From Bermanella sp. (GTDB lineage Bacteria; Pseudomonadota; Gammaproteobacteria; Pseudomonadales; Oceanobacteraceae): 64,000 bases of DNA. The translations under genes and the position numbers were made by a program. The first letter of the stretch is position 1; every line of letters starts with the position of its first letter. Positions 1-64,000 of this stretch are shown piece by piece. The notes below the pieces were generated by a model, which saw nothing but the letters and a program-made list of their open reading frames with translations, searched no databases and was not told the DNA's origin. Location of the stretch: contig JAPYOO010000001.1 in the NCBI GenBank assembly GCA_029938135.1, positions 1,638 through 65,637 on the forward strand. Reading direction: 5' to 3'.

Positions 1-590
1 TTATCTCCTAACAATAAAGCCCTTAACACTGGAAATGCGCTCCCTGGGATAAGATCATTTATTCGTTTGGCGAGGTCTATGTCAGAACCCATTAACTTTT
101 TGTTGTACGTATGTTTTACGTCTACCGATGCCTGAGCACTGTAGCCCTTAGAAAGCATCCATTGTCGATAATTGAATCCACTAGGGTTATGGAATGACAC
201 GATGGGTTTCAACTTAAGTGCCAGCGCCCAATTATCACCTCTTGATAATGTTAAAGGGCATTTATAACAACTCACTTTGAGCTTATTAAATGGACCGGCG
301 GGATAAAAATCGAACTCAACCCGGCCCTGCTGTTGAGATACCCGTCCTATTTCGCCTTCGAGCTGCCACTGCTGGCGTCCTTGATCTACGTTAATAGCCT
401 GACTCTGAATGTTTACCCAGTGAAACCCCACCCATAAACAACCCGCTAGAAAGGCAAACCCTAAGCGTGAGTATTGGGTGCGATAAAAGGCCCCTACAAC
501 AATTACAAAGGGACTCATTAATAGACTCAACAGAGGCCAAATACTCGCCAACAACACTCCAACACCGAAGCCTAATAGCATCCTCTTCAT
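1..590 (-). CDS. comEC: ComEC/Rec2 DNA-uptake competence protein, N-terminal part (truncated by window start)
   Basis: Absent from ORF track. Manual translation from ATG 590 is open to base 1: MKRMLLGFGVGVLLASIWP...LKLKPIVSFHNPSGFNYRQWMLSKG...LRALLLGD. N-terminal TM helices, NPxGFxYxxW motif, ALLLGD start of the competence domain. Conserved position beside DUF2062-lolD-lolE. Confidence 0.85.
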   Translation of the reverse strand, partial: MKRMLLGFGVGVLLASIWPLLSLLMSPFVIVVGAFYRTQYSRLGFAFLAGCLWVGFHWVNIQSQAINVDQGRQQWQLEGEIGRVSQQQGRVEFDFYPAGPFNKLKVSCYKCPLTLSRGDNWALALKLKPIVSFHNPSGFNYRQWMLSKGYSAQASVDVKHTYNKKLMGSDIDLAKRINDLIPGSAFPVLRALLLGD

Positions 591-681
591 AACTAGTAAG
601 TCCTATGCAATCCGTGCATAATTGTCAGCAATATTATTAAAGATCGACGCAACAGCACAAAATCATTGTTGAAGTCAGTCA

Positions 682-714
682 ATTAACACCCTATTAACAC
701 CCTGCTGTGTGTTA
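682..714. promoter_or_regulatory. Tandem 11-bp direct repeat (ATTAACACCCT x2) plus inverted GTGTTAA half-site in the comEC/DUF2062 divergent promoter
   Basis: Exact repeats at 682-692 and 693-703. TGTTAA units on the minus strand at 11-bp spacing, as for OmpR/ArcA-type boxes. Confidence 0.4.
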
Positions 715-746
715 AATATAAGCAGTACTAGGAAAATTAAAATTCC

Positions 747-1277
747 ATGCCTAAAAAAGCATTAAAAAAATTATTCCCAAACCCCAAAACCATTCAACAA
801 CACCCTTCCCTGCAATTTTTAGGCACATTACTGCACGAGCCGAATTTGTGGCATTTAAATCGGCGTTCGGTATCTAGGGCTTTTTTAGTAGGAATATTTT
901 TTGCTTTTATGCCCATGCCATTTCAAATGGTAGCGGCTGCAGCTGTGGGTGTCATAGTTCATTCAAACCTTCCAATTTCCATTGGTTTAGTTTGGATAAG
1001 TAATCCTATTACGATCCCCCCGATTTTTTACTTCACCTATAAGGTGGGCACCAGCATATTAGAAATACCCGCAAGGCCTTTTGACATTGAACTATCATTG
1101 GATTGGGCCATGCGTGAATTAGGGGCCATATGGGAGCCACTACTACTGGGATCACTTATTTGTGCTGTTATTTTTGCAAGTATAGGTTATGTGGGTATTC
1201 GAATTTTTTGGAGAATCCACGTAATTCGCGCCTGGCGGCAACGAAAGTTAAAACGCCAACAGTCCGCTAATAGTTAG
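747..1277 (+). CDS. DUF2062 domain membrane protein
   Basis: LWHLNRRSVSRAFLVG...P.P.QM...ANLPISIGLVWISNPITIPP motif. Syntenic between comEC and lolD. Confidence 0.85.
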   Translation: MPKKALKKLFPNPKTIQQHPSLQFLGTLLHEPNLWHLNRRSVSRAFLVGIFFAFMPMPFQMVAAAAVGVIVHSNLPISIGLVWISNPITIPPIFYFTYKVGTSILEIPARPFDIELSLDWAMRELGAIWEPLLLGSLICAVIFASIGYVGIRIFWRIHVIRAWRQRKLKRQQSANS

Positions 1278-1295
1278 CGGACTGGGATTTAACAA

Positions 1296-2003
1296 CTAGG
1301 CTATCGCCTTCTCTTCTCCCAAATGCAGTTTGCCTGCTTGTAAATGCAATGTGCGTTTAGCCAACGAAGCAAAATTCAAGTCATGAGTCACAACAATAAA
1401 GGCTGTTTGCAGCTGAGCGTTAAGCTCCTGCAATAAGCTTTGAATCTCTTTGGCGGTATCGGCATCTAAATTTCCCGTGGGCTCATCTAGCAGTACTAAT
1501 GCTGGTTTAGTAATTAACGCTCTTGCGATTGCCACTCGCTGGCGTTCGCCGCCGGACAATTCAGCAGGTTTATGATTAACCCGTTTTAATAATCCCACTC
1601 GCACCAGCATTTTAGAAGCCTGCTCAAGCGCCTGTTTTTTGTTAACCCCTTGAATCCATAACGGCATCGCTACGTTTTCTAAGGCGGTAAACTCTGCCAG
1701 TAAATGATGAAACTGATAAACAAACCCTAAATGGCGGTTACGTAATTTACCAAGCTTACTTTCGGTTAATAACGCAAGGTCTTCTGCCCCCCAAAATACA
1801 TGCCCACTTGAAGGCAGATCTAGACCCGCCAACATATTTAGTAGTGTTGTTTTACCTGAGCCAGATGCCCCTACAACTGAGACCCAATCTCCTGGATACA
1901 ACTCAAAATCTAATTCATCCAGCACACGAATGGACTCGGGGCCCACCTGATACTCTTTTACTAGGTTTTGACACTTTAAAACGGACTCTATATTAGATGT
2001 CAT
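1296..2003 (-). CDS. lolD: Lipoprotein-releasing ABC transporter ATPase LolD
   Basis: GASGSGKT Walker A, GFVYQFHHLL, ELSGGERQRVAIARAL, LDEPTGNLD. Overlaps the permease stop by 11 nt. Confidence 0.95.
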   Translation of the reverse strand: MTSNIESVLKCQNLVKEYQVGPESIRVLDELDFELYPGDWVSVVGASGSGKTTLLNMLAGLDLPSSGHVFWGAEDLALLTESKLGKLRNRHLGFVYQFHHLLAEFTALENVAMPLWIQGVNKKQALEQASKMLVRVGLLKRVNHKPAELSGGERQRVAIARALITKPALVLLDEPTGNLDADTAKEIQSLLQELNAQLQTAFIVVTHDLNFASLAKRTLHLQAGKLHLGEEKAIA

Positions 2004-3237
2004 AGCGCAATGCCTCTGCTGGTTTAACTTTTGAAGCTTTATAAGCTGGGTACAACGTCGCCAAAAAGCACATAATCAAACCTGACCCTGTCACAATCAA
2101 CACATCGCTTAACAATAATTGTGAAGGCAAATAACTTATAAAATAAACATTGGCATTTAAAAATTGAATGCCCAATATTTGCTCAACCCAAGCAATCACG
2201 TCCGTCACTGTAAGGGCCATCAACACGCCTAGCAACGTGCCCAGCACAATACCCACCACACCAATAATAAAACCTTGCACCATAAAAACCACCATAATGG
2301 CAGAAGGAGACATACCCAGTGTACGCATAATCGCAATATCCCCTTGTTTATCGGTCACTACCATTACGAGTGTAGAGACTATATTAAACGCAGCGACCGC
2401 GACAATAATAAGCAGCAACAAACCGATCATGGTTTTTTCCATTTTGATGGCCTGGAATAAATTACCATGGGTACGGGTCCAATCGCTTGCACGAAGACTT
2501 TCATCTAATTCAAATTGTAAGTCCCAAGCAATTTTAGGTGCCTTAAACAAATCTTCTGTTTTTAAACGCAACCCTTGAGCCGCTTTATCCATACGCGCCA
2601 GTTTGGCGGCATCTCGCATATGAATATAAGCAAAATTAGCGTCTATCTCAGCGCCAACTGAGAACACACCACTAACGGTAAATCGTTTTATTCTAGGCAT
2701 TAACCCGGCTGGCGTTAGGCTGGCCTCAGGCATTATCAGCGTTACTTTGTCTCCAAGACTGGCGCCGAGTTTTTTGGCCAATAAATCACCTAGTATTATT
2801 TGGTAACGGCCTTTGTTTAACGAATAGAAATCGCCCTGGGTCATAAAATCTGGAAGTATCGATACCTCTTTCTCCCATTCGGGCTCGATGCCATTAACCA
2901 TTACACCCTGTACTCGGCCTTTACTGCTCATCATCCCCTGGATTTGAACAAACGGAGCTGCTGCAACAACGCCCTTCTTGGCACTAACCTGCTCCGCCAA
3001 GGACTGCCAATCATCTAATCCGTCGCTAGCATACAAAGCCGCGTGTGGAACCATACCTAGGATTCGCTCGCGTAGTTCGCGATCAAAGCCATTCATTACC
3101 GACATTACCAATATTAAAACAGCCACACCCAGCGTTAACCCGGCCATGGACGTTGCAGAAATAAACGAAATAAAGTGATTGCGCCGCTTGGCACCGGTGT
3201 AACGTAAACCAATTTTTATAGGGAGTGTTTTTAACAT
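1993..3237 (-). CDS. lolE: Lipoprotein-releasing ABC transporter permease (LolC/E family, sole permease here, possibly LolF-type)
   Basis: IGLRYTGAKRRNHFISFIS, SVMNGFDRELRERILG, DKQGDIAIMRTLG, PAEALRYD. Confidence 0.93.
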   Translation of the reverse strand: MLKTLPIKIGLRYTGAKRRNHFISFISATSMAGLTLGVAVLILVMSVMNGFDRELRERILGMVPHAALYASDGLDDWQSLAEQVSAKKGVVAAAPFVQIQGMMSSKGRVQGVMVNGIEPEWEKEVSILPDFMTQGDFYSLNKGRYQIILGDLLAKKLGASLGDKVTLIMPEASLTPAGLMPRIKRFTVSGVFSVGAEIDANFAYIHMRDAAKLARMDKAAQGLRLKTEDLFKAPKIAWDLQFELDESLRASDWTRTHGNLFQAIKMEKTMIGLLLLIIVAVAAFNIVSTLVMVVTDKQGDIAIMRTLGMSPSAIMVVFMVQGFIIGVVGIVLGTLLGVLMALTVTDVIAWVEQILGIQFLNANVYFISYLPSQLLLSDVLIVTGSGLIMCFLATLYPAYKASKVKPAEALRYDI

Positions 3238-3351
3238 ATCAAAACTAATAAATAGGAAAGGGTTAAGACTAAAGAAAACCCCCAGTAAATGAAATGGTCT
3301 TAGAGAGTATTTGAGGCTAATATAGTATTAATTTGAAATATTGGAAACATT

Positions 3352-3675
3352 ATGGCCATTCGCCTCTCACTTCAGCCTAAAACCTTGCTGTTTTTAGCGT
3401 ACTTAATCGCAACAGCCACCGTACAAGCAAACGAGCCTGCCGATATGATTACGACGCACGAGCCGATAATGATTCCTCTTATAGAAAAAAGTATGAACTC
3501 TTCCGTCATAATGCCCTTAAGGGGAGATTCTCAGAATATGGTTAAAAAGGAATTTGGTGCCCCTTTTCACATGCACAAACCAAAAGGCACCCCCCCTATA
3601 AGCCGTTGGGATTTCGAAGAGTTTTCTGTATATTTTGAATCTGGCACTGTAATTCACACAGTATTAAGACGTTAG
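3352..3675 (+). CDS. Conserved small exported protein (SmpA/BamE-like pattern)
   Basis: Signal-peptide-like N-terminus. PxRGxSxxxVxxxFGxP...GxPPIxRWxxxxFSVYFE pattern. Confidence 0.6.
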   Translation: MAIRLSLQPKTLLFLAYLIATATVQANEPADMITTHEPIMIPLIEKSMNSSVIMPLRGDSQNMVKKEFGAPFHMHKPKGTPPISRWDFEEFSVYFESGTVIHTVLRR

Positions 3676-3779
3676 TACAGGTAAAAGCCACCCATTATCT
3701 TGGCGCCATTGGTCACTTTGCGCTAGGGTTGAGCTTATAGATACAAACCTAGCGCACTATTTTTAGGAGCCCCCAACAC

Positions 3780-4445
3780 ATGCTCATACTTCGCAGCTGC
3801 CTTATATTGTCTTTAACCATCGCCAGTTTTGATCTATTGGCGCAAGTTGAGGAAATGAGCAATACCGAAATGACCGAGGCCTACATTAAAGACGGCGCCA
3901 TTGTTGTAAAGCAGCGCATTCAAACCGAGCCCCGTGAAAAAAAGAAAACTGTCAATGTGACCGTCGGTCCTGGGGAACCAGCCCAAAGCGAAGCGGAGAT
4001 TGTATTTGAGCAAGATTCTCAAAATATCCAACAAAATCAAACAAACAACCGTGAGTTTTCAGTTAACACACCACAACAACAACTTAATCAATTTGAACAA
4101 GGCCAGGCTATCTCAAGTTTCATTACACCCAACTTTCAAAGTGACAGCGCCCTAGCCCAGCAAGTACGAGCGCAAAACTTAGTGCGTAGCGGACTAGGCC
4201 TGCCTGATGATACTCAAGTAACACAAGAGTTAATGGTGCAATACCTAACCACCTTTGCTGGGCAAAGCTCGGGATCTCCACTGGGGGTAACTCAAAGTAT
4301 TAGTGCTGACGGCTTTCACTTCAGCACCCCCAATCTAGGTGGACAAATACCCAGCGGCGTATTCCCTTCTGGTGACAACAGCATGAATGTGGAAGTCAAT
4401 AACCAGCAGATCATCTGGAGTCTACTGTTCCCAAAACAGCCCTAG
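3780..4445 (+). CDS. Hypothetical secreted protein, Q/N-rich middle
   Basis: 221-aa ORF with hydrophobic signal peptide and GGAG RBS upstream. No family recognised. Confidence 0.6.
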   Translation: MLILRSCLILSLTIASFDLLAQVEEMSNTEMTEAYIKDGAIVVKQRIQTEPREKKKTVNVTVGPGEPAQSEAEIVFEQDSQNIQQNQTNNREFSVNTPQQQLNQFEQGQAISSFITPNFQSDSALAQQVRAQNLVRSGLGLPDDTQVTQELMVQYLTTFAGQSSGSPLGVTQSISADGFHFSTPNLGGQIPSGVFPSGDNSMNVEVNNQQIIWSLLFPKQP

Positions 4446-4456
4446 GACATTTAAAG

Positions 4457-4666
4457 CTAGCCAAAAAGATCAAAACTAGGCCCTGCGTTTTCTTGTTCGC
4501 CCTGATCTAGCCATAATATTGGTTTACTAAAGGTCTGCTCCATTAACCGAGCTAGCGCATCATTAATATTTCTCTTACTGCCTTGCGTTAACATGCCTAT
4601 TATTTGCTCTTCATCTTTACCCAGACACAAAGCAAACGATAATTCGTCTAAAGCATTTTCTTGCAT
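4457..4666 (-). CDS. Small hypothetical protein (about 69 aa from ATG 4666; track ORF extends to 4780)
   Basis: MQENALDELSFALCLG...PSFDLFG. Fills the gap between 4445 and the carboxylase promoter. No family recognised. Confidence 0.4.
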   Translation of the reverse strand: MQENALDELSFALCLGKDEEQIIGMLTQGSKRNINDALARLMEQTFSKPILWLDQGEQENAGPSFDLFG

Positions 4667-4932
4667 GATTGCTACGGCATTCAAACGTCGTATATCGGAT
4701 AATTCCACAAGCCAAATCCAGTCAATGTAAAAGGGCATTATAACTGTGCTTGCTTGTATGAAAAAGAGCCTCGCAAGCAATAAACTTGCTCTACCTCCCT
4801 ATACTTACAACTGGTAACACTATATAGCGTCTCAAAGCTGTTTTATTTAACAATGTCTGATATAACGGAGTTTATATTGGTTTCGAACACCAGCCACCCG
4901 CAACTTAAGTTAACAATAAAGCGCCAATAGAT

Positions 4933-7900
4933 ATGTCACAATTTGATACAGACCAATTATTCCAAATAGCTGAGAAGCTTAGCCAGGATTTCTCCTTATT
5001 TCCTGAGCAAGAAGACAGCAGTTCAAGCCCCCACATTCAAGGGCTTCTGAACCCAGAGCAAGTTCAAAATAAGTTGGATACATTACAACAGCTTAATATT
5101 GACGACTACATTGCAGAAGTAGTGGCTCCTAGCGAATCCAAGCAACGCATGAATGCTAAACAGTTGGTGCATAAACTCACCAACCGCTTTATTAGTGAAC
5201 AAGAGTTCGGCCCTTTATACGTGGCCGAAGTTGAACTGTCGTTCAATAACCAGTTTCGACGAATTGGCTTTATTGGCCAAAACCGATCTGAGCAGAATGG
5301 CGCCTGGCTTCCCGAGCACCACACTCAAGCCGTGGCAGCCATGCGTGGTTTTGCTAAACACGCCACCCCAATTGTCACCCTAATCGACACACCAGGGGCT
5401 AATGCCAGCGAACAGGCGAATAAAGAGAATCAAGCACACAGTATTTCAAGACTTATTTCTGAAATGACCAACTGTGACATCCCCACCGTAGGCATTATTT
5501 TGGGCGCAGGCTACTCTGGTGGCGCTATTCCACTGGCTTCTACTAATATACTACTGTCTTTACGGGACGGAATTTTCAACACTATCCAACCACAAGGTTT
5601 GGCTAGCATTGCACGTAAATATAACTTGTCTTGGCAGGAATGCTGTAAGTACGTTGGCGTATCTGCTTATGAGCTGCTTCCTAAGAACGTCATCGACGGC
5701 ATCGTAGATTTTGCTCCCAGTGACCGCATCGACAAATTACAAAACCTGCTCAATGCCATTACTTCAAGTATTTTAAGCATTGAAAAAGGGGCCGAAAATT
5801 TCGCCCGAGAAAACCCATATTTGATGGATCATTATCAGCGCAGCGTAGAGCGATATTTAAATCCATCCGATAAACTGGCCGCTATGGAAAAAGGCTCTAA
5901 GCTCATGCTTGCGTCTTCCCCTACTGAACACCACAACTTATTTGGCATGACCTATCGCTACATGCGTTATTTGACACTTCGCAAACGCATCTCTTCTACT
6001 ACGATTGGCCACTACAGCCGACTAGCCGAAGTTGAAGTGCCTAGTGGCAAGCTCATCGAACGCCAGGCAGAAGAAAAACGTAAAAAATTCCAAAAATGGC
6101 TTCAGGCACCGGATAAAATTCGTTATGACGACGAACTTAACAAGCTATGGAAAAACTATTGCCAAAAAAATGAAGAGCGCGGTGAGACTCGCGGCTCTAT
6201 ATCTAGCTTATTCTTTGGTGAACCAGAAGATAACTATCAGAAATCCAAACAGGACTTCAGCTTTTACTTAGGTCTATACCTTTTTAATCGCTGGAAGTCA
6301 GATGCTGACGTGAATTTTGCAGAGCTTATTAATTACCTGCAAAATGAGCAGCAAAACCGCTACCTATTGGTTCAAGACGACCTAGTTGATAGCCAATCCA
6401 TATTGAACTTTATCAAGAAGAAAGATCACAAATTAGCCAGCTTCATCTTCAGTAAGCTTGATTATGATACTCAGGCATTATTAGCTGAATATCAGGTAGA
6501 TCCTAGCAAAGCATTATTGACAGGGCTTACAGAAAGTCTCAATAACATCATCGATGGTGAGATTGTTCCTGAAGACGTAAGCAGCAGCATTAGCTTAAAC
6601 ACACACACCCAGCAATTACTTAACAGTGTGGCCAGTGGCTCTAATGAAGTTAACCGCCGCATCCTTGAAGACGCACTTGCACCTTATTTGCGTGTTAAAA
6701 ACAATAATGAATCCACCAAACAAACTGACGCCACTGTACTTGATGCAATATTAACCGATGATTTACGTAGCGATTTCATCAGCATCAGCCAAAACCTCAT
6801 TATGTTTGGTAAGCTTTATGACTTTGTCATTAATAATTTGGTAAAAATAGCCAAGGAAGCCAAAGAAACTCACAACTTATCATTCCAAGCGGTTAATGAT
6901 TTAATAAGCCAAGGCCTGGAGCACACCAACCAATTAAGTATTGCGCAAGATCACAAAGAGGAATTTGCCAATTGGTTTAAATACTTCATTGCCTCAAGTC
7001 AAAGAGGTGAGTTCTTAATACAGGTTGAAGAGTGGAAAAAGAACAGCTTTCCGCGTATCAGCGACACCTTGTTTGTAATCATCACTTTTTTCTTCGAAAA
7101 GTTATTACCCGAGTATTACCAATCGAACGAGGGGCAAAATTATAACGGCCGCATCAATCCTTATAGCATTGGCCGTAAGAAAGATTTTTGGAACCGTTTA
7201 ACCATCGCCTATTTTGACTTGCTTATTCAAGATGTTATTGACGGTGTAAAAAGGAAAAAAGCCACTAAGGCACGTGCATTTGTTGATCGTTTCTTTAATG
7301 ACTTTGAAGAAATCAATGATCACTTAATGACCTCGGACCCGGTTCAATTCCCAGGTTTTAGAGCCTCTATCGAAAAGGCGCTAAGCAATGACATTACCCC
7401 GTGTGGTGTTATTACCGGATTTGCTACCATAAAAGTGGGCAATGAAAGTCGCCGTATAGGTACATTAATTTCTAATTTGGATTTCCAAGCCGGTGCTTTT
7501 GATATGGCCAGCGCCGAGAAATTTTGTAAACTTATGGTGGAGTGTGCTCGCCATAACTACCCTATTGTTTGTTTTGTTTCTTCTGGCGGCATGCAAACTA
7601 AAGAAGGCGCTTCTGCACTTTTCTCCATGTCCGTCGTGAATGACCGTATTACACGCTTTGTTCGTGATAATGACTTGCCGGTTGTAGTATTTGGTTATGG
7701 TGACTGTACAGGTGGCGCACAAGCCAGCTTCGTGACACACCCTTTAGTACAAAGCTTTTACTTCTCAGGCACCAACATGCCTTTTGCCGGGCAAATAGTT
7801 GTACCGTCATACTTACCATCCACCGCGACACTATCGAACTACTTATCTACCAATGATGGCAGCATGGTCGATCTAGTGAAACATCCATTTGTGGAAGATT

Positions 7901-9795
7901 TAGATGAACAACTACGAGCCATAGACCCAACCATTCCAGTTGCACATAGAAGCGTTGACGAAGTACTCGCGCGCATACTTAAAGGTTTTGTCACCCCTGA
8001 AAAAGCCCAGGCTGCAGAATTGGACAATATCATTGAAGATAAAATCTTCAAAAAGGTAGAAAAAGTTCTTATTCACGCCCGAGGCTGTACAGCCGAAAAG
8101 CTTGTGCGCAAAGCAAAAGAAAATAACATTAAGGTGGTACTGGTACAGTCCGACCCTGATATGAACAGCACCGCTGCCGATTTATTAGACGATAACGACA
8201 GCCTAGTATGCATTGGCGGCAATACGCCGGATGAAAGTTACCTGAACGCTCAAAGTGTTATTAGAATTGCTGAACTGGAGAAAGTAGATTCCCTTCACCC
8301 AGGCATTGGGTTCCTATCAGAAAGCTCACAATTTGCGGCTTATTGTGCCAACCATAACATTAACTTTATTGGACCAAAGGTTTCCTCTATGGAAACTATG
8401 GGCAATAAGTCCAATGCTATTAATACCGCAATAAGTGCCGATGTACCGGTTGTTCCAGGCTCTTTGGGCACACTTACCACGTCAGCAATGGCTGCTAAGG
8501 TGGCAGATGAAATTGGCTACCCTATTATACTAAAGGCCGTTCACGGTGGTGGTGGTAAAGGCATACAGGTGGTTGAAGATCCTGCTGATATTCATGAGTT
8601 ATTCCACTTAATCTCGACTGAAGCGCGCAGTGCTTTTGGCAGCGGCGATATTTATCTTGAAAAGTTTGTTACTTCATTACGTCACATTGAAGTTCAAATT
8701 TTAAGAGATAACCATGGTAATACTCGAATCCTAGGGTTAAGAGATTGCTCAGTACAAAGAAATAATCAAAAGATTATCGAAGAGTCCGCGTCTTGCGCAC
8801 TGCCTAAGCACTTAGAAGAAAAAGTGTATGCTTTTGCGGAAAGACTTGCTGATGAAGTAGATTACAATGGCGCAGGTACTGTTGAATTCATTTACAACCT
8901 AGATGTAAATGACGTGTATTTCATGGAAATGAACACACGCTTGCAAGTAGAACACCCAGTGACTGAATTTGTAACCGGTATCGATATCGTTAGTGAGCAA
9001 TTCAATATCGCCAGCGGCGGCTCTATTAGCGACATGAAGGTCAAACAAAAAGGGTATGCAATTGAAGTTCGAATTAACGCTGAAAAAGGTGTTATTCAGG
9101 GTAATGATATTAATTTCTTACCGAATGCGGGCAAAATTACTAAGTGCGTATTACCAAAAGACAAGAATATTCAATTAATTAAATCCATTGATAGCGATAA
9201 AGAAGTGACACCTTTCTATGACAGCATGGTGGTACAGATCATTTGTAACGGCAAAGATCGAAACGACACTATCACCAAAATGCTTAAATACCTGGATAAA
9301 GTCGTTATTGAAGGTGTCAGCACTAACATCCCACTACTTAAAGGCGTCCTTAAAGATGAGACGTTCATTAATGGCGTGTACGATACTAATTACCTGCCCA
9401 ACTACCTAAAACGTATTGATCAGGCTCAATTAGTTAAAGATATGGAAATTAATGCCGGTTTAAGCAATCAAAATGTAACCCGCGAATCATTGGCCATTGA
9501 AGGATCGAGTGAACTAAAAGTATTGGCGCCGGCCAGTTCGATTTTTTACAGCTCATCATCACCAAGCGAACCTTCGTATGTAAAAGAGGGTGACATTGTC
9601 TCGATTGATCAGACTTTATGCCTAATGGAAGCCATGAAGATGTTTAGCCCCTTAAGCCTTAAATCATTTAATGCTCAGGGCAACACACTTTACGATGCTG
9701 AAGTACAATATCAAATTGTGCGCATCCATAACGCAGAGGGACAGCAAGTAAATCACGGTGACTTATTATTCGTAATTAAGCCTGTAATGCACTAA
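4933..9795 (+). CDS. Single-chain multidomain acetyl/acyl-CoA carboxylase (CT-alpha, linker, CT-beta, biotin carboxylase, BCCP)
   Basis: AccA-like LIDTPGA / GYSGGA / IQPQG. AccD-like SSGGMQTKEG / TGGAQASF / FAG. AccC-like HPGIGFLSES, GGGGKG, RDCSVQRNNQK, EMNTRLQVEHPVTE. BCCP EAMKM with biotin Lys1569 at nt 9637-9639. Confidence 0.9.
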   Translation: MSQFDTDQLFQIAEKLSQDFSLFPEQEDSSSSPHIQGLLNPEQVQNKLDTLQQLNIDDYIAEVVAPSESKQRMNAKQLVHKLTNRFISEQEFGPLYVAEVELSFNNQFRRIGFIGQNRSEQNGAWLPEHHTQAVAAMRGFAKHATPIVTLIDTPGANASEQANKENQAHSISRLISEMTNCDIPTVGIILGAGYSGGAIPLASTNILLSLRDGIFNTIQPQGLASIARKYNLSWQECCKYVGVSAYELLPKNVIDGIVDFAPSDRIDKLQNLLNAITSSILSIEKGAENFARENPYLMDHYQRSVERYLNPSDKLAAMEKGSKLMLASSPTEHHNLFGMTYRYMRYLTLRKRISSTTIGHYSRLAEVEVPSGKLIERQAEEKRKKFQKWLQAPDKIRYDDELNKLWKNYCQKNEERGETRGSISSLFFGEPEDNYQKSKQDFSFYLGLYLFNRWKSDADVNFAELINYLQNEQQNRYLLVQDDLVDSQSILNFIKKKDHKLASFIFSKLDYDTQALLAEYQVDPSKALLTGLTESLNNIIDGEIVPEDVSSSISLNTHTQQLLNSVASGSNEVNRRILEDALAPYLRVKNNNESTKQTDATVLDAILTDDLRSDFISISQNLIMFGKLYDFVINNLVKIAKEAKETHNLSFQAVNDLISQGLEHTNQLSIAQDHKEEFANWFKYFIASSQRGEFLIQVEEWKKNSFPRISDTLFVIITFFFEKLLPEYYQSNEGQNYNGRINPYSIGRKKDFWNRLTIAYFDLLIQDVIDGVKRKKATKARAFVDRFFNDFEEINDHLMTSDPVQFPGFRASIEKALSNDITPCGVITGFATIKVGNESRRIGTLISNLDFQAGAFDMASAEKFCKLMVECARHNYPIVCFVSSGGMQTKEGASALFSMSVVNDRITRFVRDNDLPVVVFGYGDCTGGAQASFVTHPLVQSFYFSGTNMPFAGQIVVPSYLPSTATLSNYLSTNDGSMVDLVKHPFVEDLDEQLRAIDPTIPVAHRSVDEVLARILKGFVTPEKAQAAELDNIIEDKIFKKVEKVLIHARGCTAEKLVRKAKENNIKVVLVQSDPDMNSTAADLLDDNDSLVCIGGNTPDESYLNAQSVIRIAELEKVDSLHPGIGFLSESSQFAAYCANHNINFIGPKVSSMETMGNKSNAINTAISADVPVVPGSLGTLTTSAMAAKVADEIGYPIILKAVHGGGGKGIQVVEDPADIHELFHLISTEARSAFGSGDIYLEKFVTSLRHIEVQILRDNHGNTRILGLRDCSVQRNNQKIIEESASCALPKHLEEKVYAFAERLADEVDYNGAGTVEFIYNLDVNDVYFMEMNTRLQVEHPVTEFVTGIDIVSEQFNIASGGSISDMKVKQKGYAIEVRINAEKGVIQGNDINFLPNAGKITKCVLPKDKNIQLIKSIDSDKEVTPFYDSMVVQIICNGKDRNDTITKMLKYLDKVVIEGVSTNIPLLKGVLKDETFINGVYDTNYLPNYLKRIDQAQLVKDMEINAGLSNQNVTRESLAIEGSSELKVLAPASSIFYSSSSPSEPSYVKEGDIVSIDQTLCLMEAMKMFSPLSLKSFNAQGNTLYDAEVQYQIVRIHNAEGQQVNHGDLLFVIKPVMH

Positions 9796-9801
9796 TCCCC
9801 C

Positions 9802-9830
9802 TACCCCTTTAACCACTGGTTAAAGGGGTA
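9802..9830 (+). terminator. Stem-loop downstream of the carboxylase
   Basis: TACCCCTTTAACCA-C-TGGTTAAAGGGGTA perfect inverted repeat 7 nt after the stop. Weak U-tract. Confidence 0.6.
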
Positions 9831-9922
9831 TATCCCCCTCCCCTGTTAAACCTCTTGCAACACACCACTTAATATAGAACTGTTTGAGCAATTCTGTGTC
9901 CAACTATTATAAAAAGCTAAAC

Positions 9923-9942
9923 TGTTTTACACATGTAAAACA
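9923..9942. promoter_or_regulatory. Palindromic operator-like site upstream of prc
   Basis: TGTTTTACA-CA-TGTAAAACA, perfect 9-bp arms. Confidence 0.4.
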
Positions 9943-10079
9943 ACTAAGCATAAGCTATTATGCTGCTTATTTTAGAAACATTGGGCCAAAGTATTTAATT
10001 GCACAAATTAAGTGCTATAAATACTCATAGAACTGTGTTTTTTTAATATAGCCACCATTCAAAAAGGGATCCACGTTAT

Positions 10080-12149
10080 ATGTTGCGCCACCTATTACTA
10101 TTTAGTGCCATTGCCTGTTATTCATTTGCATCTTTTGCCAGCATTGACCCTGTAAAAACACTCGAACCGGCCTCTGAACATGCATTAACCAACCGCGCGG
10201 TCGTGCATCATTTATATCAACACCATTATTCTAGAAAATATTTAAACGATGAGTTCTCTGAAAAAGTATACAAACGTTACTTGGATATTTTGGACAATAC
10301 CCGTTCATATTTCACCGCGTCTGATATCAAAGAGTTTGAGGCAACCCGCCTCACATTAGATGATGCTATTAAGACGAATGACTTAGACCCTGCATTCCTT
10401 ATCTACAACCGCTATCGTCAACGCGCCATTGAGCGCCTAGACTATGCTTTAGCGTTAATTGATCAGGGAATTGTAAATTTTGACTTCACTAAAAATGAAA
10501 GTTTAGATTTAGACCGCGAGAAAGCATCTTGGGCCAAAAGCAGCTCAGACCTTGACCAGTTATGGCGTAAACGCATCAAAAATACGGTCTTAAACTTAAA
10601 ACTTGCCGGTAAAAAAGATCCAGCTATCAAAGAGCTGCTAACTAAACGTTACGACAGCCAGTTAAATCGAATTAAGCAAATCAATTCCGAAGATGCATTT
10701 CAGTCCTACATGAATGCCATCACATATACATTCGACCCTCACACCCAATACATGTCTCCAAGAAACAGTGAAAACTTTAATATAAATATGAGCCTATCGT
10801 TACAAGGTATCGGTGCCGTATTACGTAGTGAGAATGAAAATACCATCGTAGAGCGATTAGTTAGCGGCGGACCGGCTAACAAAGCGGGTCAACTAAAACC
10901 AAGTGATAACATCGTAGGCGTTGCCCAAGACCAAAAAGAGATGGTTGATGTGATAGGTTGGCGCCTAGATGAAGTGGTGGATTTAATTCGCGGCCCTAAA
11001 GACAGTACTGTTCGATTAAGCATTGTTTCAGGCAGCGGCCAAACGGAAACCCATAAAATTATTTCCATTGTACGTGACGAAGTAAAACTTGAAGACAGAG
11101 CCGCTCAAAGTGAAATATTAGACATCAAACGCGACGATCGATCCTATAAAGTGGGTGTGATTGATATACCGGCTTTTTATGCTGACTTTGAAGCTAAAAA
11201 TGCTAACGACCCCAACTACCGCAGTACTACTCGCGATGTCAGTAAATTAATTAAAGGGCTTCAAAAAGACAACATCGACGGCTTAATAATTGACCTTAGA
11301 AATAATGGCGGTGGCTCTTTAGCTGAGGTAAATAACCTAGTAGGTTTATTCATCCCTCAAGGCCCCACAGTACAAGTCCACTACAGCTTTGGGCATACAC
11401 AAGTTTTAGCAGATAAAGACCCTGCACAGCTCTTCAAGGGCCCGCTTGTAGTCTTAACCAATCGCTTAAGTGCCAGTGCTTCTGAAATATTTGCTGGTGC
11501 CATTCAAGATTATGGCCGCGGTTTAGTGGTCGGCAGTCAAACTTTTGGAAAAGGCACAGTACAAACGCTTATCCCGTTATTTCGTGGGCAATTGAAGGTT
11601 ACTAACGCTAAGTTCTACCGTATTTCAGGAGAAAGCACACAGCATAGGGGCGTTATTCCAGACATCCTTTACCCTGAGATATACGACACTGATAAGATTG
11701 GCGAGAGTGCTTTAGAAGAGGCACTACCATGGGACAAAATTGAACCATCTAAATATAAGTCAGAAACGGGTATCGCGAAGATATTGCCCGCCGTACTGAA
11801 GCAACATAATAAACGTATTGATAACGACCCCGATTTTGCCTATTTAAATGAGCAAGTCGTTTTCCTAAAAGAATTAAGAGGCGACACCACTATTTCGTTA
11901 AACAGTAAAACCCGTGAAACAGAACGTAAAGCAATGGAGAGCCGCCGACTTGGATTGGAAAACAAACGTCGTATTGCTAAGGGTTTAAAGCCATTAAAAG
12001 AGCTGACAGACGACAGCGATGATGAATCAGGCGATAAAGAAGACAAAGAAAAAGATAGTTCTCAGGATGCATTACTGCACGAGGGCGGTGAAATACTTGT
12101 AGACTTTATGCTTTCTGAGCCAAGCTCATCAATCGTAAAACTTAAATAA
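10080..12149 (+). CDS. prc: Tail-specific (C-terminal processing) protease, S41 family
   Basis: Signal peptide, DPHTQYMSP, PDZ LQGIGAVL, IDLRNNGGGSL, SASASEIFAG (catalytic Ser), FGKGTVQ (catalytic Lys). Confidence 0.93.
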   Translation: MLRHLLLFSAIACYSFASFASIDPVKTLEPASEHALTNRAVVHHLYQHHYSRKYLNDEFSEKVYKRYLDILDNTRSYFTASDIKEFEATRLTLDDAIKTNDLDPAFLIYNRYRQRAIERLDYALALIDQGIVNFDFTKNESLDLDREKASWAKSSSDLDQLWRKRIKNTVLNLKLAGKKDPAIKELLTKRYDSQLNRIKQINSEDAFQSYMNAITYTFDPHTQYMSPRNSENFNINMSLSLQGIGAVLRSENENTIVERLVSGGPANKAGQLKPSDNIVGVAQDQKEMVDVIGWRLDEVVDLIRGPKDSTVRLSIVSGSGQTETHKIISIVRDEVKLEDRAAQSEILDIKRDDRSYKVGVIDIPAFYADFEAKNANDPNYRSTTRDVSKLIKGLQKDNIDGLIIDLRNNGGGSLAEVNNLVGLFIPQGPTVQVHYSFGHTQVLADKDPAQLFKGPLVVLTNRLSASASEIFAGAIQDYGRGLVVGSQTFGKGTVQTLIPLFRGQLKVTNAKFYRISGESTQHRGVIPDILYPEIYDTDKIGESALEEALPWDKIEPSKYKSETGIAKILPAVLKQHNKRIDNDPDFAYLNEQVVFLKELRGDTTISLNSKTRETERKAMESRRLGLENKRRIAKGLKPLKELTDDSDDESGDKEDKEKDSSQDALLHEGGEILVDFMLSEPSSSIVKLK

Positions 12150-12152
12150 AGT

Positions 12153-12185
12153 AAGATCCCCGTGCCTTTTAGCGCGGGGAATCTT
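12153..12185. terminator. Hairpin between convergent prc and DUF599
   Basis: AAGATCCCCGTGC-CTTTTA-GCGCGGGGAATCTT. Confidence 0.55.
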
Positions 12186-12206
12186 CATTAACACCCTTCC
12201 CTTCTT

Positions 12207-12914
12207 CTAAGCCTTACCTTTAATAATGTCTGCATCCATTACCATCAAGGCTAATGATTTAGACATAAATTCCCTATGATATAAAACAGCCACCACTAAA
12301 CTCGTCGCCAATATAAACAGTAATGGATGAGCAAACCAAGCTATAACCGCCATGGAGAAATAATAAGCCCTTAAACCATAATTGAAACTGTGCCCTGCTT
12401 GATCCAATACCTTCGCTGTAGATTTAGCATATTCTTTACGCTGACTTAAATTGAACTCCTCCTGACTAGGCAAAGGTGCCGCCCCTAGCAGTACACTGGC
12501 AAAACCATACTGTCTTAACGACCACGTAAAAGTAAAAAATGCATAAGCCATTATTGCCACCATGACAATAAGCTTAATATGACCAAAGTCTTGTTCGATT
12601 GATTGGGATAAGAAAGCCAATTCAAAGTCGCGGGTCAATACTGTTAAAATTGCGGCGATAATAATCATAGTAGTGGAGGCGAAAAAGTTTACATTTCTTT
12701 CTATATTTGAAAGTAACGCTGCATCTGCAACACGATTATCGCGCACCATCATGCGATCCATCCACCACACTCTATGCACACACATTATTGAGGCTAAACA
12801 ATGCGTTCGTTTAGCCATATATTTTGCAAAGACTGTATAGGAAAACCAGGCTAGCAAAAAGAATATTATCGCTGCGTGATTCCAAGCAGGATGACTCAGT
12901 ATACTTTGATCCAT
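12207..12914 (-). CDS. DUF599 domain membrane protein
   Basis: WMxxMxxRDNRVADAALL...FFASTTMIIIA...FTFTWSLRQY...FNYGLRAYYF. Confidence 0.85.
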   Translation of the reverse strand: MDQSILSHPAWNHAAIIFFLLAWFSYTVFAKYMAKRTHCLASIMCVHRVWWMDRMMVRDNRVADAALLSNIERNVNFFASTTMIIIAAILTVLTRDFELAFLSQSIEQDFGHIKLIVMVAIMAYAFFTFTWSLRQYGFASVLLGAAPLPSQEEFNLSQRKEYAKSTAKVLDQAGHSFNYGLRAYYFSMAVIAWFAHPLLFILATSLVVAVLYHREFMSKSLALMVMDADIIKGKA

Positions 12915-12922
12915 TAGAGACC

Positions 12923-13480
12923 TTATTTCAGAAAGTTAATTACATCACGGTCGTTCATGGCTTTATTTATGATTTCAGATAACAACCCATTCATGTATTT
13001 TTCATTAAACTTTTCACTGGGTGCAATTGCTACATCCTGAGAGCGATTAGCTGAAAACCGCTTTTTAAAACTTGACCCACCGCGACTCACTAGCATGGAA
13101 ATTTCCGCTTCTAACTTTACACGACTCACCCAACTTTCATCCGGAGTAGAATAATGCAATTTATCTATTTTCAATGTAAGTTTAGTAAAGGGCTCGCTCC
13201 CCTTTTGCATCTTCACACCCTGAGCTAACATCGCTTTTTGAATGGATTCACCTAGGGACTGAACTAAAGGTAATTTAAAGGCAATCTCGCCTTCTTTTTT
13301 TGCATTTCTATAACCCAATAACGCAGTGTTTTTACGATTATCAGTAATTAATAATTCGATAGGTGTGACCAAACCGCTTAACTGTGTAAAGGACAGTGAC
13401 GGTAGTACCTGCACTTTTTGTGGTGCCAAAGTACAAGCAGTCAAACAGGTCAATAACACGATATAAAAAACATTTCTCAT
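12923..13480 (-). CDS. yajG: YajG family lipoprotein
   Basis: Lipobox LTAC, D.R....LG.R motif, typical size. ATG overlaps the upstream TAA (TAATG). Confidence 0.75.
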   Translation of the reverse strand: MRNVFYIVLLTCLTACTLAPQKVQVLPSLSFTQLSGLVTPIELLITDNRKNTALLGYRNAKKEGEIAFKLPLVQSLGESIQKAMLAQGVKMQKGSEPFTKLTLKIDKLHYSTPDESWVSRVKLEAEISMLVSRGGSSFKKRFSANRSQDVAIAPSEKFNEKYMNGLLSEIINKAMNDRDVINFLK

Positions 13481-16233
13481 TAAAAAGCTCCTCCAAGTTG
13501 AACATATACAGTATTAGAGCCTAGGGAATTAATGCCTTTTGCCATTCCTAAACGAAACCGTAAATTAAAATTATAAACCAAAGTTGTATCTAGAACCGCT
13601 TCGGCACCTAAGGAAGAATATACACCTCCCATATTTTCACCCTCATTCCACACCATGGCATTATCACTAAATGCTCGCAGTGACCAGCCACTGAATCCCA
13701 CTGGCGGAGACATTAGATTTTCATCGACCCAAGTGAACGGTAAGCGATACTCTATATTATATATAAGGGTATTCTCACCCACTAATTGCCCAATGTTTTC
13801 ATCGAAACCTCGCAAAGCATATTCTCGTTGTTTGAGTTGAATTCCCGGGCCAATATAAACATCACTACGTTCACCTCCCAATCTAAAGGGAGAGTTACTT
13901 GAAAACCCAACACCCACAAACAACCGCTGAGCAAGCGTATGACCTAAATCATTGGTTTGATAATAGCGGGTATTAACACTTAAAACTTGACCCGTGAATA
14001 AAGAGTTACCTACTTTCTCAGCGCTCTCTAAGGACATGTTCAATTGCCAGCCATCACTGGATCCGCCCGCATTTAAAGCGGATGTTAGTCCATCATAGAT
14101 AACACCTATGGCTAACCAATTATCGTCTACTTCACCTCCTATTTTAGAGTGACTTTTATCTATCAAAAATTCTGAATGACTATTGATAAGTGCAACATAT
14201 GGGAAAACACTATTGGCAATACTTAAACTAGGCTGCATATAAGCGGTGAACCACTGGGAATTATATTCACTTACGCCTTCAACTCCAGAGGATCCTAAAC
14301 TTTGCTGAAGCCCTAAAATCCAACGCCCATTATAAGTATAGTTAAATTTAACCAGCCCTTTTTCATGTTGTTTTTCATACGTTAACTGAGCCAAATATTG
14401 ATGATTATTCAAAGCATCCTGCCCACTGGTGAAGAAACCAACCTCCGTCAAATTATCCTGAGCAAGATAAACCGGGAACCAATACTTGGGCAACAAACTT
14501 GGTAACGGATTGTAATGTGCATCATCCACTAAAGATAAGTCCACCAATGGAATTGGCTGGGACGGCTCTAAATTTGTTGCATACAGATCGGGATAAGACT
14601 TCAATTCAACCGAGGCCACCTTATAACCCGCTGTTTCATATGACAAGGTCAATGCATTTTCAGCTGAGGTGGGAACCAATTGCTTGAAGCCCCCCACACT
14701 ATGACTTAACCGCGCTTTATCACTGCCATCCAAATTAATGCTATATATTTCCGATTGGCCCAACTGGCTTTGAATAAAATAAACTTTATTCGAAAACAGT
14801 ACCGGCTGAGATTTTAGTTCACTATCCGTGGTGATTGCTTGCCACTTGCCCTCCGTCCATAGATACAGCTCCCAGGGCTTAGATGAAAACTTAATACTTG
14901 CTACGATATCCCCAGACTCATTCACATCAAAAGAGGATACAACGTCAGCCATGTCCCCGCGCCAAATACCTTCGACCACTTGGCCTTTTGAATTTAAGCG
15001 TTCCAGCACTGCTATGCCATGCTCGTATCGTAACGCCACAATTCGCTGTGAGGATTGCCACTTAGCCAGCCGGTAGCGGGAACAATGAGTTAAACGTATT
15101 AAAGAGCCCTTCTGCAAAACATATAGATCGTAATACAACGCATGCTGTCCACAGTTTTCTAATTGACTCACTAATACCTGCCCGTTTTTATTTACATCCA
15201 CACTCGCCAGTGAATTAAGCGGCACCACAGACACCTCTATGCCTTTATCATAGTGGTATAAATTAGCGCCTTTATTACCGTCTATTGCTGCATACCAGAA
15301 ATCTTGTTTGTTACCTTTAGCAATAAACCCATAATCTAGGTGGCTATTTGATATTGATTTAACATTACTTGTCTGCAGCGTCGCTATACGATGCAGTTGA
15401 GGTGAAAACTTTCCATTTAAGTAATTTTGAAAATCTGGCCACAGTTGCTCAAGACTTTTTCCGGTAATCAAAACTGGATTGGAATTAACCTGGTAAGGCA
15501 GTAAATTATCACTGTAATTATTAATGAGTTGATTAATGGCTTTTTTACCATAAACATCCTCGATAAATCGGAAAAAATAAACACCGTATAAATAGGCTGT
15601 ATTAAATGGCCAGTCATGAGGATTAACGGTATTAATTCTAGAGATTGGTTTAATACCAGAAAGCACTTCTTGGCGCATAATCATCTGAAATACATCAGAC
15701 TGCCCTCGCCCAACACCCTTGGCATCATTGGTTTCCATATAGGTAGCAAGCCCTTCTTGAAACCAATTAGGATGTAAAGCGTTAGGAAACAGCAATAGGT
15801 ATCGCCCCAAAATTGAACGTAGCATTAAAGGTAAATCCAATGCCTTATCGGTATGCAGTATATGGGTGTATTCATGATGAATGAGCATTTTCAGCCAATC
15901 ATCGAAAACCAAAAGTTCACCTTGAGTGGGTGGCTGCATGAACAGCGTCATGGCGTTATTAGGAATGGGGCTAGCGAACCCATTGGCCTGATCAAATTCA
16001 TCTAATAAAATAACATGGGTTTTATTGGCTGGACGCCAATTAAAATATTCAGATAAATTTTGGTGACTTTGTTCTGCCAGATAATCCACCTTACCCACAT
16101 AGCTTTTAAGGCTTGTAGGATAGTGAATTAAAAAGTGCTCACCCACATGTGTTTTCCAGTTAAGACTAGGGTCGGCGCCATGACTACTGGCCACCCCTAA
16201 TAAGAAAAAACACAGCAATATTCGATTAAACAT
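13480..16233 (-). CDS. Outer-membrane fusion: gluzincin-type metallopeptidase domain + TolB/WD40-like beta-propeller + Omp85/BamA-type barrel
   Basis: Signal peptide from ATG 16233 (16242 also possible; track start 16308 lies inside yaaA). HEYTH plus downstream WFQEGLATY. Short repeated beta-strand segments. Alternating aromatic/hydrophobic C-terminal strands ending VYVQLGGAF (terminal Phe). Confidence 0.75.
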
Positions 16234-16999
16234 TAGACTCATCACGAATAAACACCCATTCCTTAGATTTTGAAAGTTCCTCGCTGAATGAATATCCGGC
16301 AACATCAAACTTTTTAATGTCTTCCACTTTCTTAATACGATTTCTTATCACGTAGGCGGCCATCATGCCCCTGGCCTTTTTCGCATAAAAGCTAATTATT
16401 TTGTATTGACCATTTTTTTGATCTTTAAAAACAGGCGTAATTATTTGTGCTTTCAGTATTTTCTTATTTACAGCTTTAAAATACTCATTGGACGCTAAGT
16501 TTAACAGCACATCCTTATCATTAAGCTGCTGATTGAGTTTATCGGTAATAATATCACCCCAAAACTCGTATAAATTTTTACCCCTTAAATTCGGATATTT
16601 TGTGCCCATTTCTAATCGATAAGCCTGCATTAAGTCCAAAGGCTTTAACAAACCATATAACCCCGAAAGCATTCGCAAGTGTTGTTGTGCAAATTTCATA
16701 TCACTTTTGCTCAATGCATAGGCATCTAAACCGGTATAAACATCCCCTTTAAATGCGTAAATGGCCGGCCTCGCATTATCAAGTGTGAAAGGTTGCTGCC
16801 AATGCTGAAAACGAGTGGTATTTAAATGGGCGAGTTTGTCACTTAAACCCATCAAATTAGCGACCTCTTTTGGCGCAAGCTCTTTTATTTGATCAATAAG
16901 CTCTTGGGCATCGACTAAAAAGTCTGGCTGGGAAAAATCATCCGTAGGTAAAGCACTTTCATAGTCTAAGGTTTTTGCAGGGGACACCAACATCAACAT
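16226..16999 (-). CDS. yaaA: Peroxide stress protein YaaA
   Basis: [55 protein letters not shown]. Confidence 0.95.
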
Positions 17000-17259
17000 G
17001 ATTTAATTCCTGGGCAATTCAAACTAACAGCGTGGAGAGCTAGTAAGGTTAAGTATTTTTAGGTCCATATTGTAACGACTCACGCACGTCGACTAAAGCG
17101 TTAGAGCAAAATAATTGCCATCAGCAACTGCTTTACCCGCATAGCCATGAGTAATATTTAATCACTTATTAGCGATCAAATATTACAGCGGTAACATATT
17201 TGTAAAACCAACAAAAATACCACACTGTATTAACTAGAACCCTGTTAAAGGATGTTGTC

Positions 17260-18003
17260 GTGGATACTTTTTTACTTGCGCTTATCACTTGCTTTACCAG
17301 TGCTTTCGCAGCCATGTTAGGCCAAGGAGGCGGCTTAATGCTTATGGCCGTATTACCAGGATTTGTTCCCGCACCCGCTCTCGTAGCTATTCATTCTGTT
17401 GTGCAGGCCAGTAGCAATGGTAGCCGCGCCTATCTTTCACGTAAACAGATTAACTGGCCCATAATATGGCCTGTGGCCATCGGAACAATAATGGGTGCCG
17501 CCATAATATTACCCGTTATTCCCCTATTGAACTGGCAATGGATGCAGGCTGTTATTGCGATTTACATCCTATGGCTTACTTGGGGGAAGTTCATCACACT
17601 ACCGAAGCTATTATCATGCAAATTCACATTCAAACACATACTAGGCTCGCCCTTTATTCGGCTTGGTATACTACAAGGCAGCCTTGGCATGGCATTAGGC
17701 GCAACCGGCCCCTTAGGCGGCGCACTACTGCTATCAAAGGGCTTAAGTAAAGATGCCATTGTGTCCAGTAACTCCTTCATTATGCTGGTAAGCCACTTGG
17801 TTAAAATTTTATTTTTTAGCGTTCTAGGGGTGCAGTTTCTTAACCATGTACCATTACTTCTAAGCTTGTGTCTCGCCGCCGTCATTGGCTCAATCATTGG
17901 CAGCCGCTTTCGTAATCGCCTACCTGAGAAACTCTTTTTTCCATTATTTAAAGGTCTGTTAACACTCTTAGCCTTACGCATGCTGTTTTTGGCCTTCTCT
18001 TAA
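17260..18003 (+). CDS. TauE/SafE (sulfite exporter, TSUP) family membrane protein
   Basis: G.GGG motif in both halves (GQGGGLML, GATGPL), about 8 TM segments. Confidence 0.75.
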   Translation: MDTFLLALITCFTSAFAAMLGQGGGLMLMAVLPGFVPAPALVAIHSVVQASSNGSRAYLSRKQINWPIIWPVAIGTIMGAAIILPVIPLLNWQWMQAVIAIYILWLTWGKFITLPKLLSCKFTFKHILGSPFIRLGILQGSLGMALGATGPLGGALLLSKGLSKDAIVSSNSFIMLVSHLVKILFFSVLGVQFLNHVPLLLSLCLAAVIGSIIGSRFRNRLPEKLFFPLFKGLLTLLALRMLFLAFS

Positions 18004-18069
18004 CACTACTGGCTTGGCAAACCCTGTGTTTTTAGTTAGTCTAAATTAACTTTAGATAACGGTATAAAA

Positions 18070-18930
18070 ATGAATACCCGCGAGCTTATTAACTGCTTTG
18101 ACCTATTGGTTGAGAGCACTCAGAAATTGTGTGATAGCTTCACCCAACAAGGCAACCCTCATTGGCTACCTTTAACGGAAGCAGAGCAATTACATGGCAT
18201 AAATTCTTTGCAAAAAGCCAAAAGTATCTTCCAGGATTATTGGTATCAAGATGGCCAGGACGGCCGAGAAACTCGTAGTTGTTTTGGTTTAATCAGTGCC
18301 AACGACACTCAAATCCAAGAAGCTCTGTTAATTAATCAATTAAAAGAACTCCTAAAAAATCAAGTAAAAGTCCTGCTAAAACAACATAAAAATCAATGGC
18401 TAGAACTTAAAGGCACACTGGCCACGCGGCACTCTTCATTACGTGAAAGCTTGCACTTTACCGGCCTAAGCCGCCTCCACCTCAAACAAACTTGGCGTCA
18501 TATTCCCGTTATACAACGTAGCCCCAGCCGAGTGGGCTTTAACTGGTACAGCTCAGGGCGCAGCATCCAAAAAATCAGCGTGCAAGAAGCCTATGAAGCA
18601 CTGTGCAAAATGGATACTTCAAGCTTACACATTCAAACCCAGCTGCAGCAAGTAGGCAAGCTTGCTCAAAATACGCGCTTGGCAAAAATTCAAAACCTGG
18701 CCCCCACAATGCGTGCTAATCTATTTTATGAGGACAACCAATTTCCTGAGCGCCAAGCCATGAACATATCATTGCCCATATTATTTAAAAACACAGCTAA
18801 CAACTCCTTACCTAACCATAATGAACCAGAGTTGGTGGCACCCTTGACCCGAAAACGCGCCGTGCGCAGTGATCGCACCATAGAAGATCATCCGTTTTTA
18901 CCCAGCATCCGTGTGCACCGGTACAGCTAA
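18070..18930 (+). CDS. DNA replication terminus site-binding (Tus/Ter-like) protein, Pseudomonas type
   Basis: YWYQDGQDGRETR, RLHLKQ.WR, RSDR.IED.PFLPSIRVHRY match my recollection of this family. Confidence 0.7.
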   Translation: MNTRELINCFDLLVESTQKLCDSFTQQGNPHWLPLTEAEQLHGINSLQKAKSIFQDYWYQDGQDGRETRSCFGLISANDTQIQEALLINQLKELLKNQVKVLLKQHKNQWLELKGTLATRHSSLRESLHFTGLSRLHLKQTWRHIPVIQRSPSRVGFNWYSSGRSIQKISVQEAYEALCKMDTSSLHIQTQLQQVGKLAQNTRLAKIQNLAPTMRANLFYEDNQFPERQAMNISLPILFKNTANNSLPNHNEPELVAPLTRKRAVRSDRTIEDHPFLPSIRVHRYS

Positions 18931-18935
18931 AGCGC

Positions 18936-19628
18936 ATGGACATTTTTGGACACAGAGGCGCCAAGGGCGTAGTAATGGAAAATAGCCTGCAAGGTTTCTT
19001 GTTGGCTATTAGTCATGGCATTAACAAATTTGAATTGGATATACGTTTAAGCAGTGACAAGCAACTAATGGTCGTCCATGACGAAAAATTAATTAGACTC
19101 GCTAATAGCCCGCTATTGGTCAGTAAAAGTACAGCACACACATTATCCCAAACATGCCTATGTGGCACTCAAGAAGGCATACCCACCCTTGAACAGGTAG
19201 TAGCGGCCTGCCCTAGCGTCACCCACTGGCAATTTGAAATTAAAACGCTTAGCAGTAATGCAAACTTTGTAGCGCCGATGAAACATATAATCGACAAATA
19301 TCAATTACACGATAAGGTCACTATCACCAGTAAACATATAGGCACATTAGAAATTTTCAAAAACAACCTTGAACATATTAAGCGAGGTTATGTGCAAGAA
19401 TGGCCAAGGCCAAACGGCATTAAAACGGCAATTAAACTTAACTGCCACATGCTGGCACTGAACAAAAATTTAGCCCATAGAAAACATATAAAAAAAGCAC
19501 AAGCACTAGGATTGCATGTGAGTGTCTGGACCGTAAATTTACAAGAAGACATGCAACGACTTTCCCATCTACAGGTAGACAGCATTATTAGTGACGTGCC
19601 ACAGATGGCCATGAAAACCTTAAAGTAA
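18936..19628 (+). CDS. Glycerophosphodiester phosphodiesterase
   Basis: GHRGAKG...ENSL, ELDIRLSSD...VVHD, QFEIK, WTVN, IISD.P. Confidence 0.9.
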   Translation: MDIFGHRGAKGVVMENSLQGFLLAISHGINKFELDIRLSSDKQLMVVHDEKLIRLANSPLLVSKSTAHTLSQTCLCGTQEGIPTLEQVVAACPSVTHWQFEIKTLSSNANFVAPMKHIIDKYQLHDKVTITSKHIGTLEIFKNNLEHIKRGYVQEWPRPNGIKTAIKLNCHMLALNKNLAHRKHIKKAQALGLHVSVWTVNLQEDMQRLSHLQVDSIISDVPQMAMKTLK

Positions 19629-19696
19629 TTGCTGTTTTAAGGTTTTTACTACAACGCTGCATCCCCCTACATTGATAATAAGGGGACTTAACTTTT

Positions 19697-21601
19697 TTAA
19701 AACATGTCTGGGAATGGATGAGACTGAGGCAATTTAATTTTATTTTCAAACCCCGGCATAGCCAGCGTCTGATCAGTTAATTCAATTTTAGATTCATCAA
19801 TCATTTCCTCACCAAAGCGATATATAACCTGTAGATCCCCTTTACTGGCCGATTCATCGTAAGCATTGGCTTGCTGGCGTGTGACTTCGCGCTTGGCTTT
19901 ATAAGCCAGCATTGCATCGTGACCATAGCGCTTAGACAACATTTTTTCTGCCACAAACGGAGATAAAACGGTGGCGGTTGCATTGTTACCGCCAAATCCC
20001 TTTGAGTTTAAAAAGGCGACGTCCCACTCGTTTATCGCCCGCATTTTATCTTGCAGGCAAATATCCAGTCGTTCCTGATTCACATCTTCGGCTACTTCTT
20101 TTACAGTTTTAATGCCGGGTAATATGCCATGTTTAAACACACCTAAGCTTGCCATTAACTGATCGGCGCTAGCGGGTGCAAGGGAATGTCCAATATACGA
20201 TTTAACCGCCGTTATTGGCCATTCTTTGATTGAAAACGCCTTTGCGACGGAATCAAAAATATTGGACTCAGTGACTCTATTTTGGGGGGTACTTGAACCA
20301 TGGGCTTGTACAAAACTGCGTTTTTGAACGGCCTCATCTCCTAGCATGGCACGGGCCGCGGCGACGGCTTTGGCCATAGTGACGTAATTACCCGCACCCG
20401 GAGAGGATATGGACTTTTTAAAGCCATCTGCATTAACAAATACATCCGACACGGCACCATGAATATCAGCCCCAAGCTCCATAGCCAACTCATCATCCAT
20501 TAACACAACATATTGACTGGACTCGGCCATAGTGAAACCGCAGTTTTCACCAAAGGGACGGCTGGGTTTACGAAAGTCGGCTTCATTGCTGCTGTCTAAT
20601 TTTTTTAAACCTTCCTCATGAGCTAGTGCACTCATAGTGGCGTAACCGTCTATTATTTCTGGCGTAATGGGGGCTTCACTATTACCCACTACCACCACGC
20701 GTCGGCGACCACTGTTAATGTCTTCTATACCTGCACGTAAATTGTATAAGAAACTGGCACATGCCCCCGTTATGGCCCCTGTTGAGCCAACACTGCCCAA
20801 TACATACGCATTAATAAAATCGGCGGGCATACTGTTCATACCAAGCGGACATTGTTTGGTGGTTACCCGAGTACCCTTAAGGCGTGATTTAAGCATGCCT
20901 CCAAAACCTAAGTCATCTAACTGACTCATGGCATTACTGGAGTAAACCGCCACTTCATCAGGTTGCACGGCATCCTTTATTTTACCCCAAGGAATACCTA
21001 TTGAGTTTACCGCGTCACTGGCCCCCACTACCGCCATTTGTAAAGCCCGTGGGTGAAAACGTGATTTATAATGAGCGCCAGGATCAAAACCCGAAGGCAA
21101 TTGACCTGCTGATTTTACGATCGACTCACGGTAACTGTCGGCTTTAACATTAAGCTCACCATTAAAGGTAACTTTTACCTGTTTATTTGCAAGTTCACTC
21201 ACCTGCCAATGACTCGGCACCGGATTTGGTAACTGCTTTTTAGGCAGTGTAAATTCAAGATCTACTTTGGATGCGTTGGTAAGGTTCATATCTTGGTGCC
21301 AATGCACCGCATCCACATCAAAGTACTGATTTTCGATACGACGTACTAACGTGCGATCAAGGATCATAGTGGCCAGCTTTTTATCGATGCTTGCCAAGCT
21401 ATAGACCTGCCCATGTTCATCTTGATACTGTCCATCGTTGAATTTTAGCATTCCCATCAATACCGCTAAGTCTGCTAATGTTTGTCGACGTAGCTCCAGC
21501 GGCAAGCTCTCAATCACCATTCTGTGGTAACCATGATGAAAAGAACTACGGCCCGCAGAATTGTAACCACCAAAACCCACTATCATTGGCAAACGTGTCA
21601 T
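19697..21601 (-). CDS. fabY: FabY-type beta-ketoacyl synthase (acetyl-CoA-primed initiation, PA5174-like)
   Basis: Starts MTRLPMIVGFGG after an AGGAGG RBS (ATG 21601). GACASFL (Cys), QAHGSSTP, GHSLAPA, NSKGFGGNNA. Extended 634-aa length typical of FabY. Confidence 0.85.
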   Translation of the reverse strand: MTRLPMIVGFGGYNSAGRSSFHHGYHRMVIESLPLELRRQTLADLAVLMGMLKFNDGQYQDEHGQVYSLASIDKKLATMILDRTLVRRIENQYFDVDAVHWHQDMNLTNASKVDLEFTLPKKQLPNPVPSHWQVSELANKQVKVTFNGELNVKADSYRESIVKSAGQLPSGFDPGAHYKSRFHPRALQMAVVGASDAVNSIGIPWGKIKDAVQPDEVAVYSSNAMSQLDDLGFGGMLKSRLKGTRVTTKQCPLGMNSMPADFINAYVLGSVGSTGAITGACASFLYNLRAGIEDINSGRRRVVVVGNSEAPITPEIIDGYATMSALAHEEGLKKLDSSNEADFRKPSRPFGENCGFTMAESSQYVVLMDDELAMELGADIHGAVSDVFVNADGFKKSISSPGAGNYVTMAKAVAAARAMLGDEAVQKRSFVQAHGSSTPQNRVTESNIFDSVAKAFSIKEWPITAVKSYIGHSLAPASADQLMASLGVFKHGILPGIKTVKEVAEDVNQERLDICLQDKMRAINEWDVAFLNSKGFGGNNATATVLSPFVAEKMLSKRYGHDAMLAYKAKREVTRQQANAYDESASKGDLQVIYRFGEEMIDESKIELTDQTLAMPGFENKIKLPQSHPFPDMF

Positions 21602-21695
21602 ACACCGCCTCCTTAAAATCATTCATAACGCTAACCATCAACGTTTAACGGTTAGCTTTTGAAATAAGTTTAAGAACTAATCTGCCATCCGGCAT

Positions 21696-21840
21696 TGTCA
21701 TTATGGCCAGCCATTAAGCTATTCTAGCCATCGCAGCTAATTTGGGCTTTTTAAGCTCTGTATTTCCAGTTTAGAGAGCCATAGGTGCTGGCTTTTAGCC
21801 ATTTAGGCCACCTATAATGTCATTATGGCCAAACAATGAC
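21696..21840. promoter_or_regulatory. 14-bp direct repeat TGTCATTATGGCCA x2 in the fabY/regulator divergent promoter
   Basis: Exact copies at 21696-21709 and 21818-21831. The second extends into the inverted repeat GTCATT-N10-AATGAC (21819-21840). Confidence 0.6.
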
Positions 21841-21894
21841 GGGCATTGAATTTAAGCCGCACTATCCCTCTATGACAGGTCAACTAGGCGAATA

Positions 21895-22878
21895 ATGAAT
21901 AATATTACGTTTTTCTTTTGTGACCAGATGCTTGCCAGCAGCGCCTCACTACCCATAGAGATGCTTAAGGCTGCAGAAAGTGCCGCCCACGTTGAGAGTC
22001 GCTTAGCACTGCCCTTATGTATTCAATCGGTAGGATTAGACTTAGAAAAAGTAACAACTGGAGCCGGTTTTGATATCAGCCCGGATAAAGTCATCGAAGA
22101 CATCACTCGAACAGACATCATCTTTCTGCCGGCACTATGGCGCCACCCTAAACCGGGATTGCGAAAAAATGAGCGATTACTAGCGTGGCTTCGTCACCAT
22201 CAACAACAAGGCACCATTATCTGCAGTGTTGGTACTGGAGTCTGTTTACTGGCAGAGGCTGGTTTACTCGATCACAAACCCGCTACGACCCACTGGTATT
22301 ACTTTGATCGATTTCAAAAGGATTACCCTAAAGTTCAACTTAAGCGCCAATATTTCATTGTCCAAGCTGGAAACTTATACAGCGCTGCAAGCGTTAACTC
22401 ACTAGCCGATTTAACCGTGCATCTTATTGGACGTATCTACAACAAACTTATCGCCCTGCACGTAGAGAGACATTTCTCTCATGAGATACGCCGCTCGTAT
22501 AAAAACATCAGTTTCATTGATGAACAAAGCAATCATCCAGACGAGGATATTGTGCAAACCCAAGTCTGGTTAAAAGATAATTTTAATAACAGCATTGTAT
22601 TTAGTGAGGTTGCTAAGAAATTTGATATGAGTGTAAGAAGTTTTAACCGACGCTTTAAAAATGCCACCAACGTAACCCCGCTACATTACTTGCAACAAAT
22701 CAGAATCGAAACCGCAAAGGATCTATTAAAAACCAGTAATTTAGCTTTGGGAGAAATTGCTGAACAGGTGGGGTATCAAGATTTAGCACATTTTAATCGT
22801 TTGTTTAAACGTTTATTAAGCACCACGCCCAATCAATACCGAGCAATGGTGCGGGCAAAACTATTCAGTTTAGAGTAG
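21895..22878 (+). CDS. GlxA-family transcriptional regulator (DJ-1/PfpI + AraC HTH)
   Basis: CSVGTGVCLLAEAGLLD...ATTHW, MSVRSFNRRFK, VGY.D...F.RLFKR....TP..YR. Confidence 0.9.
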   Translation: MNNITFFFCDQMLASSASLPIEMLKAAESAAHVESRLALPLCIQSVGLDLEKVTTGAGFDISPDKVIEDITRTDIIFLPALWRHPKPGLRKNERLLAWLRHHQQQGTIICSVGTGVCLLAEAGLLDHKPATTHWYYFDRFQKDYPKVQLKRQYFIVQAGNLYSAASVNSLADLTVHLIGRIYNKLIALHVERHFSHEIRRSYKNISFIDEQSNHPDEDIVQTQVWLKDNFNNSIVFSEVAKKFDMSVRSFNRRFKNATNVTPLHYLQQIRIETAKDLLKTSNLALGEIAEQVGYQDLAHFNRLFKRLLSTTPNQYRAMVRAKLFSLE

Positions 22879-22898
22879 CGCTGTATTTTTAACCCATA

Positions 22899-24599
22899 CT
22901 AAGTAAATTCAAAAACAACTCCAAGCTGTTTATTCAAGCATTCATAAACCGTTCTAAATTCAAAAGGCTTGGCGATAACATCATCAAAACCGGCTTGCTG
23001 GTAACGGTTATAATCAGCCTCCAATACCGCACCCGATACCGCAATGCATTTAGGCTGATGATTCATTTTAAGTATATGCCCCAAAGCTTCTAGGCCCGTC
23101 ATAATAGGCATTTCATTGTCCATGAAGATAATATCTACCCTATGCTCATGTAAACACTCAATGGCTTTCTCACCATCACAGGCCTCATGTACTTCTATTC
23201 CCGCTTCTTGTAATAGTTCAACTAATACAAGTCTATTACTGCTTTCATCATCCACCACTAGTGCTACCACATGCTGACCAGGGGCTAGTTTACCAAGGAA
23301 TTTTTCATGGCAAGGACTCTCACTATCCTGCCCTTGCAGTTTAAGTCTAAATTCAAAACACGCCCCCCTATTTGGGCTTGAAGTGACCTGAATATTACCC
23401 CCCATTAACTGCACATGTTTTTGAGCAATAGATAACCCCAATCCGGCACCACCAAATTTAACCCCCGCTTCTTTTTGTACAAACGGTTTAAATATATCCA
23501 TTACTTCAAGCTTTGACATACCCATGCCACTATCCGTTACCTCAAACTGATACTCATTTGGATTAGATTCAAAAACCGATAATTTTACAAACCCATTTGA
23601 AGTGAACTTTATGGCATTTGAAATAAGGTTCAGCAACACTTGGCGAACCTTTTTTGCATCCATCAATACAGACAAACCATCCACTAAATCATAATTTAGC
23701 TGCCACTCCAGTCCTTTTTTGATGCAACGTAATTTAAACATATTACATATATCGTCAATAAACTTTGATAACAAAACAGTTTGAATATCCAACTCCAACA
23801 AACCGGACTCTATCTTTGACATATCTAACACATCATTGATTAAATCTAAAAGATGTACACCGCTGTCAGTAATATACTGCACGTACTGCGCCTGCTCACT
23901 GCTTAATGGTCGTTTGCTGTCCGCCTGTAGCAACTGACTAAAGCCTAATATCGAATTCATAGGGGTTCTAATTTCATGACTCATACTGGCAAGAAATTCA
24001 CTTTTTGCTTTGGAGTGACGACTGGCAATTTCACTGGCAACTTTTAATTCTTGAGTTCGTTCACTGACAACACGCTCCAACTCCACCGTATTGGAAAGAC
24101 TCGCCAACAACTGCATTAAAGTCTTTACGTAAATATTAAGAGTGCGCTCATGCCAAACATTAAAAAATTCAGCTTGCTCATGAAAAGAGACGACCATACC
24201 GCCTCCGCTCACTCCATCTAAGTAAGCACACAACATGTAGCACTTATGGCCCTTTAAATTAACCACCTGAACTTGGCCTAATGTTGATTTTTTGAAATTT
24301 TCGAACTGCAACTCTAGACCGTCTTGCTCGAACTGAATGAGGCTAGGTAATATATCATCACAACCCGCAGCACTAAATTCGGAATCTACCGACACTTTAG
24401 CCTCTACTACTAGGTTACGGCCCTTCTCTTTATACAACGCACAGTATTCAAATTTTTCATGGCGCACCAAAATACGTAAAGCTTCAGCTATCAACTCAGA
24501 TTCATTATGAGCGGCTAAGCTAACTTCCACTAATAGATTAAGTGTATTTAAGGAGGTGTATAAAGAAGACTGCAGCTCGTCCTGTTTCATTAAGCTCAC
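22899..24599 (-). CDS. Cytoplasmic hybrid sensor histidine kinase/response regulator (GAF-like input, HisKA, HATPase, REC)
   Basis: EFLASMSHEIRTPMN, NLISNAIKFT, DSGMG, GAGLGLSI, VVDDE...IFMDNEMP. No TM helix seen. Confidence 0.88.
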   Translation of the reverse strand: MSLMKQDELQSSLYTSLNTLNLLVEVSLAAHNESELIAEALRILVRHEKFEYCALYKEKGRNLVVEAKVSVDSEFSAAGCDDILPSLIQFEQDGLELQFENFKKSTLGQVQVVNLKGHKCYMLCAYLDGVSGGGMVVSFHEQAEFFNVWHERTLNIYVKTLMQLLASLSNTVELERVVSERTQELKVASEIASRHSKAKSEFLASMSHEIRTPMNSILGFSQLLQADSKRPLSSEQAQYVQYITDSGVHLLDLINDVLDMSKIESGLLELDIQTVLLSKFIDDICNMFKLRCIKKGLEWQLNYDLVDGLSVLMDAKKVRQVLLNLISNAIKFTSNGFVKLSVFESNPNEYQFEVTDSGMGMSKLEVMDIFKPFVQKEAGVKFGGAGLGLSIAQKHVQLMGGNIQVTSSPNRGACFEFRLKLQGQDSESPCHEKFLGKLAPGQHVVALVVDDESSNRLVLVELLQEAGIEVHEACDGEKAIECLHEHRVDIIFMDNEMPIMTGLEALGHILKMNHQPKCIAVSGAVLEADYNRYQQAGFDDVIAKPFEFRTVYECLNKQLGVVFEFT

Positions 24600-24610
24600 T
24601 TAAGATTCAT

Positions 24611-25465
24611 TCATGTATTTGATAGGAAATCAGCTAAAGCCCCTACGGTCTCTTTTACTTCAGTAAAGACACTTTGCAGGCTAAGTATGTCTTGCATAGG
24701 AATAATAAATAGATCTGATACGTTCTGAGTTTCAACCTCTAAATCATCCGCTCCATCCAAAAAGCGCATAACAAAACCGACTATCCTTACAACCTCCCAA
24801 TGATCCCCTTTATAGTTAAAGTCTTGGCAGTTCGATATAACTGAAATAGTTTCATCGGGTAAATGCCATCGAGTTGCCAGCCAGCCCCCCGCATCACTCG
24901 AGTCAATCCCCAGCCTCTCGCGCTCTTGAAACAAGCGCGACTGATGATTACCATCCACAAACTCAGGTAACAATTGATTCATTTCAAGCGGAAAATGGTG
25001 AACCAACAATAACTGACCAAGACTATGTAACAAACCAGCAAGATAGGCGCTGTTAGCATCAATACTGGGGATTTTTTTTGCGAACATCGAAGCGCATTGC
25101 GCCACGGCTAAAGCTTTGCACCAGTACCCTTGCAATGAAAATTCAGGACAAGAACCTGTTTCAAATTTAGGTCCCATTAACATTCCCATGCATAGACTAC
25201 GTACTGTTTGTACCCCCAGTACTTTGATCATGGCCTGCTCAACGGTTAAGACCTTAGAAGGAGAAGCAAAGAACGAGGAATTGGCAATACTGACGATTCT
25301 GGCAGTAATCCCTGGCTCAGATTGAATGGCTTGCGCCAAGGAAGATAAATCTACATCATCATCCATCACCAATTCAAGCAACTGGTCACTGGCCACGGAC
25401 GCAGGGGGAATAGTGAGCGTACTTAAGATGGCACTGCGGCGCTTTCTAACTTCGGTTGCATCCAT
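24611..25465 (-). CDS. Stand-alone HDOD domain protein
   Basis: EPGITARIVSIANSSFF, AYLAGLLHSLG, AGGWLATRWHLP. Confidence 0.85.
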   Translation of the reverse strand: MDATEVRKRRSAILSTLTIPPASVASDQLLELVMDDDVDLSSLAQAIQSEPGITARIVSIANSSFFASPSKVLTVEQAMIKVLGVQTVRSLCMGMLMGPKFETGSCPEFSLQGYWCKALAVAQCASMFAKKIPSIDANSAYLAGLLHSLGQLLLVHHFPLEMNQLLPEFVDGNHQSRLFQERERLGIDSSDAGGWLATRWHLPDETISVISNCQDFNYKGDHWEVVRIVGFVMRFLDGADDLEVETQNVSDLFIIPMQDILSLQSVFTEVKETVGALADFLSNT

Positions 25466-25570
25466 TCACCACCCACCATACAAAAACTTACTCTGATCTA
25501 AACTCTAGTTCAGTCTAGGGTTTGAGCAAGCTGCATTGATGGGAGTAGTAGACGTTTTACAGGCTGTTCT

Positions 25571-26770
25571 TTAAGAGTTCTTAGCCTCTAATTCATCTAA
25601 TTCAGCTTGCTCCTGCTGAATACGCTTATCCTCAGCTTGCTCTTCTGCTGTTTTTTCAAGAGATAATCCCGACAAGCCTCCCGCTGATGAGCCTGCGCCC
25701 CCAGACTCAGCTAACTTAATCCGCAGTTTCAAATTCACTTCAGAATCTGCATTTTTTATGGCTTCTTTTAGCGATATTTTGCCGGCTTCAAATAGCTTAA
25801 ATAAAGCCGCATCAAAAGTTTGCATACCTAGGTTTTCTGACTTAGCCATGATCTCTTTAATGGCATCGGTGTCCCCCTTAAAGATCAACTCCTGAATGGT
25901 TTTGTTTCCTAACAAGACTTCCACCGCGGCTACCCGTTTATTGTCCACTGTCGGTATTAAACGTTGCGAAATGAAGGCCTGTAAGTTAAGACCTAAATCC
26001 TGTAAAAGTTGATTACGTCGCTCTTCTGGGAAAAAGTTAATAATTCTATCAAGTGCCTGGTTCGCATTCGTGGCATGCAATGTAGAGATCGCTAAATGAC
26101 CGGTTTCAGCAAAAGCCAGTGCATGCTCCATGGTTTCACGATCGCGAATCTCACCAATCAAAATCACATCAGGAGCTTGACGTAACGTATTCTTCAAGGC
26201 CGCGTGAAAATTCTTTGTATCCACGCCAATTTCGCGCTGATTGACGATACTTTTTTTGTGTTTATGCACAAATTCAATGGGGTCTTCTATGGTGATGATA
26301 TGGCCCGCTGAATTGATATTCCTATAATCAATTAATGACGCCAAAGACGTCGATTTACCTGATCCGGTTCCGCCTACGAACAAAATAAGGCCGCGCTTGG
26401 CCATAACCACTTCTTTTAAGACTGCAGGCAGTCCTAGGTCATCAAATTTTGGAATTTCGGCCACTATGTTGCGGGCAACTAAGGACACCTCATTTCTTTG
26501 TCGAAATAGATTTAAACGAAAACGCCCACATCCTGGCAAGCTTATGGCCATATTCAATTCCATCTCTTCTGCAAATTCCTTCTTTTGGTCGTCATCCATG
26601 ACGGCTTCAACCATCTGAGCGATTTGCCCAGACTTTAATGGCTCACGGCTTAAAGGCTTTAATGTACCCTGGAATTTGGCACTGGGTGGCGCCCCAGTAC
26701 TTAAATAGAGATCTGAACCATCATGTTTGGCTAATATTTGTAGGTATTTTTTAAGGGGCATAAACTTCAC
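25571..26770 (-). CDS. pilU: PilT/PilU family type IV pilus retraction ATPase (PilU-like, no adjacent pilT)
   Basis: GSDLYLSTGAPP, GGTGSGKST, TIEDPIE, LRQAPDVILIGEIRD, STLHATNANQALDRI, GMQTFD. Start may be ATG 26761. Confidence 0.85.
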   Translation of the reverse strand: MKFMPLKKYLQILAKHDGSDLYLSTGAPPSAKFQGTLKPLSREPLKSGQIAQMVEAVMDDDQKKEFAEEMELNMAISLPGCGRFRLNLFRQRNEVSLVARNIVAEIPKFDDLGLPAVLKEVVMAKRGLILFVGGTGSGKSTSLASLIDYRNINSAGHIITIEDPIEFVHKHKKSIVNQREIGVDTKNFHAALKNTLRQAPDVILIGEIRDRETMEHALAFAETGHLAISTLHATNANQALDRIINFFPEERRNQLLQDLGLNLQAFISQRLIPTVDNKRVAAVEVLLGNKTIQELIFKGDTDAIKEIMAKSENLGMQTFDAALFKLFEAGKISLKEAIKNADSEVNLKLRIKLAESGGAGSSAGGLSGLSLEKTAEEQAEDKRIQQEQAELDELEAKNS

Positions 26771-27073
26771 TTATTACTAATAGGACCCGAGTAAACGCAG
26801 CAAGAATAATACTAATTCCTTATAAATTCTCAATTTCTGCTTAATATTTACTTAACTGGGTCTCATTCCCAATAAATATCAGCATTATTAGATGCATACT
26901 CGGCATTTAATCCAAAATCTAATCATAACCACTGCCTATAGTGTGTATTAGTCCACCCGCCCCCACCGAGATCAACAAGCTTTTTAATTACTGATATAAT
27001 ACTAAGTAAGCAGTACTGCAGTGTAATACGTTGTCGTTAGCACTGAGTCAAAACCTCACAGCCGAGCAAAATC

Positions 27074-27634
27074 ATGCCTGACACTCCAGCGTACCTTAAA
27101 GATTCAGCCCAATTACTCACCCAAGCAGGCTTTGCTACGTGCCAGACTTGGTATCACGGCACCGCTAGCGGATTAGTCTCTTCTATTATGGAGCAAGGCC
27201 TTAAGCAATCGGGTGATAGCGAATTAAAGCTAAAAGCTAAAAGCATGATAACCACCGTTGGCGGTTCTGTTACAGAACATAAAGAACCTGTATTTTTAAC
27301 GCAAAGCAAAGAGTTGGCTTATTTTTGGGCATGTGCCACCAGTGAAAACCGTAACAAATTTTTTGCCAAAGACGATAAGCCCGTAGTACTCGCTATTACC
27401 CTGCCTACTGAGGTAAATGAAACCATAAAACCTGATGTAGGTGCCGCTGCAGTAATATTAGCCGGTGGTAACGATTACCTAGATGAACTTGAAAGCATAT
27501 ACAAAAAAAATAACTTAACGGCGCCTAAAATTAACCCTAATACTGCCGACAGAATGGAATATTTAACTCTATTAGGAATGGCTTACAGTAAAAACAACAT
27601 TGCTGCTGAATACATTAAGGTAGTGTCTCAGTAA
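27074..27634 (+). CDS. Hypothetical protein with ADP-ribosyltransferase (Tpt1/PARP-like) fold motifs
   Basis: WYHGT...I...GL, VFLT...LA..WA, C-terminal IAAEYI. Confidence 0.6.
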   Translation: MPDTPAYLKDSAQLLTQAGFATCQTWYHGTASGLVSSIMEQGLKQSGDSELKLKAKSMITTVGGSVTEHKEPVFLTQSKELAYFWACATSENRNKFFAKDDKPVVLAITLPTEVNETIKPDVGAAAVILAGGNDYLDELESIYKKNNLTAPKINPNTADRMEYLTLLGMAYSKNNIAAEYIKVVSQ

Positions 27635-27658
27635 AATCTATTCAGACTTTGAGCGCCT

Positions 27659-28117
27659 TTAGTGATTGTAATGCTTGGTATTTTTAAAGGTGCTGGCATT
27701 AAAATTGGGGTAAGCGGCTTCTCGCATTACAGTGGCCATAACCCTATACGTGCTTGACCAGGCCGCCCTTAATTCAGGGGTAAAGGCATCCGCCAAGCCC
27801 GTTTCTAGGGTTTTAATGAGTGCATTTCCCACTGGCGTGTAATCCTCTAATTTAACACCGTATTCTACGTGCTTGATTGCCATTTTTTGTAATACGGGCA
27901 CCAAAGCATCTAAATTATCTAAGGTATTCACCGCCAGCTTCAAGGCTGCCATGAGTTTTTTACCCTGGCTCTTCATATCCCCTTTAAATAAAACCTTCAA
28001 CGATGGATCGTAAGAGAATAGCGTGTCATAAAAAATACCGGCCGCTACATCACTGATGGGCTCTACTTTTTTGAAACTATCTCTTACTAATTGCTTTTGA
28101 CGCTCTGTAATTGCCAT
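27659..28117 (-). CDS. Single-domain 3/3 globin (flavohemoglobin globin-like)
   Basis: FYDTLF..DP....LF, Q..KL, KHVEYGV (proximal His), VG.AL..TL, AW...Y. Confidence 0.88.
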   Translation of the reverse strand: MAITERQKQLVRDSFKKVEPISDVAAGIFYDTLFSYDPSLKVLFKGDMKSQGKKLMAALKLAVNTLDNLDALVPVLQKMAIKHVEYGVKLEDYTPVGNALIKTLETGLADAFTPELRAAWSSTYRVMATVMREAAYPNFNASTFKNTKHYNH

Positions 28118-28199
28118 TCTACCGACGCTCCTTCGCTACTTTTTCCCTTTCCTTGAGCATAGATGGAATCTGTTTGATGGCAAATGTTTATAAAAAGCA

Positions 28200-29453
28200 T
28201 TATTTTTTGCGACGTGAATTACCCGTTTTTTTACCAAAAGCCCGGTCCTTTTGGCGACGTGCCTGAGCACTTCGAGTATTTTTACGAGTCGGAGCCGCTG
28301 TTTTAGTGAGATCCGGTTCAAACCCTTCTAACCATTGCTGCGCTAAACGCTCACCCAGCACCGCTTCAACCTCTTCTAATAGGTAATTCTCTGATGGACT
28401 CAGTAAAGAAATCGCTAAACCAGAACCGCCCGCTCGCCCAGTACGTCCAATACGATGAATGTAATCTTCTGCTATAAAAGGCAATTCGTAATTAATCACA
28501 TACTCTAGAGACTCTATATCCAACCCCCTAGCTGCCACATCTGTCGCCACTAATACGCGCACATCACCATCTTTAAATTCTTGAAGGGCTCTTTCTCGGG
28601 CACCTTGGGATTTATCACCATGAATGGCCGATGTTTTCAAACCGTCTTTACACATTTCGCGGGCCAAATCATCAGCCCCAGCCTTAGTTCGAGTAAATAT
28701 CAAGACTTGCTGCCAGTTTTTAGACCCTATCAAGTAGGACACCAACTCGCGTTTACGATCTTCATCGACATTATAAACCAGTTGTTTAACGTCTACGGCG
28801 GCTGTGTTTTTCTCATCCACTTCAATTAAACAGGGGTTCTTTAATAAGCTCTTACTAAGCTTAAATATTTCATCATCAAATGTTGCTGAAAATAATAATG
28901 TTTGTCGCTCAACAGGTAGGTGCTTAAGGATTCGTTTTATATCTGTGATAAAACCCATATCCAGCATACGATCTGCTTCATCTAAAACAATTACCTGCAG
29001 TTGTTTTAGATCCACGACCCCTTTAAACATTAAATCAATTAACCTGCCGGGCGTCGCCACTAAAATATCAGCACCGTCTTGCAGTGCATCTACTTGCAGC
29101 TTTATGCTCACACCACCATAAGCAATGACCGTTTTTAAACCACTGCCTATCGCGTATTTCTTAAAACTGCTGCTTACTTGTTGGGCTAATTCACGCGTAG
29201 GGGTCAATACTAGCGCTTTAAGAAAGGTATTTTTTGTATCATCAGCAACACCTGCTTGCGCACATAATTGATGTATTATTGGCAGTGCAAATGCGGCTGT
29301 CTTACCCGTACCCGTCTGGGCACGAGCCATCACATCTTGTTTATTTAATACGGCAGGAATAGCCGCCAATTGAATAGGCGTAGGCTCATTGTATTCAAGC
29401 TTTTGTACGGTGTTAATTAGTGCTTGGTTTAAACCTAAAGAAACAAAACCCAT
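28200..29453 (-). CDS. DEAD-box RNA helicase (RhlE-like)
   Basis: PTPIQ, AQTGTGKT, PTRELA, TPGRL, DEAD, SAT, HRIGRTGR. Basic C-terminal tail. Confidence 0.92.
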   Translation of the reverse strand: MGFVSLGLNQALINTVQKLEYNEPTPIQLAAIPAVLNKQDVMARAQTGTGKTAAFALPIIHQLCAQAGVADDTKNTFLKALVLTPTRELAQQVSSSFKKYAIGSGLKTVIAYGGVSIKLQVDALQDGADILVATPGRLIDLMFKGVVDLKQLQVIVLDEADRMLDMGFITDIKRILKHLPVERQTLLFSATFDDEIFKLSKSLLKNPCLIEVDEKNTAAVDVKQLVYNVDEDRKRELVSYLIGSKNWQQVLIFTRTKAGADDLAREMCKDGLKTSAIHGDKSQGARERALQEFKDGDVRVLVATDVAARGLDIESLEYVINYELPFIAEDYIHRIGRTGRAGGSGLAISLLSPSENYLLEEVEAVLGERLAQQWLEGFEPDLTKTAAPTRKNTRSAQARRQKDRAFGKKTGNSRRKK

Positions 29454-29493
29454 GACGACTCACAAAAAATAATATTAAGGCACATTATAGCAT

Positions 29494-29880
29494 TTAATCT
29501 TGTTTATAATTTACAGAATGCTTTAAGTAATCTAGTTTTAATTTACTTAATTTTTCAACATATTTTGCCGATTTCAGCCAGCCTTCCAGCAACGGCACTA
29601 ATTTATCAGCCCACACTCGCCGAGGATTGAACACCATATAAAAAGGGTTTTCGTACAGACAGCCCGATACTCCAAGGTCCTTCATATACTTTTAAGCTCC
29701 CAACGAATGCACCGAATAGCTCCACTCTCAACAGACCATAAAGCCGCCCGACACCCTCAGGTGGTGATGCTTTCTATACGACTCTGGGCGCTGTTTTTTT
29801 GTGCTCGCAGGCATAGGGACACCAATCTGTGGTCGCCATATGAATAACAGCAAAGGAGCTTTTTTATAGTTTAGAAGACA
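29494..29880 (-). pseudogene. Decayed periplasmic substrate-binding protein (SBP family 3-like) remnant
   Basis: SSFA-VIHMATTDWCPYAC (29807-29839 core) is preceded by an in-frame TAA and followed by TAG. RAALWSVESGAI lies in another frame. C-terminal fragment YMVFNPRR..LVPLLEGWLKS..Y is track ORF 29494-29685. Confidence 0.55.
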
Positions 29881-29965
29881 AATGCATACCTGAAACAGCG
29901 CCGTGAAGGCATTATGATTACTGAGAATGACACTTAAGGCACGCCCTACTCAAGCTCCCTTTCAA

Positions 29966-30004
29966 AAAAAAGGCCGCAACACACAAGGGTGATGCGGCCT
30001 TTTT
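29966..30004 (-). terminator. Rho-independent terminator of apbE-nqrM-sthA
   Basis: AAAAAGGCCGCA...TGCGGCCTTTTT. Confidence 0.75.
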
Positions 30005-30020
30005 ATAGGTCATAAAGACA

Positions 30021-31415
30021 CTAGAATACGCGATTTAAGCCATTCAATGCCGCTATGCGATAAGCCTCAGCCATAGTGGGGTAATTGAATGTGTTATTCA
30101 CAAAATAATTCACTGTATTACCTGCACCTTTTTGCTTCATGATAGCCTGGCCGATATGTATGATCTCGGCCGCTTGGTCACCAAAGCAGTGCAACCCGAG
30201 TATTTCGAGGGTTTCACGATGAAAGAGGATTTTCAGCATACCAACACTTTCGCCAGTAATTTGGGCACGGGCAATGCTTTTGAAAAAGGCCTGACCCACT
30301 TCATATGGAACCTTCTCATTGGTGAGTTCGCGCTCAGTCTTACCCACCGAACTGATCTCTGGAATTGTATAGATGCCCGTAGGTACATCTGTCACAAACC
30401 AAAAATCATCGTCCCCAGCTAAGTGAGCCGCTGCCGAGCGACCTTGGTCATACGCTGCACTGGCAAGACTTGGCCAACCCACTACATCACCTACAGCATA
30501 AACATGATCGGCTGAGGTTTTGTAATTTTCATCCACTTCCACTTGGCCACGACTATTGGGTTTAATACCCACGACATCTAGACCTAAATCTAATGAATTT
30601 CCGGTTCGACCGGCAGCCCATAAAATAGCATCGGCTTTAATTTTTTTGCCAGATTCAAAATGCATCGTGACACTATTTTCTTCGGTGGTAACTGATTCAA
30701 ACAGCTCATTATGACGAATAAGTACACCATTATTACGTAAGTGATAACTCAGAGCATCACTGATTTCATCATCAAGGAAAGGCAATAAACGCTCACCTGG
30801 GTTGATTAAATCAACCTTAACCCCTAGACCACTGAATATTGAAGCGTATTCAGAGCCAATAACGCCAGCGCCGTAAATAACAATATTACGCGGGGTGTGC
30901 TCTAACTTTAAGATCGTATCTGAATCGTAAACACGCTCGTGGTTAAAGTCTATGGCGTCTGGGCGAAACGGAGTAGAACCTGTCGCCAATACTATTTGAT
31001 CCGCATGCAAACGAGTACTGGATTCCGGTCCGTCGGTAATCTCAATAGTATGGGTATCGATAAATTTACCGAAACCGTGATACAGGTGCACACGATTACG
31101 ACTATAAAATTCGGTGCGCAGCTTAACTTGCTTAGCGATAACACGCTCAGCCGTTTTCAACACTCTAGGGAAGCTAAACCATCGGGGTTCGCCAATATCA
31201 CGAAACATGGGATTGGTATTGTAAGAGATAATCTGCTTAACAGAATGCCTTAACGCTTTAGATGGAATCGTACCCCAATGCGTACAATTACCACCAACCA
31301 TAGGGGCCTTTTCAACCACAGCCACCTTTTTACCTTTTTTGGCTGCATTCATAGCAGCCCCTTCTCCGGACGGACCGGTACCCAGCACAATCACATCGTA
31401 ATGATAGTCAGCCAT
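30021..31415 (-). CDS. sthA: Soluble pyridine nucleotide transhydrogenase
   Basis: [49 protein letters not shown]. Confidence 0.96.
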
Positions 31416-31444
31416 GGTTTGAAACTCCTTATACTCTTTCGAGT

Positions 31445-31672
31445 TTAGCTCGCATCATATCCCAGCGCGCTACTTTTATTGTTTTTAGACTTTTTCACTT
31501 CGGTTTCACATATAGTCTGGTCGCCGCCACACACATCACAGGCAGACTCCATACCCACTGCACTCATGCCACCACAAGAACCGGTGATAGGTTTGCGCCC
31601 TATTATCAGGCCTACAGCCATTAATACGATAAATGTCAGCATAAATGTAAAGACAATTAGAAACGTGCCCAT
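31445..31672 (-). CDS. nqrM: Na+-NQR maturation factor NqrM
   Basis: [18 protein letters not shown].....CDVC...C (four Cys). ATG 31672 preferred. Confidence 0.88.
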
Positions 31673-31685
31673 GAAACTACCTCGC

Positions 31686-32690
31686 TTATGGATTAACCCA
31701 GCGTTCAAATGCTGGGGTTAAATGTTCGATAAAACCATTTTCGGTGCGCATAATAAAATAACCGCGAATATTTTCTTGCCTGGCAAAAGTGACCGCTTTT
31801 TCTTCGCCCATTACCAGCATAGCAGTTGCTAACGCATCAGCTCGGGCGCAACTCTCATCAATTATGGTGACAGAGGCCAACTGGTGTTTTACGGGCTTAG
31901 CGGTAAATGGATCAATACTATGACTATAACGTTGACCATTTTCTTCAAAATAATTTCGATAATCCCCAGACGTAGCCATAGCAACATCCTGTAAAGCGAG
32001 TACTTTTTGAACCCGGCGTTCATGGATATCAGGGGCCTCTACCGCAACTTTCCAAGCTTGATTACCTGGCTTTTGTCCTTTAACACGTATCTCACCGCCT
32101 ATTTCAACCAAATAAGAGGTTATATTTAGCTCTTCTAATAATTGTGCAACTTGATCCACTGCAAAACCCTTTGCGATAGCTGACAGATCTAAATAGCGCT
32201 GACGTTGCTTTGATAAAGCTAAATCCACAAGCTTAATTGACTCAAGCCCTATTTTGCCACGCGCACGCTCTATCTGTTTGGCACTGGGCACCTGCAAAGA
32301 TTTTTCGTCCGGCCCGAATCCCCAAAGGTTCACTAGTGGCCCCACTGAAATATCAAAATACCCGTGAGTTAAACGATTAAGTGACAAAGATAAATCGATC
32401 ACTTGGGCAAATTGCGGACTAATTGATTGGGTGTATGGCGCAGAGGCCGAATTAAAAAGGCTTAATTCGCTATCCTCTTGATACGTGGACATTTGCGCAT
32501 TAATACGTATTAAAAGCTGTTTAATTTTTTCCTGAACCGTACTAGGCGTTACATTTTCAGTTTCTGGCCATAATACAGAGTAGCCAGTACCCATAGTGCG
32601 ACCTTGAATTTTTTCAATTTCATCACTTGAGAATGTACAGGCACTCAGGAATAAACACTGAGTAAGCAATAGTAGTAATACTAACTTCAT
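31686..32690 (-). CDS. apbE: FAD:protein FMN transferase ApbE
   Basis: Lipobox LSAC, GRTMGT, MSTY..DSELS, DLSAIAKGFAVD, ATSGDYRNY, ADALATA. Confidence 0.95.
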   Translation of the reverse strand: MKLVLLLLLTQCLFLSACTFSSDEIEKIQGRTMGTGYSVLWPETENVTPSTVQEKIKQLLIRINAQMSTYQEDSELSLFNSASAPYTQSISPQFAQVIDLSLSLNRLTHGYFDISVGPLVNLWGFGPDEKSLQVPSAKQIERARGKIGLESIKLVDLALSKQRQRYLDLSAIAKGFAVDQVAQLLEELNITSYLVEIGGEIRVKGQKPGNQAWKVAVEAPDIHERRVQKVLALQDVAMATSGDYRNYFEENGQRYSHSIDPFTAKPVKHQLASVTIIDESCARADALATAMLVMGEEKAVTFARQENIRGYFIMRTENGFIEHLTPAFERWVNP

Positions 32691-32823
32691 GAATCCACCT
32701 TGAAATAAGGGCGGATATTATAACCAAATTGCCATGGGAGCTCTATCAAAAGACACTATTTTAGCCATCCAAAATCAATAATGACCCCTAATGGCAAAAT
32801 TTATAAATAAAATCTCCTAGCGA

Positions 32824-33747
32824 TTAACTAGGAACCAATAAAGTATGTAGTTTATGCTCACCTCGAGCCGTTAGTTGCCAATAATTACGTAACCCTCCAT
32901 TTTGACTGGCAACATTTTCAATGACCCCCGCCCCTTTCAAATAAGCCTTTAAGCGCTGAAAGGCAATTTCGTTACAACGCACATCAGCCAAAGCATGAGA
33001 ATCGATAACTTTCTCTAAAAATGATTGCTGGTACTCGCTCGCTACAAAATCTTCCAAGACGCCGCGCATGCGATCCTCCGTTACAGGAGAAGTCATAAGG
33101 GTGGCTATATTAAAAAACGTTACCTCCCAAGACAGCGAGACCTCAACCCCAATTTCGTGGCAATTACCATGGGCAAATACTTTGCCGCTAAACCGCATGG
33201 GGTAACTTTCCATATCGAACAAGGTATCTGTAATAACATCCTGCATAGCTGGCTCGGCCGAGTGGCCACCACTACTTGTCAGTAGTTTTAAATGAGGTTT
33301 TAGATGATCGCGAAGCACTTGACGGGCAATGAGCAACAGATCTTCCTTGCTGTTCCAGTATTTAAAAATGCCCGACATCATCAAACGATGCAAAGACTTA
33401 AGCCTTTGAATGGCCTGATCTGAAAGGGACTTCAATTCAGCATTTTTTAAAAGCGCAACAATAGGTTTTTGCTTGCTGCGTGCATATACCGCTTCACGAT
33501 GAATAAAGCTTTCACCCGAATCAGAGATGCCGCCGTAGCTATCCCCCACCAATACAATGTAAATATCACATTCGTCGATTACAGAGCGTACTAACGGCCA
33601 GTCGTAATCACCTGAGTCAGTGCGGTAATAGCTTTGCACAGGCAAACCACCCAACTGCAAAACCACTCTATTTAAGGTGTACAGGTACTCACCCGTGTCT
33701 TTAGGGTCGGCGCTTATATAAACCAGTGGCCGCTTATTCTCAATCAT
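32824..33747 (-). CDS. DUF4062 domain protein with C-terminal winged-helix-like tail
   Basis: VYIS...IDECDIYIVLVGDSYG...HREAVYA..KPIVA. ATG 33747 preferred over 33768. Confidence 0.7.
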   Translation of the reverse strand: MIENKRPLVYISADPKDTGEYLYTLNRVVLQLGGLPVQSYYRTDSGDYDWPLVRSVIDECDIYIVLVGDSYGGISDSGESFIHREAVYARSKQKPIVALLKNAELKSLSDQAIQRLKSLHRLMMSGIFKYWNSKEDLLLIARQVLRDHLKPHLKLLTSSGGHSAEPAMQDVITDTLFDMESYPMRFSGKVFAHGNCHEIGVEVSLSWEVTFFNIATLMTSPVTEDRMRGVLEDFVASEYQQSFLEKVIDSHALADVRCNEIAFQRLKAYLKGAGVIENVASQNGGLRNYWQLTARGEHKLHTLLVPS

Positions 33748-33795
33748 TCCTTTATATCTTCTTTCCAATGCAAGCCAATGTCTTTGGCCAGTAAT

Positions 33796-34746
33796 TTAAA
33801 CCCAGGCCAGTAATTTGGCCATATACAATAATATGCTGATGCTAAGTGCTGAAAACAATGTACTTAAAACAATAATATTTGAAGCCAGAGTATGATTGCC
33901 ACCCAGTGCATGCACCATTACAAAACTGGCCGCGGCTGTGGGACTGGCAAACATGAATAAAATACAGCCTAGCTCAACGCCTCTAAAACCCATAAACCAA
34001 GCAGGTATAACGGCAAGCAGTGGCACTATAATAAGCTTAGCAAATACAGCCCAAGAGGCCACAACACTGCTCCCCTTGAGAGCACTTAAACTTAAGGAAC
34101 CGCCAATGGCGATCAATGCCAAAGGTAACGTCATGTTGGCCAAATAAGTGCCTGTATCATACAACACTTTAGGCAGTTTGAAATCCAGCTGTATGGCGAC
34201 AAACCCGAGGGCAATGGCAATAATAAGCGGATTTTTCAAGATATCCGTTAGCGTCTTCCCCATAGGAACCGCTTGCTGACCCTTTAAACTGGAATTTAAC
34301 GCATAAACAGACAATATATTATATACAGGGGTGACCACTGCAAGAATAACTGCCCCTATCGCCAAACCGTCTTGACCAAATTCTTTTGCGCATAGTGCAA
34401 AACCGATTATACCCAAATTACTGCGAAACGCGCCTTGAACGACGACACCGCGATCTACCAAAGGAACTCTGAAATGTGCCACCCACCAAAACAAAATAAA
34501 ACTACCGATGGCCGCAGTAACACAATAAAGCACTAAGGGTAACTGACTCCAAAGGCTCACTTGGTTCTGCAAAATTGAAAGGAATATTAACGTAGGCAAG
34601 CACACCTTAAAAACCAATGCAGAAGCACTGGCCACAAACGCGTCATCTATAATACCGCGCCTTTTTAAAACAAAACCCAGCAACACAATTACAAATACTG
34701 GACTCGTCACCGCCAGGCAATATGCTAGGGCATCCCAATATCCCAC
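33796..34746 (-). CDS. AEC (auxin efflux carrier) family transporter
   Basis: VFKVCLPTLIF, FRSNLGIIG, KNPLIIA, LPLALIAIGG, SPTAAASFVM. Confidence 0.88.
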   Translation of the reverse strand: MGYWDALAYCLAVTSPVFVIVLLGFVLKRRGIIDDAFVASASALVFKVCLPTLIFLSILQNQVSLWSQLPLVLYCVTAAIGSFILFWWVAHFRVPLVDRGVVVQGAFRSNLGIIGFALCAKEFGQDGLAIGAVILAVVTPVYNILSVYALNSSLKGQQAVPMGKTLTDILKNPLIIAIALGFVAIQLDFKLPKVLYDTGTYLANMTLPLALIAIGGSLSLSALKGSSVVASWAVFAKLIIVPLLAVIPAWFMGFRGVELGCILFMFASPTAAASFVMVHALGGNHTLASNIIVLSTLFSALSISILLYMAKLLAWV

Positions 34747-34929
34747 GCGCGCTCCTACTATAATCCTGCCCGTTGCTTATTTTAGCAATTATAGCCAAAT
34801 AACAACTAGGTATGTTAAGAATGGCCATACTAACACTTTTAGCGGATTCAAACCTGTACAATAAATAATCAATAGCATTTACTGCGAGCTATGCTAAAAT
34901 GCCGCCGCTTATAGGAAGGTACTCAGTTT

Positions 34930-35331
34930 ATGTCGCGCAGAAAAAAGTCACGCTCTTTAAAGAACAACCATAGCGGGTTAAAAACCGGCAGCAAAGAGCG
35001 CATGAAGATTGAAAGCAAGCAGCGTAAAGCGGCTAAAAAAGAAGCCAATCCTCGTAAAGTTAATCGTCAGCGCTCAGTGTACCAGCAGCAGTTGGATAAA
35101 AGTGGTCAAGTTGAATCTCAACACGTAGACCCTAAAGTTCCAACAGCTATTCAAGCTGCAATTAAAAAAGCTTTGCCTACAAGCCAAGATAGCGCCCCCA
35201 GCCCTGTTAAAGCGGTTAAGCGCCCAACACCGAAGCAAGTACCGGCTCCTGCACCACAAGTAACTGAGACACCAGTAAGCGAAGATCCTTGGGACTTACT
35301 TGAGACTCCTCAGAACAAAGATATCTTCTAA
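34930..35331 (+). CDS. Basic, disordered protein with YihI-like N-terminus
   Basis: MSRRKKSRS...GLKTGSK resembles Vibrio-type YihI. Pro/Ala-rich C-half. 2 nt from rlmG. Confidence 0.45.
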   Translation: MSRRKKSRSLKNNHSGLKTGSKERMKIESKQRKAAKKEANPRKVNRQRSVYQQQLDKSGQVESQHVDPKVPTAIQAAIKKALPTSQDSAPSPVKAVKRPTPKQVPAPAPQVTETPVSEDPWDLLETPQNKDIF

Positions 35332-35333
35332 AC

Positions 35334-36428
35334 ATGCAGCAGGACACATTGCAGTGCGTGACAGGCCAGTTTACGCTTTTGCGCCCTGGTACTAATGATC
35401 ACCAGGCCTTACGAGCCTGGGATGCTAGTGACGAATATCTAATCAACCTTGTCACCCAAAGACACCCTTTAGCAAAAATCACTTTAATTAATGACCAATT
35501 TGGCGCTCTAGGTGTAGCTTTAAGCAAACAAGTCAGCTGCTGGGTAAGCGACTCTTATTGCGCATCTGAAGCTCTAAATTTAAACCTTCAAAAAAACAGT
35601 GTAAATCCCTTACAGCAATTCTCACCACTGAGTAATTGGCCCAGTGAAGGCAATATAGCCGTTATAAAGCTGCCCAAAAACTTAAGTTATTTGCATTATT
35701 TAATTGAGAAATGCCAGCAGGCAAACATTACCACCCTGCTTATTGCAGGCATGATGAAACACCTGCCTAAAAACATCTTAGATTATTTACAGAAATTCGG
35801 CTCCGTTAAACGCCACCCCTTTGTAAAAAAGTCGACTATTTATGAGTTACAACTTGAGCAAGTTGCACCATCGAAATACCCTAAAGTTAATCAGTTTTCG
35901 GGCATTGAATTGGTTAGTCACGCCAACGTTTTTGGCCGCGACAAACTAGACCCTGGGGCTGATTTTTTTTTACAGCACCTCAATAAGTTACCAAAAGCAC
36001 ATTCTGTGGCTGACCTCTGCTGTGGGTCTGGCATCCTCGGCTTAAAGTATGCCCAAGATCATAAAGGCTCTAGCTTAGATTTCTATGATGAGTCGTTTAT
36101 GGCTGTTGAGAGCGCCCGCCTTTCTTGGCAAGCCAACAAACTACCCGAAAACGCACACTTTTACTGGGATGATGGAATCACCAATACGTCAAAGGCGAAT
36201 TACGACCTCATTCTGTGCAACCCTCCTTTTCACGAACAATTTACTGTGGGCGACCATATTGCAAAGCGCTTATTTAAAGATGCACAGCAAAGCCTTAACC
36301 CAAATGGTCGCATTATTGTGGTGGGGAATCGGCATTTGGGTTATCACAAAACACTGACTAAATACTTCAAAAACGTAGAACAAATTGCCGCCGACAGTAA
36401 ATTCATACTGCTTGCCGCATATGCTTAA
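35334..36428 (+). CDS. rlmG: 23S rRNA m2G1835 methyltransferase RlmG family
   Basis: LRAWDASDEYL, NDQFGAL, HANVFGRDKLD.GA, DLCCGSG, ILCNPPFH, VGNRHLGYH. Confidence 0.85.
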   Translation: MQQDTLQCVTGQFTLLRPGTNDHQALRAWDASDEYLINLVTQRHPLAKITLINDQFGALGVALSKQVSCWVSDSYCASEALNLNLQKNSVNPLQQFSPLSNWPSEGNIAVIKLPKNLSYLHYLIEKCQQANITTLLIAGMMKHLPKNILDYLQKFGSVKRHPFVKKSTIYELQLEQVAPSKYPKVNQFSGIELVSHANVFGRDKLDPGADFFLQHLNKLPKAHSVADLCCGSGILGLKYAQDHKGSSLDFYDESFMAVESARLSWQANKLPENAHFYWDDGITNTSKANYDLILCNPPFHEQFTVGDHIAKRLFKDAQQSLNPNGRIIVVGNRHLGYHKTLTKYFKNVEQIAADSKFILLAAYA

Positions 36429-37014
36429 CTACCACATCCCAACTCAGTTAAAATCAGTTGAAATTGAAGTAAAACGAAGTCGCTTCATTGCGTACGCACA
36501 ACACATACAAGGCATAGTTGACGCCAAACTTTTTATCCAGTCCCTAAAAGATAAATATCCAGATGCCCGCCACCACTGCCATGCATTTATTGGCGGCGCC
36601 CCCAACAACAGTAACCTCTATGGATTTAGTGATGACGGCGAACCTAGCGGCACAGCCGGCATGCCCATATTTACGCATTTAAAACACAGCGGTCTGGGGG
36701 AAGTTATTATTGTGATTGTGCGATATTTTGGGGGAACAAAGCTGGGAACGGGTGGGCTTGCCAGAGCTTATGGCGATGCAGCCAAACAAATATTACAAAA
36801 AATAAACACTCAAGAATTCATCGCCATGGAGGAAGTATACTTAACCATGTCGTTTGCCCTTGAGGCACAGGTTAGAAAAGAGTTACGGGTGATTGGCGGG
36901 AGCGTGAAAGAAGTATCATACGGTCACAAGGTCCATATTACAGCCGAGAAACCCATTCAGAATCCATTGAGCCTACCCTACTCGGTGGAAGTCTCTCCAG
37001 AGTCGACTATATAA
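36421..37014 (+). CDS. yigZ: YigZ/IMPACT family protein
   Basis: EVKRSRFIA, ARHHC.A, SDDGEPSGTAG.P, VRYFGGTKLGTGGL.RAY. ATG 36421 overlaps the rlmG stop. Confidence 0.92.
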   Translation: MLNYHIPTQLKSVEIEVKRSRFIAYAQHIQGIVDAKLFIQSLKDKYPDARHHCHAFIGGAPNNSNLYGFSDDGEPSGTAGMPIFTHLKHSGLGEVIIVIVRYFGGTKLGTGGLARAYGDAAKQILQKINTQEFIAMEEVYLTMSFALEAQVRKELRVIGGSVKEVSYGHKVHITAEKPIQNPLSLPYSVEVSPESTI

Positions 37015-37364
37015 CGGGATATATGACGATAGCCGTCCTGCACCATACCACTAAAGCCCATAAAAACCTCAAACTCCTGTTGAGATACACGCCTAATGCT
37101 TTGTATTTTCGCAGCCGTTTCCAGTTGCACCCTCTCACCGCCAGAGAAACCCAACTCCAATGTTAACAGCAGGCTCTGAAACCTAGGCTGCCCTTCGGTA
37201 TGATCCTTACTATGCAACTGAGCAATGTGCACGTCAGAGCACACAGCACAGACCCCTCTCGGGGAGATTTGACTGCCCAACAGATCAAACACCTGACTTC
37301 CGTCCTCAGTCATGGCATCAACTCTTAAATACTGCTGCGTTACTAAATTCTCTTTGGCCTTCAT
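36978..37364 (-). CDS. PilZ-like domain protein (degenerate)
   Basis: QISPRG in place of D/N-x-S-x-x-G. Beta-rich, ends MGF...I..YI. No RxxxR. Confidence 0.5.
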   Translation of the reverse strand: MKAKENLVTQQYLRVDAMTEDGSQVFDLLGSQISPRGVCAVCSDVHIAQLHSKDHTEGQPRFQSLLLTLELGFSGGERVQLETAAKIQSIRRVSQQEFEVFMGFSGMVQDGYRHISRYIVDSGETSTE

Positions 37365-37635
37365 AATCACTGACTTTTATTAATCCCACTTTAGATAGTA
37401 CCTAGTACAGTAATAACCCAAATAGACTAATAATCAACCAATAGATGGAGTTCTTAACAAATTTGCTACATAGTTGGCATACTTATTACTTAGTTATACA
37501 GAAACGTTCATCTATATTTACTGTGCAACCACCACCCCACGCATTAAAGCCTTACTCTAGCAACGCACTAACCAGAACCACTCTACACTCTTAGCCCTTA
37601 TCTATTTAACAACTAATACAAGAACAACTAAAACA

Positions 37636-37672
37636 AAAAAGGCCCATAAAACAAAGTTTTATGGGCCTTTTT
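37636..37672 (-). terminator. Rho-independent terminator after nqrF
   Basis: AAAAAGGCCCATAAAAC-AAA-GTTTTATGGGCCTTTTT. Confidence 0.85.
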
Positions 37673-37687
37673 AATACTTTGCAACGA

Positions 37688-38920
37688 TTAGCCAAAGTCA
37701 TCTAACATGATATTTTCAGGCTCAACGCCTAAATCTAATAACATATTAGTTACCGCTTGGTTCATGATTGGAGGACCACACATATAGAACTCACAATCTT
37801 CAGGTGCAGGGTGTTTACTTAAGTATTCCGCAAGCAATACATTATGTATAAACCCAGTCATGCCTTCCCAATTATCTTCTGGCTGAGGGTCTGACATAGC
37901 TACATTCCAGCTAAAGTTATCAAACTCAGCGGCTAAAGCATCATATTCATCCTGATAAAAGAGCTCACGTAAAGAGCGAGCACCATACCAGAAGCTTATC
38001 TTACGAGAAGACTTCAAGCGCTTAAGCTGATCAAAGATATGTGAACGCATTGGCGCCATTCCGGCACCACCACCAATAAATACCATTTCGGCATCAGTGT
38101 CCTTGGCAAAGAACTCACCAAATGGACCGTAAACCGTCACCTTGTCTCCTGGCTTCATATCAAACACATAGGATGACATGATACCTGGATTTATACCTTC
38201 GCTGCGCGGAGGCGGTGTGGCAATACGAATATTAAACTTAACAACACCCTGCTCTTCAGGGTAGTTCGCCATTGAATATGCACGTATCACGGTTTCTTTA
38301 TTTACCGCTTTAAGGTCAAAGAACTTAAAGTGCTTCCAGTCGCCGCGATATTCTTCTTCTATATCAAACGATGAAAAGTCAATTTCATATGGAGGGCATT
38401 CTAACTGCACATAACCGCCTGCTCGGAAATCAACACTCTCCCCTTCAGGCAACTTAAGCGTTAGCTCTTTGATAAACGTGGCAACATTTGGGTTAGATTC
38501 AACCGTACATTCCCATTTCTTAACACCAAAGACTTCGTCTTCAACTTGAATTTTCATGTCCTGCTTAACAGGTACCTGACAAGACAATCTCCAGCCATCA
38601 CGAGCATCACCCTTAGTGAAGTGAGACTCTTCAGTAGGCAGCATTGAGCCGCCCCCATCAAACACCTGACACTTACACTGAGCACATGTACCACCGCCGC
38701 CACAGGCAGACGATAAAAACACACCGTTACTGGCAAGGGTTTGCAATAGCTTATCACCTGCCGGCGCGGTAATGCTTTTTGCAGGATCACCATTAATTTC
38801 AATGGTCACATCGCCACTGCTCACTAGTTGTGCACGAGCACTTAATATAATCGCTACTAGGGTCAGAACCATGCCGGTAAACATGACAACACCTAGGATA
38901 ATTTCTGTATATTCAGCCAT
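37688..38920 (-). CDS. nqrF: Na+-translocating NADH:quinone reductase subunit F
   Basis: [14 protein letters not shown] (2Fe-2S), [31 protein letters not shown]. Confidence 0.98.
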
Positions 38921-38934
38921 TTTTTGTCATGTCC

Positions 38935-39543
38935 TTATAGTGATACGCCAGAGAATGACATAAAGCCCAAAGACATCAGTCCCACCGTCATAAAGGTGAT
39001 TCCTAATCCTTGAAGGCCTTTAGGCACATCGCTATATTTAAGTTTTTCACGGATACCTGCTAATGCTGCGATGGCTAACGCCCAACCTACACCAGCACCA
39101 ATGCCATATACCACGGATTCACCAAACTGATAATCACGCTCCACCATAAATAATGATGCACCCATGATCGCACAGTTCACGGTAATCAACGGCAAGAACA
39201 CACCCAGCGCGCTGTACAGCGCTGGCACATATTTATCGAGTACCATTTCTAGAATCTGAACCATCGCAGCAATTACACCAATGTAGCTCAGTAATCCCAA
39301 GAAACTTAGATCAACATTTGGGTAACCTGCCCATGTAAGTGCACCTTCTTTAAGTAGATATACATAAATAAGATTGTTTACCGGTACGGTAATAGCCTGC
39401 ACTACGATTACCGCAATACCAAGGCCAATGGCGGTTTCAACTTTTTTGGAAATCGCCAAAAAAGTACACATGCCCAAGAAAAAAGCCAAAGCCATGTTTT
39501 CAATAAATACGGCTTTCACAAACAGAGAAATATAATGTTCCAT
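38935..39543 (-). CDS. nqrE: Na+-NQR subunit E
   Basis: [39 protein letters not shown]. Confidence 0.98.
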
Positions 39544-40205
39544 TAGTGAACTCCTGACGTTTCAGTATTGGGCGAAATAACAAAATCCGCTTTTTCAACT
39601 TGCGCAGGGATTAAGGTACGAGACAACCAAATAAACAAACCAATTAAGAAAAAGGCACTTGGTGGCAGTAACAATAAACCGTTGCTGTAATACCAGCCGC
39701 CATTTGTCACTAAAGGAAGAACCTCTAAGCCAAACAATGAACCCGAACCTAGCAGTTCACGAATAACGGCAACAAATATCAATACCACGCTGTAACCCAA
39801 ACCATTACCAATACCATCTAAAAAGCTAAGGCCTGGAGGGTTTTTCATGGCGAATGCTTCTGCACGCCCCATTACAATACAGTTAGTAATAATCAGACCA
39901 ACAAATACTGATAGCTGCTTGCTCACATCGTAAGCATAAGCCTTTAGTATCTGATCAACCACGATAACCAAAGAGGCTATGATGGTCATCTGAACAATAA
40001 TACGAATATTTCCAGGAATATGATTACGAATTAGTGCAATCGCAAAGTTTGAACAAGCCGTTACCGCGGTTAGTGCGATACACATAACCAAGGTTACATT
40101 CAGGCTAGTCGTTACAGCTAAAGCCGAACACACACCCAAAATTTGAATAGCAATTGGATTATTTGTCAGCAGAGGCTGGGTTAATACTTCTTTAATAGAT
40201 GACAT
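39543..40205 (-). CDS. nqrD: Na+-NQR subunit D
   Basis: [33 protein letters not shown]. Confidence 0.98.
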
Positions 40206-40206
40206 A

Positions 40207-41013
40207 CTAAACTCCCTGCCCTTTCAAAGTTGCCAAGAAACCCGCAAAACCTTTATTACCCAACCAAAAACGCATTAGGTTTTTTACACCGTTACTGGTT
40301 AAGGTTGCACCGGACAAACCATCTACTTGGTTAATCTCTTTGTCATTACCGGCAATCACTTTGCCTTTCACAACATCAATGGCAACAGAGCCAGCCGCAT
40401 CATGAATTTTTTTACCAACCCACAAAGCTTTCCAAGAAGGGTTATCTATTTCTCCGCCAAGCCCAGGTGTTTCACCGTGAGCGTAGAAACCAAGACCTGC
40501 GATTGTTTCAGCATCACCTTCAAGCGCTACAAAACCATATAAGGTGGACCACAATCCATAACCATGGATTGGCAAGATAATACGATCTACAGAACCTTCT
40601 TTTTCAACCACAAAAATAGCCGCAAACTTCTCTAAGCGCTTAATGCTCGCCGGATCTTGTTTGCCAGGTAATGCAGCACTGTAGTTTACATCTTTAGACA
40701 AACGTCGCTGATTAAAGGTTTCAAGTGGGTAGCCTGCAGCTTCCAACTTATTCAGTTCAGTTTCAGTTGCGTAGTCGCCCGTCTCTAAATTTACGATTCG
40801 GGTTGTTACACGCTTAAACTGCTCTTCGATCGTTTTATCAGGCTGCAATAAACCCGCTGCGGCCAAAATATTTTTACGCTTATCTTCAAGCTTGTTTTTA
40901 AGTTGCATTGGCTTTAAAGAAACCGCTGCACCCGACACAATAATTGAGCACACAAGGCACAACAATACCGCGACCAAAATGGTTTTTTGAATACTATCGT
41001 TATTAGCTGACAT
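40207..41013 (-). CDS. nqrC: Na+-NQR subunit C
   Basis: [31 protein letters not shown] (FMN-Thr). ATG 41013. Confidence 0.97.
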
Positions 41014-42211
41014 TACGGGCAACCCTCCGTTTAATATTTGCTTGCACTACAAAGTGATCGATTAAAGGTGCAAATAGGTTTGCAAATAAAATCGCTAACA
41101 TCATGCCCTCAGGGAAGGCTGGGTTAATCACTCGAATCATTACGACCATCAAGCCAATTAAAGCACCAAAGTAGAATTTACCTTTATTGGTCATAGACGC
41201 GGATACCGGATCGGTCGCCATGAATATCATACCAAAAGCAAAACCACCCACTACTAAGTGCCAATACCAAGGCATAGCAAACATAGCGTTAGTGTCAGAA
41301 CCAACAAAGTTAAGTAATAAGCTCAAAGAGACCATGCCTATCATAACCCCGGCAACAATACGCCAAGACGCAATGCCCATGAACATCAATACCGCACCGC
41401 CAAGGAAAATCGCGATGGTACTGGTTTCACCAATAGAGCCAGGGATCGTTCCGGCAAACGCATCAAACCACGTCACACCAAATGCCAGTACAGATTCAAT
41501 GCCACCTGTTGCCGCCAAACCTAATGGAGTAGCACCAGAGAACCCGTCAACAGCAGTCCAAACCGCATCGCCAGAAATCTGTGCAGGGTAAGCAAAGAAT
41601 AAAAACGCTCGGCCCGCTAACGCTGGGTTAAGAAAGTTTTTACCGGTACCACCAAATATTTCTTTGCCTATTACGATGCCAAAGCTAATGCCCAATGCCA
41701 CTTGCCACAATGGAATATCAGGTGGGCAGATTAGTGCAAACAAAATGGAGGTAACAAAGAAACCTTCGTTCACTTCATGGCCGCGTACAGATGCAAATAA
41801 CACCTCCCAAAAGCCACCAACTACAAAGGTCACAGCATAAATAGGTAGGAAGTAACTGGCACCAAATATAAGGTTATCCCAGATGCTTGCAGAGTTATGC
41901 CCCGCTAACATTGAAATGATGCTGCCATGCCAATCATTAACTGAAGTGACACCCATCACGTCCATTGCCGTATTAGCCTGAAACCCTAAGTTCCACATGC
42001 CAAAAAACATAGCAGGAAAAGCACACAACCATACAGTAATCATAATGCGCTTAAGGTCTATGCCATCGCGTACATGAGCACTGTTATTAGTAACAGATGG
42101 TGGAGAATACAAGCCGGTATCAATCGCTTCATAAAGCGGGTAAAGCTTTTCCAACTTCCCCCCTTTTATGAAATGAGGCTCTAAACTTTCGATATATGAT
42201 TTTAAGCCCAT
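41003..42211 (-). CDS. nqrB: Na+-NQR subunit B
   Basis: [34 protein letters not shown] (FMN-Thr), ATDPVS. Confidence 0.98.
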
Positions 42212-42213
42212 GA

Positions 42214-43545
42214 TTATGCCTCTTTCTCTATACGTTCTAGATTATTACGTAAGATTGGGCCGTATTCATATTTGCCGGGGCAAACATAAGTACATAACGC
42301 CAAATCTTCTTCATCCAACTCTAAAACGCCCAATTTAATGGCCACATCCATATCCTCTACAATTAAAGCACGCAGCAATTGTGTAGGAAGAACATCCAAT
42401 GGCATTATTTTTTCGTAACCACCTAGTGGCACCATTGCTCGTTCACTACCGTTAGTCGTGGTAGTAAAATCGAATAATTTTTTAGGCATTAACTTAGATA
42501 AGTAAATGCGCATCACCGAATGACGCTCTATACCTGGAGAGAAATAATGCAGGAATTTACGGTCACGGCCTTCTTCAAGCACTGAAACCTGATTATTAAA
42601 ACGACCTAAATATGCGGTAGTGCCCGTGGCGGTTCGGCCACCTAGAACAGAACCTGAAATAACACGATTTTCACCGGACTTAAGTTCGTTTTCAGTTAGC
42701 TCACTCAAGTCAGCGCCTACAAAGGTAGATACCAGACGAGGATTTTCCACTTGAGGGCCAGCTATTGACACAACTCGCTCTGAATGAACCTTACCGGTAG
42801 TAAAAAGCTGACCAAATGCAATGACATCTTGGTAACCCACATGCCAAACAACTTTTGATTCACTTACTGGGTCCAAGAAATGAATCTGAGTGCCTACTAA
42901 GCCTGCAGGGTGAGGCCCACTCACGTCAACAGCCTGTACGCCGGCAACAGGAATGTCACTATTAGGTACACGACTTACAAATACATTATCACTCAAACAC
43001 CCTAATACAGCCAAACCATTAGCAAATGCTTCTTTGTTTTCAGCAATCACCACGACAGGGTCCGCCGCTAAAGGCTGAGTATCTAAAGCAGAAACAAAAA
43101 TGGAGCTAGGTTTAGTGCCTGGAGCAGGTACTTTTGAAAACGGACGTGTTCGAATAGCCGTCCAAGCACCAGATTCAATTAATTGGTCTTGTACTTGCTC
43201 ACGGGATAATGAAGAAAGCTCAGTAGCCGCGAATGATTTAAACTCAACAGACTCATCACCTTGCACCTCAATCACTATGGATTCAAATACACGACGCGCC
43301 CCACGGTTTATTTCTTTAACCACCCCGGATGCCGGAGAGGTATAAATAACACCTTCGGTTTTTTTATCGCCAAAGAGCGCCTGCCCTTTTTTAACTTTAT
43401 CACCCACCTGAACTAACATGGTGGGTTTCATTCCATTAAAGTCAGAACCTACCAATGCTACTTTGGAAACCCCATTACCTTTGGTAATGCTTTGCTTGGG
43501 TTTTCCAGAGATGGGTAGATCAAGACCTTTTTTAATTTTGATCAT
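42214..43545 (-). CDS. nqrA: Na+-NQR subunit A
   Basis: [50 protein letters not shown]. Confidence 0.98.
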
Positions 43546-43887
43546 ATGCTTGCCTAATCACAGTTCAAAAAATTCTTAACGCTTGCGTATTAATTACGGC
43601 GCGTTTTTGCTTATTTTTCAGACAGTTACAAAAATTTTACAACTGTCCTTATAAAATCTGGGCGGTAGTATAGACACACCATCTTTAGGTGGCTAGCTCT
43701 AACTACATATCTACCCCTATGTATCAAAAATAAGTATAGACAGAACTTTAATTACTGCCTATTTTTTGATCGCAAGGATAAAAAAACACCCCATTAGGAG
43801 TAGTTTTATATTGTTTGGCGATTTACAACCAATACATATAGCCACAATATTACCTATAATCCAAAGAACCCGTCTTTTACAAGACAT

Positions 43888-43917
43888 AAAAAAAGCCGCT
43901 TAAAAGCGGCTTTTTTT
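43888..43917 (-). terminator. Rho-independent terminator after gap
   Basis: AAAAAAAGCCGCT-TAAA-AGCGGCTTTTTTT. Confidence 0.85.
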
Positions 43918-43918
43918 A

Positions 43919-45367
43919 TTATTTAACCAGTGGGTACACTGGGTAATCAACACCACATAATTGCTCTGCGATGCGAACCACCTGACAGCTATAACCGTAT
44001 TCGTTATCGTACCAAACATAAACATTCACACGATTATCACTTACGATCGTCGCTTCACCATCAACAATACCCGCACAGCGATTACCAACAAAGTCGCTGG
44101 AAACCACTTCAGGGCTTTTTACATAATCAATTTGCTTGTGCAAAGCCGAATGTAAAGAAGCATCGCGCAAGAAAGAGTTTAAATCATCCTTCTCAACACT
44201 CTTCTTCAATGTTAACGACAAAATAGCCATGGAGACATTAGGTGTCGGTACGCGAATGGCATTACCAGTCAACTTACCCGCCAATTCAGGTAACGCTTTA
44301 GCAACCGCTTTAGCAGCACCTGTTTCAGTGATAACCATGTTTAAAGCCGCCGCACGACCACGACGATCACCAGCATGATAGTTATCAATTAGGTTTTGAT
44401 CGTTTGTATAAGAATGAACCGTTTCAACGTGCCCACACTCTACACCGTATTCATCATTCAACGCTTTAAGAACAGGGGTAATAGCATTGGTAGTACAAGA
44501 TGCGGCAGAGATAATAGTATCACTGTCTTTAATATCACCCTGATTCACGCCGTATACGATATTCTTTAAGTCGCCTTTGCCAGGCGCCGTTAACAATACA
44601 CGGGCGATACCTTCACAATTTGCATGCTGACTAAGACCATCTTCATCACGCCAAACACCCGTATTGTCGATTAAAAGCGCATCTTTAATACCGTATTGTG
44701 TGTAATCAATTTCGCTAGGGTTATTGGCGTAAATGATTTTAATGTAGGTGCCGTTGGCGATTAAGGCGTTATTCTCTTCATCAACCTGGATAGTACCCTT
44801 GAATGAGCCGTGAATAGAGTCACGACGCAGCAAGCTTGCACGCTTAACAAGGTCATCGCCCTTAGCCTTACGAACCACGATGGCACGCAAGCGCATACCC
44901 TGGCCGCCACCCGCTTTCTCAATCATTATGCGTGCTAACAAACGACCAATACGACCAAAACCGTAAAGCACTACGTCTTCGCCCGTTTTACAGTCTGGCG
45001 TACTTTTTATAAGATCTTTAAGCTGCTCTTCAATGAAGTCTTTTAAAGACGCGCCATTGGCTTGCGTAGTAAATCTAACCGCCAATTTACCAATATCGAT
45101 ATGGCAGCATGTTAAACCAAGATCACTGATAATTTTCAAGATAGGAAATGTTTCTTGAACAGACAATTCCTGACTTTCAACTCGACGTACAAATCGGTGA
45201 GCTTTAAGAATATCAATCACTGAACGATTAATGATAGCGCGGCCATATACCGACAATACAACGCTGTTCTTACGGTAAAGACTACCGATCAAAGGGATCA
45301 TGGATTCGGCGGTTTCTTCGCGCGCTTTCCATTCATTCAAGCTGGCATCACATACATCTTGACTCAC
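43919..45367 (-). CDS. gap: Glyceraldehyde-3-phosphate dehydrogenase, long N-terminal-extension type
   Basis: LYGFGRIGRL, SAASCTTNA (catalytic Cys), ETGAAKAV, WYDNEYGYS. GTG 45367 follows a GAGGAAG RBS. Confidence 0.93.
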   Translation of the reverse strand: MSQDVCDASLNEWKAREETAESMIPLIGSLYRKNSVVLSVYGRAIINRSVIDILKAHRFVRRVESQELSVQETFPILKIISDLGLTCCHIDIGKLAVRFTTQANGASLKDFIEEQLKDLIKSTPDCKTGEDVVLYGFGRIGRLLARIMIEKAGGGQGMRLRAIVVRKAKGDDLVKRASLLRRDSIHGSFKGTIQVDEENNALIANGTYIKIIYANNPSEIDYTQYGIKDALLIDNTGVWRDEDGLSQHANCEGIARVLLTAPGKGDLKNIVYGVNQGDIKDSDTIISAASCTTNAITPVLKALNDEYGVECGHVETVHSYTNDQNLIDNYHAGDRRGRAAALNMVITETGAAKAVAKALPELAGKLTGNAIRVPTPNVSMAILSLTLKKSVEKDDLNSFLRDASLHSALHKQIDYVKSPEVVSSDFVGNRCAGIVDGEATIVSDNRVNVYVWYDNEYGYSCQVVRIAEQLCGVDYPVYPLVK

Positions 45368-45646
45368 AGGCCACTTCCTCAATTTATAACGCTAAAAATT
45401 TGGGCGATATTATGCCTTTAAAGCGCCCCAAGCTCAATGAAGCATTCTCAATCAGCCCTTTGTGGGTAAGAAATACTGGTTTGTGTACCCATAAAACTAA
45501 TGCCAGCACCCAGCTTTTCTGTCGCTCATGCTCAAACTGACCAACATTTAAAGTATTCGGTCCCGACTAACCATCACCATGCTTAACAGGCAACGAAGCT
45601 TGGCGTACACTAGCTCTCCTTTAATTTACAAGAAATAAGGCAGCAC

Positions 45647-48600
45647 ATGGCGGCAGGGACAGTTATTCCCAAGAAGGCGGGAGATATTATTAATTGGGGC
45701 CACGTTGAAGGCTCTCTTCTCGCACACAGTATCGCTCAAGCAGCTCAGCAATATTCTGGTTTAACACTGGTTGTCGCCAACTCAGGTGCGCACAGTCTTA
45801 GCCTAAGCGAAGAGCTACGCTATTTCTTTGATGGCAAAGTTTTTAACCTGCCCGACTGGGAAACACTGCCTTACGATTATTTCTCCCCCCACCAAGATAT
45901 TATTTCTGAGCGCTTAAGCACCTTAGTAAAGTTACCACAGGCCAAAAACAGCATTCTTGTCATACCGGCCATGGCCTTACAATTACGTCTCCCCCCAAGC
46001 ACCTATATTTTAGGCCACAGCTTTAGCATAAAAGTTGGCGAGACTCTTAATTTGGAGCAACTAAAAGGCAATCTTATTTCATCGGGTTACCAGGCAGTGG
46101 ATAGCGTATTTGAACACGGTGAGTTTTGTGTACGCGGCGCTATTTTAGATATCTACCCAATGGGCAGCGACCAGCCATTTCGCTTGGAACTTTTTGATGA
46201 CGAAGTAGAAACCATTCGCTGGTTTAATCCAGAAAACCAACGATCAACCGAAAGCGTCAATGAAATTGAATTATTACCCGCCAAAGAAGTGCCCCTGGAT
46301 AAAAATGGCATCCGTTGCTTTAAACAACGCTGGTTTGACTTCTTTGATACTGATCCAAAACAATCACCACTATACATGGATGTCACCAAACAAATTCCAC
46401 CCGGTGGCATAGAGTACTACCTGCCTTTATTCTTTGAAGAAACCGCCACTTTATTTGATTATTTACCAAAAGATTGCCAAATTATATTTGATGAGAATTT
46501 AGAAAAAAGCCTTCAACAAAACTGGCGCGACATTGAAAGTCGTTACGAAGATCGCCGTCACGACCTACGCCATCCAGTACTACCACCCAAAGAGCTGTAT
46601 CTAAACGACAATGAAAGTTTTGCCCACTTCAAAACCTTTGGTCGCATTAAAGTCCACAAACAAGCGCTAGCCGAACAAGCCGGTCGCTACAACTTTACGC
46701 AACCTGAACTTCCTAATTTGCAAATCGAGCACAAACAAGAACAGCCTCTTGCCAAACTTGAAAACTTTTTAATGGAAAATGCCTCTCCAGTTATTTTTTG
46801 TGCTGAAAGTGCTGGCCGTCGTGAAGCTTTGTTAGAGCTATTGCAACGCATTGGGGTTACGCCCCACATCATTGATGATTGGCTAGACATTAACGACACC
46901 CAGTTCGACCACGCCATCACCACCGCACCACTTGAACACAGCTTTTACGACTCCCAAAATGATACATGGATCATCAGTGAAAACGCCCTTTTTGGCGAGC
47001 GCATCAAACAGCAACGCCGCCAGAAAAAAGAAAAAGATCAAAGCGAAAATGTTATTCGCAACCTTACCGAGCTTACGTTAGGTGCCGCTGTAGTTCACAT
47101 TGATCATGGTGTGGGCCGTTATCGCGGCATGCAAACCATAGAGATTGACAAAGAGACCTCCGAGTTTGTGATGCTCGAATATGCGGAAGAAGCAAAGCTG
47201 TACGTACCTGTAGCCTCATTGCATTTAATTAGCCGTTACAGTGGCAGCGATACCGACATGGCTCCACTGCATCGCTTGGGTACTGAAAAATGGTCACTGC
47301 AACGCCGTAAAGCCTTAGAAAAAATTCGTGATACCGCAGCTGAATTATTAGACGTATACGCCAAGCGAGAAGCAAAACCCGGCTTTAGTTTTAAATTCCC
47401 ACGGGAAAATTACGAAATCTTTGCCGCTGACTTTCCGTTTGAAGAAACTCCCGATCAAAAAACCAGTATCAATGCCGTTATCTCCGACATGATGAAACCC
47501 CGCGCCATGGACCGCTTAGTCTGTGGTGACGTAGGCTTTGGTAAAACAGAGGTGGCATTGCGTGCCGCATTTATGGCAGTTCAAAATGGGCGTCAAGTTG
47601 CTGTTTTAGTGCCCACCACCCTACTTGCCCAACAACATTTTGAAACCTTTCGTGACCGATTTGCCGATTGGCCCATAAAAATTGAAAGCCTGTCGCGCTT
47701 TAAAACGGGCCAAGCCAAAACCAAAGCAATACAAGCACTTGAAGATGGCACAGCCGACATTGTAGTAGGCACCCATAAATTGCTGCAGCCCGATGTGAAA
47801 TTCAAAAACCTAGGCCTACTTGTCATCGATGAAGAGCATCGTTTTGGTGTACAGCAAAAAGAGCGGGTTAAAGCCTTGCGAGCAGACATTGACATCCTCA
47901 CTATGACCGCCACCCCCATACCCAGAACATTAAATATGGCTATGTCCGGGGTCAGGGATTTATCTATTATTGCAACGCCACCCGCCAGACGGTTAGCGGT
48001 TAAAACCTTTAATAAAATATGGGATGAACATTTAATCAAAGAAGCCGTATTACGAGAGATATTACGTGGTGGGCAGGTTTATTATTTACACAACGAAGTT
48101 AAAAGCATAGAAAAGACCGCCGAAACTTTACGAGCACTTATTCCTGATGCCCGTGTCGGGGTGGCCCACGGACAAATGTCTGAGCGCCAACTTGAATCGG
48201 TTATGAGTGATTTTTATCACAAACGTTTCAATGTACTACTGTGTACCACCATCATTGAGACCGGTATTGATGTACCCAACGCCAATACCATTATTATTGA
48301 ACGTGCCGATAAATTTGGTCTCGCTCAATTACACCAACTTAGAGGCCGCGTAGGCCGAAGCCATCACCAAGCTTATGCGTACCTACTGTCCCCTGTTGAG
48401 AAAAAAGTCAGTAAAGATGCCGAAAAACGTCTAGATGCCATTAGTAACGCTCAAAACCTAGGGGCAGGTTTCATGCTGGCCACACACGATTTAGAGATTC
48501 GTGGCGCGGGTGAATTACTGGGTGAAGAACAAAGTGGGCAAATTCATAATATGGGCTTTAGCCTATACATGGATTTACTTGACCGAGCCGTTGCTGCCAT

Positions 48601-49090
48601 TAAAGCCGGTAAAGAAATCAATATAGACACCCCAATAGACAACATTGCCGAAATTAATTTACGCATACCCGCGTTAATTCCTGAGGATTATTTACCCGAT
48701 GTTCACAGCCGCCTGATTTTATATAAACGCATTAGTAGCGCCAAAGACAAAGGTGAGTTAAGAGACTTACAAGTGGAAATGATTGACCGTTTTGGGCTTT
48801 TAACCAAAGAAGTTAAGTTTTTATTTAGAGTCACTGAGCTTAAATTTAGATTGGGTGACATGGGCATTGTTAAACTGGATGCAGGCGAAAAACAAGGCCG
48901 CATTGAGTTTGGTGCCACCACCAAAGTGGATCCTTATACTATGGTGCGCTTAGTACAAACCAAACCTGCCAGCTACAAACTAGAAGGCGCTAACGCCTTA
49001 AAGTTTATTTTTGATATGCCCGATGCGGAATCGCGCTTTAAAACCATTGATAATGTATTGGCAATATTGTCAGTGCCAGGAAATTTATGA
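45647..49090 (+). CDS. mfd: Transcription-repair coupling factor
   Basis: PDWETLPYD, GDVGFGKTEVA, DEEHRFGV, TATPIPRTL, QLHQLRGRVGR, HDLEIRGAGELLG. Confidence 0.98.
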   Translation: MAAGTVIPKKAGDIINWGHVEGSLLAHSIAQAAQQYSGLTLVVANSGAHSLSLSEELRYFFDGKVFNLPDWETLPYDYFSPHQDIISERLSTLVKLPQAKNSILVIPAMALQLRLPPSTYILGHSFSIKVGETLNLEQLKGNLISSGYQAVDSVFEHGEFCVRGAILDIYPMGSDQPFRLELFDDEVETIRWFNPENQRSTESVNEIELLPAKEVPLDKNGIRCFKQRWFDFFDTDPKQSPLYMDVTKQIPPGGIEYYLPLFFEETATLFDYLPKDCQIIFDENLEKSLQQNWRDIESRYEDRRHDLRHPVLPPKELYLNDNESFAHFKTFGRIKVHKQALAEQAGRYNFTQPELPNLQIEHKQEQPLAKLENFLMENASPVIFCAESAGRREALLELLQRIGVTPHIIDDWLDINDTQFDHAITTAPLEHSFYDSQNDTWIISENALFGERIKQQRRQKKEKDQSENVIRNLTELTLGAAVVHIDHGVGRYRGMQTIEIDKETSEFVMLEYAEEAKLYVPVASLHLISRYSGSDTDMAPLHRLGTEKWSLQRRKALEKIRDTAAELLDVYAKREAKPGFSFKFPRENYEIFAADFPFEETPDQKTSINAVISDMMKPRAMDRLVCGDVGFGKTEVALRAAFMAVQNGRQVAVLVPTTLLAQQHFETFRDRFADWPIKIESLSRFKTGQAKTKAIQALEDGTADIVVGTHKLLQPDVKFKNLGLLVIDEEHRFGVQQKERVKALRADIDILTMTATPIPRTLNMAMSGVRDLSIIATPPARRLAVKTFNKIWDEHLIKEAVLREILRGGQVYYLHNEVKSIEKTAETLRALIPDARVGVAHGQMSERQLESVMSDFYHKRFNVLLCTTIIETGIDVPNANTIIIERADKFGLAQLHQLRGRVGRSHHQAYAYLLSPVEKKVSKDAEKRLDAISNAQNLGAGFMLATHDLEIRGAGELLGEEQSGQIHNMGFSLYMDLLDRAVAAIKAGKEINIDTPIDNIAEINLRIPALIPEDYLPDVHSRLILYKRISSAKDKGELRDLQVEMIDRFGLLTKEVKFLFRVTELKFRLGDMGIVKLDAGEKQGRIEFGATTKVDPYTMVRLVQTKPASYKLEGANALKFIFDMPDAESRFKTIDNVLAILSVPGNL

Positions 49091-49803
49091 AAACCTTTAC
49101 TATTTTAAGCCTGTTAATAGGCCACCTTTTTTTAGCCAGCCCGTCCTACAGTGAAGAGAGGGTGAAAAAATCCCGCTGGTACCAAGTGAATCTGACCTTT
49201 TTCCAACAAAAGCCAGACTCCAGCCTAAATGAAGCTTTTGCATTTGAAGAGCTAGAGCTAAAAATGTCTGACGCCCTAAAGCTTCACACAGACACTCAAT
49301 TCACAATCGCCAGTTCCGGTATGAATGCGGTTATGGCGTTACACCATGAAAATAGCAACGGAAAAGCCTTTATTGAACAAGATATCAGCGCAGATTGGGG
49401 CTCTATCATTAATAAACTAGACCCTGTCAATCAACCCATATTACACAATGTTCAATGGGTACAGCCGGTTTACGGAGAGCAACACAGTATTCCCGTATAT
49501 TTTGAAAGCTCTAGCCAAGCCCTAGGACAGCCAAAATTAAAAGGGGTCATTGAATTACACGTATCAAGATACCTACACAGTAATATTCAACTTCAATATA
49601 TCCCGAAACAAGCACGCAGCCTAAATGAAACTATTAGCCTTCAACAAAGACGCCGTATGCGCAGTAAAGAAATCCATTACTTAGACCACCCTTATGTGGC
49701 CGCCCTTATACGTATTATTCCGGTTGAGCACCCTTTAGATGAAACAATTGAAGAGGATGCGCTCGAGACGCAACCTCAATCTGTATTGAATGAAAGAATT
49801 TAG
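49087..49803 (+). CDS. csiV: CsiV family peptidoglycan-binding protein
   Basis: RWYQV, LHVSRYLH, RRMRSKEIHYLDHP. ATGA overlap with mfd. Confidence 0.8.
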   Translation: MKTFTILSLLIGHLFLASPSYSEERVKKSRWYQVNLTFFQQKPDSSLNEAFAFEELELKMSDALKLHTDTQFTIASSGMNAVMALHHENSNGKAFIEQDISADWGSIINKLDPVNQPILHNVQWVQPVYGEQHSIPVYFESSSQALGQPKLKGVIELHVSRYLHSNIQLQYIPKQARSLNETISLQQRRRMRSKEIHYLDHPYVAALIRIIPVEHPLDETIEEDALETQPQSVLNERI

Positions 49804-49842
49804 AATTCATAAAACATTACAAGGAAGTAATGAACACCCATA

Positions 49843-50601
49843 TCAACTAACATCAGCCTGACTTAAAAAGGCTGAAATAATGCGCTGCACTTTTTTTACA
49901 CCTCCCTCCAGCGCCTTATAAATATCATCCATGGTAATTACAGACTCGCTTTTGCCAGCCGCCCTATTCACGACCAAAGTGAGACAAGCATAGGGGATAC
50001 CTAATTCACGCGCCAAAACTGCCTCTGGCATTCCCGTCATCCCCACCACAGTACAACCGTCTCTTTCCAGTCGCAATATTTCAGCCGCCGTCTCTAATCT
50101 TGGGCCCTGAGTCGCGCCGTATACCCCCCCCATTTGCACCAACTCATCTATTTCATTGGCCGCCTTAAAAAGTGCAGCGCTTAAATGCGCATCATACGGA
50201 TAGCTAAAGTCCACATGATCTAACGGCTTAAACACACCATCAAAATAAGTATCTTCACGAGCAAATGTATAATCGATAATTTGGTCCGGTATACAAATAG
50301 CTTCAGCGCCCATGGCAGGTGTAATTCCACCCACTGCGTTTACCGCGATAATGTGTGTCACACCCACTTGCTGCAACGCCAACATATTAGCCCGGTAATT
50401 AATTTTATTAGGCGGGAATTTATGGGGATGACCATGACGAGCAATAAACACCACTGGCTGCCCATGTAACGATGCAAAAATCAATGGCGCGCTGGGTGCC
50501 CCCAAGGGAGTATCAATTAACTCCTCACGCTCTATCTCAAGGCCTGGATACTGGGTTAAACCGGTGCCGCCAATTATAGCGGTCAATGTTTTAGGACGCA
50601 T
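49843..50601 (-). CDS. S-methyl-5'-thioinosine phosphorylase (PNP/MTAP family)
   Basis: AIIGGTGL, ARHGHPH..PP.KINYRAN, GPRLETAAEI, GMTGMPEAVLAREL, VVNRAAG (Asn at the specificity position). Confidence 0.85.
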   Translation of the reverse strand: MRPKTLTAIIGGTGLTQYPGLEIEREELIDTPLGAPSAPLIFASLHGQPVVFIARHGHPHKFPPNKINYRANMLALQQVGVTHIIAVNAVGGITPAMGAEAICIPDQIIDYTFAREDTYFDGVFKPLDHVDFSYPYDAHLSAALFKAANEIDELVQMGGVYGATQGPRLETAAEILRLERDGCTVVGMTGMPEAVLARELGIPYACLTLVVNRAAGKSESVITMDDIYKALEGGVKKVQRIISAFLSQADVS

Positions 50602-50610
50602 ACACTCTCT

Positions 50611-51699
50611 TTAATTTTTTACGGTATCAGCTACCAATGGCCCAGGTGTTTCGAGATACACACTGTGACTTGGGAACGCTATTTCGGCATTGTGCTTCAG
50701 TATAATTTGACCCACTTCCATCAAGATATCTTGCTTGATTCGATGGAATGTTTGCCAGTGGGTAGTATGAGTAAAACAATAAATAAAGAACTCCAAGGAC
50801 GAGTCCGCAAATCGATTAAAATTCACCATTAACGTCTGATCACTGTCGATATCATCATGTTCTTTCAGCATACGCTCAATATCTTTACAAATTTCTTTTA
50901 CTTGAGAAAAATCGTTATAACGCACCCCAATGCTTTCATAAATACGTCGATGACTCATGCGCTGTGGATTTTCAATGCTTATTTGAGTAAAAACGGCATT
51001 AGGTACATACAATGGACGATTGTCAAAGGTACGAATTTGCGTTACTCGCCAACCTATATTTTCAACGGTACCCTCAATATTTTGATCAGGGCTGCGTATC
51101 CAGTCCCCTACTTTAAAAGGCTTGTCTAAAAACACCATCAAGCCGCCAAAAAAGTTGGCTAATAAGTCTTTTGCAGCAAACGCAATGGCTGCCCCGCCAA
51201 CACCACCAAATGCTATAACGCCACTAATGGAAATACCCAGCGTTTGAAAAACCACCAAAAGCGTCAACACAACCACCGAAATACGCAGTAATTTAAAGAT
51301 AATACCAATCGTGGTTTTATCGGACTTAGTTTCCACCACCCCTTTTAATATTTGATTTTCACGGATCCTTATAAGTCGCAATACAAACCAAGAAAACAGG
51401 CCCGCAAAAGGCAGTGCAACCGTATTAGAGCTTTGCGGTAAAAGGTTTAAATCAAAACGAGCCTGCAGAATACTCAATACAATTAAAATCATAGATAATA
51501 AAATGCCGTAATTAACAGGCTTCTCTAGCGCACCGATAACCGCATCATCAAATAAGTTACGAGTATGAGCCGCCTTAACTTTTAACTTATTTATTAACCC
51601 TTGCGCTAGCCCGTAAATCACTAGGCCCAATATAAATACCACCAGCGACTTTATCCACCACACATCTAGCCATTGAGAAATTTGGCTCAAATCGATCAT
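50611..51699 (-). CDS. MscS family mechanosensitive channel (YnaI-like)
   Basis: GGVGGAAIAFAAKDLLANFFGG, PFKVGDWI, IGWRVT.IR, VPN, F..SSL. Confidence 0.9.
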   Translation of the reverse strand: MIDLSQISQWLDVWWIKSLVVFILGLVIYGLAQGLINKLKVKAAHTRNLFDDAVIGALEKPVNYGILLSMILIVLSILQARFDLNLLPQSSNTVALPFAGLFSWFVLRLIRIRENQILKGVVETKSDKTTIGIIFKLLRISVVVLTLLVVFQTLGISISGVIAFGGVGGAAIAFAAKDLLANFFGGLMVFLDKPFKVGDWIRSPDQNIEGTVENIGWRVTQIRTFDNRPLYVPNAVFTQISIENPQRMSHRRIYESIGVRYNDFSQVKEICKDIERMLKEHDDIDSDQTLMVNFNRFADSSLEFFIYCFTHTTHWQTFHRIKQDILMEVGQIILKHNAEIAFPSHSVYLETPGPLVADTVKN

Positions 51700-52703
51700 G
51701 CTATTAACTCCAACTCACTTAAAGATTTTTTGGCCTGCAAATAACGTTTTTCCATTAAAGGATCCGATACTGGTGCCTTAGGTATATATTGAGTTAATGC
51801 CATAGGGGTGACACCTTCTTTTTCCATGCCTGCCAGTATCTCTATGGAGGCCGCACTTGAATTACAGGCCAATAAAATATCACAACCCGCGTCCATGGCC
51901 GCTTTACCACGCTGCCAAAAGTTGCCTTTCACAGCCGCTCCCGCCATAGACAAATCATCACTGACAATGCGCCCTTTATATCCCATTGATTGCCTTAAAA
52001 TATCCTGCAACCAAATTCGTGAAAAACCAGCAGGTTCGTTGTCTACTTGGCTATACACCACATGGGCAGGCATCATCCAATCGATATACGGCAATATTTT
52101 TTTAAAAGGCTGCATATCTAAGGACTGAATTTTATCTAATGTACGGTCATCTACGGGGCACGCTACATGACTGTCTAAGTTCACCCAGCCGTGACCTGGA
52201 AAATGCTTACCCACGACGGCAAAGTCCATTTCTTTAAGGCCTTGTGAAAAATGCTCGGCTAACTCATTAATAACATCAGGCTCAATAGAAAACCCACGAT
52301 CTCCTATGACCTGGTTACGGCCGTAATCTATATCTAATACCGGGGCGTAAGTAAGATGAATACCCACCGACATTAACTCACTGGCTAATACAACGGCGCA
52401 TTGCTTGGCAGCTTTTCTAGCAGCCTCTGGTGCGGTTTTATATAACGCTCCAAGCTTGCCCATAGCTGGTACAAGCGTGAAACCGTTACGAAAACGCTGC
52501 ACCCTACCACCCTCGTGATCAACCGTTATAATAAGGCTAGGGTTGATATGGGTAATTTTTTGAGTAAGGGATTTTAACTGCTCAATGCCCTCAAAATGAC
52601 GGGTAAATAGAATAACCCCCCCCAAATATTTATTGGTTAGCATTTGCTCTTCAAGCGCCGTTAACTCTGGGCCTTGGATGTCTGTGATAAAAGTTGCTAG
52701 CAC
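51696..52703 (-). CDS. nagZ: Beta-N-acetylhexosaminidase
   Basis: GGVILFTR, VDHEGGRVQRFR, KHFPGHG...DSH, SDDLSMAGA. Confidence 0.95.
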   Translation of the reverse strand: MLATFITDIQGPELTALEEQMLTNKYLGGVILFTRHFEGIEQLKSLTQKITHINPSLIITVDHEGGRVQRFRNGFTLVPAMGKLGALYKTAPEAARKAAKQCAVVLASELMSVGIHLTYAPVLDIDYGRNQVIGDRGFSIEPDVINELAEHFSQGLKEMDFAVVGKHFPGHGWVNLDSHVACPVDDRTLDKIQSLDMQPFKKILPYIDWMMPAHVVYSQVDNEPAGFSRIWLQDILRQSMGYKGRIVSDDLSMAGAAVKGNFWQRGKAAMDAGCDILLACNSSAASIEILAGMEKEGVTPMALTQYIPKAPVSDPLMEKRYLQAKKSLSELELIA

Positions 52704-52757
52704 GGTAAGTCGCCATTCAATATTTTAATAGGGAGTAATATTTTAATGTTGAGATTA

Positions 52758-53237
52758 TTAAGCGGTAATGGTCACAGAAGTGCTTATTGCAACCCAGTCA
52801 AACAATTCAAGCACATCGCTATTACGCATACGAATACAGCCATGACTCTTCGCTACCCCCATAGGTTCGGAATCTGGGGTGCCGTGAATATAAATATAGC
52901 GCGCCATGGAGTCTACATCACCCAAGCGGTTTAAACCCACTTGCTGTCCACATAACCATAAAATGCGCGTTAATATCCAATCTCTTGCAGGATATTTTTT
53001 AGCCAAGCTATCATCATACACCTCACCTGTATTGCGCCTACCTACAAACACCGTATTAGACACGCAATCATGGCCGATTTTAGCCCGTATGTAATGGCGA
53101 CCTAGAGGGGTTTGACCAGAGCCTTGCTGCTGCCCAGTACCATTCAAAGCGGAAGATATTGAGAATTGCTTAACGACAAGGCTGTCAACATGTAAAGACA
53201 GGGTTTGATCACTGATACTTATGTGCACTGAACGCAC
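52758..53237 (-). CDS. Signal-less YkuD-domain protein (ElsL-like L,D-carboxypeptidase or L,D-transpeptidase)
   Basis: TPLG.H, RDWILTRILWL, IYIHGTP....G..KSHGCIRM (catalytic His/Cys). No signal peptide. Confidence 0.8.
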   Translation of the reverse strand: MRSVHISISDQTLSLHVDSLVVKQFSISSALNGTGQQQGSGQTPLGRHYIRAKIGHDCVSNTVFVGRRNTGEVYDDSLAKKYPARDWILTRILWLCGQQVGLNRLGDVDSMARYIYIHGTPDSEPMGVAKSHGCIRMRNSDVLELFDWVAISTSVTITA

Positions 53238-53306
53238 AGCACTTCCTTAAAATAGCTTTTATAACAAGCTACTTTATAAGGATATTAGAATCAAAGAAAG
53301 GAAATT

Positions 53307-53948
53307 TTATAAACCCGATTTAGCGCGAACACCCGCACCCAAGAAAGGCATTAACATGGCGATCACATCTTCTTCGGTACAAGGGGCATTAAAGTCGTGT
53401 TCGAATATAGCGCGTAAATGCTCCATGTTCGACAAGGTAAACGCGGCTGCGCCTAACATGAAGTGAATACGCCAAAACCGCTCTTCAGCCTTTAGCTCTG
53501 GCGTGGCTTTAGTAATTAACTCCATGACTCTGCGCGATACGGCTCGGTATTCGTTTTGCAAAAACTTGCGTAAGTGGCCCTGCCCCTGATTATATGCCAA
53601 ACCCAATAGACGCATAAAAATCGCTAAACGGCGGCGATCTCCTTCGCTTACTTTGGATATGGCTCGGGAAACAAATTTAAGAATTTCTTCCACCGACAAA
53701 ATGTCATCCGGATACCTTTTTTCATGCACATCAAGACTTGACTCGATCATTTGATAAAAAGGCGTAAAGAAGCGAGCAAACACGGCTTGGATTAACGATT
53801 TTTTAGAACCGAAATGGTAATTAACAGCAGCCAAATTTACTTCAGCCTGAGCAGTAATACTGCGCAAGGAAGTTTCGGCGAAACCACGCTCTGCAAAGAG
53901 GGATTCTGCTGAATCTAGAATTCGGGAAACGGTGTCACTGTGAGTCAT
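53307..53948 (-). CDS. psrA: TetR-family regulator PsrA
   Basis: RILDSAE.LFAERGFAETSLR.IT..AEVNLAAVNYHFGSKK, QGHLRK, FWRIHFMLG. Syntenic position and cognate boxes. Confidence 0.9.
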   Translation of the reverse strand: MTHSDTVSRILDSAESLFAERGFAETSLRSITAQAEVNLAAVNYHFGSKKSLIQAVFARFFTPFYQMIESSLDVHEKRYPDDILSVEEILKFVSRAISKVSEGDRRRLAIFMRLLGLAYNQGQGHLRKFLQNEYRAVSRRVMELITKATPELKAEERFWRIHFMLGAAAFTLSNMEHLRAIFEHDFNAPCTEEDVIAMLMPFLGAGVRAKSGL

Positions 53949-53963
53949 GAGTGCATCTTAATT

Positions 53964-54007
53964 CAAACGTCTGTTTCAAACATACGTTTAAGTGAAATTC
54001 ATGTCAA
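53964..54007 (-). promoter_or_regulatory. psrA sigma70 promoter with two overlapping PsrA boxes
   Basis: -35 TTGACA (54007-54002), 17-nt spacer, -10 TATGTT. Boxes CAAAC-GTCT-GTTTC (53964-53977) and CAAAC-ATAC-GTTTA (53977-53990) fit (G/C)AAAC-N4-GTTT(G/C). Confidence 0.8.
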
Positions 54008-54031
54008 GATATTAGACAAGGAAAGCACCCA

Positions 54032-54047
54032 GAACCCCAAGGGGTTC
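54032..54047 (-). terminator. Short hairpin after the outer-membrane gene of the MMPL cassette
   Basis: GAACCCC-AA-GGGGTTC with imperfect extension AAAGC...GCTTT. Confidence 0.35.
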
Positions 54048-54085
54048 AAGGCTTTACCTTAATCTACACCATTATAGTCGGTTTA

Positions 54086-55366
54086 TTAGAGATAGTAGGA
54101 GAGTGTGAGCTTTACGAAGTCTTCATCACGAAAGGCATATTGAGAAACATTGTCGCTGGAAGGCGCAAATACACGAGCCTCTATTGCCAGTGAAAGGCCA
54201 TCAAACAAGCGAGTATTACCCTCTAAACTTACGCTGTAATCTTGGTACTCGTAGTCATAAACCACACCTGCCAGCAAGGTTGAGTCGGCATCGTCATTTG
54301 CTGCCCAGCGAGTGGCCAGCAATACATCATGCTCAAAAGCACCAAAACCGGCTTTTTCTTGGCGAGAGTCGTAGATGTGCTCGGCTACCCAACCTAGATC
54401 GATACGGGTCTCCCAGATGCCTACCTGAGTGTATTCGAAGCCGGCAGCTGTGGCGAAATAGTGATCAGCTTCTACTATATCTAAATTTAATCCGGCACGA
54501 ACTCCTGAAAGATCTAAGCCATAATAGACATCCTCTGGCATACCGTCTCGAACGATACCTTCAAACTTCCAAGCCCAACCTTCATCCAAAAATTGCAACT
54601 CCACACCCACTTGTGAAATCACGGGATAATAAGCCTGCACAGCTGGCCCAGTTGCATCTAAGTATCCGCCAATCAACGGATCTCGACTAGTACCGTGGAA
54701 AACAGACACTGCATATTCCAACTCCTCCCAATAATGAGACCAACGAGCGGCCACATCCACATTAGATTCTTCATCGGAAGACTCGTATATTGCATCGGCA
54801 TAATCTAAACCAGCCGACAAACGAGCATCAGAACCTGCAGAAGTACGCTCTCTAAAATACGGCAAAACAAACAGATCTAAATTACCCCATTCACGCTCAA
54901 GCAATACCTGCACCATGGGTTGACCCAGTTTCTGCTCGCCATCGATGCCCTCGACCGAATCCGTTTGGTTAATAATATCCACCAAATGAGCTGATTCTGT
55001 GACGCCCCAAAACACCTTGCCCAGCCCTACTTTTAATTCGTATTCATCGCTCAGTTTATTCCACAACAACTCACGAATATCGCCATGACTGCGCTCTTCA
55101 TCCATCTCATCTTGGCGATAAAAGGGTTTAAAGCTTATGGATTGATCGCCACCATCCCAGGCTGAGAATACTTCTAATTCAAGACTGACTGAGTTATTAA
55201 TGCGCTGATCAATACCCGCTTGGATAGGGCTCGACCGTGCTTTATCATTAAAGAACCCAGACATTTCATAATCTACCTGGGTATCAAATGTAATGTCAGC
55301 GCCAGCATTAACCGCCGCCAGCATCAGCATAGGGGCCATTACAACAGCCGTTAATGTGTTTTTCAT
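54086..55366 (-). CDS. Predicted outer-membrane beta-barrel of the MMPL/LolA-like cassette
   Basis: Signal peptide, D.RELLW, GKVFWGVTE...LVDIINQ.D, C-terminal KLTLSYYL strand. Confidence 0.7.
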   Translation of the reverse strand: MKNTLTAVVMAPMLMLAAVNAGADITFDTQVDYEMSGFFNDKARSSPIQAGIDQRINNSVSLELEVFSAWDGGDQSISFKPFYRQDEMDEERSHGDIRELLWNKLSDEYELKVGLGKVFWGVTESAHLVDIINQTDSVEGIDGEQKLGQPMVQVLLEREWGNLDLFVLPYFRERTSAGSDARLSAGLDYADAIYESSDEESNVDVAARWSHYWEELEYAVSVFHGTSRDPLIGGYLDATGPAVQAYYPVISQVGVELQFLDEGWAWKFEGIVRDGMPEDVYYGLDLSGVRAGLNLDIVEADHYFATAAGFEYTQVGIWETRIDLGWVAEHIYDSRQEKAGFGAFEHDVLLATRWAANDDADSTLLAGVVYDYEYQDYSVSLEGNTRLFDGLSLAIEARVFAPSSDNVSQYAFRDEDFVKLTLSYYL

Positions 55367-55368
55367 TC

Positions 55369-56151
55369 TTAGCGCGCTCTCTTTAAGCTATTTTTTGTGA
55401 ACTCTTTAACTTTAAGCCCAACATTGAACGAATAGTCTTCATACACTAAGCGAGTCGACTTACCGGTTTGATGATTGGTCATGCTCATCAAATTTGGACG
55501 CCAAAATTTACCTAAATACTGCTTATAATCTTCATTTACTAAGGTTTTTAACAAACTCTTTTTACGGTCGTAAAATTCAATTTTAATGGAGCGGTATTCG
55601 GCCTTATCGATCCATACAATTTGCTTTGTATAACCTGAGTACTTATCTGTTGGGGTATTTTCAACCACAAAACAATCTAAACCGTTAAGCATTTCATCAC
55701 GCAAATACTTGTACGTGTATTTTTCAACTTCTTGCGAGCTAATGTCTTCAAATGCAAATTCACTGCCCACAAATGGACCCGATTTATTACGGCTTGATAT
55801 TTTTTTAACACGCTTTAATGCAGGTAAAAACAACCATTGGTCATCAGACTTCACCTTATGAGTAAACGTAAGCATGGCCACGCCTTTTTGATCTTTTGGT
55901 GTATCAAAAATCATTAAAGACTTATCGCCTTCGCCGCCCTTACCTTCCAAGCCTTTTACTCGCATATCGCGAGAAGATTCTCGGCCTTTTTTATCGGCTA
56001 ATATCATCTTTAACTTAACTTTGGAGTCGCCATAACCCTCACTGCGTTTATCTCCTTCAATAGCAATGGCTAAACCCTTCTCTTCTGGGGTTTGCCCCCA
56101 AGAAGATACGGCCATTAATACCAAGAAGGCACTGGTTATTATCTTTTTCAT
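55369..56151 (-). CDS. Outer membrane lipoprotein-sorting (LolA-like) protein
   Basis: Signal peptide, F..PKD.KG.A.L, DDQWLFLPALKRVKKI, F.GSEF.FED, IEFYDRK..LLKTL. Confidence 0.85.
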   Translation of the reverse strand: MKKIITSAFLVLMAVSSWGQTPEEKGLAIAIEGDKRSEGYGDSKVKLKMILADKKGRESSRDMRVKGLEGKGGEGDKSLMIFDTPKDQKGVAMLTFTHKVKSDDQWLFLPALKRVKKISSRNKSGPFVGSEFAFEDISSQEVEKYTYKYLRDEMLNGLDCFVVENTPTDKYSGYTKQIVWIDKAEYRSIKIEFYDRKKSLLKTLVNEDYKQYLGKFWRPNLMSMTNHQTGKSTRLVYEDYSFNVGLKVKEFTKNSLKRAR

Positions 56152-56178
56152 ATTTACACCTTTCTTTAACGTTAAAAT

Positions 56179-58473
56179 TTAAGCAGCAATTTTTTTCTTA
56201 TCTAACAGCAACAACAATGGCGGCAAGAAAAAGAAATCAACCAGTAGAGCCAGGGCTATCGTAATAGCACTCATCAAGCCCATCTCAGCATTTAGTGAAA
56301 ATGGTGATAGAGTCAACACCATAAAGCCCGCACACAATACCAGTGTGGTGGAACTTAATGCTACCCCCACCGTATGGAACGCATAGTTTACAGCGGCTTC
56401 GGAGCTTAAATTCATTTCTCGTTTGGCACGAATGTATTTACTTAGGAAGTGAATAGTATCATCCACCACTATGCCTAACGTTACCCCCATTACCACCGAC
56501 AAACTTAATCCCACCTGACCGTCATACATGGCCCAAATACCAAAACCCATTCCTGTGGGCACTAGATTTGGTACTAGGCTAATTAATCCCAAACGAACCG
56601 ATTTCAAAGCAATCATAATGATAAACGAAATCAAAAATAAGGCGGCAACCACACCACCAATCATGCTCTTAATGTTACGCTCGGTAATATGAGCAAACAT
56701 AACACTGGTACTGGCACCTTCTGTTGCCATGTAAGCCGGCGCATTCTCGTCCAACCATTTAGACGCTCGTTTATCCAACTCAATTATTTCAATTGAGGTT
56801 TTTTTATCTAGAGACACCATCATCCGTGTGGCTGATTTATCCGTATTTACCTGATTGGTAATATCCAATCCATACGGCAAAGATAATTCATACAACAACA
56901 TATATTGAGCCGCTAGCGCACGACTATCAGGCACACGATAAAATTCCTCGTTGTCAGAATTCATATTTTTATTCAAACGCTTCATCACGTCGCTAAAGCT
57001 GTTTACATGGCGAACTTCAGGCTGACTGCGTAAAAACTCGGCAAACGCATCTATGGTGGCCAGATATTCTGGATCCGCCACATTCATTTCCCCTCCAGCA
57101 CTTAAAGAGTAATTAACACTTTGCACACCGGTTAACGTTTCGGCTATTTTCTCAGTGTGTGATCTAAAGTCGATGCTCCAGTCAAAATATTCAATCGTAT
57201 TATCATCTAACGTATTAAGTGGCACTAACGACAACAGAAAAATAATGACTACAGACATACCCAATAGCAGACGCTTATGAAATCTCACTACAAAATCAGA
57301 TATATTTTGCATGCTTTTACTTTCACTGAATGAACCCGACACCTTTTTTGATGGTAATAACATCATTACCGAAGGTAAAAATATCATGGCCAAAGCGAAC
57401 GCAGCCAATACACCGATACAGACTATATTACCCAAGTCATGAAACGGTGGAGAATCAGAGAAATTTAAGGTTAAAAAGCCAATGGCTGTGGTAACACTGG
57501 TCAGCAGTACCGGCTGAAAATTAATCCGCATACTTTCGATCATGGCTTTTTGTTTGTGTAAACCACGACCAATTCCTTGATAATAGCTCATCAATATATG
57601 AATACAGTCGGCAATGGCTAACGTCATAATCATAACGGGCGCGGACAACGTGGTTGGTGTTACTGCGACTCCAGGCCAGCCAAATATCCCCATGGCCATT
57701 ACACTTGAAAAGATAACAATACTAAAGGTAGCCAGCGTGCCCCACATGCCTTTCAAAGAGAAGAACAAAAGAACCAAAATTACTAAGATCATCACAGGAT
57801 ATAGCTTTTTAATATCTTGCTGACTGGCTTCTGGAAACGCATTATTGGTCATAGTCACGCCCGTTAAATAAAAGCCAACACCTGGATAGGCTTCTTCATA
57901 CTTGGCGACCATCTCTCTTACGTAACCTACCACTTCAGGTACTTCTTTAGCTTGTTCAATGCCGGGTAAATTAATGGTTAAGTTGACACCCGCCGCTCCA
58001 CCATCAAAGGCTACTAGATTGCCGGCTAAAACAGGATCTTTTAACGCAATCCCCTTACGTTTCTCTATCTCGCTGTCACTTAAACTGGCCACCTCTTCAA
58101 ATAAAGGCGCCACGATAAGGTCATCCTCTTCTGAAAAGGTATATTGAAAATTTGTTATAGAATCAACACGACGACTGTAAGGTACCAACCAAGACTCTTC
58201 GGTTAATTCTTCAATTAAACCCAGTATTCTAGGCGTAAACACTTGGCCATCTTCTGGTACTAAAGCAATTAAAATATTGTCGACTTTATTGTATTGATCC
58301 TGAAGGTTTTCGAAGGACTGCAAATGGGGATTATCGTGACTAAAAAACGCTCGGTAATCGGCATTAAGCCGAATATTTTTTGCCCCATAACCGCTGGCCA
58401 TGACGACTAGCAAGGTCAATATTATTATCTTCCAGGGGTTTGTAACTAAAAAACCCGTTATTTTTTCATTCAT
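56179..58473 (-). CDS. MMPL/RND-family transporter
   Basis: Duplicated TM/periplasmic architecture, IADCIHI, TSVTTAIGFL, GIVVDDTIHF, DFFFLPPLL. Confidence 0.9.
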   Translation of the reverse strand: MNEKITGFLVTNPWKIIILTLLVVMASGYGAKNIRLNADYRAFFSHDNPHLQSFENLQDQYNKVDNILIALVPEDGQVFTPRILGLIEELTEESWLVPYSRRVDSITNFQYTFSEEDDLIVAPLFEEVASLSDSEIEKRKGIALKDPVLAGNLVAFDGGAAGVNLTINLPGIEQAKEVPEVVGYVREMVAKYEEAYPGVGFYLTGVTMTNNAFPEASQQDIKKLYPVMILVILVLLFFSLKGMWGTLATFSIVIFSSVMAMGIFGWPGVAVTPTTLSAPVMIMTLAIADCIHILMSYYQGIGRGLHKQKAMIESMRINFQPVLLTSVTTAIGFLTLNFSDSPPFHDLGNIVCIGVLAAFALAMIFLPSVMMLLPSKKVSGSFSESKSMQNISDFVVRFHKRLLLGMSVVIIFLLSLVPLNTLDDNTIEYFDWSIDFRSHTEKIAETLTGVQSVNYSLSAGGEMNVADPEYLATIDAFAEFLRSQPEVRHVNSFSDVMKRLNKNMNSDNEEFYRVPDSRALAAQYMLLYELSLPYGLDITNQVNTDKSATRMMVSLDKKTSIEIIELDKRASKWLDENAPAYMATEGASTSVMFAHITERNIKSMIGGVVAALFLISFIIMIALKSVRLGLISLVPNLVPTGMGFGIWAMYDGQVGLSLSVVMGVTLGIVVDDTIHFLSKYIRAKREMNLSSEAAVNYAFHTVGVALSSTTLVLCAGFMVLTLSPFSLNAEMGLMSAITIALALLVDFFFLPPLLLLLDKKKIAA

Positions 58474-59213
58474 GAGAGTCCCTCATTTTCATTTTTTTCC
58501 ATTTTAATTATTGTTTTTGCCTGAGCTTGCAACGAGGGCCAATCGTGGCATTTATCATCCAATTCAACACCCAGTCCATCTAGATATAAATGTAGACTGC
58601 GAAAAAAACACTGCTCTGGCTGGCTATAACCCATTTTTTCTAAATCCCACCCATTGGCCAATACATCCATCACACCCCACTGCATTGACCACCAACCAAA
58701 TGCCGCGTCTAATGTTTTTTGCTCACTAAAACCAGAGCCGTTGCCGAACATTGAGAGCACACGTTGCAACATGATGCCTTCGTTTTCTTCAAGCTTAAGG
58801 TTGTATTGCGCACTGACTTTTACTCTAAAATCCGCCGACTTAACCAGCCCAACTAAGCGGGCTACCTCGGGCTGCGACTGAGCATTTAAAAAAAATACGG
58901 TACTCACTAAGGTAATTTTATGTCTAAGACTAACACCGCTGAGCAAAGCACTTTCAATTAGGCTAACCAATCTTTGACTACTGGTGATCACCAATTGTGT
59001 AATCACATCCTCTTTGCAACCATAGTGTTGATAGATAGTGCCCTTTGAGTATTCGGTGTGATTGGCGATGGCCTGCATACTTAAGCCTTGTAGTCCGCCT
59101 TCTTCCAACAGCTGTCGCGCTACATCTAAGATCAGCAGGTCACGACTTTCAAGCTCTTGCGCTTTACGGTCCTTAGATTTTTTAAAGCCTGATATGAAGC
59201 ATTTATCCTTCAT
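58470..59213 (-). CDS. TetR/AcrR family transcriptional regulator
   Basis: LILDVAR.LL...G...LSMQAIA.HTEYSKGTIYQHY..KED. ATG 59213 follows AGAGG. ATGA overlap with the MMPL gene. Confidence 0.88.
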   Translation of the reverse strand: MKDKCFISGFKKSKDRKAQELESRDLLILDVARQLLEEGGLQGLSMQAIANHTEYSKGTIYQHYGCKEDVITQLVITSSQRLVSLIESALLSGVSLRHKITLVSTVFFLNAQSQPEVARLVGLVKSADFRVKVSAQYNLKLEENEGIMLQRVLSMFGNGSGFSEQKTLDAAFGWWSMQWGVMDVLANGWDLEKMGYSQPEQCFFRSLHLYLDGLGVELDDKCHDWPSLQAQAKTIIKMEKNENEGLS

Positions 59214-59224
59214 GGGCACCTCTT

Positions 59225-59284
59225 TGACGACTTGTCATATTTTGACGATGCGTCAAATGTAGTTCAATTGCTTTCCTTGGTCAA
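59225..59284 (-). promoter_or_regulatory. Promoter and tandem TGAC-N5-GTCA operators of the TetR-MMPL cassette
   Basis: -35 TTGACC (59284-59279), 17 nt, -10 TACATT (59261-59256). Operators TTTGACG-ATG-CGTCAAA (59241-59257) and TGAC-GACTT-GTCA (59225-59237). Confidence 0.7.
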
Positions 59285-59294
59285 ATTTTTGATA

Positions 59295-59344
59295 CTTTAC
59301 ATACATACAGCACTGTATATAATTACAAATGTATATAAAAACAG
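59295..59344 (+). promoter_or_regulatory. lexA promoter with three imperfect SOS boxes
   Basis: -35 TTTACA, 16 nt, -10 TATAAT (59318-59323). Boxes CTTTACATACATACAG, CTGTATATAATTACAA and ATGTATATAAAAACAG each have one mismatch to CTG-N10-CAG. Confidence 0.7.
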
Positions 59345-59354
59345 ATAAGCGATT

Positions 59355-59957
59355 ATGATAAAATTAACGGCTCGCCAACAACAAGTTTTAGACCTGATAA
59401 AACAGGCCATTACCGATACCGGCTTCCCCCCTACCCGGGCTGAGATCGCTAAAGAACTAGGCTTTAAAAGCCCTAACGCGGCCGAAGAGCACCTTAAAGC
59501 ACTAGCCCGTAAAGGCGCCATAGAAATGGTCCCTGGCGCTAGCCGTGGGATTCGTATCGTCGAGGAAGATAAAGGACTGCCTTTAATCGGGCGTGTGGCA
59601 GCAGGTGAACCCATACTTGCTCAGGAGCACATTGAGAGACACTTAAACTTACCTAGGGATTTCTTCCACCCTCCGGCTGACTACCTGCTAGAGGTACACG
59701 GAGAAAGCATGAAGGACATCGGCATTATGGATGGCGACTTAATTGCCGTACATAAAACCACTCAAGCTCGAAATGGCCAAGTGATTGTGGCCCGTGTGGG
59801 GGATGAAGTGACTGTAAAACGCCTACAACAGGAACATAATATCGTTAAATTATTGCCTGAAAATAAAGAGTTTGAACCTATTGTTATTAACTTAGAACAC
59901 GAACAGCTGGAAGTTGAAGGGTTATATGTAGGTGTGATTCGTCAAAACATTCACTAA
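59355..59957 (+). CDS. lexA: SOS repressor LexA
   Basis: [36 protein letters not shown] (Ala-Gly cleavage site), GESM (Ser), TVKR (Lys). Confidence 0.98.
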
Positions 59958-59971
59958 CCCCCCCCTGAAAA

Positions 59972-60003
59972 CTAAAAAACGCTGCAATAGCAGCGTTTTT
60001 TAG
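59972..60003. terminator. Bidirectional terminator after lexA
   Basis: CTAAAAAACGCTGC-AATA-GCAGCGTTTTTTAG. Confidence 0.85.
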
Positions 60004-60052
60004 CAATTGAGCCTATTTCAATACAGGCTCATAGCAGTGATAAACAAGTAAC

Positions 60053-60301
60053 CTAGTGCAATATAGGGCTTTCTATATCAGCGATAGTTGAAACGTCTTC
60101 TATATGAACACCGCTTAACTCACCTACCTTACGAACACCCGCTTCAATCATGGCACGCGCTATGTCTAAGTGCTGCTGAGGGAAACTAGATTTCGCGTCA
60201 TCAGAAAAGACGATACGCACCAGAGGTTCACCTTCACCATCATTACGCTTAAGTGCTACATCACCGTTTTCTAATTCTACAATTTCAAATACCGCTGCCA
60301 T
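60053..60301 (-). CDS. Conserved hypothetical protein (PA3009-like)
   Basis: FEIVELENG...L.R...EPLV.I.FS.DAK......IARAM..AG. ATG 60301 preferred. Confidence 0.7.
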   Translation of the reverse strand: MAAVFEIVELENGDVALKRNDGEGEPLVRIVFSDDAKSSFPQQHLDIARAMIEAGVRKVGELSGVHIEDVSTIADIESPILH

Positions 60302-60448
60302 AAAAATACTGCTCTCGATGATCTGGTGACATAAACCCATAAAATGCATTGCCACATTCTAGCGAATCAATACGCGCTTTCAGGGTACAAAAAAGGGAGC
60401 GAGTATAGCACTGGCCCCCTATCGACTCCAACGGATATCCGCCTGCTT

Positions 60449-60895
60449 TCAGTACTCTTGGTAATGTTCACGCATACGTTGAACAATATTTTCGAGCTCT
60501 ATCAACCAGTTAGCGAACAAAGTTGAATAATCTGATTGGCTAAAAATTAATCCACTGGCGGTGCCAGAATCGTCTAAACCTTGAAAAATGGCCCTTTCAT
60601 ACTGAGCAATAAGAGAAGCCAGCCAAGATGAAGGCTCATTTAGCAATAAGCTTAACTCCTTAACATCACTGGGTAACGCGTCCCGCGACAGCAATTCAGC
60701 CAGGTCATTAAAGGGCTCTAGACCACACTGCAGCACCACTTCACCGGCAAAGCTTATAGTGGCCGCGTAGATATGAAATAGAGCGCATTCCTCACTATAA
60801 CGCTTGCTTTGCACATCCTGCTGCTCCAGCTCAGCCTTATCTAGACTGAGACGCGCAAAATACAAAGCCTGATTAGTGCGCCTTACATTACTCAT
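60449..60895 (-). CDS. DUF6586 family protein (PA3010-like)
   Basis: RTNQALYFARL.L, SWL..L, C-terminal RE...EY. Confidence 0.7.
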   Translation of the reverse strand: MSNVRRTNQALYFARLSLDKAELEQQDVQSKRYSEECALFHIYAATISFAGEVVLQCGLEPFNDLAELLSRDALPSDVKELSLLLNEPSSWLASLIAQYERAIFQGLDDSGTASGLIFSQSDYSTLFANWLIELENIVQRMREHYQEY

Positions 60896-60898
60896 ATC

Positions 60899-61450
60899 TT
60901 AAAAATTAATACGCAGACCAAGATGGCCGGCTTTCGTAATTTCAAGATCAACATCTTCATCACTGGCTTCTACCAAGCGGTAACCTAAGTACACCAATGC
61001 AGTTGGCAACAAACGATACTCAATGCGTAAACCTACGTCTACAAGGTTATCCGTGGTATGAAACGACAAAACGCTTGGAGCGTAATAAGCGTGACCAGCA
61101 AAGCCAAGACCTGCTAACTCTGCAGGTGCGTAACGTACAAAACCGCCCACAGCCAAAGCACCACTATCACTACGATCATTAAAGTAGCCGTATAACTTAC
61201 CACCAATGCCAATTTTAAACGGGCTGCCTTGATTACGAACATCAACCGCATTCACACCTATAGACAACATATTGCCGTCTTTTTCATGATGTAGGATGCC
61301 GCTAGAAATGTGCAAAGGCGTACCCATACGAGTAGCATCATATTCAAGAGATGCAGTGTCGTCGTTAACACTTAAATCCAAAGAGCCGCCTGCAAAGACA
61401 GAGGCAGAAAGAAAAATAGACAGCGGAGCAAGGATGCGCAGCAATTTCAT
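60899..61450 (-). CDS. yfaZ: YfaZ family outer membrane protein
   Basis: Signal peptide, GALAVGG, YYAPSVLSF, VYLGYR, C-terminal GLRINF. Confidence 0.8.
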   Translation of the reverse strand: MKLLRILAPLSIFLSASVFAGGSLDLSVNDDTASLEYDATRMGTPLHISSGILHHEKDGNMLSIGVNAVDVRNQGSPFKIGIGGKLYGYFNDRSDSGALAVGGFVRYAPAELAGLGFAGHAYYAPSVLSFHTTDNLVDVGLRIEYRLLPTALVYLGYRLVEASDEDVDLEITKAGHLGLRINF

Positions 61451-61536
61451 GAATCACCTTTATTATGATTAAACAATTATTTTTTTCGAGGTTGGCAATG
61501 ATACGCCAAGGAAGGACTGAAGCCTAGAGGGAATAC

Positions 61537-61556
61537 CCCCGCACATGTGTACGGGG
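61537..61556 (-). terminator. Hairpin after htpG
   Basis: CCCCGTAC-ACAT-GTGCGGGG on the minus strand. Weak U-tract. Confidence 0.4.
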
Positions 61557-61567
61557 TTATCAATTGC

Positions 61568-63475
61568 TTAAGCTTCTAGTAAATTGACTAAAAGTTTATT
61601 GATACGATCAACATATCCAGCAGGATCTTCTAATTGGCTACCTTCGGCCAGTTGCGCTTGTTCGTAAACCAACTCAACCATGTCCTCAAAACGCTCTTCA
61701 TCCGTTTGAACATCCATTTTAACGATTAACGGGTGAGCCATATTAATTTCAAGCACACGCTTTGACTCTGGTAAAGCCTGACCAGCCGCTTCCAACATAC
61801 GGCGCATCTGCATACCCATCTCTTCTTTACCCACGACCAGGCAAGCCGCAGAATCAGTAAGGCGTGAAGAGATTCGTACGTCTTCTACTTTGTCTTTAAG
61901 CGCGGCTTTAACACGAGCAATGACGTCAGCATGTTGCTTTTGGGCTTCTTCAACTTCTTTTTCATCCTTCCCATCACCTAGATCAAGCTCACCCTTAGTT
62001 ACATCTTCAAAGGTTTTGCCTTTGAATTCGCTTAGGTGACTAATCATCCACTCATCTACTCGATCTGTGAGCAATAACACCTCAACACCTTTCTTACGGA
62101 AGACTTCTAGGTGAGGACTGCGAGAAGCTGTCAGGTAATTCTCAGCGGTTAGATAATAAATCTTATCTTGTTTTTCATCACAACGTTCAATGTAAGCATC
62201 CAACGCAACAGACTGTTTATCGTCGCCGCTATGAGTTGAAGTGAAGCGGAAAAGCTCAGCTATCTTTTCTTTATTAGCGAAATCATCAGCCGGACCTTCT
62301 TTAAGTACTTGCCCAAAACCTTTCCAAAACTCTTGATACTTATCTTCGTCTTTACGAGATAGCTTCTTCAACATATCCAAAATACGCTTAGTTAAGGCAC
62401 TGCGCATTGAGGTAATACTGGCATTGCTCTGCAGAATTTCACGACTTACGTTTAGAGGTAAATCGTTACTATCCACTACACCCTTAATGAAACGTAAATA
62501 AGGTGGTAAGAACTGCTCAGCATCGTCCATGATAAATACGCGCTGCACATACAGCTTAACGCCACGGCTGCCTTCACGATTCCACAAATCAAACGGAGGA
62601 CGCTTAGGCACATATAGCAAACTAGTGTAATCCAACTTGCCTTCTACTTTGTTATGAGACCAGGTTAGTGCATCTTCATAATCACTAGAAACGTGCTTAT
62701 AGAACTCTTGGTATTCATCTTCTTTTATATCTGTTTTACCACGAGTCCACAGCGCTTTAGCGCTGTTTACCGCTTCCCATTCTGGTGTCTCGGCCGTCTC
62801 TTTTTCTTCACCAGCTTCTGAAGGAGAGATCTCTTTAAGCATCTCGACAGGGACAGAGATGTGATCTGCGTATTTTTTAACTAAGTTACGTAAACGTGAT
62901 CCATTAGCAAATTCGTTTTCTTCACTCTTAATGTGCATCACAATGCGAGTACCACGGGCTGCTTTCTCTACGCCTTCGATGGTAAATTCACCCTCACCTG
63001 CAGACGTCCAGCATACACCCTGGTCATCACTTGAGCCGGCGCGACGCGTCGTTACCTCTACTTTATCTGCGACGATAAAAGAGCTGTAAAAGCCCACACC
63101 AAACTGACCAATTAAGTTAGCGTCCTTTTTATCATCACCAGACATATCTTTAAGGAACTGGGCAGTACCTGATTTAGCAATGGTACCCAAGTTCGCAATC
63201 ACTTCTTCGCGATTCATGCCAATGCCATTATCGGTAATGGTCACTGTGTTAGCGGCTTCATTAAAATCGATGCTGATTTTTAGTTCGCTGTCGCCCTCTA
63301 GCAGGCCGTCTTGATTTAAAGCTTCAAAACGGAGTTTGTCACAGGCATCACTGGCGTTAGAGATAAGCTCGCGTAGGAATATCTCTTTATTGCTGTATAG
63401 CGAGTGGATCATCAAATGAAGCATTTGCTTCACTTCAGTCTGAAAACCCATGGTTTCTTTTTGTGCAGTAGTCAT
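61568..63475 (-). CDS. htpG: Chaperone HtpG (Hsp90)
   Basis: [66 protein letters not shown]. Confidence 0.98.
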
Positions 63476-63541
63476 GAAGACTCCTCAACGGATCCGTGCA
63501 AATTGGACACATTCTTTAAGTAATAGAGTGCGATGCAAAGT

Positions 63542-63569
63542 AGATGAGGCTTAAAGAGGGAATTTCAAG
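63542..63569 (-). promoter_or_regulatory. Sigma-32 (RpoH) promoter of htpG
   Basis: -35 CTTGAAA, 13-nt spacer, -10 CCTCATCT (consensus CTTGAAA-N13/14-CCCCATNT). Confidence 0.8.
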
Positions 63570-63607
63570 GGTAAATGGTAAAATTCATTCACCCTTGTGC
63601 AACTAGA

Positions 63608-64000
63608 CTATGGCGCCAGCAGGAAATGTGCGCGTGCGATGGCCACAGACTCTTCTCTGCGAGTTTGCCAAGCATTAATGACGACATTGGCCACACGACT
63701 GCCTTGACGGACCACCTGACACTCTGCAAAGGTATCTCGGCCGCCCTTCGCCGCACGCAAATAATCAAGAGAAAAATCGACTATCTTTGGCATAGCCGGG
63801 GTATCCATCATCATGACCAAATGAATGACAGCAGCCATTTCCATAAATCCACCCACCACACCGCCATGGACCGCTGGCAGTATAGGGTTGCCTATATTAT
63901 CGGGGTTATCTGGCAATTTAAAAATCACGTCCTGGCCAAAACGATCAAAATCAAGGCCAATTAACTTTGCATAAGGTATGAGGTCCACCACTGGACGGTA
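63608..64000 (-). CDS. PaaI family thioesterase (probably 5'-truncated by window end)
   Basis: IPYAKLIG, NIGNP.LPA.HGGV.GGFME, DFSLDYLR. Frame open to base 64000 (YRPVVDLIP...). Confidence 0.85.
   Translation of the reverse strand, partial: YRPVVDLIPYAKLIGLDFDRFGQDVIFKLPDNPDNIGNPILPAVHGGVVGGFMEMAAVIHLVMMMDTPAMPKIVDFSLDYLRAAKGGRDTFAECQVVRQGSRVANVVINAWQTRREESVAIARAHFLLAP

Follow-up and report, generated by a model that had tools for sequence, protein, structure and literature searches.

The window, that is, the whole 64,000-nucleotide stretch of Bermanella sp. DNA analysed here, contains at 4933..9795 on the forward strand one intact ORF of 1620 amino acids (P0001), which starts with ATG and is the sole long frame at that position. 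The gene is of the accS type, coding for a single-chain acetyl-CoA carboxylase (ACC), and its product matches PDB 9kkm_A. Its neighbours are a lolCDE-like operon, three small ORFs of unknown kind and prc. The gene is preceded by a conserved leader or promoter block (4838..4932, forward strand) of about 100 nt, nearly invariant in 10 Bermanella-like loci. RNAalifold predicted in this leader a 7-bp stem (UAUUGGC...GCCAAUA) adjoining the ATG; as the stem shows no covariation and the leader has no match in Rfam, no RNA element is claimed.

Pfam and NCBIfam profiles were used to map the domains, all of which lie on the forward strand. The carboxyltransferase (CT) alpha, AccA-like domain comes first (aa ~63-285; 5119..5787) and matches PF03255 (ACCA; E 3e-28) and NF041504 (AccA_sub; E 9e-34). 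This region has an alpha/beta fold in the AF2 model, and a motif scan located the oxyanion-hole motif GAGYSGGA at aa 191-198. A helical linker follows, the conserved N-terminal half of which (aa ~286-475; 5788..6357) aligns to 9kkm residues ~296-482, is all-helical in the AF2 model and has a column identity of 44-65% among 41 homologues. The conserved C-terminal half (aa ~599-790; 6727..7302), aligned to 9kkm from residue 496 and helical in the same model, contains the invariant residues W681, W701 and DFWNR (751-755). Nested between the two halves is a 7-helix insert domain (aa 476-598; 6358..6726), seen as a gap against 9KKM at aa 473-598. The CT-beta, AccD-like domain (aa ~791-1010; 7303..7962) is matched weakly by the accD profile TIGR00515 (E 1e-10 at aa 789-935), and its fold is supported by the AF2 model and Foldseek. 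It carries the motifs SSGGMQTKEG (883-892) and DCTGG (924-928) in the motif scan, and with an identity of 0.8-0.9 it is the best-conserved part of the N-terminal 1040 aa. The same scan found no CxxC anywhere in the 1620-aa protein, and the zinc ribbon of AccD is therefore absent.

The C-terminal part consists of a biotin carboxylase (BC), AccC-like domain and a BCCP domain. The former (aa 1042-1494; 8056..9414) matches NF006367 (E 9.5e-148), PF00289, PF02786 and PF02785, aligns to solved BC structures with E values of 1e-94 to 1e-106, and contains GGGGKG (1205-1210), RNNQKIIEE (1276-1284) and EMNTRLQVEH (1332-1341), as located by motif scan. The latter (aa 1513-1616; 9469..9780) matches TIGR00531 (E 2.6e-12) and PF00364, and holds the biotinyl-lysine K1569 (codon 9637-9639) within EAMKM. 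The oxyanion-hole glycines of the CT, the ATP-grasp and catalytic motifs of BC and the biotinyl-lysine MKM are all intact, with residues invariant in 14-42 homologues. An earlier note on this DNA had read AccA-, AccD-, AccC- and BCCP-like parts from one ORF, and both the profile map and the motifs agree. The map also bears out the order that it gave, with CT ahead of BC, alpha before beta and a long spacer (~500 aa) between them, an arrangement that is indeed reversed relative to eukaryotic ACC and the LCC-type single-chain enzymes. Its proposal that the spacer serves as a scaffold is in keeping with the folded, helical linker of the AF2 model.

From family knowledge and the intact motifs, a reaction path may be proposed. 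The C-terminal BC domain would carboxylate the biotin on K1569 of BCCP at the expense of ATP and bicarbonate, the swinging BCCP would take carboxybiotin to an active site between CT-alpha and CT-beta, and the carboxyl group would be passed there to acetyl-CoA. The linker, helical and about 500 aa long, would keep CT-alpha and CT-beta in one chain and would form part of a dimeric holoenzyme, as in the Shewanella structure described below.

Occurrence and role of the fusion

The draft state of the assembly raises the question of whether the fusion results from faulty assembly, or from reading through neighbouring accA, accD, accC and accB genes; nothing else favours such an artefact. An uninterrupted ORF of 1500-1680 aa was found in at least 568 species genomes, closed chromosomes among them, the full-length fusion is present in more than 1400 database proteins, and a single-chain protein of this kind has been obtained pure and solved structurally. 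Because the ORF is conserved in so many genomes, an artefact is ruled out, and practically no probability can be given to it. The fusion is real, and the belief expressed in the earlier note that similar fusions occur in other marine gammaproteobacteria is confirmed. Public records carry AccS proteins under misleading labels, including "carbamoyl-phosphate synthase large subunit", "ATP-grasp domain-containing protein" and "acetyl/propionyl-CoA carboxylase alpha subunit".

This architecture had been annotated for SO_0840 of Shewanella oneidensis, and received the name AccS in 2016; in this species, AccABCD is absent and AccS stands in its place (PMC4793157). For the Shewanella orthologue alone, a study of 2024 offers a streptavidin blot, with a biotinylated band at about 170 kDa, and genetic complementation (PMC11602165). 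PDB entries 9KKM and 9W4A contain a 1517-aa "acetyl-CoA carboxylase multifunctional enzyme AccADCB", solved by cryo-EM and titled as the Shewanella oneidensis holoenzyme dimer (9KKM released on 2025-11-19). No paper describing either entry, and none on the enzymology, was found in the literature searched, where the EMDB map appears only in a methods preprint. A phmmer search of P0001 against 9kkm_A gave E = 0 and 1843 bits, with a colinear alignment that includes the linker: query residues 6-472 align to 16-482 of 9kkm_A, and 599-1618 to 496-1515. In agreement with this, the AF2 model of aa 1-1040 (pLDDT 77.8), a predicted structure, was matched by Foldseek to the solved 9kkm_A with TMq 0.80, 47% identity and E 1.3e-78 over 1019 columns.

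The earlier note had proposed an undescribed system, and had held that a published, characterised enzyme of the same architecture would remove its novelty. AccS is such an enzyme, published (PMC4793157, PMC11602165) and structurally solved (9KKM, 9W4A), so the claim of novelty falls. The Bermanella ORF is a long-form variant of the known AccS family and not an undescribed system; with architecture and structure already available, the fusion in itself adds little beyond a correction of annotation.

Is the fusion the only ACC of the cell? In the Bermanella genome itself, no accA, accD or BCCP match was found above the curated cut-offs, and the top accA and accD matches are the fusion. Canonical accA is missing from all ten fusion-bearing genomes inspected (this genome and nine relatives). 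Canonical accD and accC were likewise not found in these ten, where two "accC" matches exceeded the cut-off, in G131 and G046. The match in G131 was rejected as an ACC subunit: it is PycA of a two-subunit pyruvate carboxylase, and its gene adjoins those for PycB and a LysR protein. Among 151 genomes of the order, the fusion-specific linker is present in 23, of which 18 are without accA. Conversely, every accA-less genome carries the fusion (18/18), and every genome without the fusion has accA (128/128). This complementary presence across the 151 genomes indicates that the fusion is the housekeeping ACC. Canonical accA is retained in the other 5 of the 23 fusion-bearing genomes, so both systems coexist in some lineages, and their presence or absence can differ inside one genus.

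The fusion might instead be a specialised carboxylase, acting for example on propionyl-CoA or longer acyl-CoA or in a secondary lipid pathway, beside a canonical ACC that the assembly has missed. The Bermanella assembly is indeed fragmented (687 contigs, 90% complete), and the five genomes with both fusion and accA include a divergent paralogue group with a linker identity of about 25%. However, near-complete relatives of the same genus or family, namely G131 (same genus, 2 contigs, 99% complete), G046 and G091, are likewise without accA, accD and accC, apart from the PycA match in G131 and the match over the cut-off in G046, and the fusion occurs in each of the 18 accA-less genomes. In addition, a Shewanella accR deletion mutant, which under-expresses accS, has a growth defect that is rescued by E. 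coli accABCD, supplied as accA, accD and accBC (PMC11602165). A specialised role beside a missed canonical enzyme is therefore very improbable. The Bermanella genome also contains, on contig C505, a gene for an LCC-like single chain of 1108 aa in the order BC-BCCP-CT, besides two or three further acyl-CoA carboxylases; in principle, these enzymes could make some malonyl-CoA.

Overall, P0001 is very probably an orthologue of AccS (AccADCB) that serves as the housekeeping ACC, supplying malonyl-CoA for fatty-acid synthesis to a cell without separate accA, accB, accC and accD. What goes beyond the literature found is that 18 of the 151 genomes sampled in the order depend on the fusion as their only ACC, and the extent of its spread among species genomes. 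This sole-ACC status bears on antibiotics that target ACC and on the metabolic modelling of hydrocarbon-degrading marine bacteria (for example Thalassolituus, Oleispira and Bermanella).

The nested helical domain

A second point beyond the literature found is that most close family members possess a nested domain missing from the solved enzyme. The insert is present in 112 of the 121 closest members. Its length ranges from 108 to 133 aa in long forms, against 10-13 aa in short ones. Modelled alone by AF2, the Bermanella segment gives a 7-helix domain with a pLDDT of 92.8, suggesting an autonomously folding helical domain. Neither Pfam nor NCBIfam has a family for it, PDB sequences gave no match, and Foldseek found no structural match (best E 1.9). 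Neither the Bermanella genome nor 12 genomes of the same genus contain a second copy, and no match was obtained in 400 other Pseudomonadota genomes, in a search that scored only 10 first-look candidates per genome.

HMMER searches of 1.84 billion representatives gave 1358 matches to the domain. Homologues occur in-frame in unrelated proteins from Nitrospirota, Cyanobacteriota, Acidobacteriota and an archaeon. The domain is nested within another domain in AsnRS, MraY and MurJ, and appended in LptE; further hosts are ABC and MFS permeases, PTS EIIC, a peroxiredoxin, signal peptidase and kinases. The long-form insert keeps a conserved core, LN...NR..LE, in all 80 loci examined, which cover several families at 13-50% identity, and its retention implies long purifying selection. 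P0030 and P0031, at 75-77% identity to P0001, have cleanly lost the insert, which is probably dispensable for catalysis.

Does the insert serve AccS specifically, as a regulatory or docking module, for example for an effector or a partner in fatty-acid synthesis? Its well-folded AF2 model and the core kept in every locus despite low identity would suit such a module. Against it stand the clean loss in P0030 and P0031, the functional Shewanella enzyme that works without an insert, and the presence of the same domain in proteins unconnected with lipid synthesis (AsnRS, MraY, MurJ and permeases), and an AccS-specific role is unlikely. Tentatively, and with more doubt than confidence, the insert may represent an undescribed family of autonomously folding, ~120-aa, 7-helix domains (...LN...(L)NR.LLE.AYP), which would have been put in-frame, as single or tandem copies, into or next to dozens of unrelated proteins in several phyla, many of these proteins being essential. 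Both the spread and the clean loss would be compatible with a non-splicing "passenger" element, carried in-frame by tolerant loops, or with a general-purpose binding module; nothing on in-frame selfish domains was found in the literature. The distribution and homology of the domain are observed, whereas any mobility or function is inferred. The domain occurs in many unrelated proteins, in some cases nested within essential enzymes, and is the lead worth following.

Comparison with known carboxylases

The closest known system is AccS of S. oneidensis MR-1 (SO_0840). The Bermanella protein shares with it the order CT-alpha, helical linker, CT-beta, BC and BCCP, the fold, the catalytic motifs, and the genomic role in place of an absent AccABCD. 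The two proteins differ within the linker, where the Bermanella protein, a long form, has the nested helical domain (~126 aa) and the solved enzyme 13 residues. The literature search turned up no enzyme assay, either of the Bermanella protein or of another long-form AccS. A further difference lies at the locus: the divergent LysR activator AccR, which characterises the Shewanella locus and not the enzyme, is absent beside the Bermanella gene, where no LysR gene was found among the neighbouring ORFs. Nor did tblastn with one LysR probe, a weak test, detect any around 80 related loci.

Compared with the multi-subunit ACC of E. coli (AccA/AccB/AccC/AccD; PDB 2F9Y, 1BNC, 8UZ2), every catalytic module has its homologue in the matching subunit, and the two-step biotin chemistry is shared. 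The BC domain aligns to 1bnc with E 5e-94, and the CT halves match the folds of AccA and AccD with TMt 0.6-0.75. However, the Bermanella enzyme is one chain instead of four subunits, has a helical linker between the alpha and beta halves, and is missing the N-terminal Cys4 zinc ribbon of canonical AccD. Its CT modules are also too divergent to reach the curated cut-offs, scoring 76 bits for accA (cut-off 319) and 44 bits for accD (cut-off 317).

Eukaryotic ACC and LCC (BC-BCCP-CT) resemble the Bermanella protein in being single polypeptides with a large non-catalytic helical region. In those enzymes the beta-like half precedes the alpha-like half, whereas the Bermanella order is the opposite, with CT first and alpha before beta. 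In addition, the Bermanella CT is of the AccA/AccD type and not of the 12S/PccB type, and comparison with the LCC CT domain (5fif) gave a TM of only 0.18-0.35 (TMq 0.18). The Bermanella-type fusion arose independently of the fusions of eukaryotic ACC and LCC.

Identity and domain organization of P0001

P0001, the 1620-aa product of a single ORF (window 4933–9795, + strand), can be assigned with high confidence, as a long-form member, to the AccS/AccADCB family, which is typified by the single-chain acetyl-CoA carboxylase of Shewanella oneidensis (SO_0840); P0001 is almost certainly the housekeeping and sole acetyl-CoA carboxylase (ACC) of the cell. Pfam and NCBIfam models placed an AccA-type carboxyltransferase (CT)-alpha module at about aa 63–285, a complete biotin carboxylase (BC) at aa 1042–1494 (E about 1e-147) and a BCCP domain at aa 1513–1616, and a weak AccD match (TIGR00515, E 1e-10) was observed at aa 789–935. 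A motif scan recovered the full set of motifs expected for an active enzyme: GAGYSGGA (aa 191–198), SSGGMQTKEG (aa 883–892), DCTGG (aa 924–928), GGGGKG (aa 1205–1210), RNNQKIIEE (aa 1276–1284), EMNTRLQVEH (aa 1332–1341) and EAMKM (K1569). The same scan found no CxxC pair anywhere in P0001, which thus lacks the zinc ribbon that free-standing AccD has. The GC content across the gene (0.39–0.46) is the same as that of the flanking DNA. An earlier note, made from sequence only, had its coordinates, domain order, spacer of about 480–500 aa and Lys1569 borne out by the domain map and motif scan.

That note had also taken the ORF as a permuted one-chain carboxylase and the best candidate in the window for an undescribed system. 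The architecture holds; the claim of novelty does not, given the AccS papers and a full-length match to 9kkm_A (also 9w4a), the one overwhelming PDB sequence match (E = 0, 1843 bits). This chain, labelled "Acetyl-CoA carboxylase multifunctional enzyme AccADCB", has 1517 aa, the length of SO_0840, and the entry title describes a cryo-EM structure of the holoenzyme dimer from S. oneidensis, mutant E1238A (released 2025-11-19); a literature search found no publication on the 9KKM/9W4A structure. In the alignment, aa 6–472 of P0001 correspond to residues 16–482 and aa 599–1618 to residues 496–1515. An AlphaFold2 model of aa 1–1040 built with 42 homologues (pLDDT 77.8, pTM 0.68) also had 9kkm_A as its top Foldseek match (E 1.3e-78, TM 0.80, 47% identity), with AccA and AccD carboxyltransferases of S. 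aureus, E. coli and Chloroflexus as runners-up. The name AccS dates from 2016, and in S. oneidensis the protein takes the place of AccABCD, which that organism lacks (PMC4793157). AccS was previously seen as a biotinylated band near 170 kDa, and its domain order was noted to be unlike that of eukaryotic ACC (Xu et al., 2024; PMC11602165).

AccS is far more widespread than the "small number of genera" given in 2024: the P0001 family has more than 1400 matches among database proteins and occurs in at least 568 species genomes (GTDB representatives). The matches listed include Bermanella, Oceaniserpentilla, Thalassolituus, Oleispira, Oceanobacter, Bacterioplanes, OM182 and many "Pseudomonadales" MAGs, the closest named relatives among them being Bermanella MAGs (84–90% identity over the best-matching segment).

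Single-chain and canonical ACC genes

In the genome carrying P0001, a draft of 687 contigs (90% complete), the accA, accD and BCCP models gave nothing over the curated cut-offs, and the top accA and accD matches are the fusion itself. The remaining biotin carboxylase paralogues resemble MCC-, PCC- and LCC-type enzymes, with frames (712, 677 and 1110 aa) that adjoin 12S-type CT domains or are fused to them. Also encoded in this genome is a second single-chain carboxylase, LCC-like and of 1108 aa (L101:1732–5058, − strand; G000:C505:31231–34557), which has the conventional order BC, BCCP, 12S-type CT; its gene adjoins genes for a choline-dehydrogenase-like protein and a PotD-like binding protein.

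Ten fusion-bearing genomes were checked, including a same-genus genome in 2 contigs (99% complete), and accD was absent from all ten. Matches to accC over the cut-off were observed in two (G131 and G046), and inspection covered that of G131. This candidate was rejected: a pyruvate carboxylase subunit B (608 aa) comes after the 479-aa protein, and the two make up a two-subunit pyruvate carboxylase. The locus, from the same genus (L099, G131:C1:437500–444500), thus encodes PycA and PycB with a divergent LysR gene; its PycA, which exceeds the accC cut-off, could wrongly be annotated as AccC.

Among 151 genomes of the order, each at least 90% complete, the fusion-specific linker was present in 23. 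No accA was found in 18 of these, where the best accA E-values were 1e-18 to 1e-23 and the match, where listed, was the fusion itself. All 128 fusion-free genomes have accA (126 over the cut-off, two split by contig ends). Fusion and accA occur together in five genomes, three of which (G043, G088 and G128, of the single family f44) combine accA with a divergent AccS-like paralogue of 1511–1547 aa, about 25% identical in the linker and possibly having a second function. Within genus g35, G032 has the fusion without accA and G079 and G121 have accA without the fusion, which points to replacement events. The ACC type also varies within genus g38 (G082 versus G035 and G123). Fusion only, accA only and both were all seen within genera, and this mixture suggests horizontal replacement.

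Gene neighbourhood and leader of accS

Upstream of accS lie a DUF2062 gene and an ABC/FtsX pair of lolCDE-like type on the minus strand, and then three small ORFs: one without a family (3352–3675, +); a Q/N-rich, secreted-looking one of 221 aa with a signal-peptide-like start (3780–4445, +), having no Pfam family at E ≤ 1; and one of about 70–107 aa, also without a family, divergent to accS (4457–4780, −). Of 80 related loci, 22 (other genera included) have a homologue of the last in the roughly 2 kb upstream of accS. Downstream are prc (tail-specific protease), a DUF599 gene, a lipoprotein gene and a 942-aa ORF of no family (13480–16308, −), which at E ≤ 1 gave no Pfam family except a weak Peptidase_M1 match (E 0.07). 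This gene order is kept in Bermanella-like loci.

[quoted passage not shown] No LysR gene adjoins accS in the window. Ten Bermanella-like loci share, almost unchanged, a leader/promoter block of about 100 nt before the ATG (4838–4932), which may be a regulatory site standing in for the Shewanella AccR system. Its UAUUGGC can pair with an AGCCA close by or with the GCCAAUA that immediately precedes the start codon; covariation gave no support for the predicted UAUUGGC/GCCAAUA pairing, and the block has no Rfam family and no obvious Shine-Dalgarno sequence.

The linker and its nested domain

The spacer of P0001 is folded rather than disordered: two conserved all-helical halves (aa ~286–475 and ~599–790) align to 9KKM. 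Between them lies an insert of about 126 aa (aa 473–598; aa 476–598 correspond to window 6358–6726), at a place where 9KKM has 13 residues. Inserts of 108–133 aa are present in 112 of the 121 closest homologues and missing in nine. P0030 (1502 aa) and P0031 (1504 aa), Bermanella-like AccS proteins 75–77% identical to P0001, nest among the long forms in a tree from which the insert columns were left out; both lack the whole insert, with the same boundaries as distant short forms and 10 residues left. The insert can thus be lost cleanly, and catalysis probably does not depend on it.

Structure prediction for the insert by itself, from 31 sequences, gave a compact seven-helix domain (pLDDT 92.8, pTM 0.85). 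Neither Pfam nor NCBIfam has a family for it, and PDB searches by sequence profile and by fold gave no match (best Foldseek E 1.9). An HMMER profile of 31 AccS inserts, run against 1.84 billion representative proteins, matched 1358 at E ≤ 1e-3, of which 196 reached E ≤ 1e-10. Among the best 149 of the 1358, 138 have no similarity to the remainder of AccS; these carry one to six copies in proteins of 79–6426 aa. The domain (carriers P0124–P0272 and P0277–P0387) is appended in one or two copies to LptE of Nitrospirota; is nested in essential enzymes and transporters, namely asparaginyl-tRNA synthetase (tRNA-synt_2 split at about profile position 70), MraY, MurJ (position 77) and a BPD_transp_2 permease (position 136); lies close to the PTS EIIC N-terminus; and separates the MacB periplasmic domain from FtsX. 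It also occurs in OPT transporters, DUF6785 proteins, a lipoxygenase-like protein, a Ser/Thr kinase fused to FGE-sulfatase, peroxiredoxins, signal peptidase, CAAX protease, histidine kinases and numerous proteins of the 3-keto-disaccharide hydrolase type. By source name, the carriers come from Nitrospirota, Thermodesulfovibrionales, Cyanobacteriota, Blastocatellia and a Methanotrichaceae archaeon, among others. Profile–profile comparison (hhalign) of AccS inserts with 22 copies from other proteins gave 99.6% probability (E 3.6e-24, 123 columns). By these profile matches, the AccS insert is assigned to an unnamed family of helical domains, about 120 aa long, that is shared with unrelated proteins of other phyla.

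In the P0001 genome and 12 same-genus genomes, the domain is confined to AccS, and it was not found among first-look candidates of 400 other Pseudomonadota genomes. This AccS-only occurrence argues for an old, vertically kept feature of the lineage that is not actively spreading. Compared with the solved Shewanella AccS (9KKM), the nested domain between the linker halves is the one difference of P0001.
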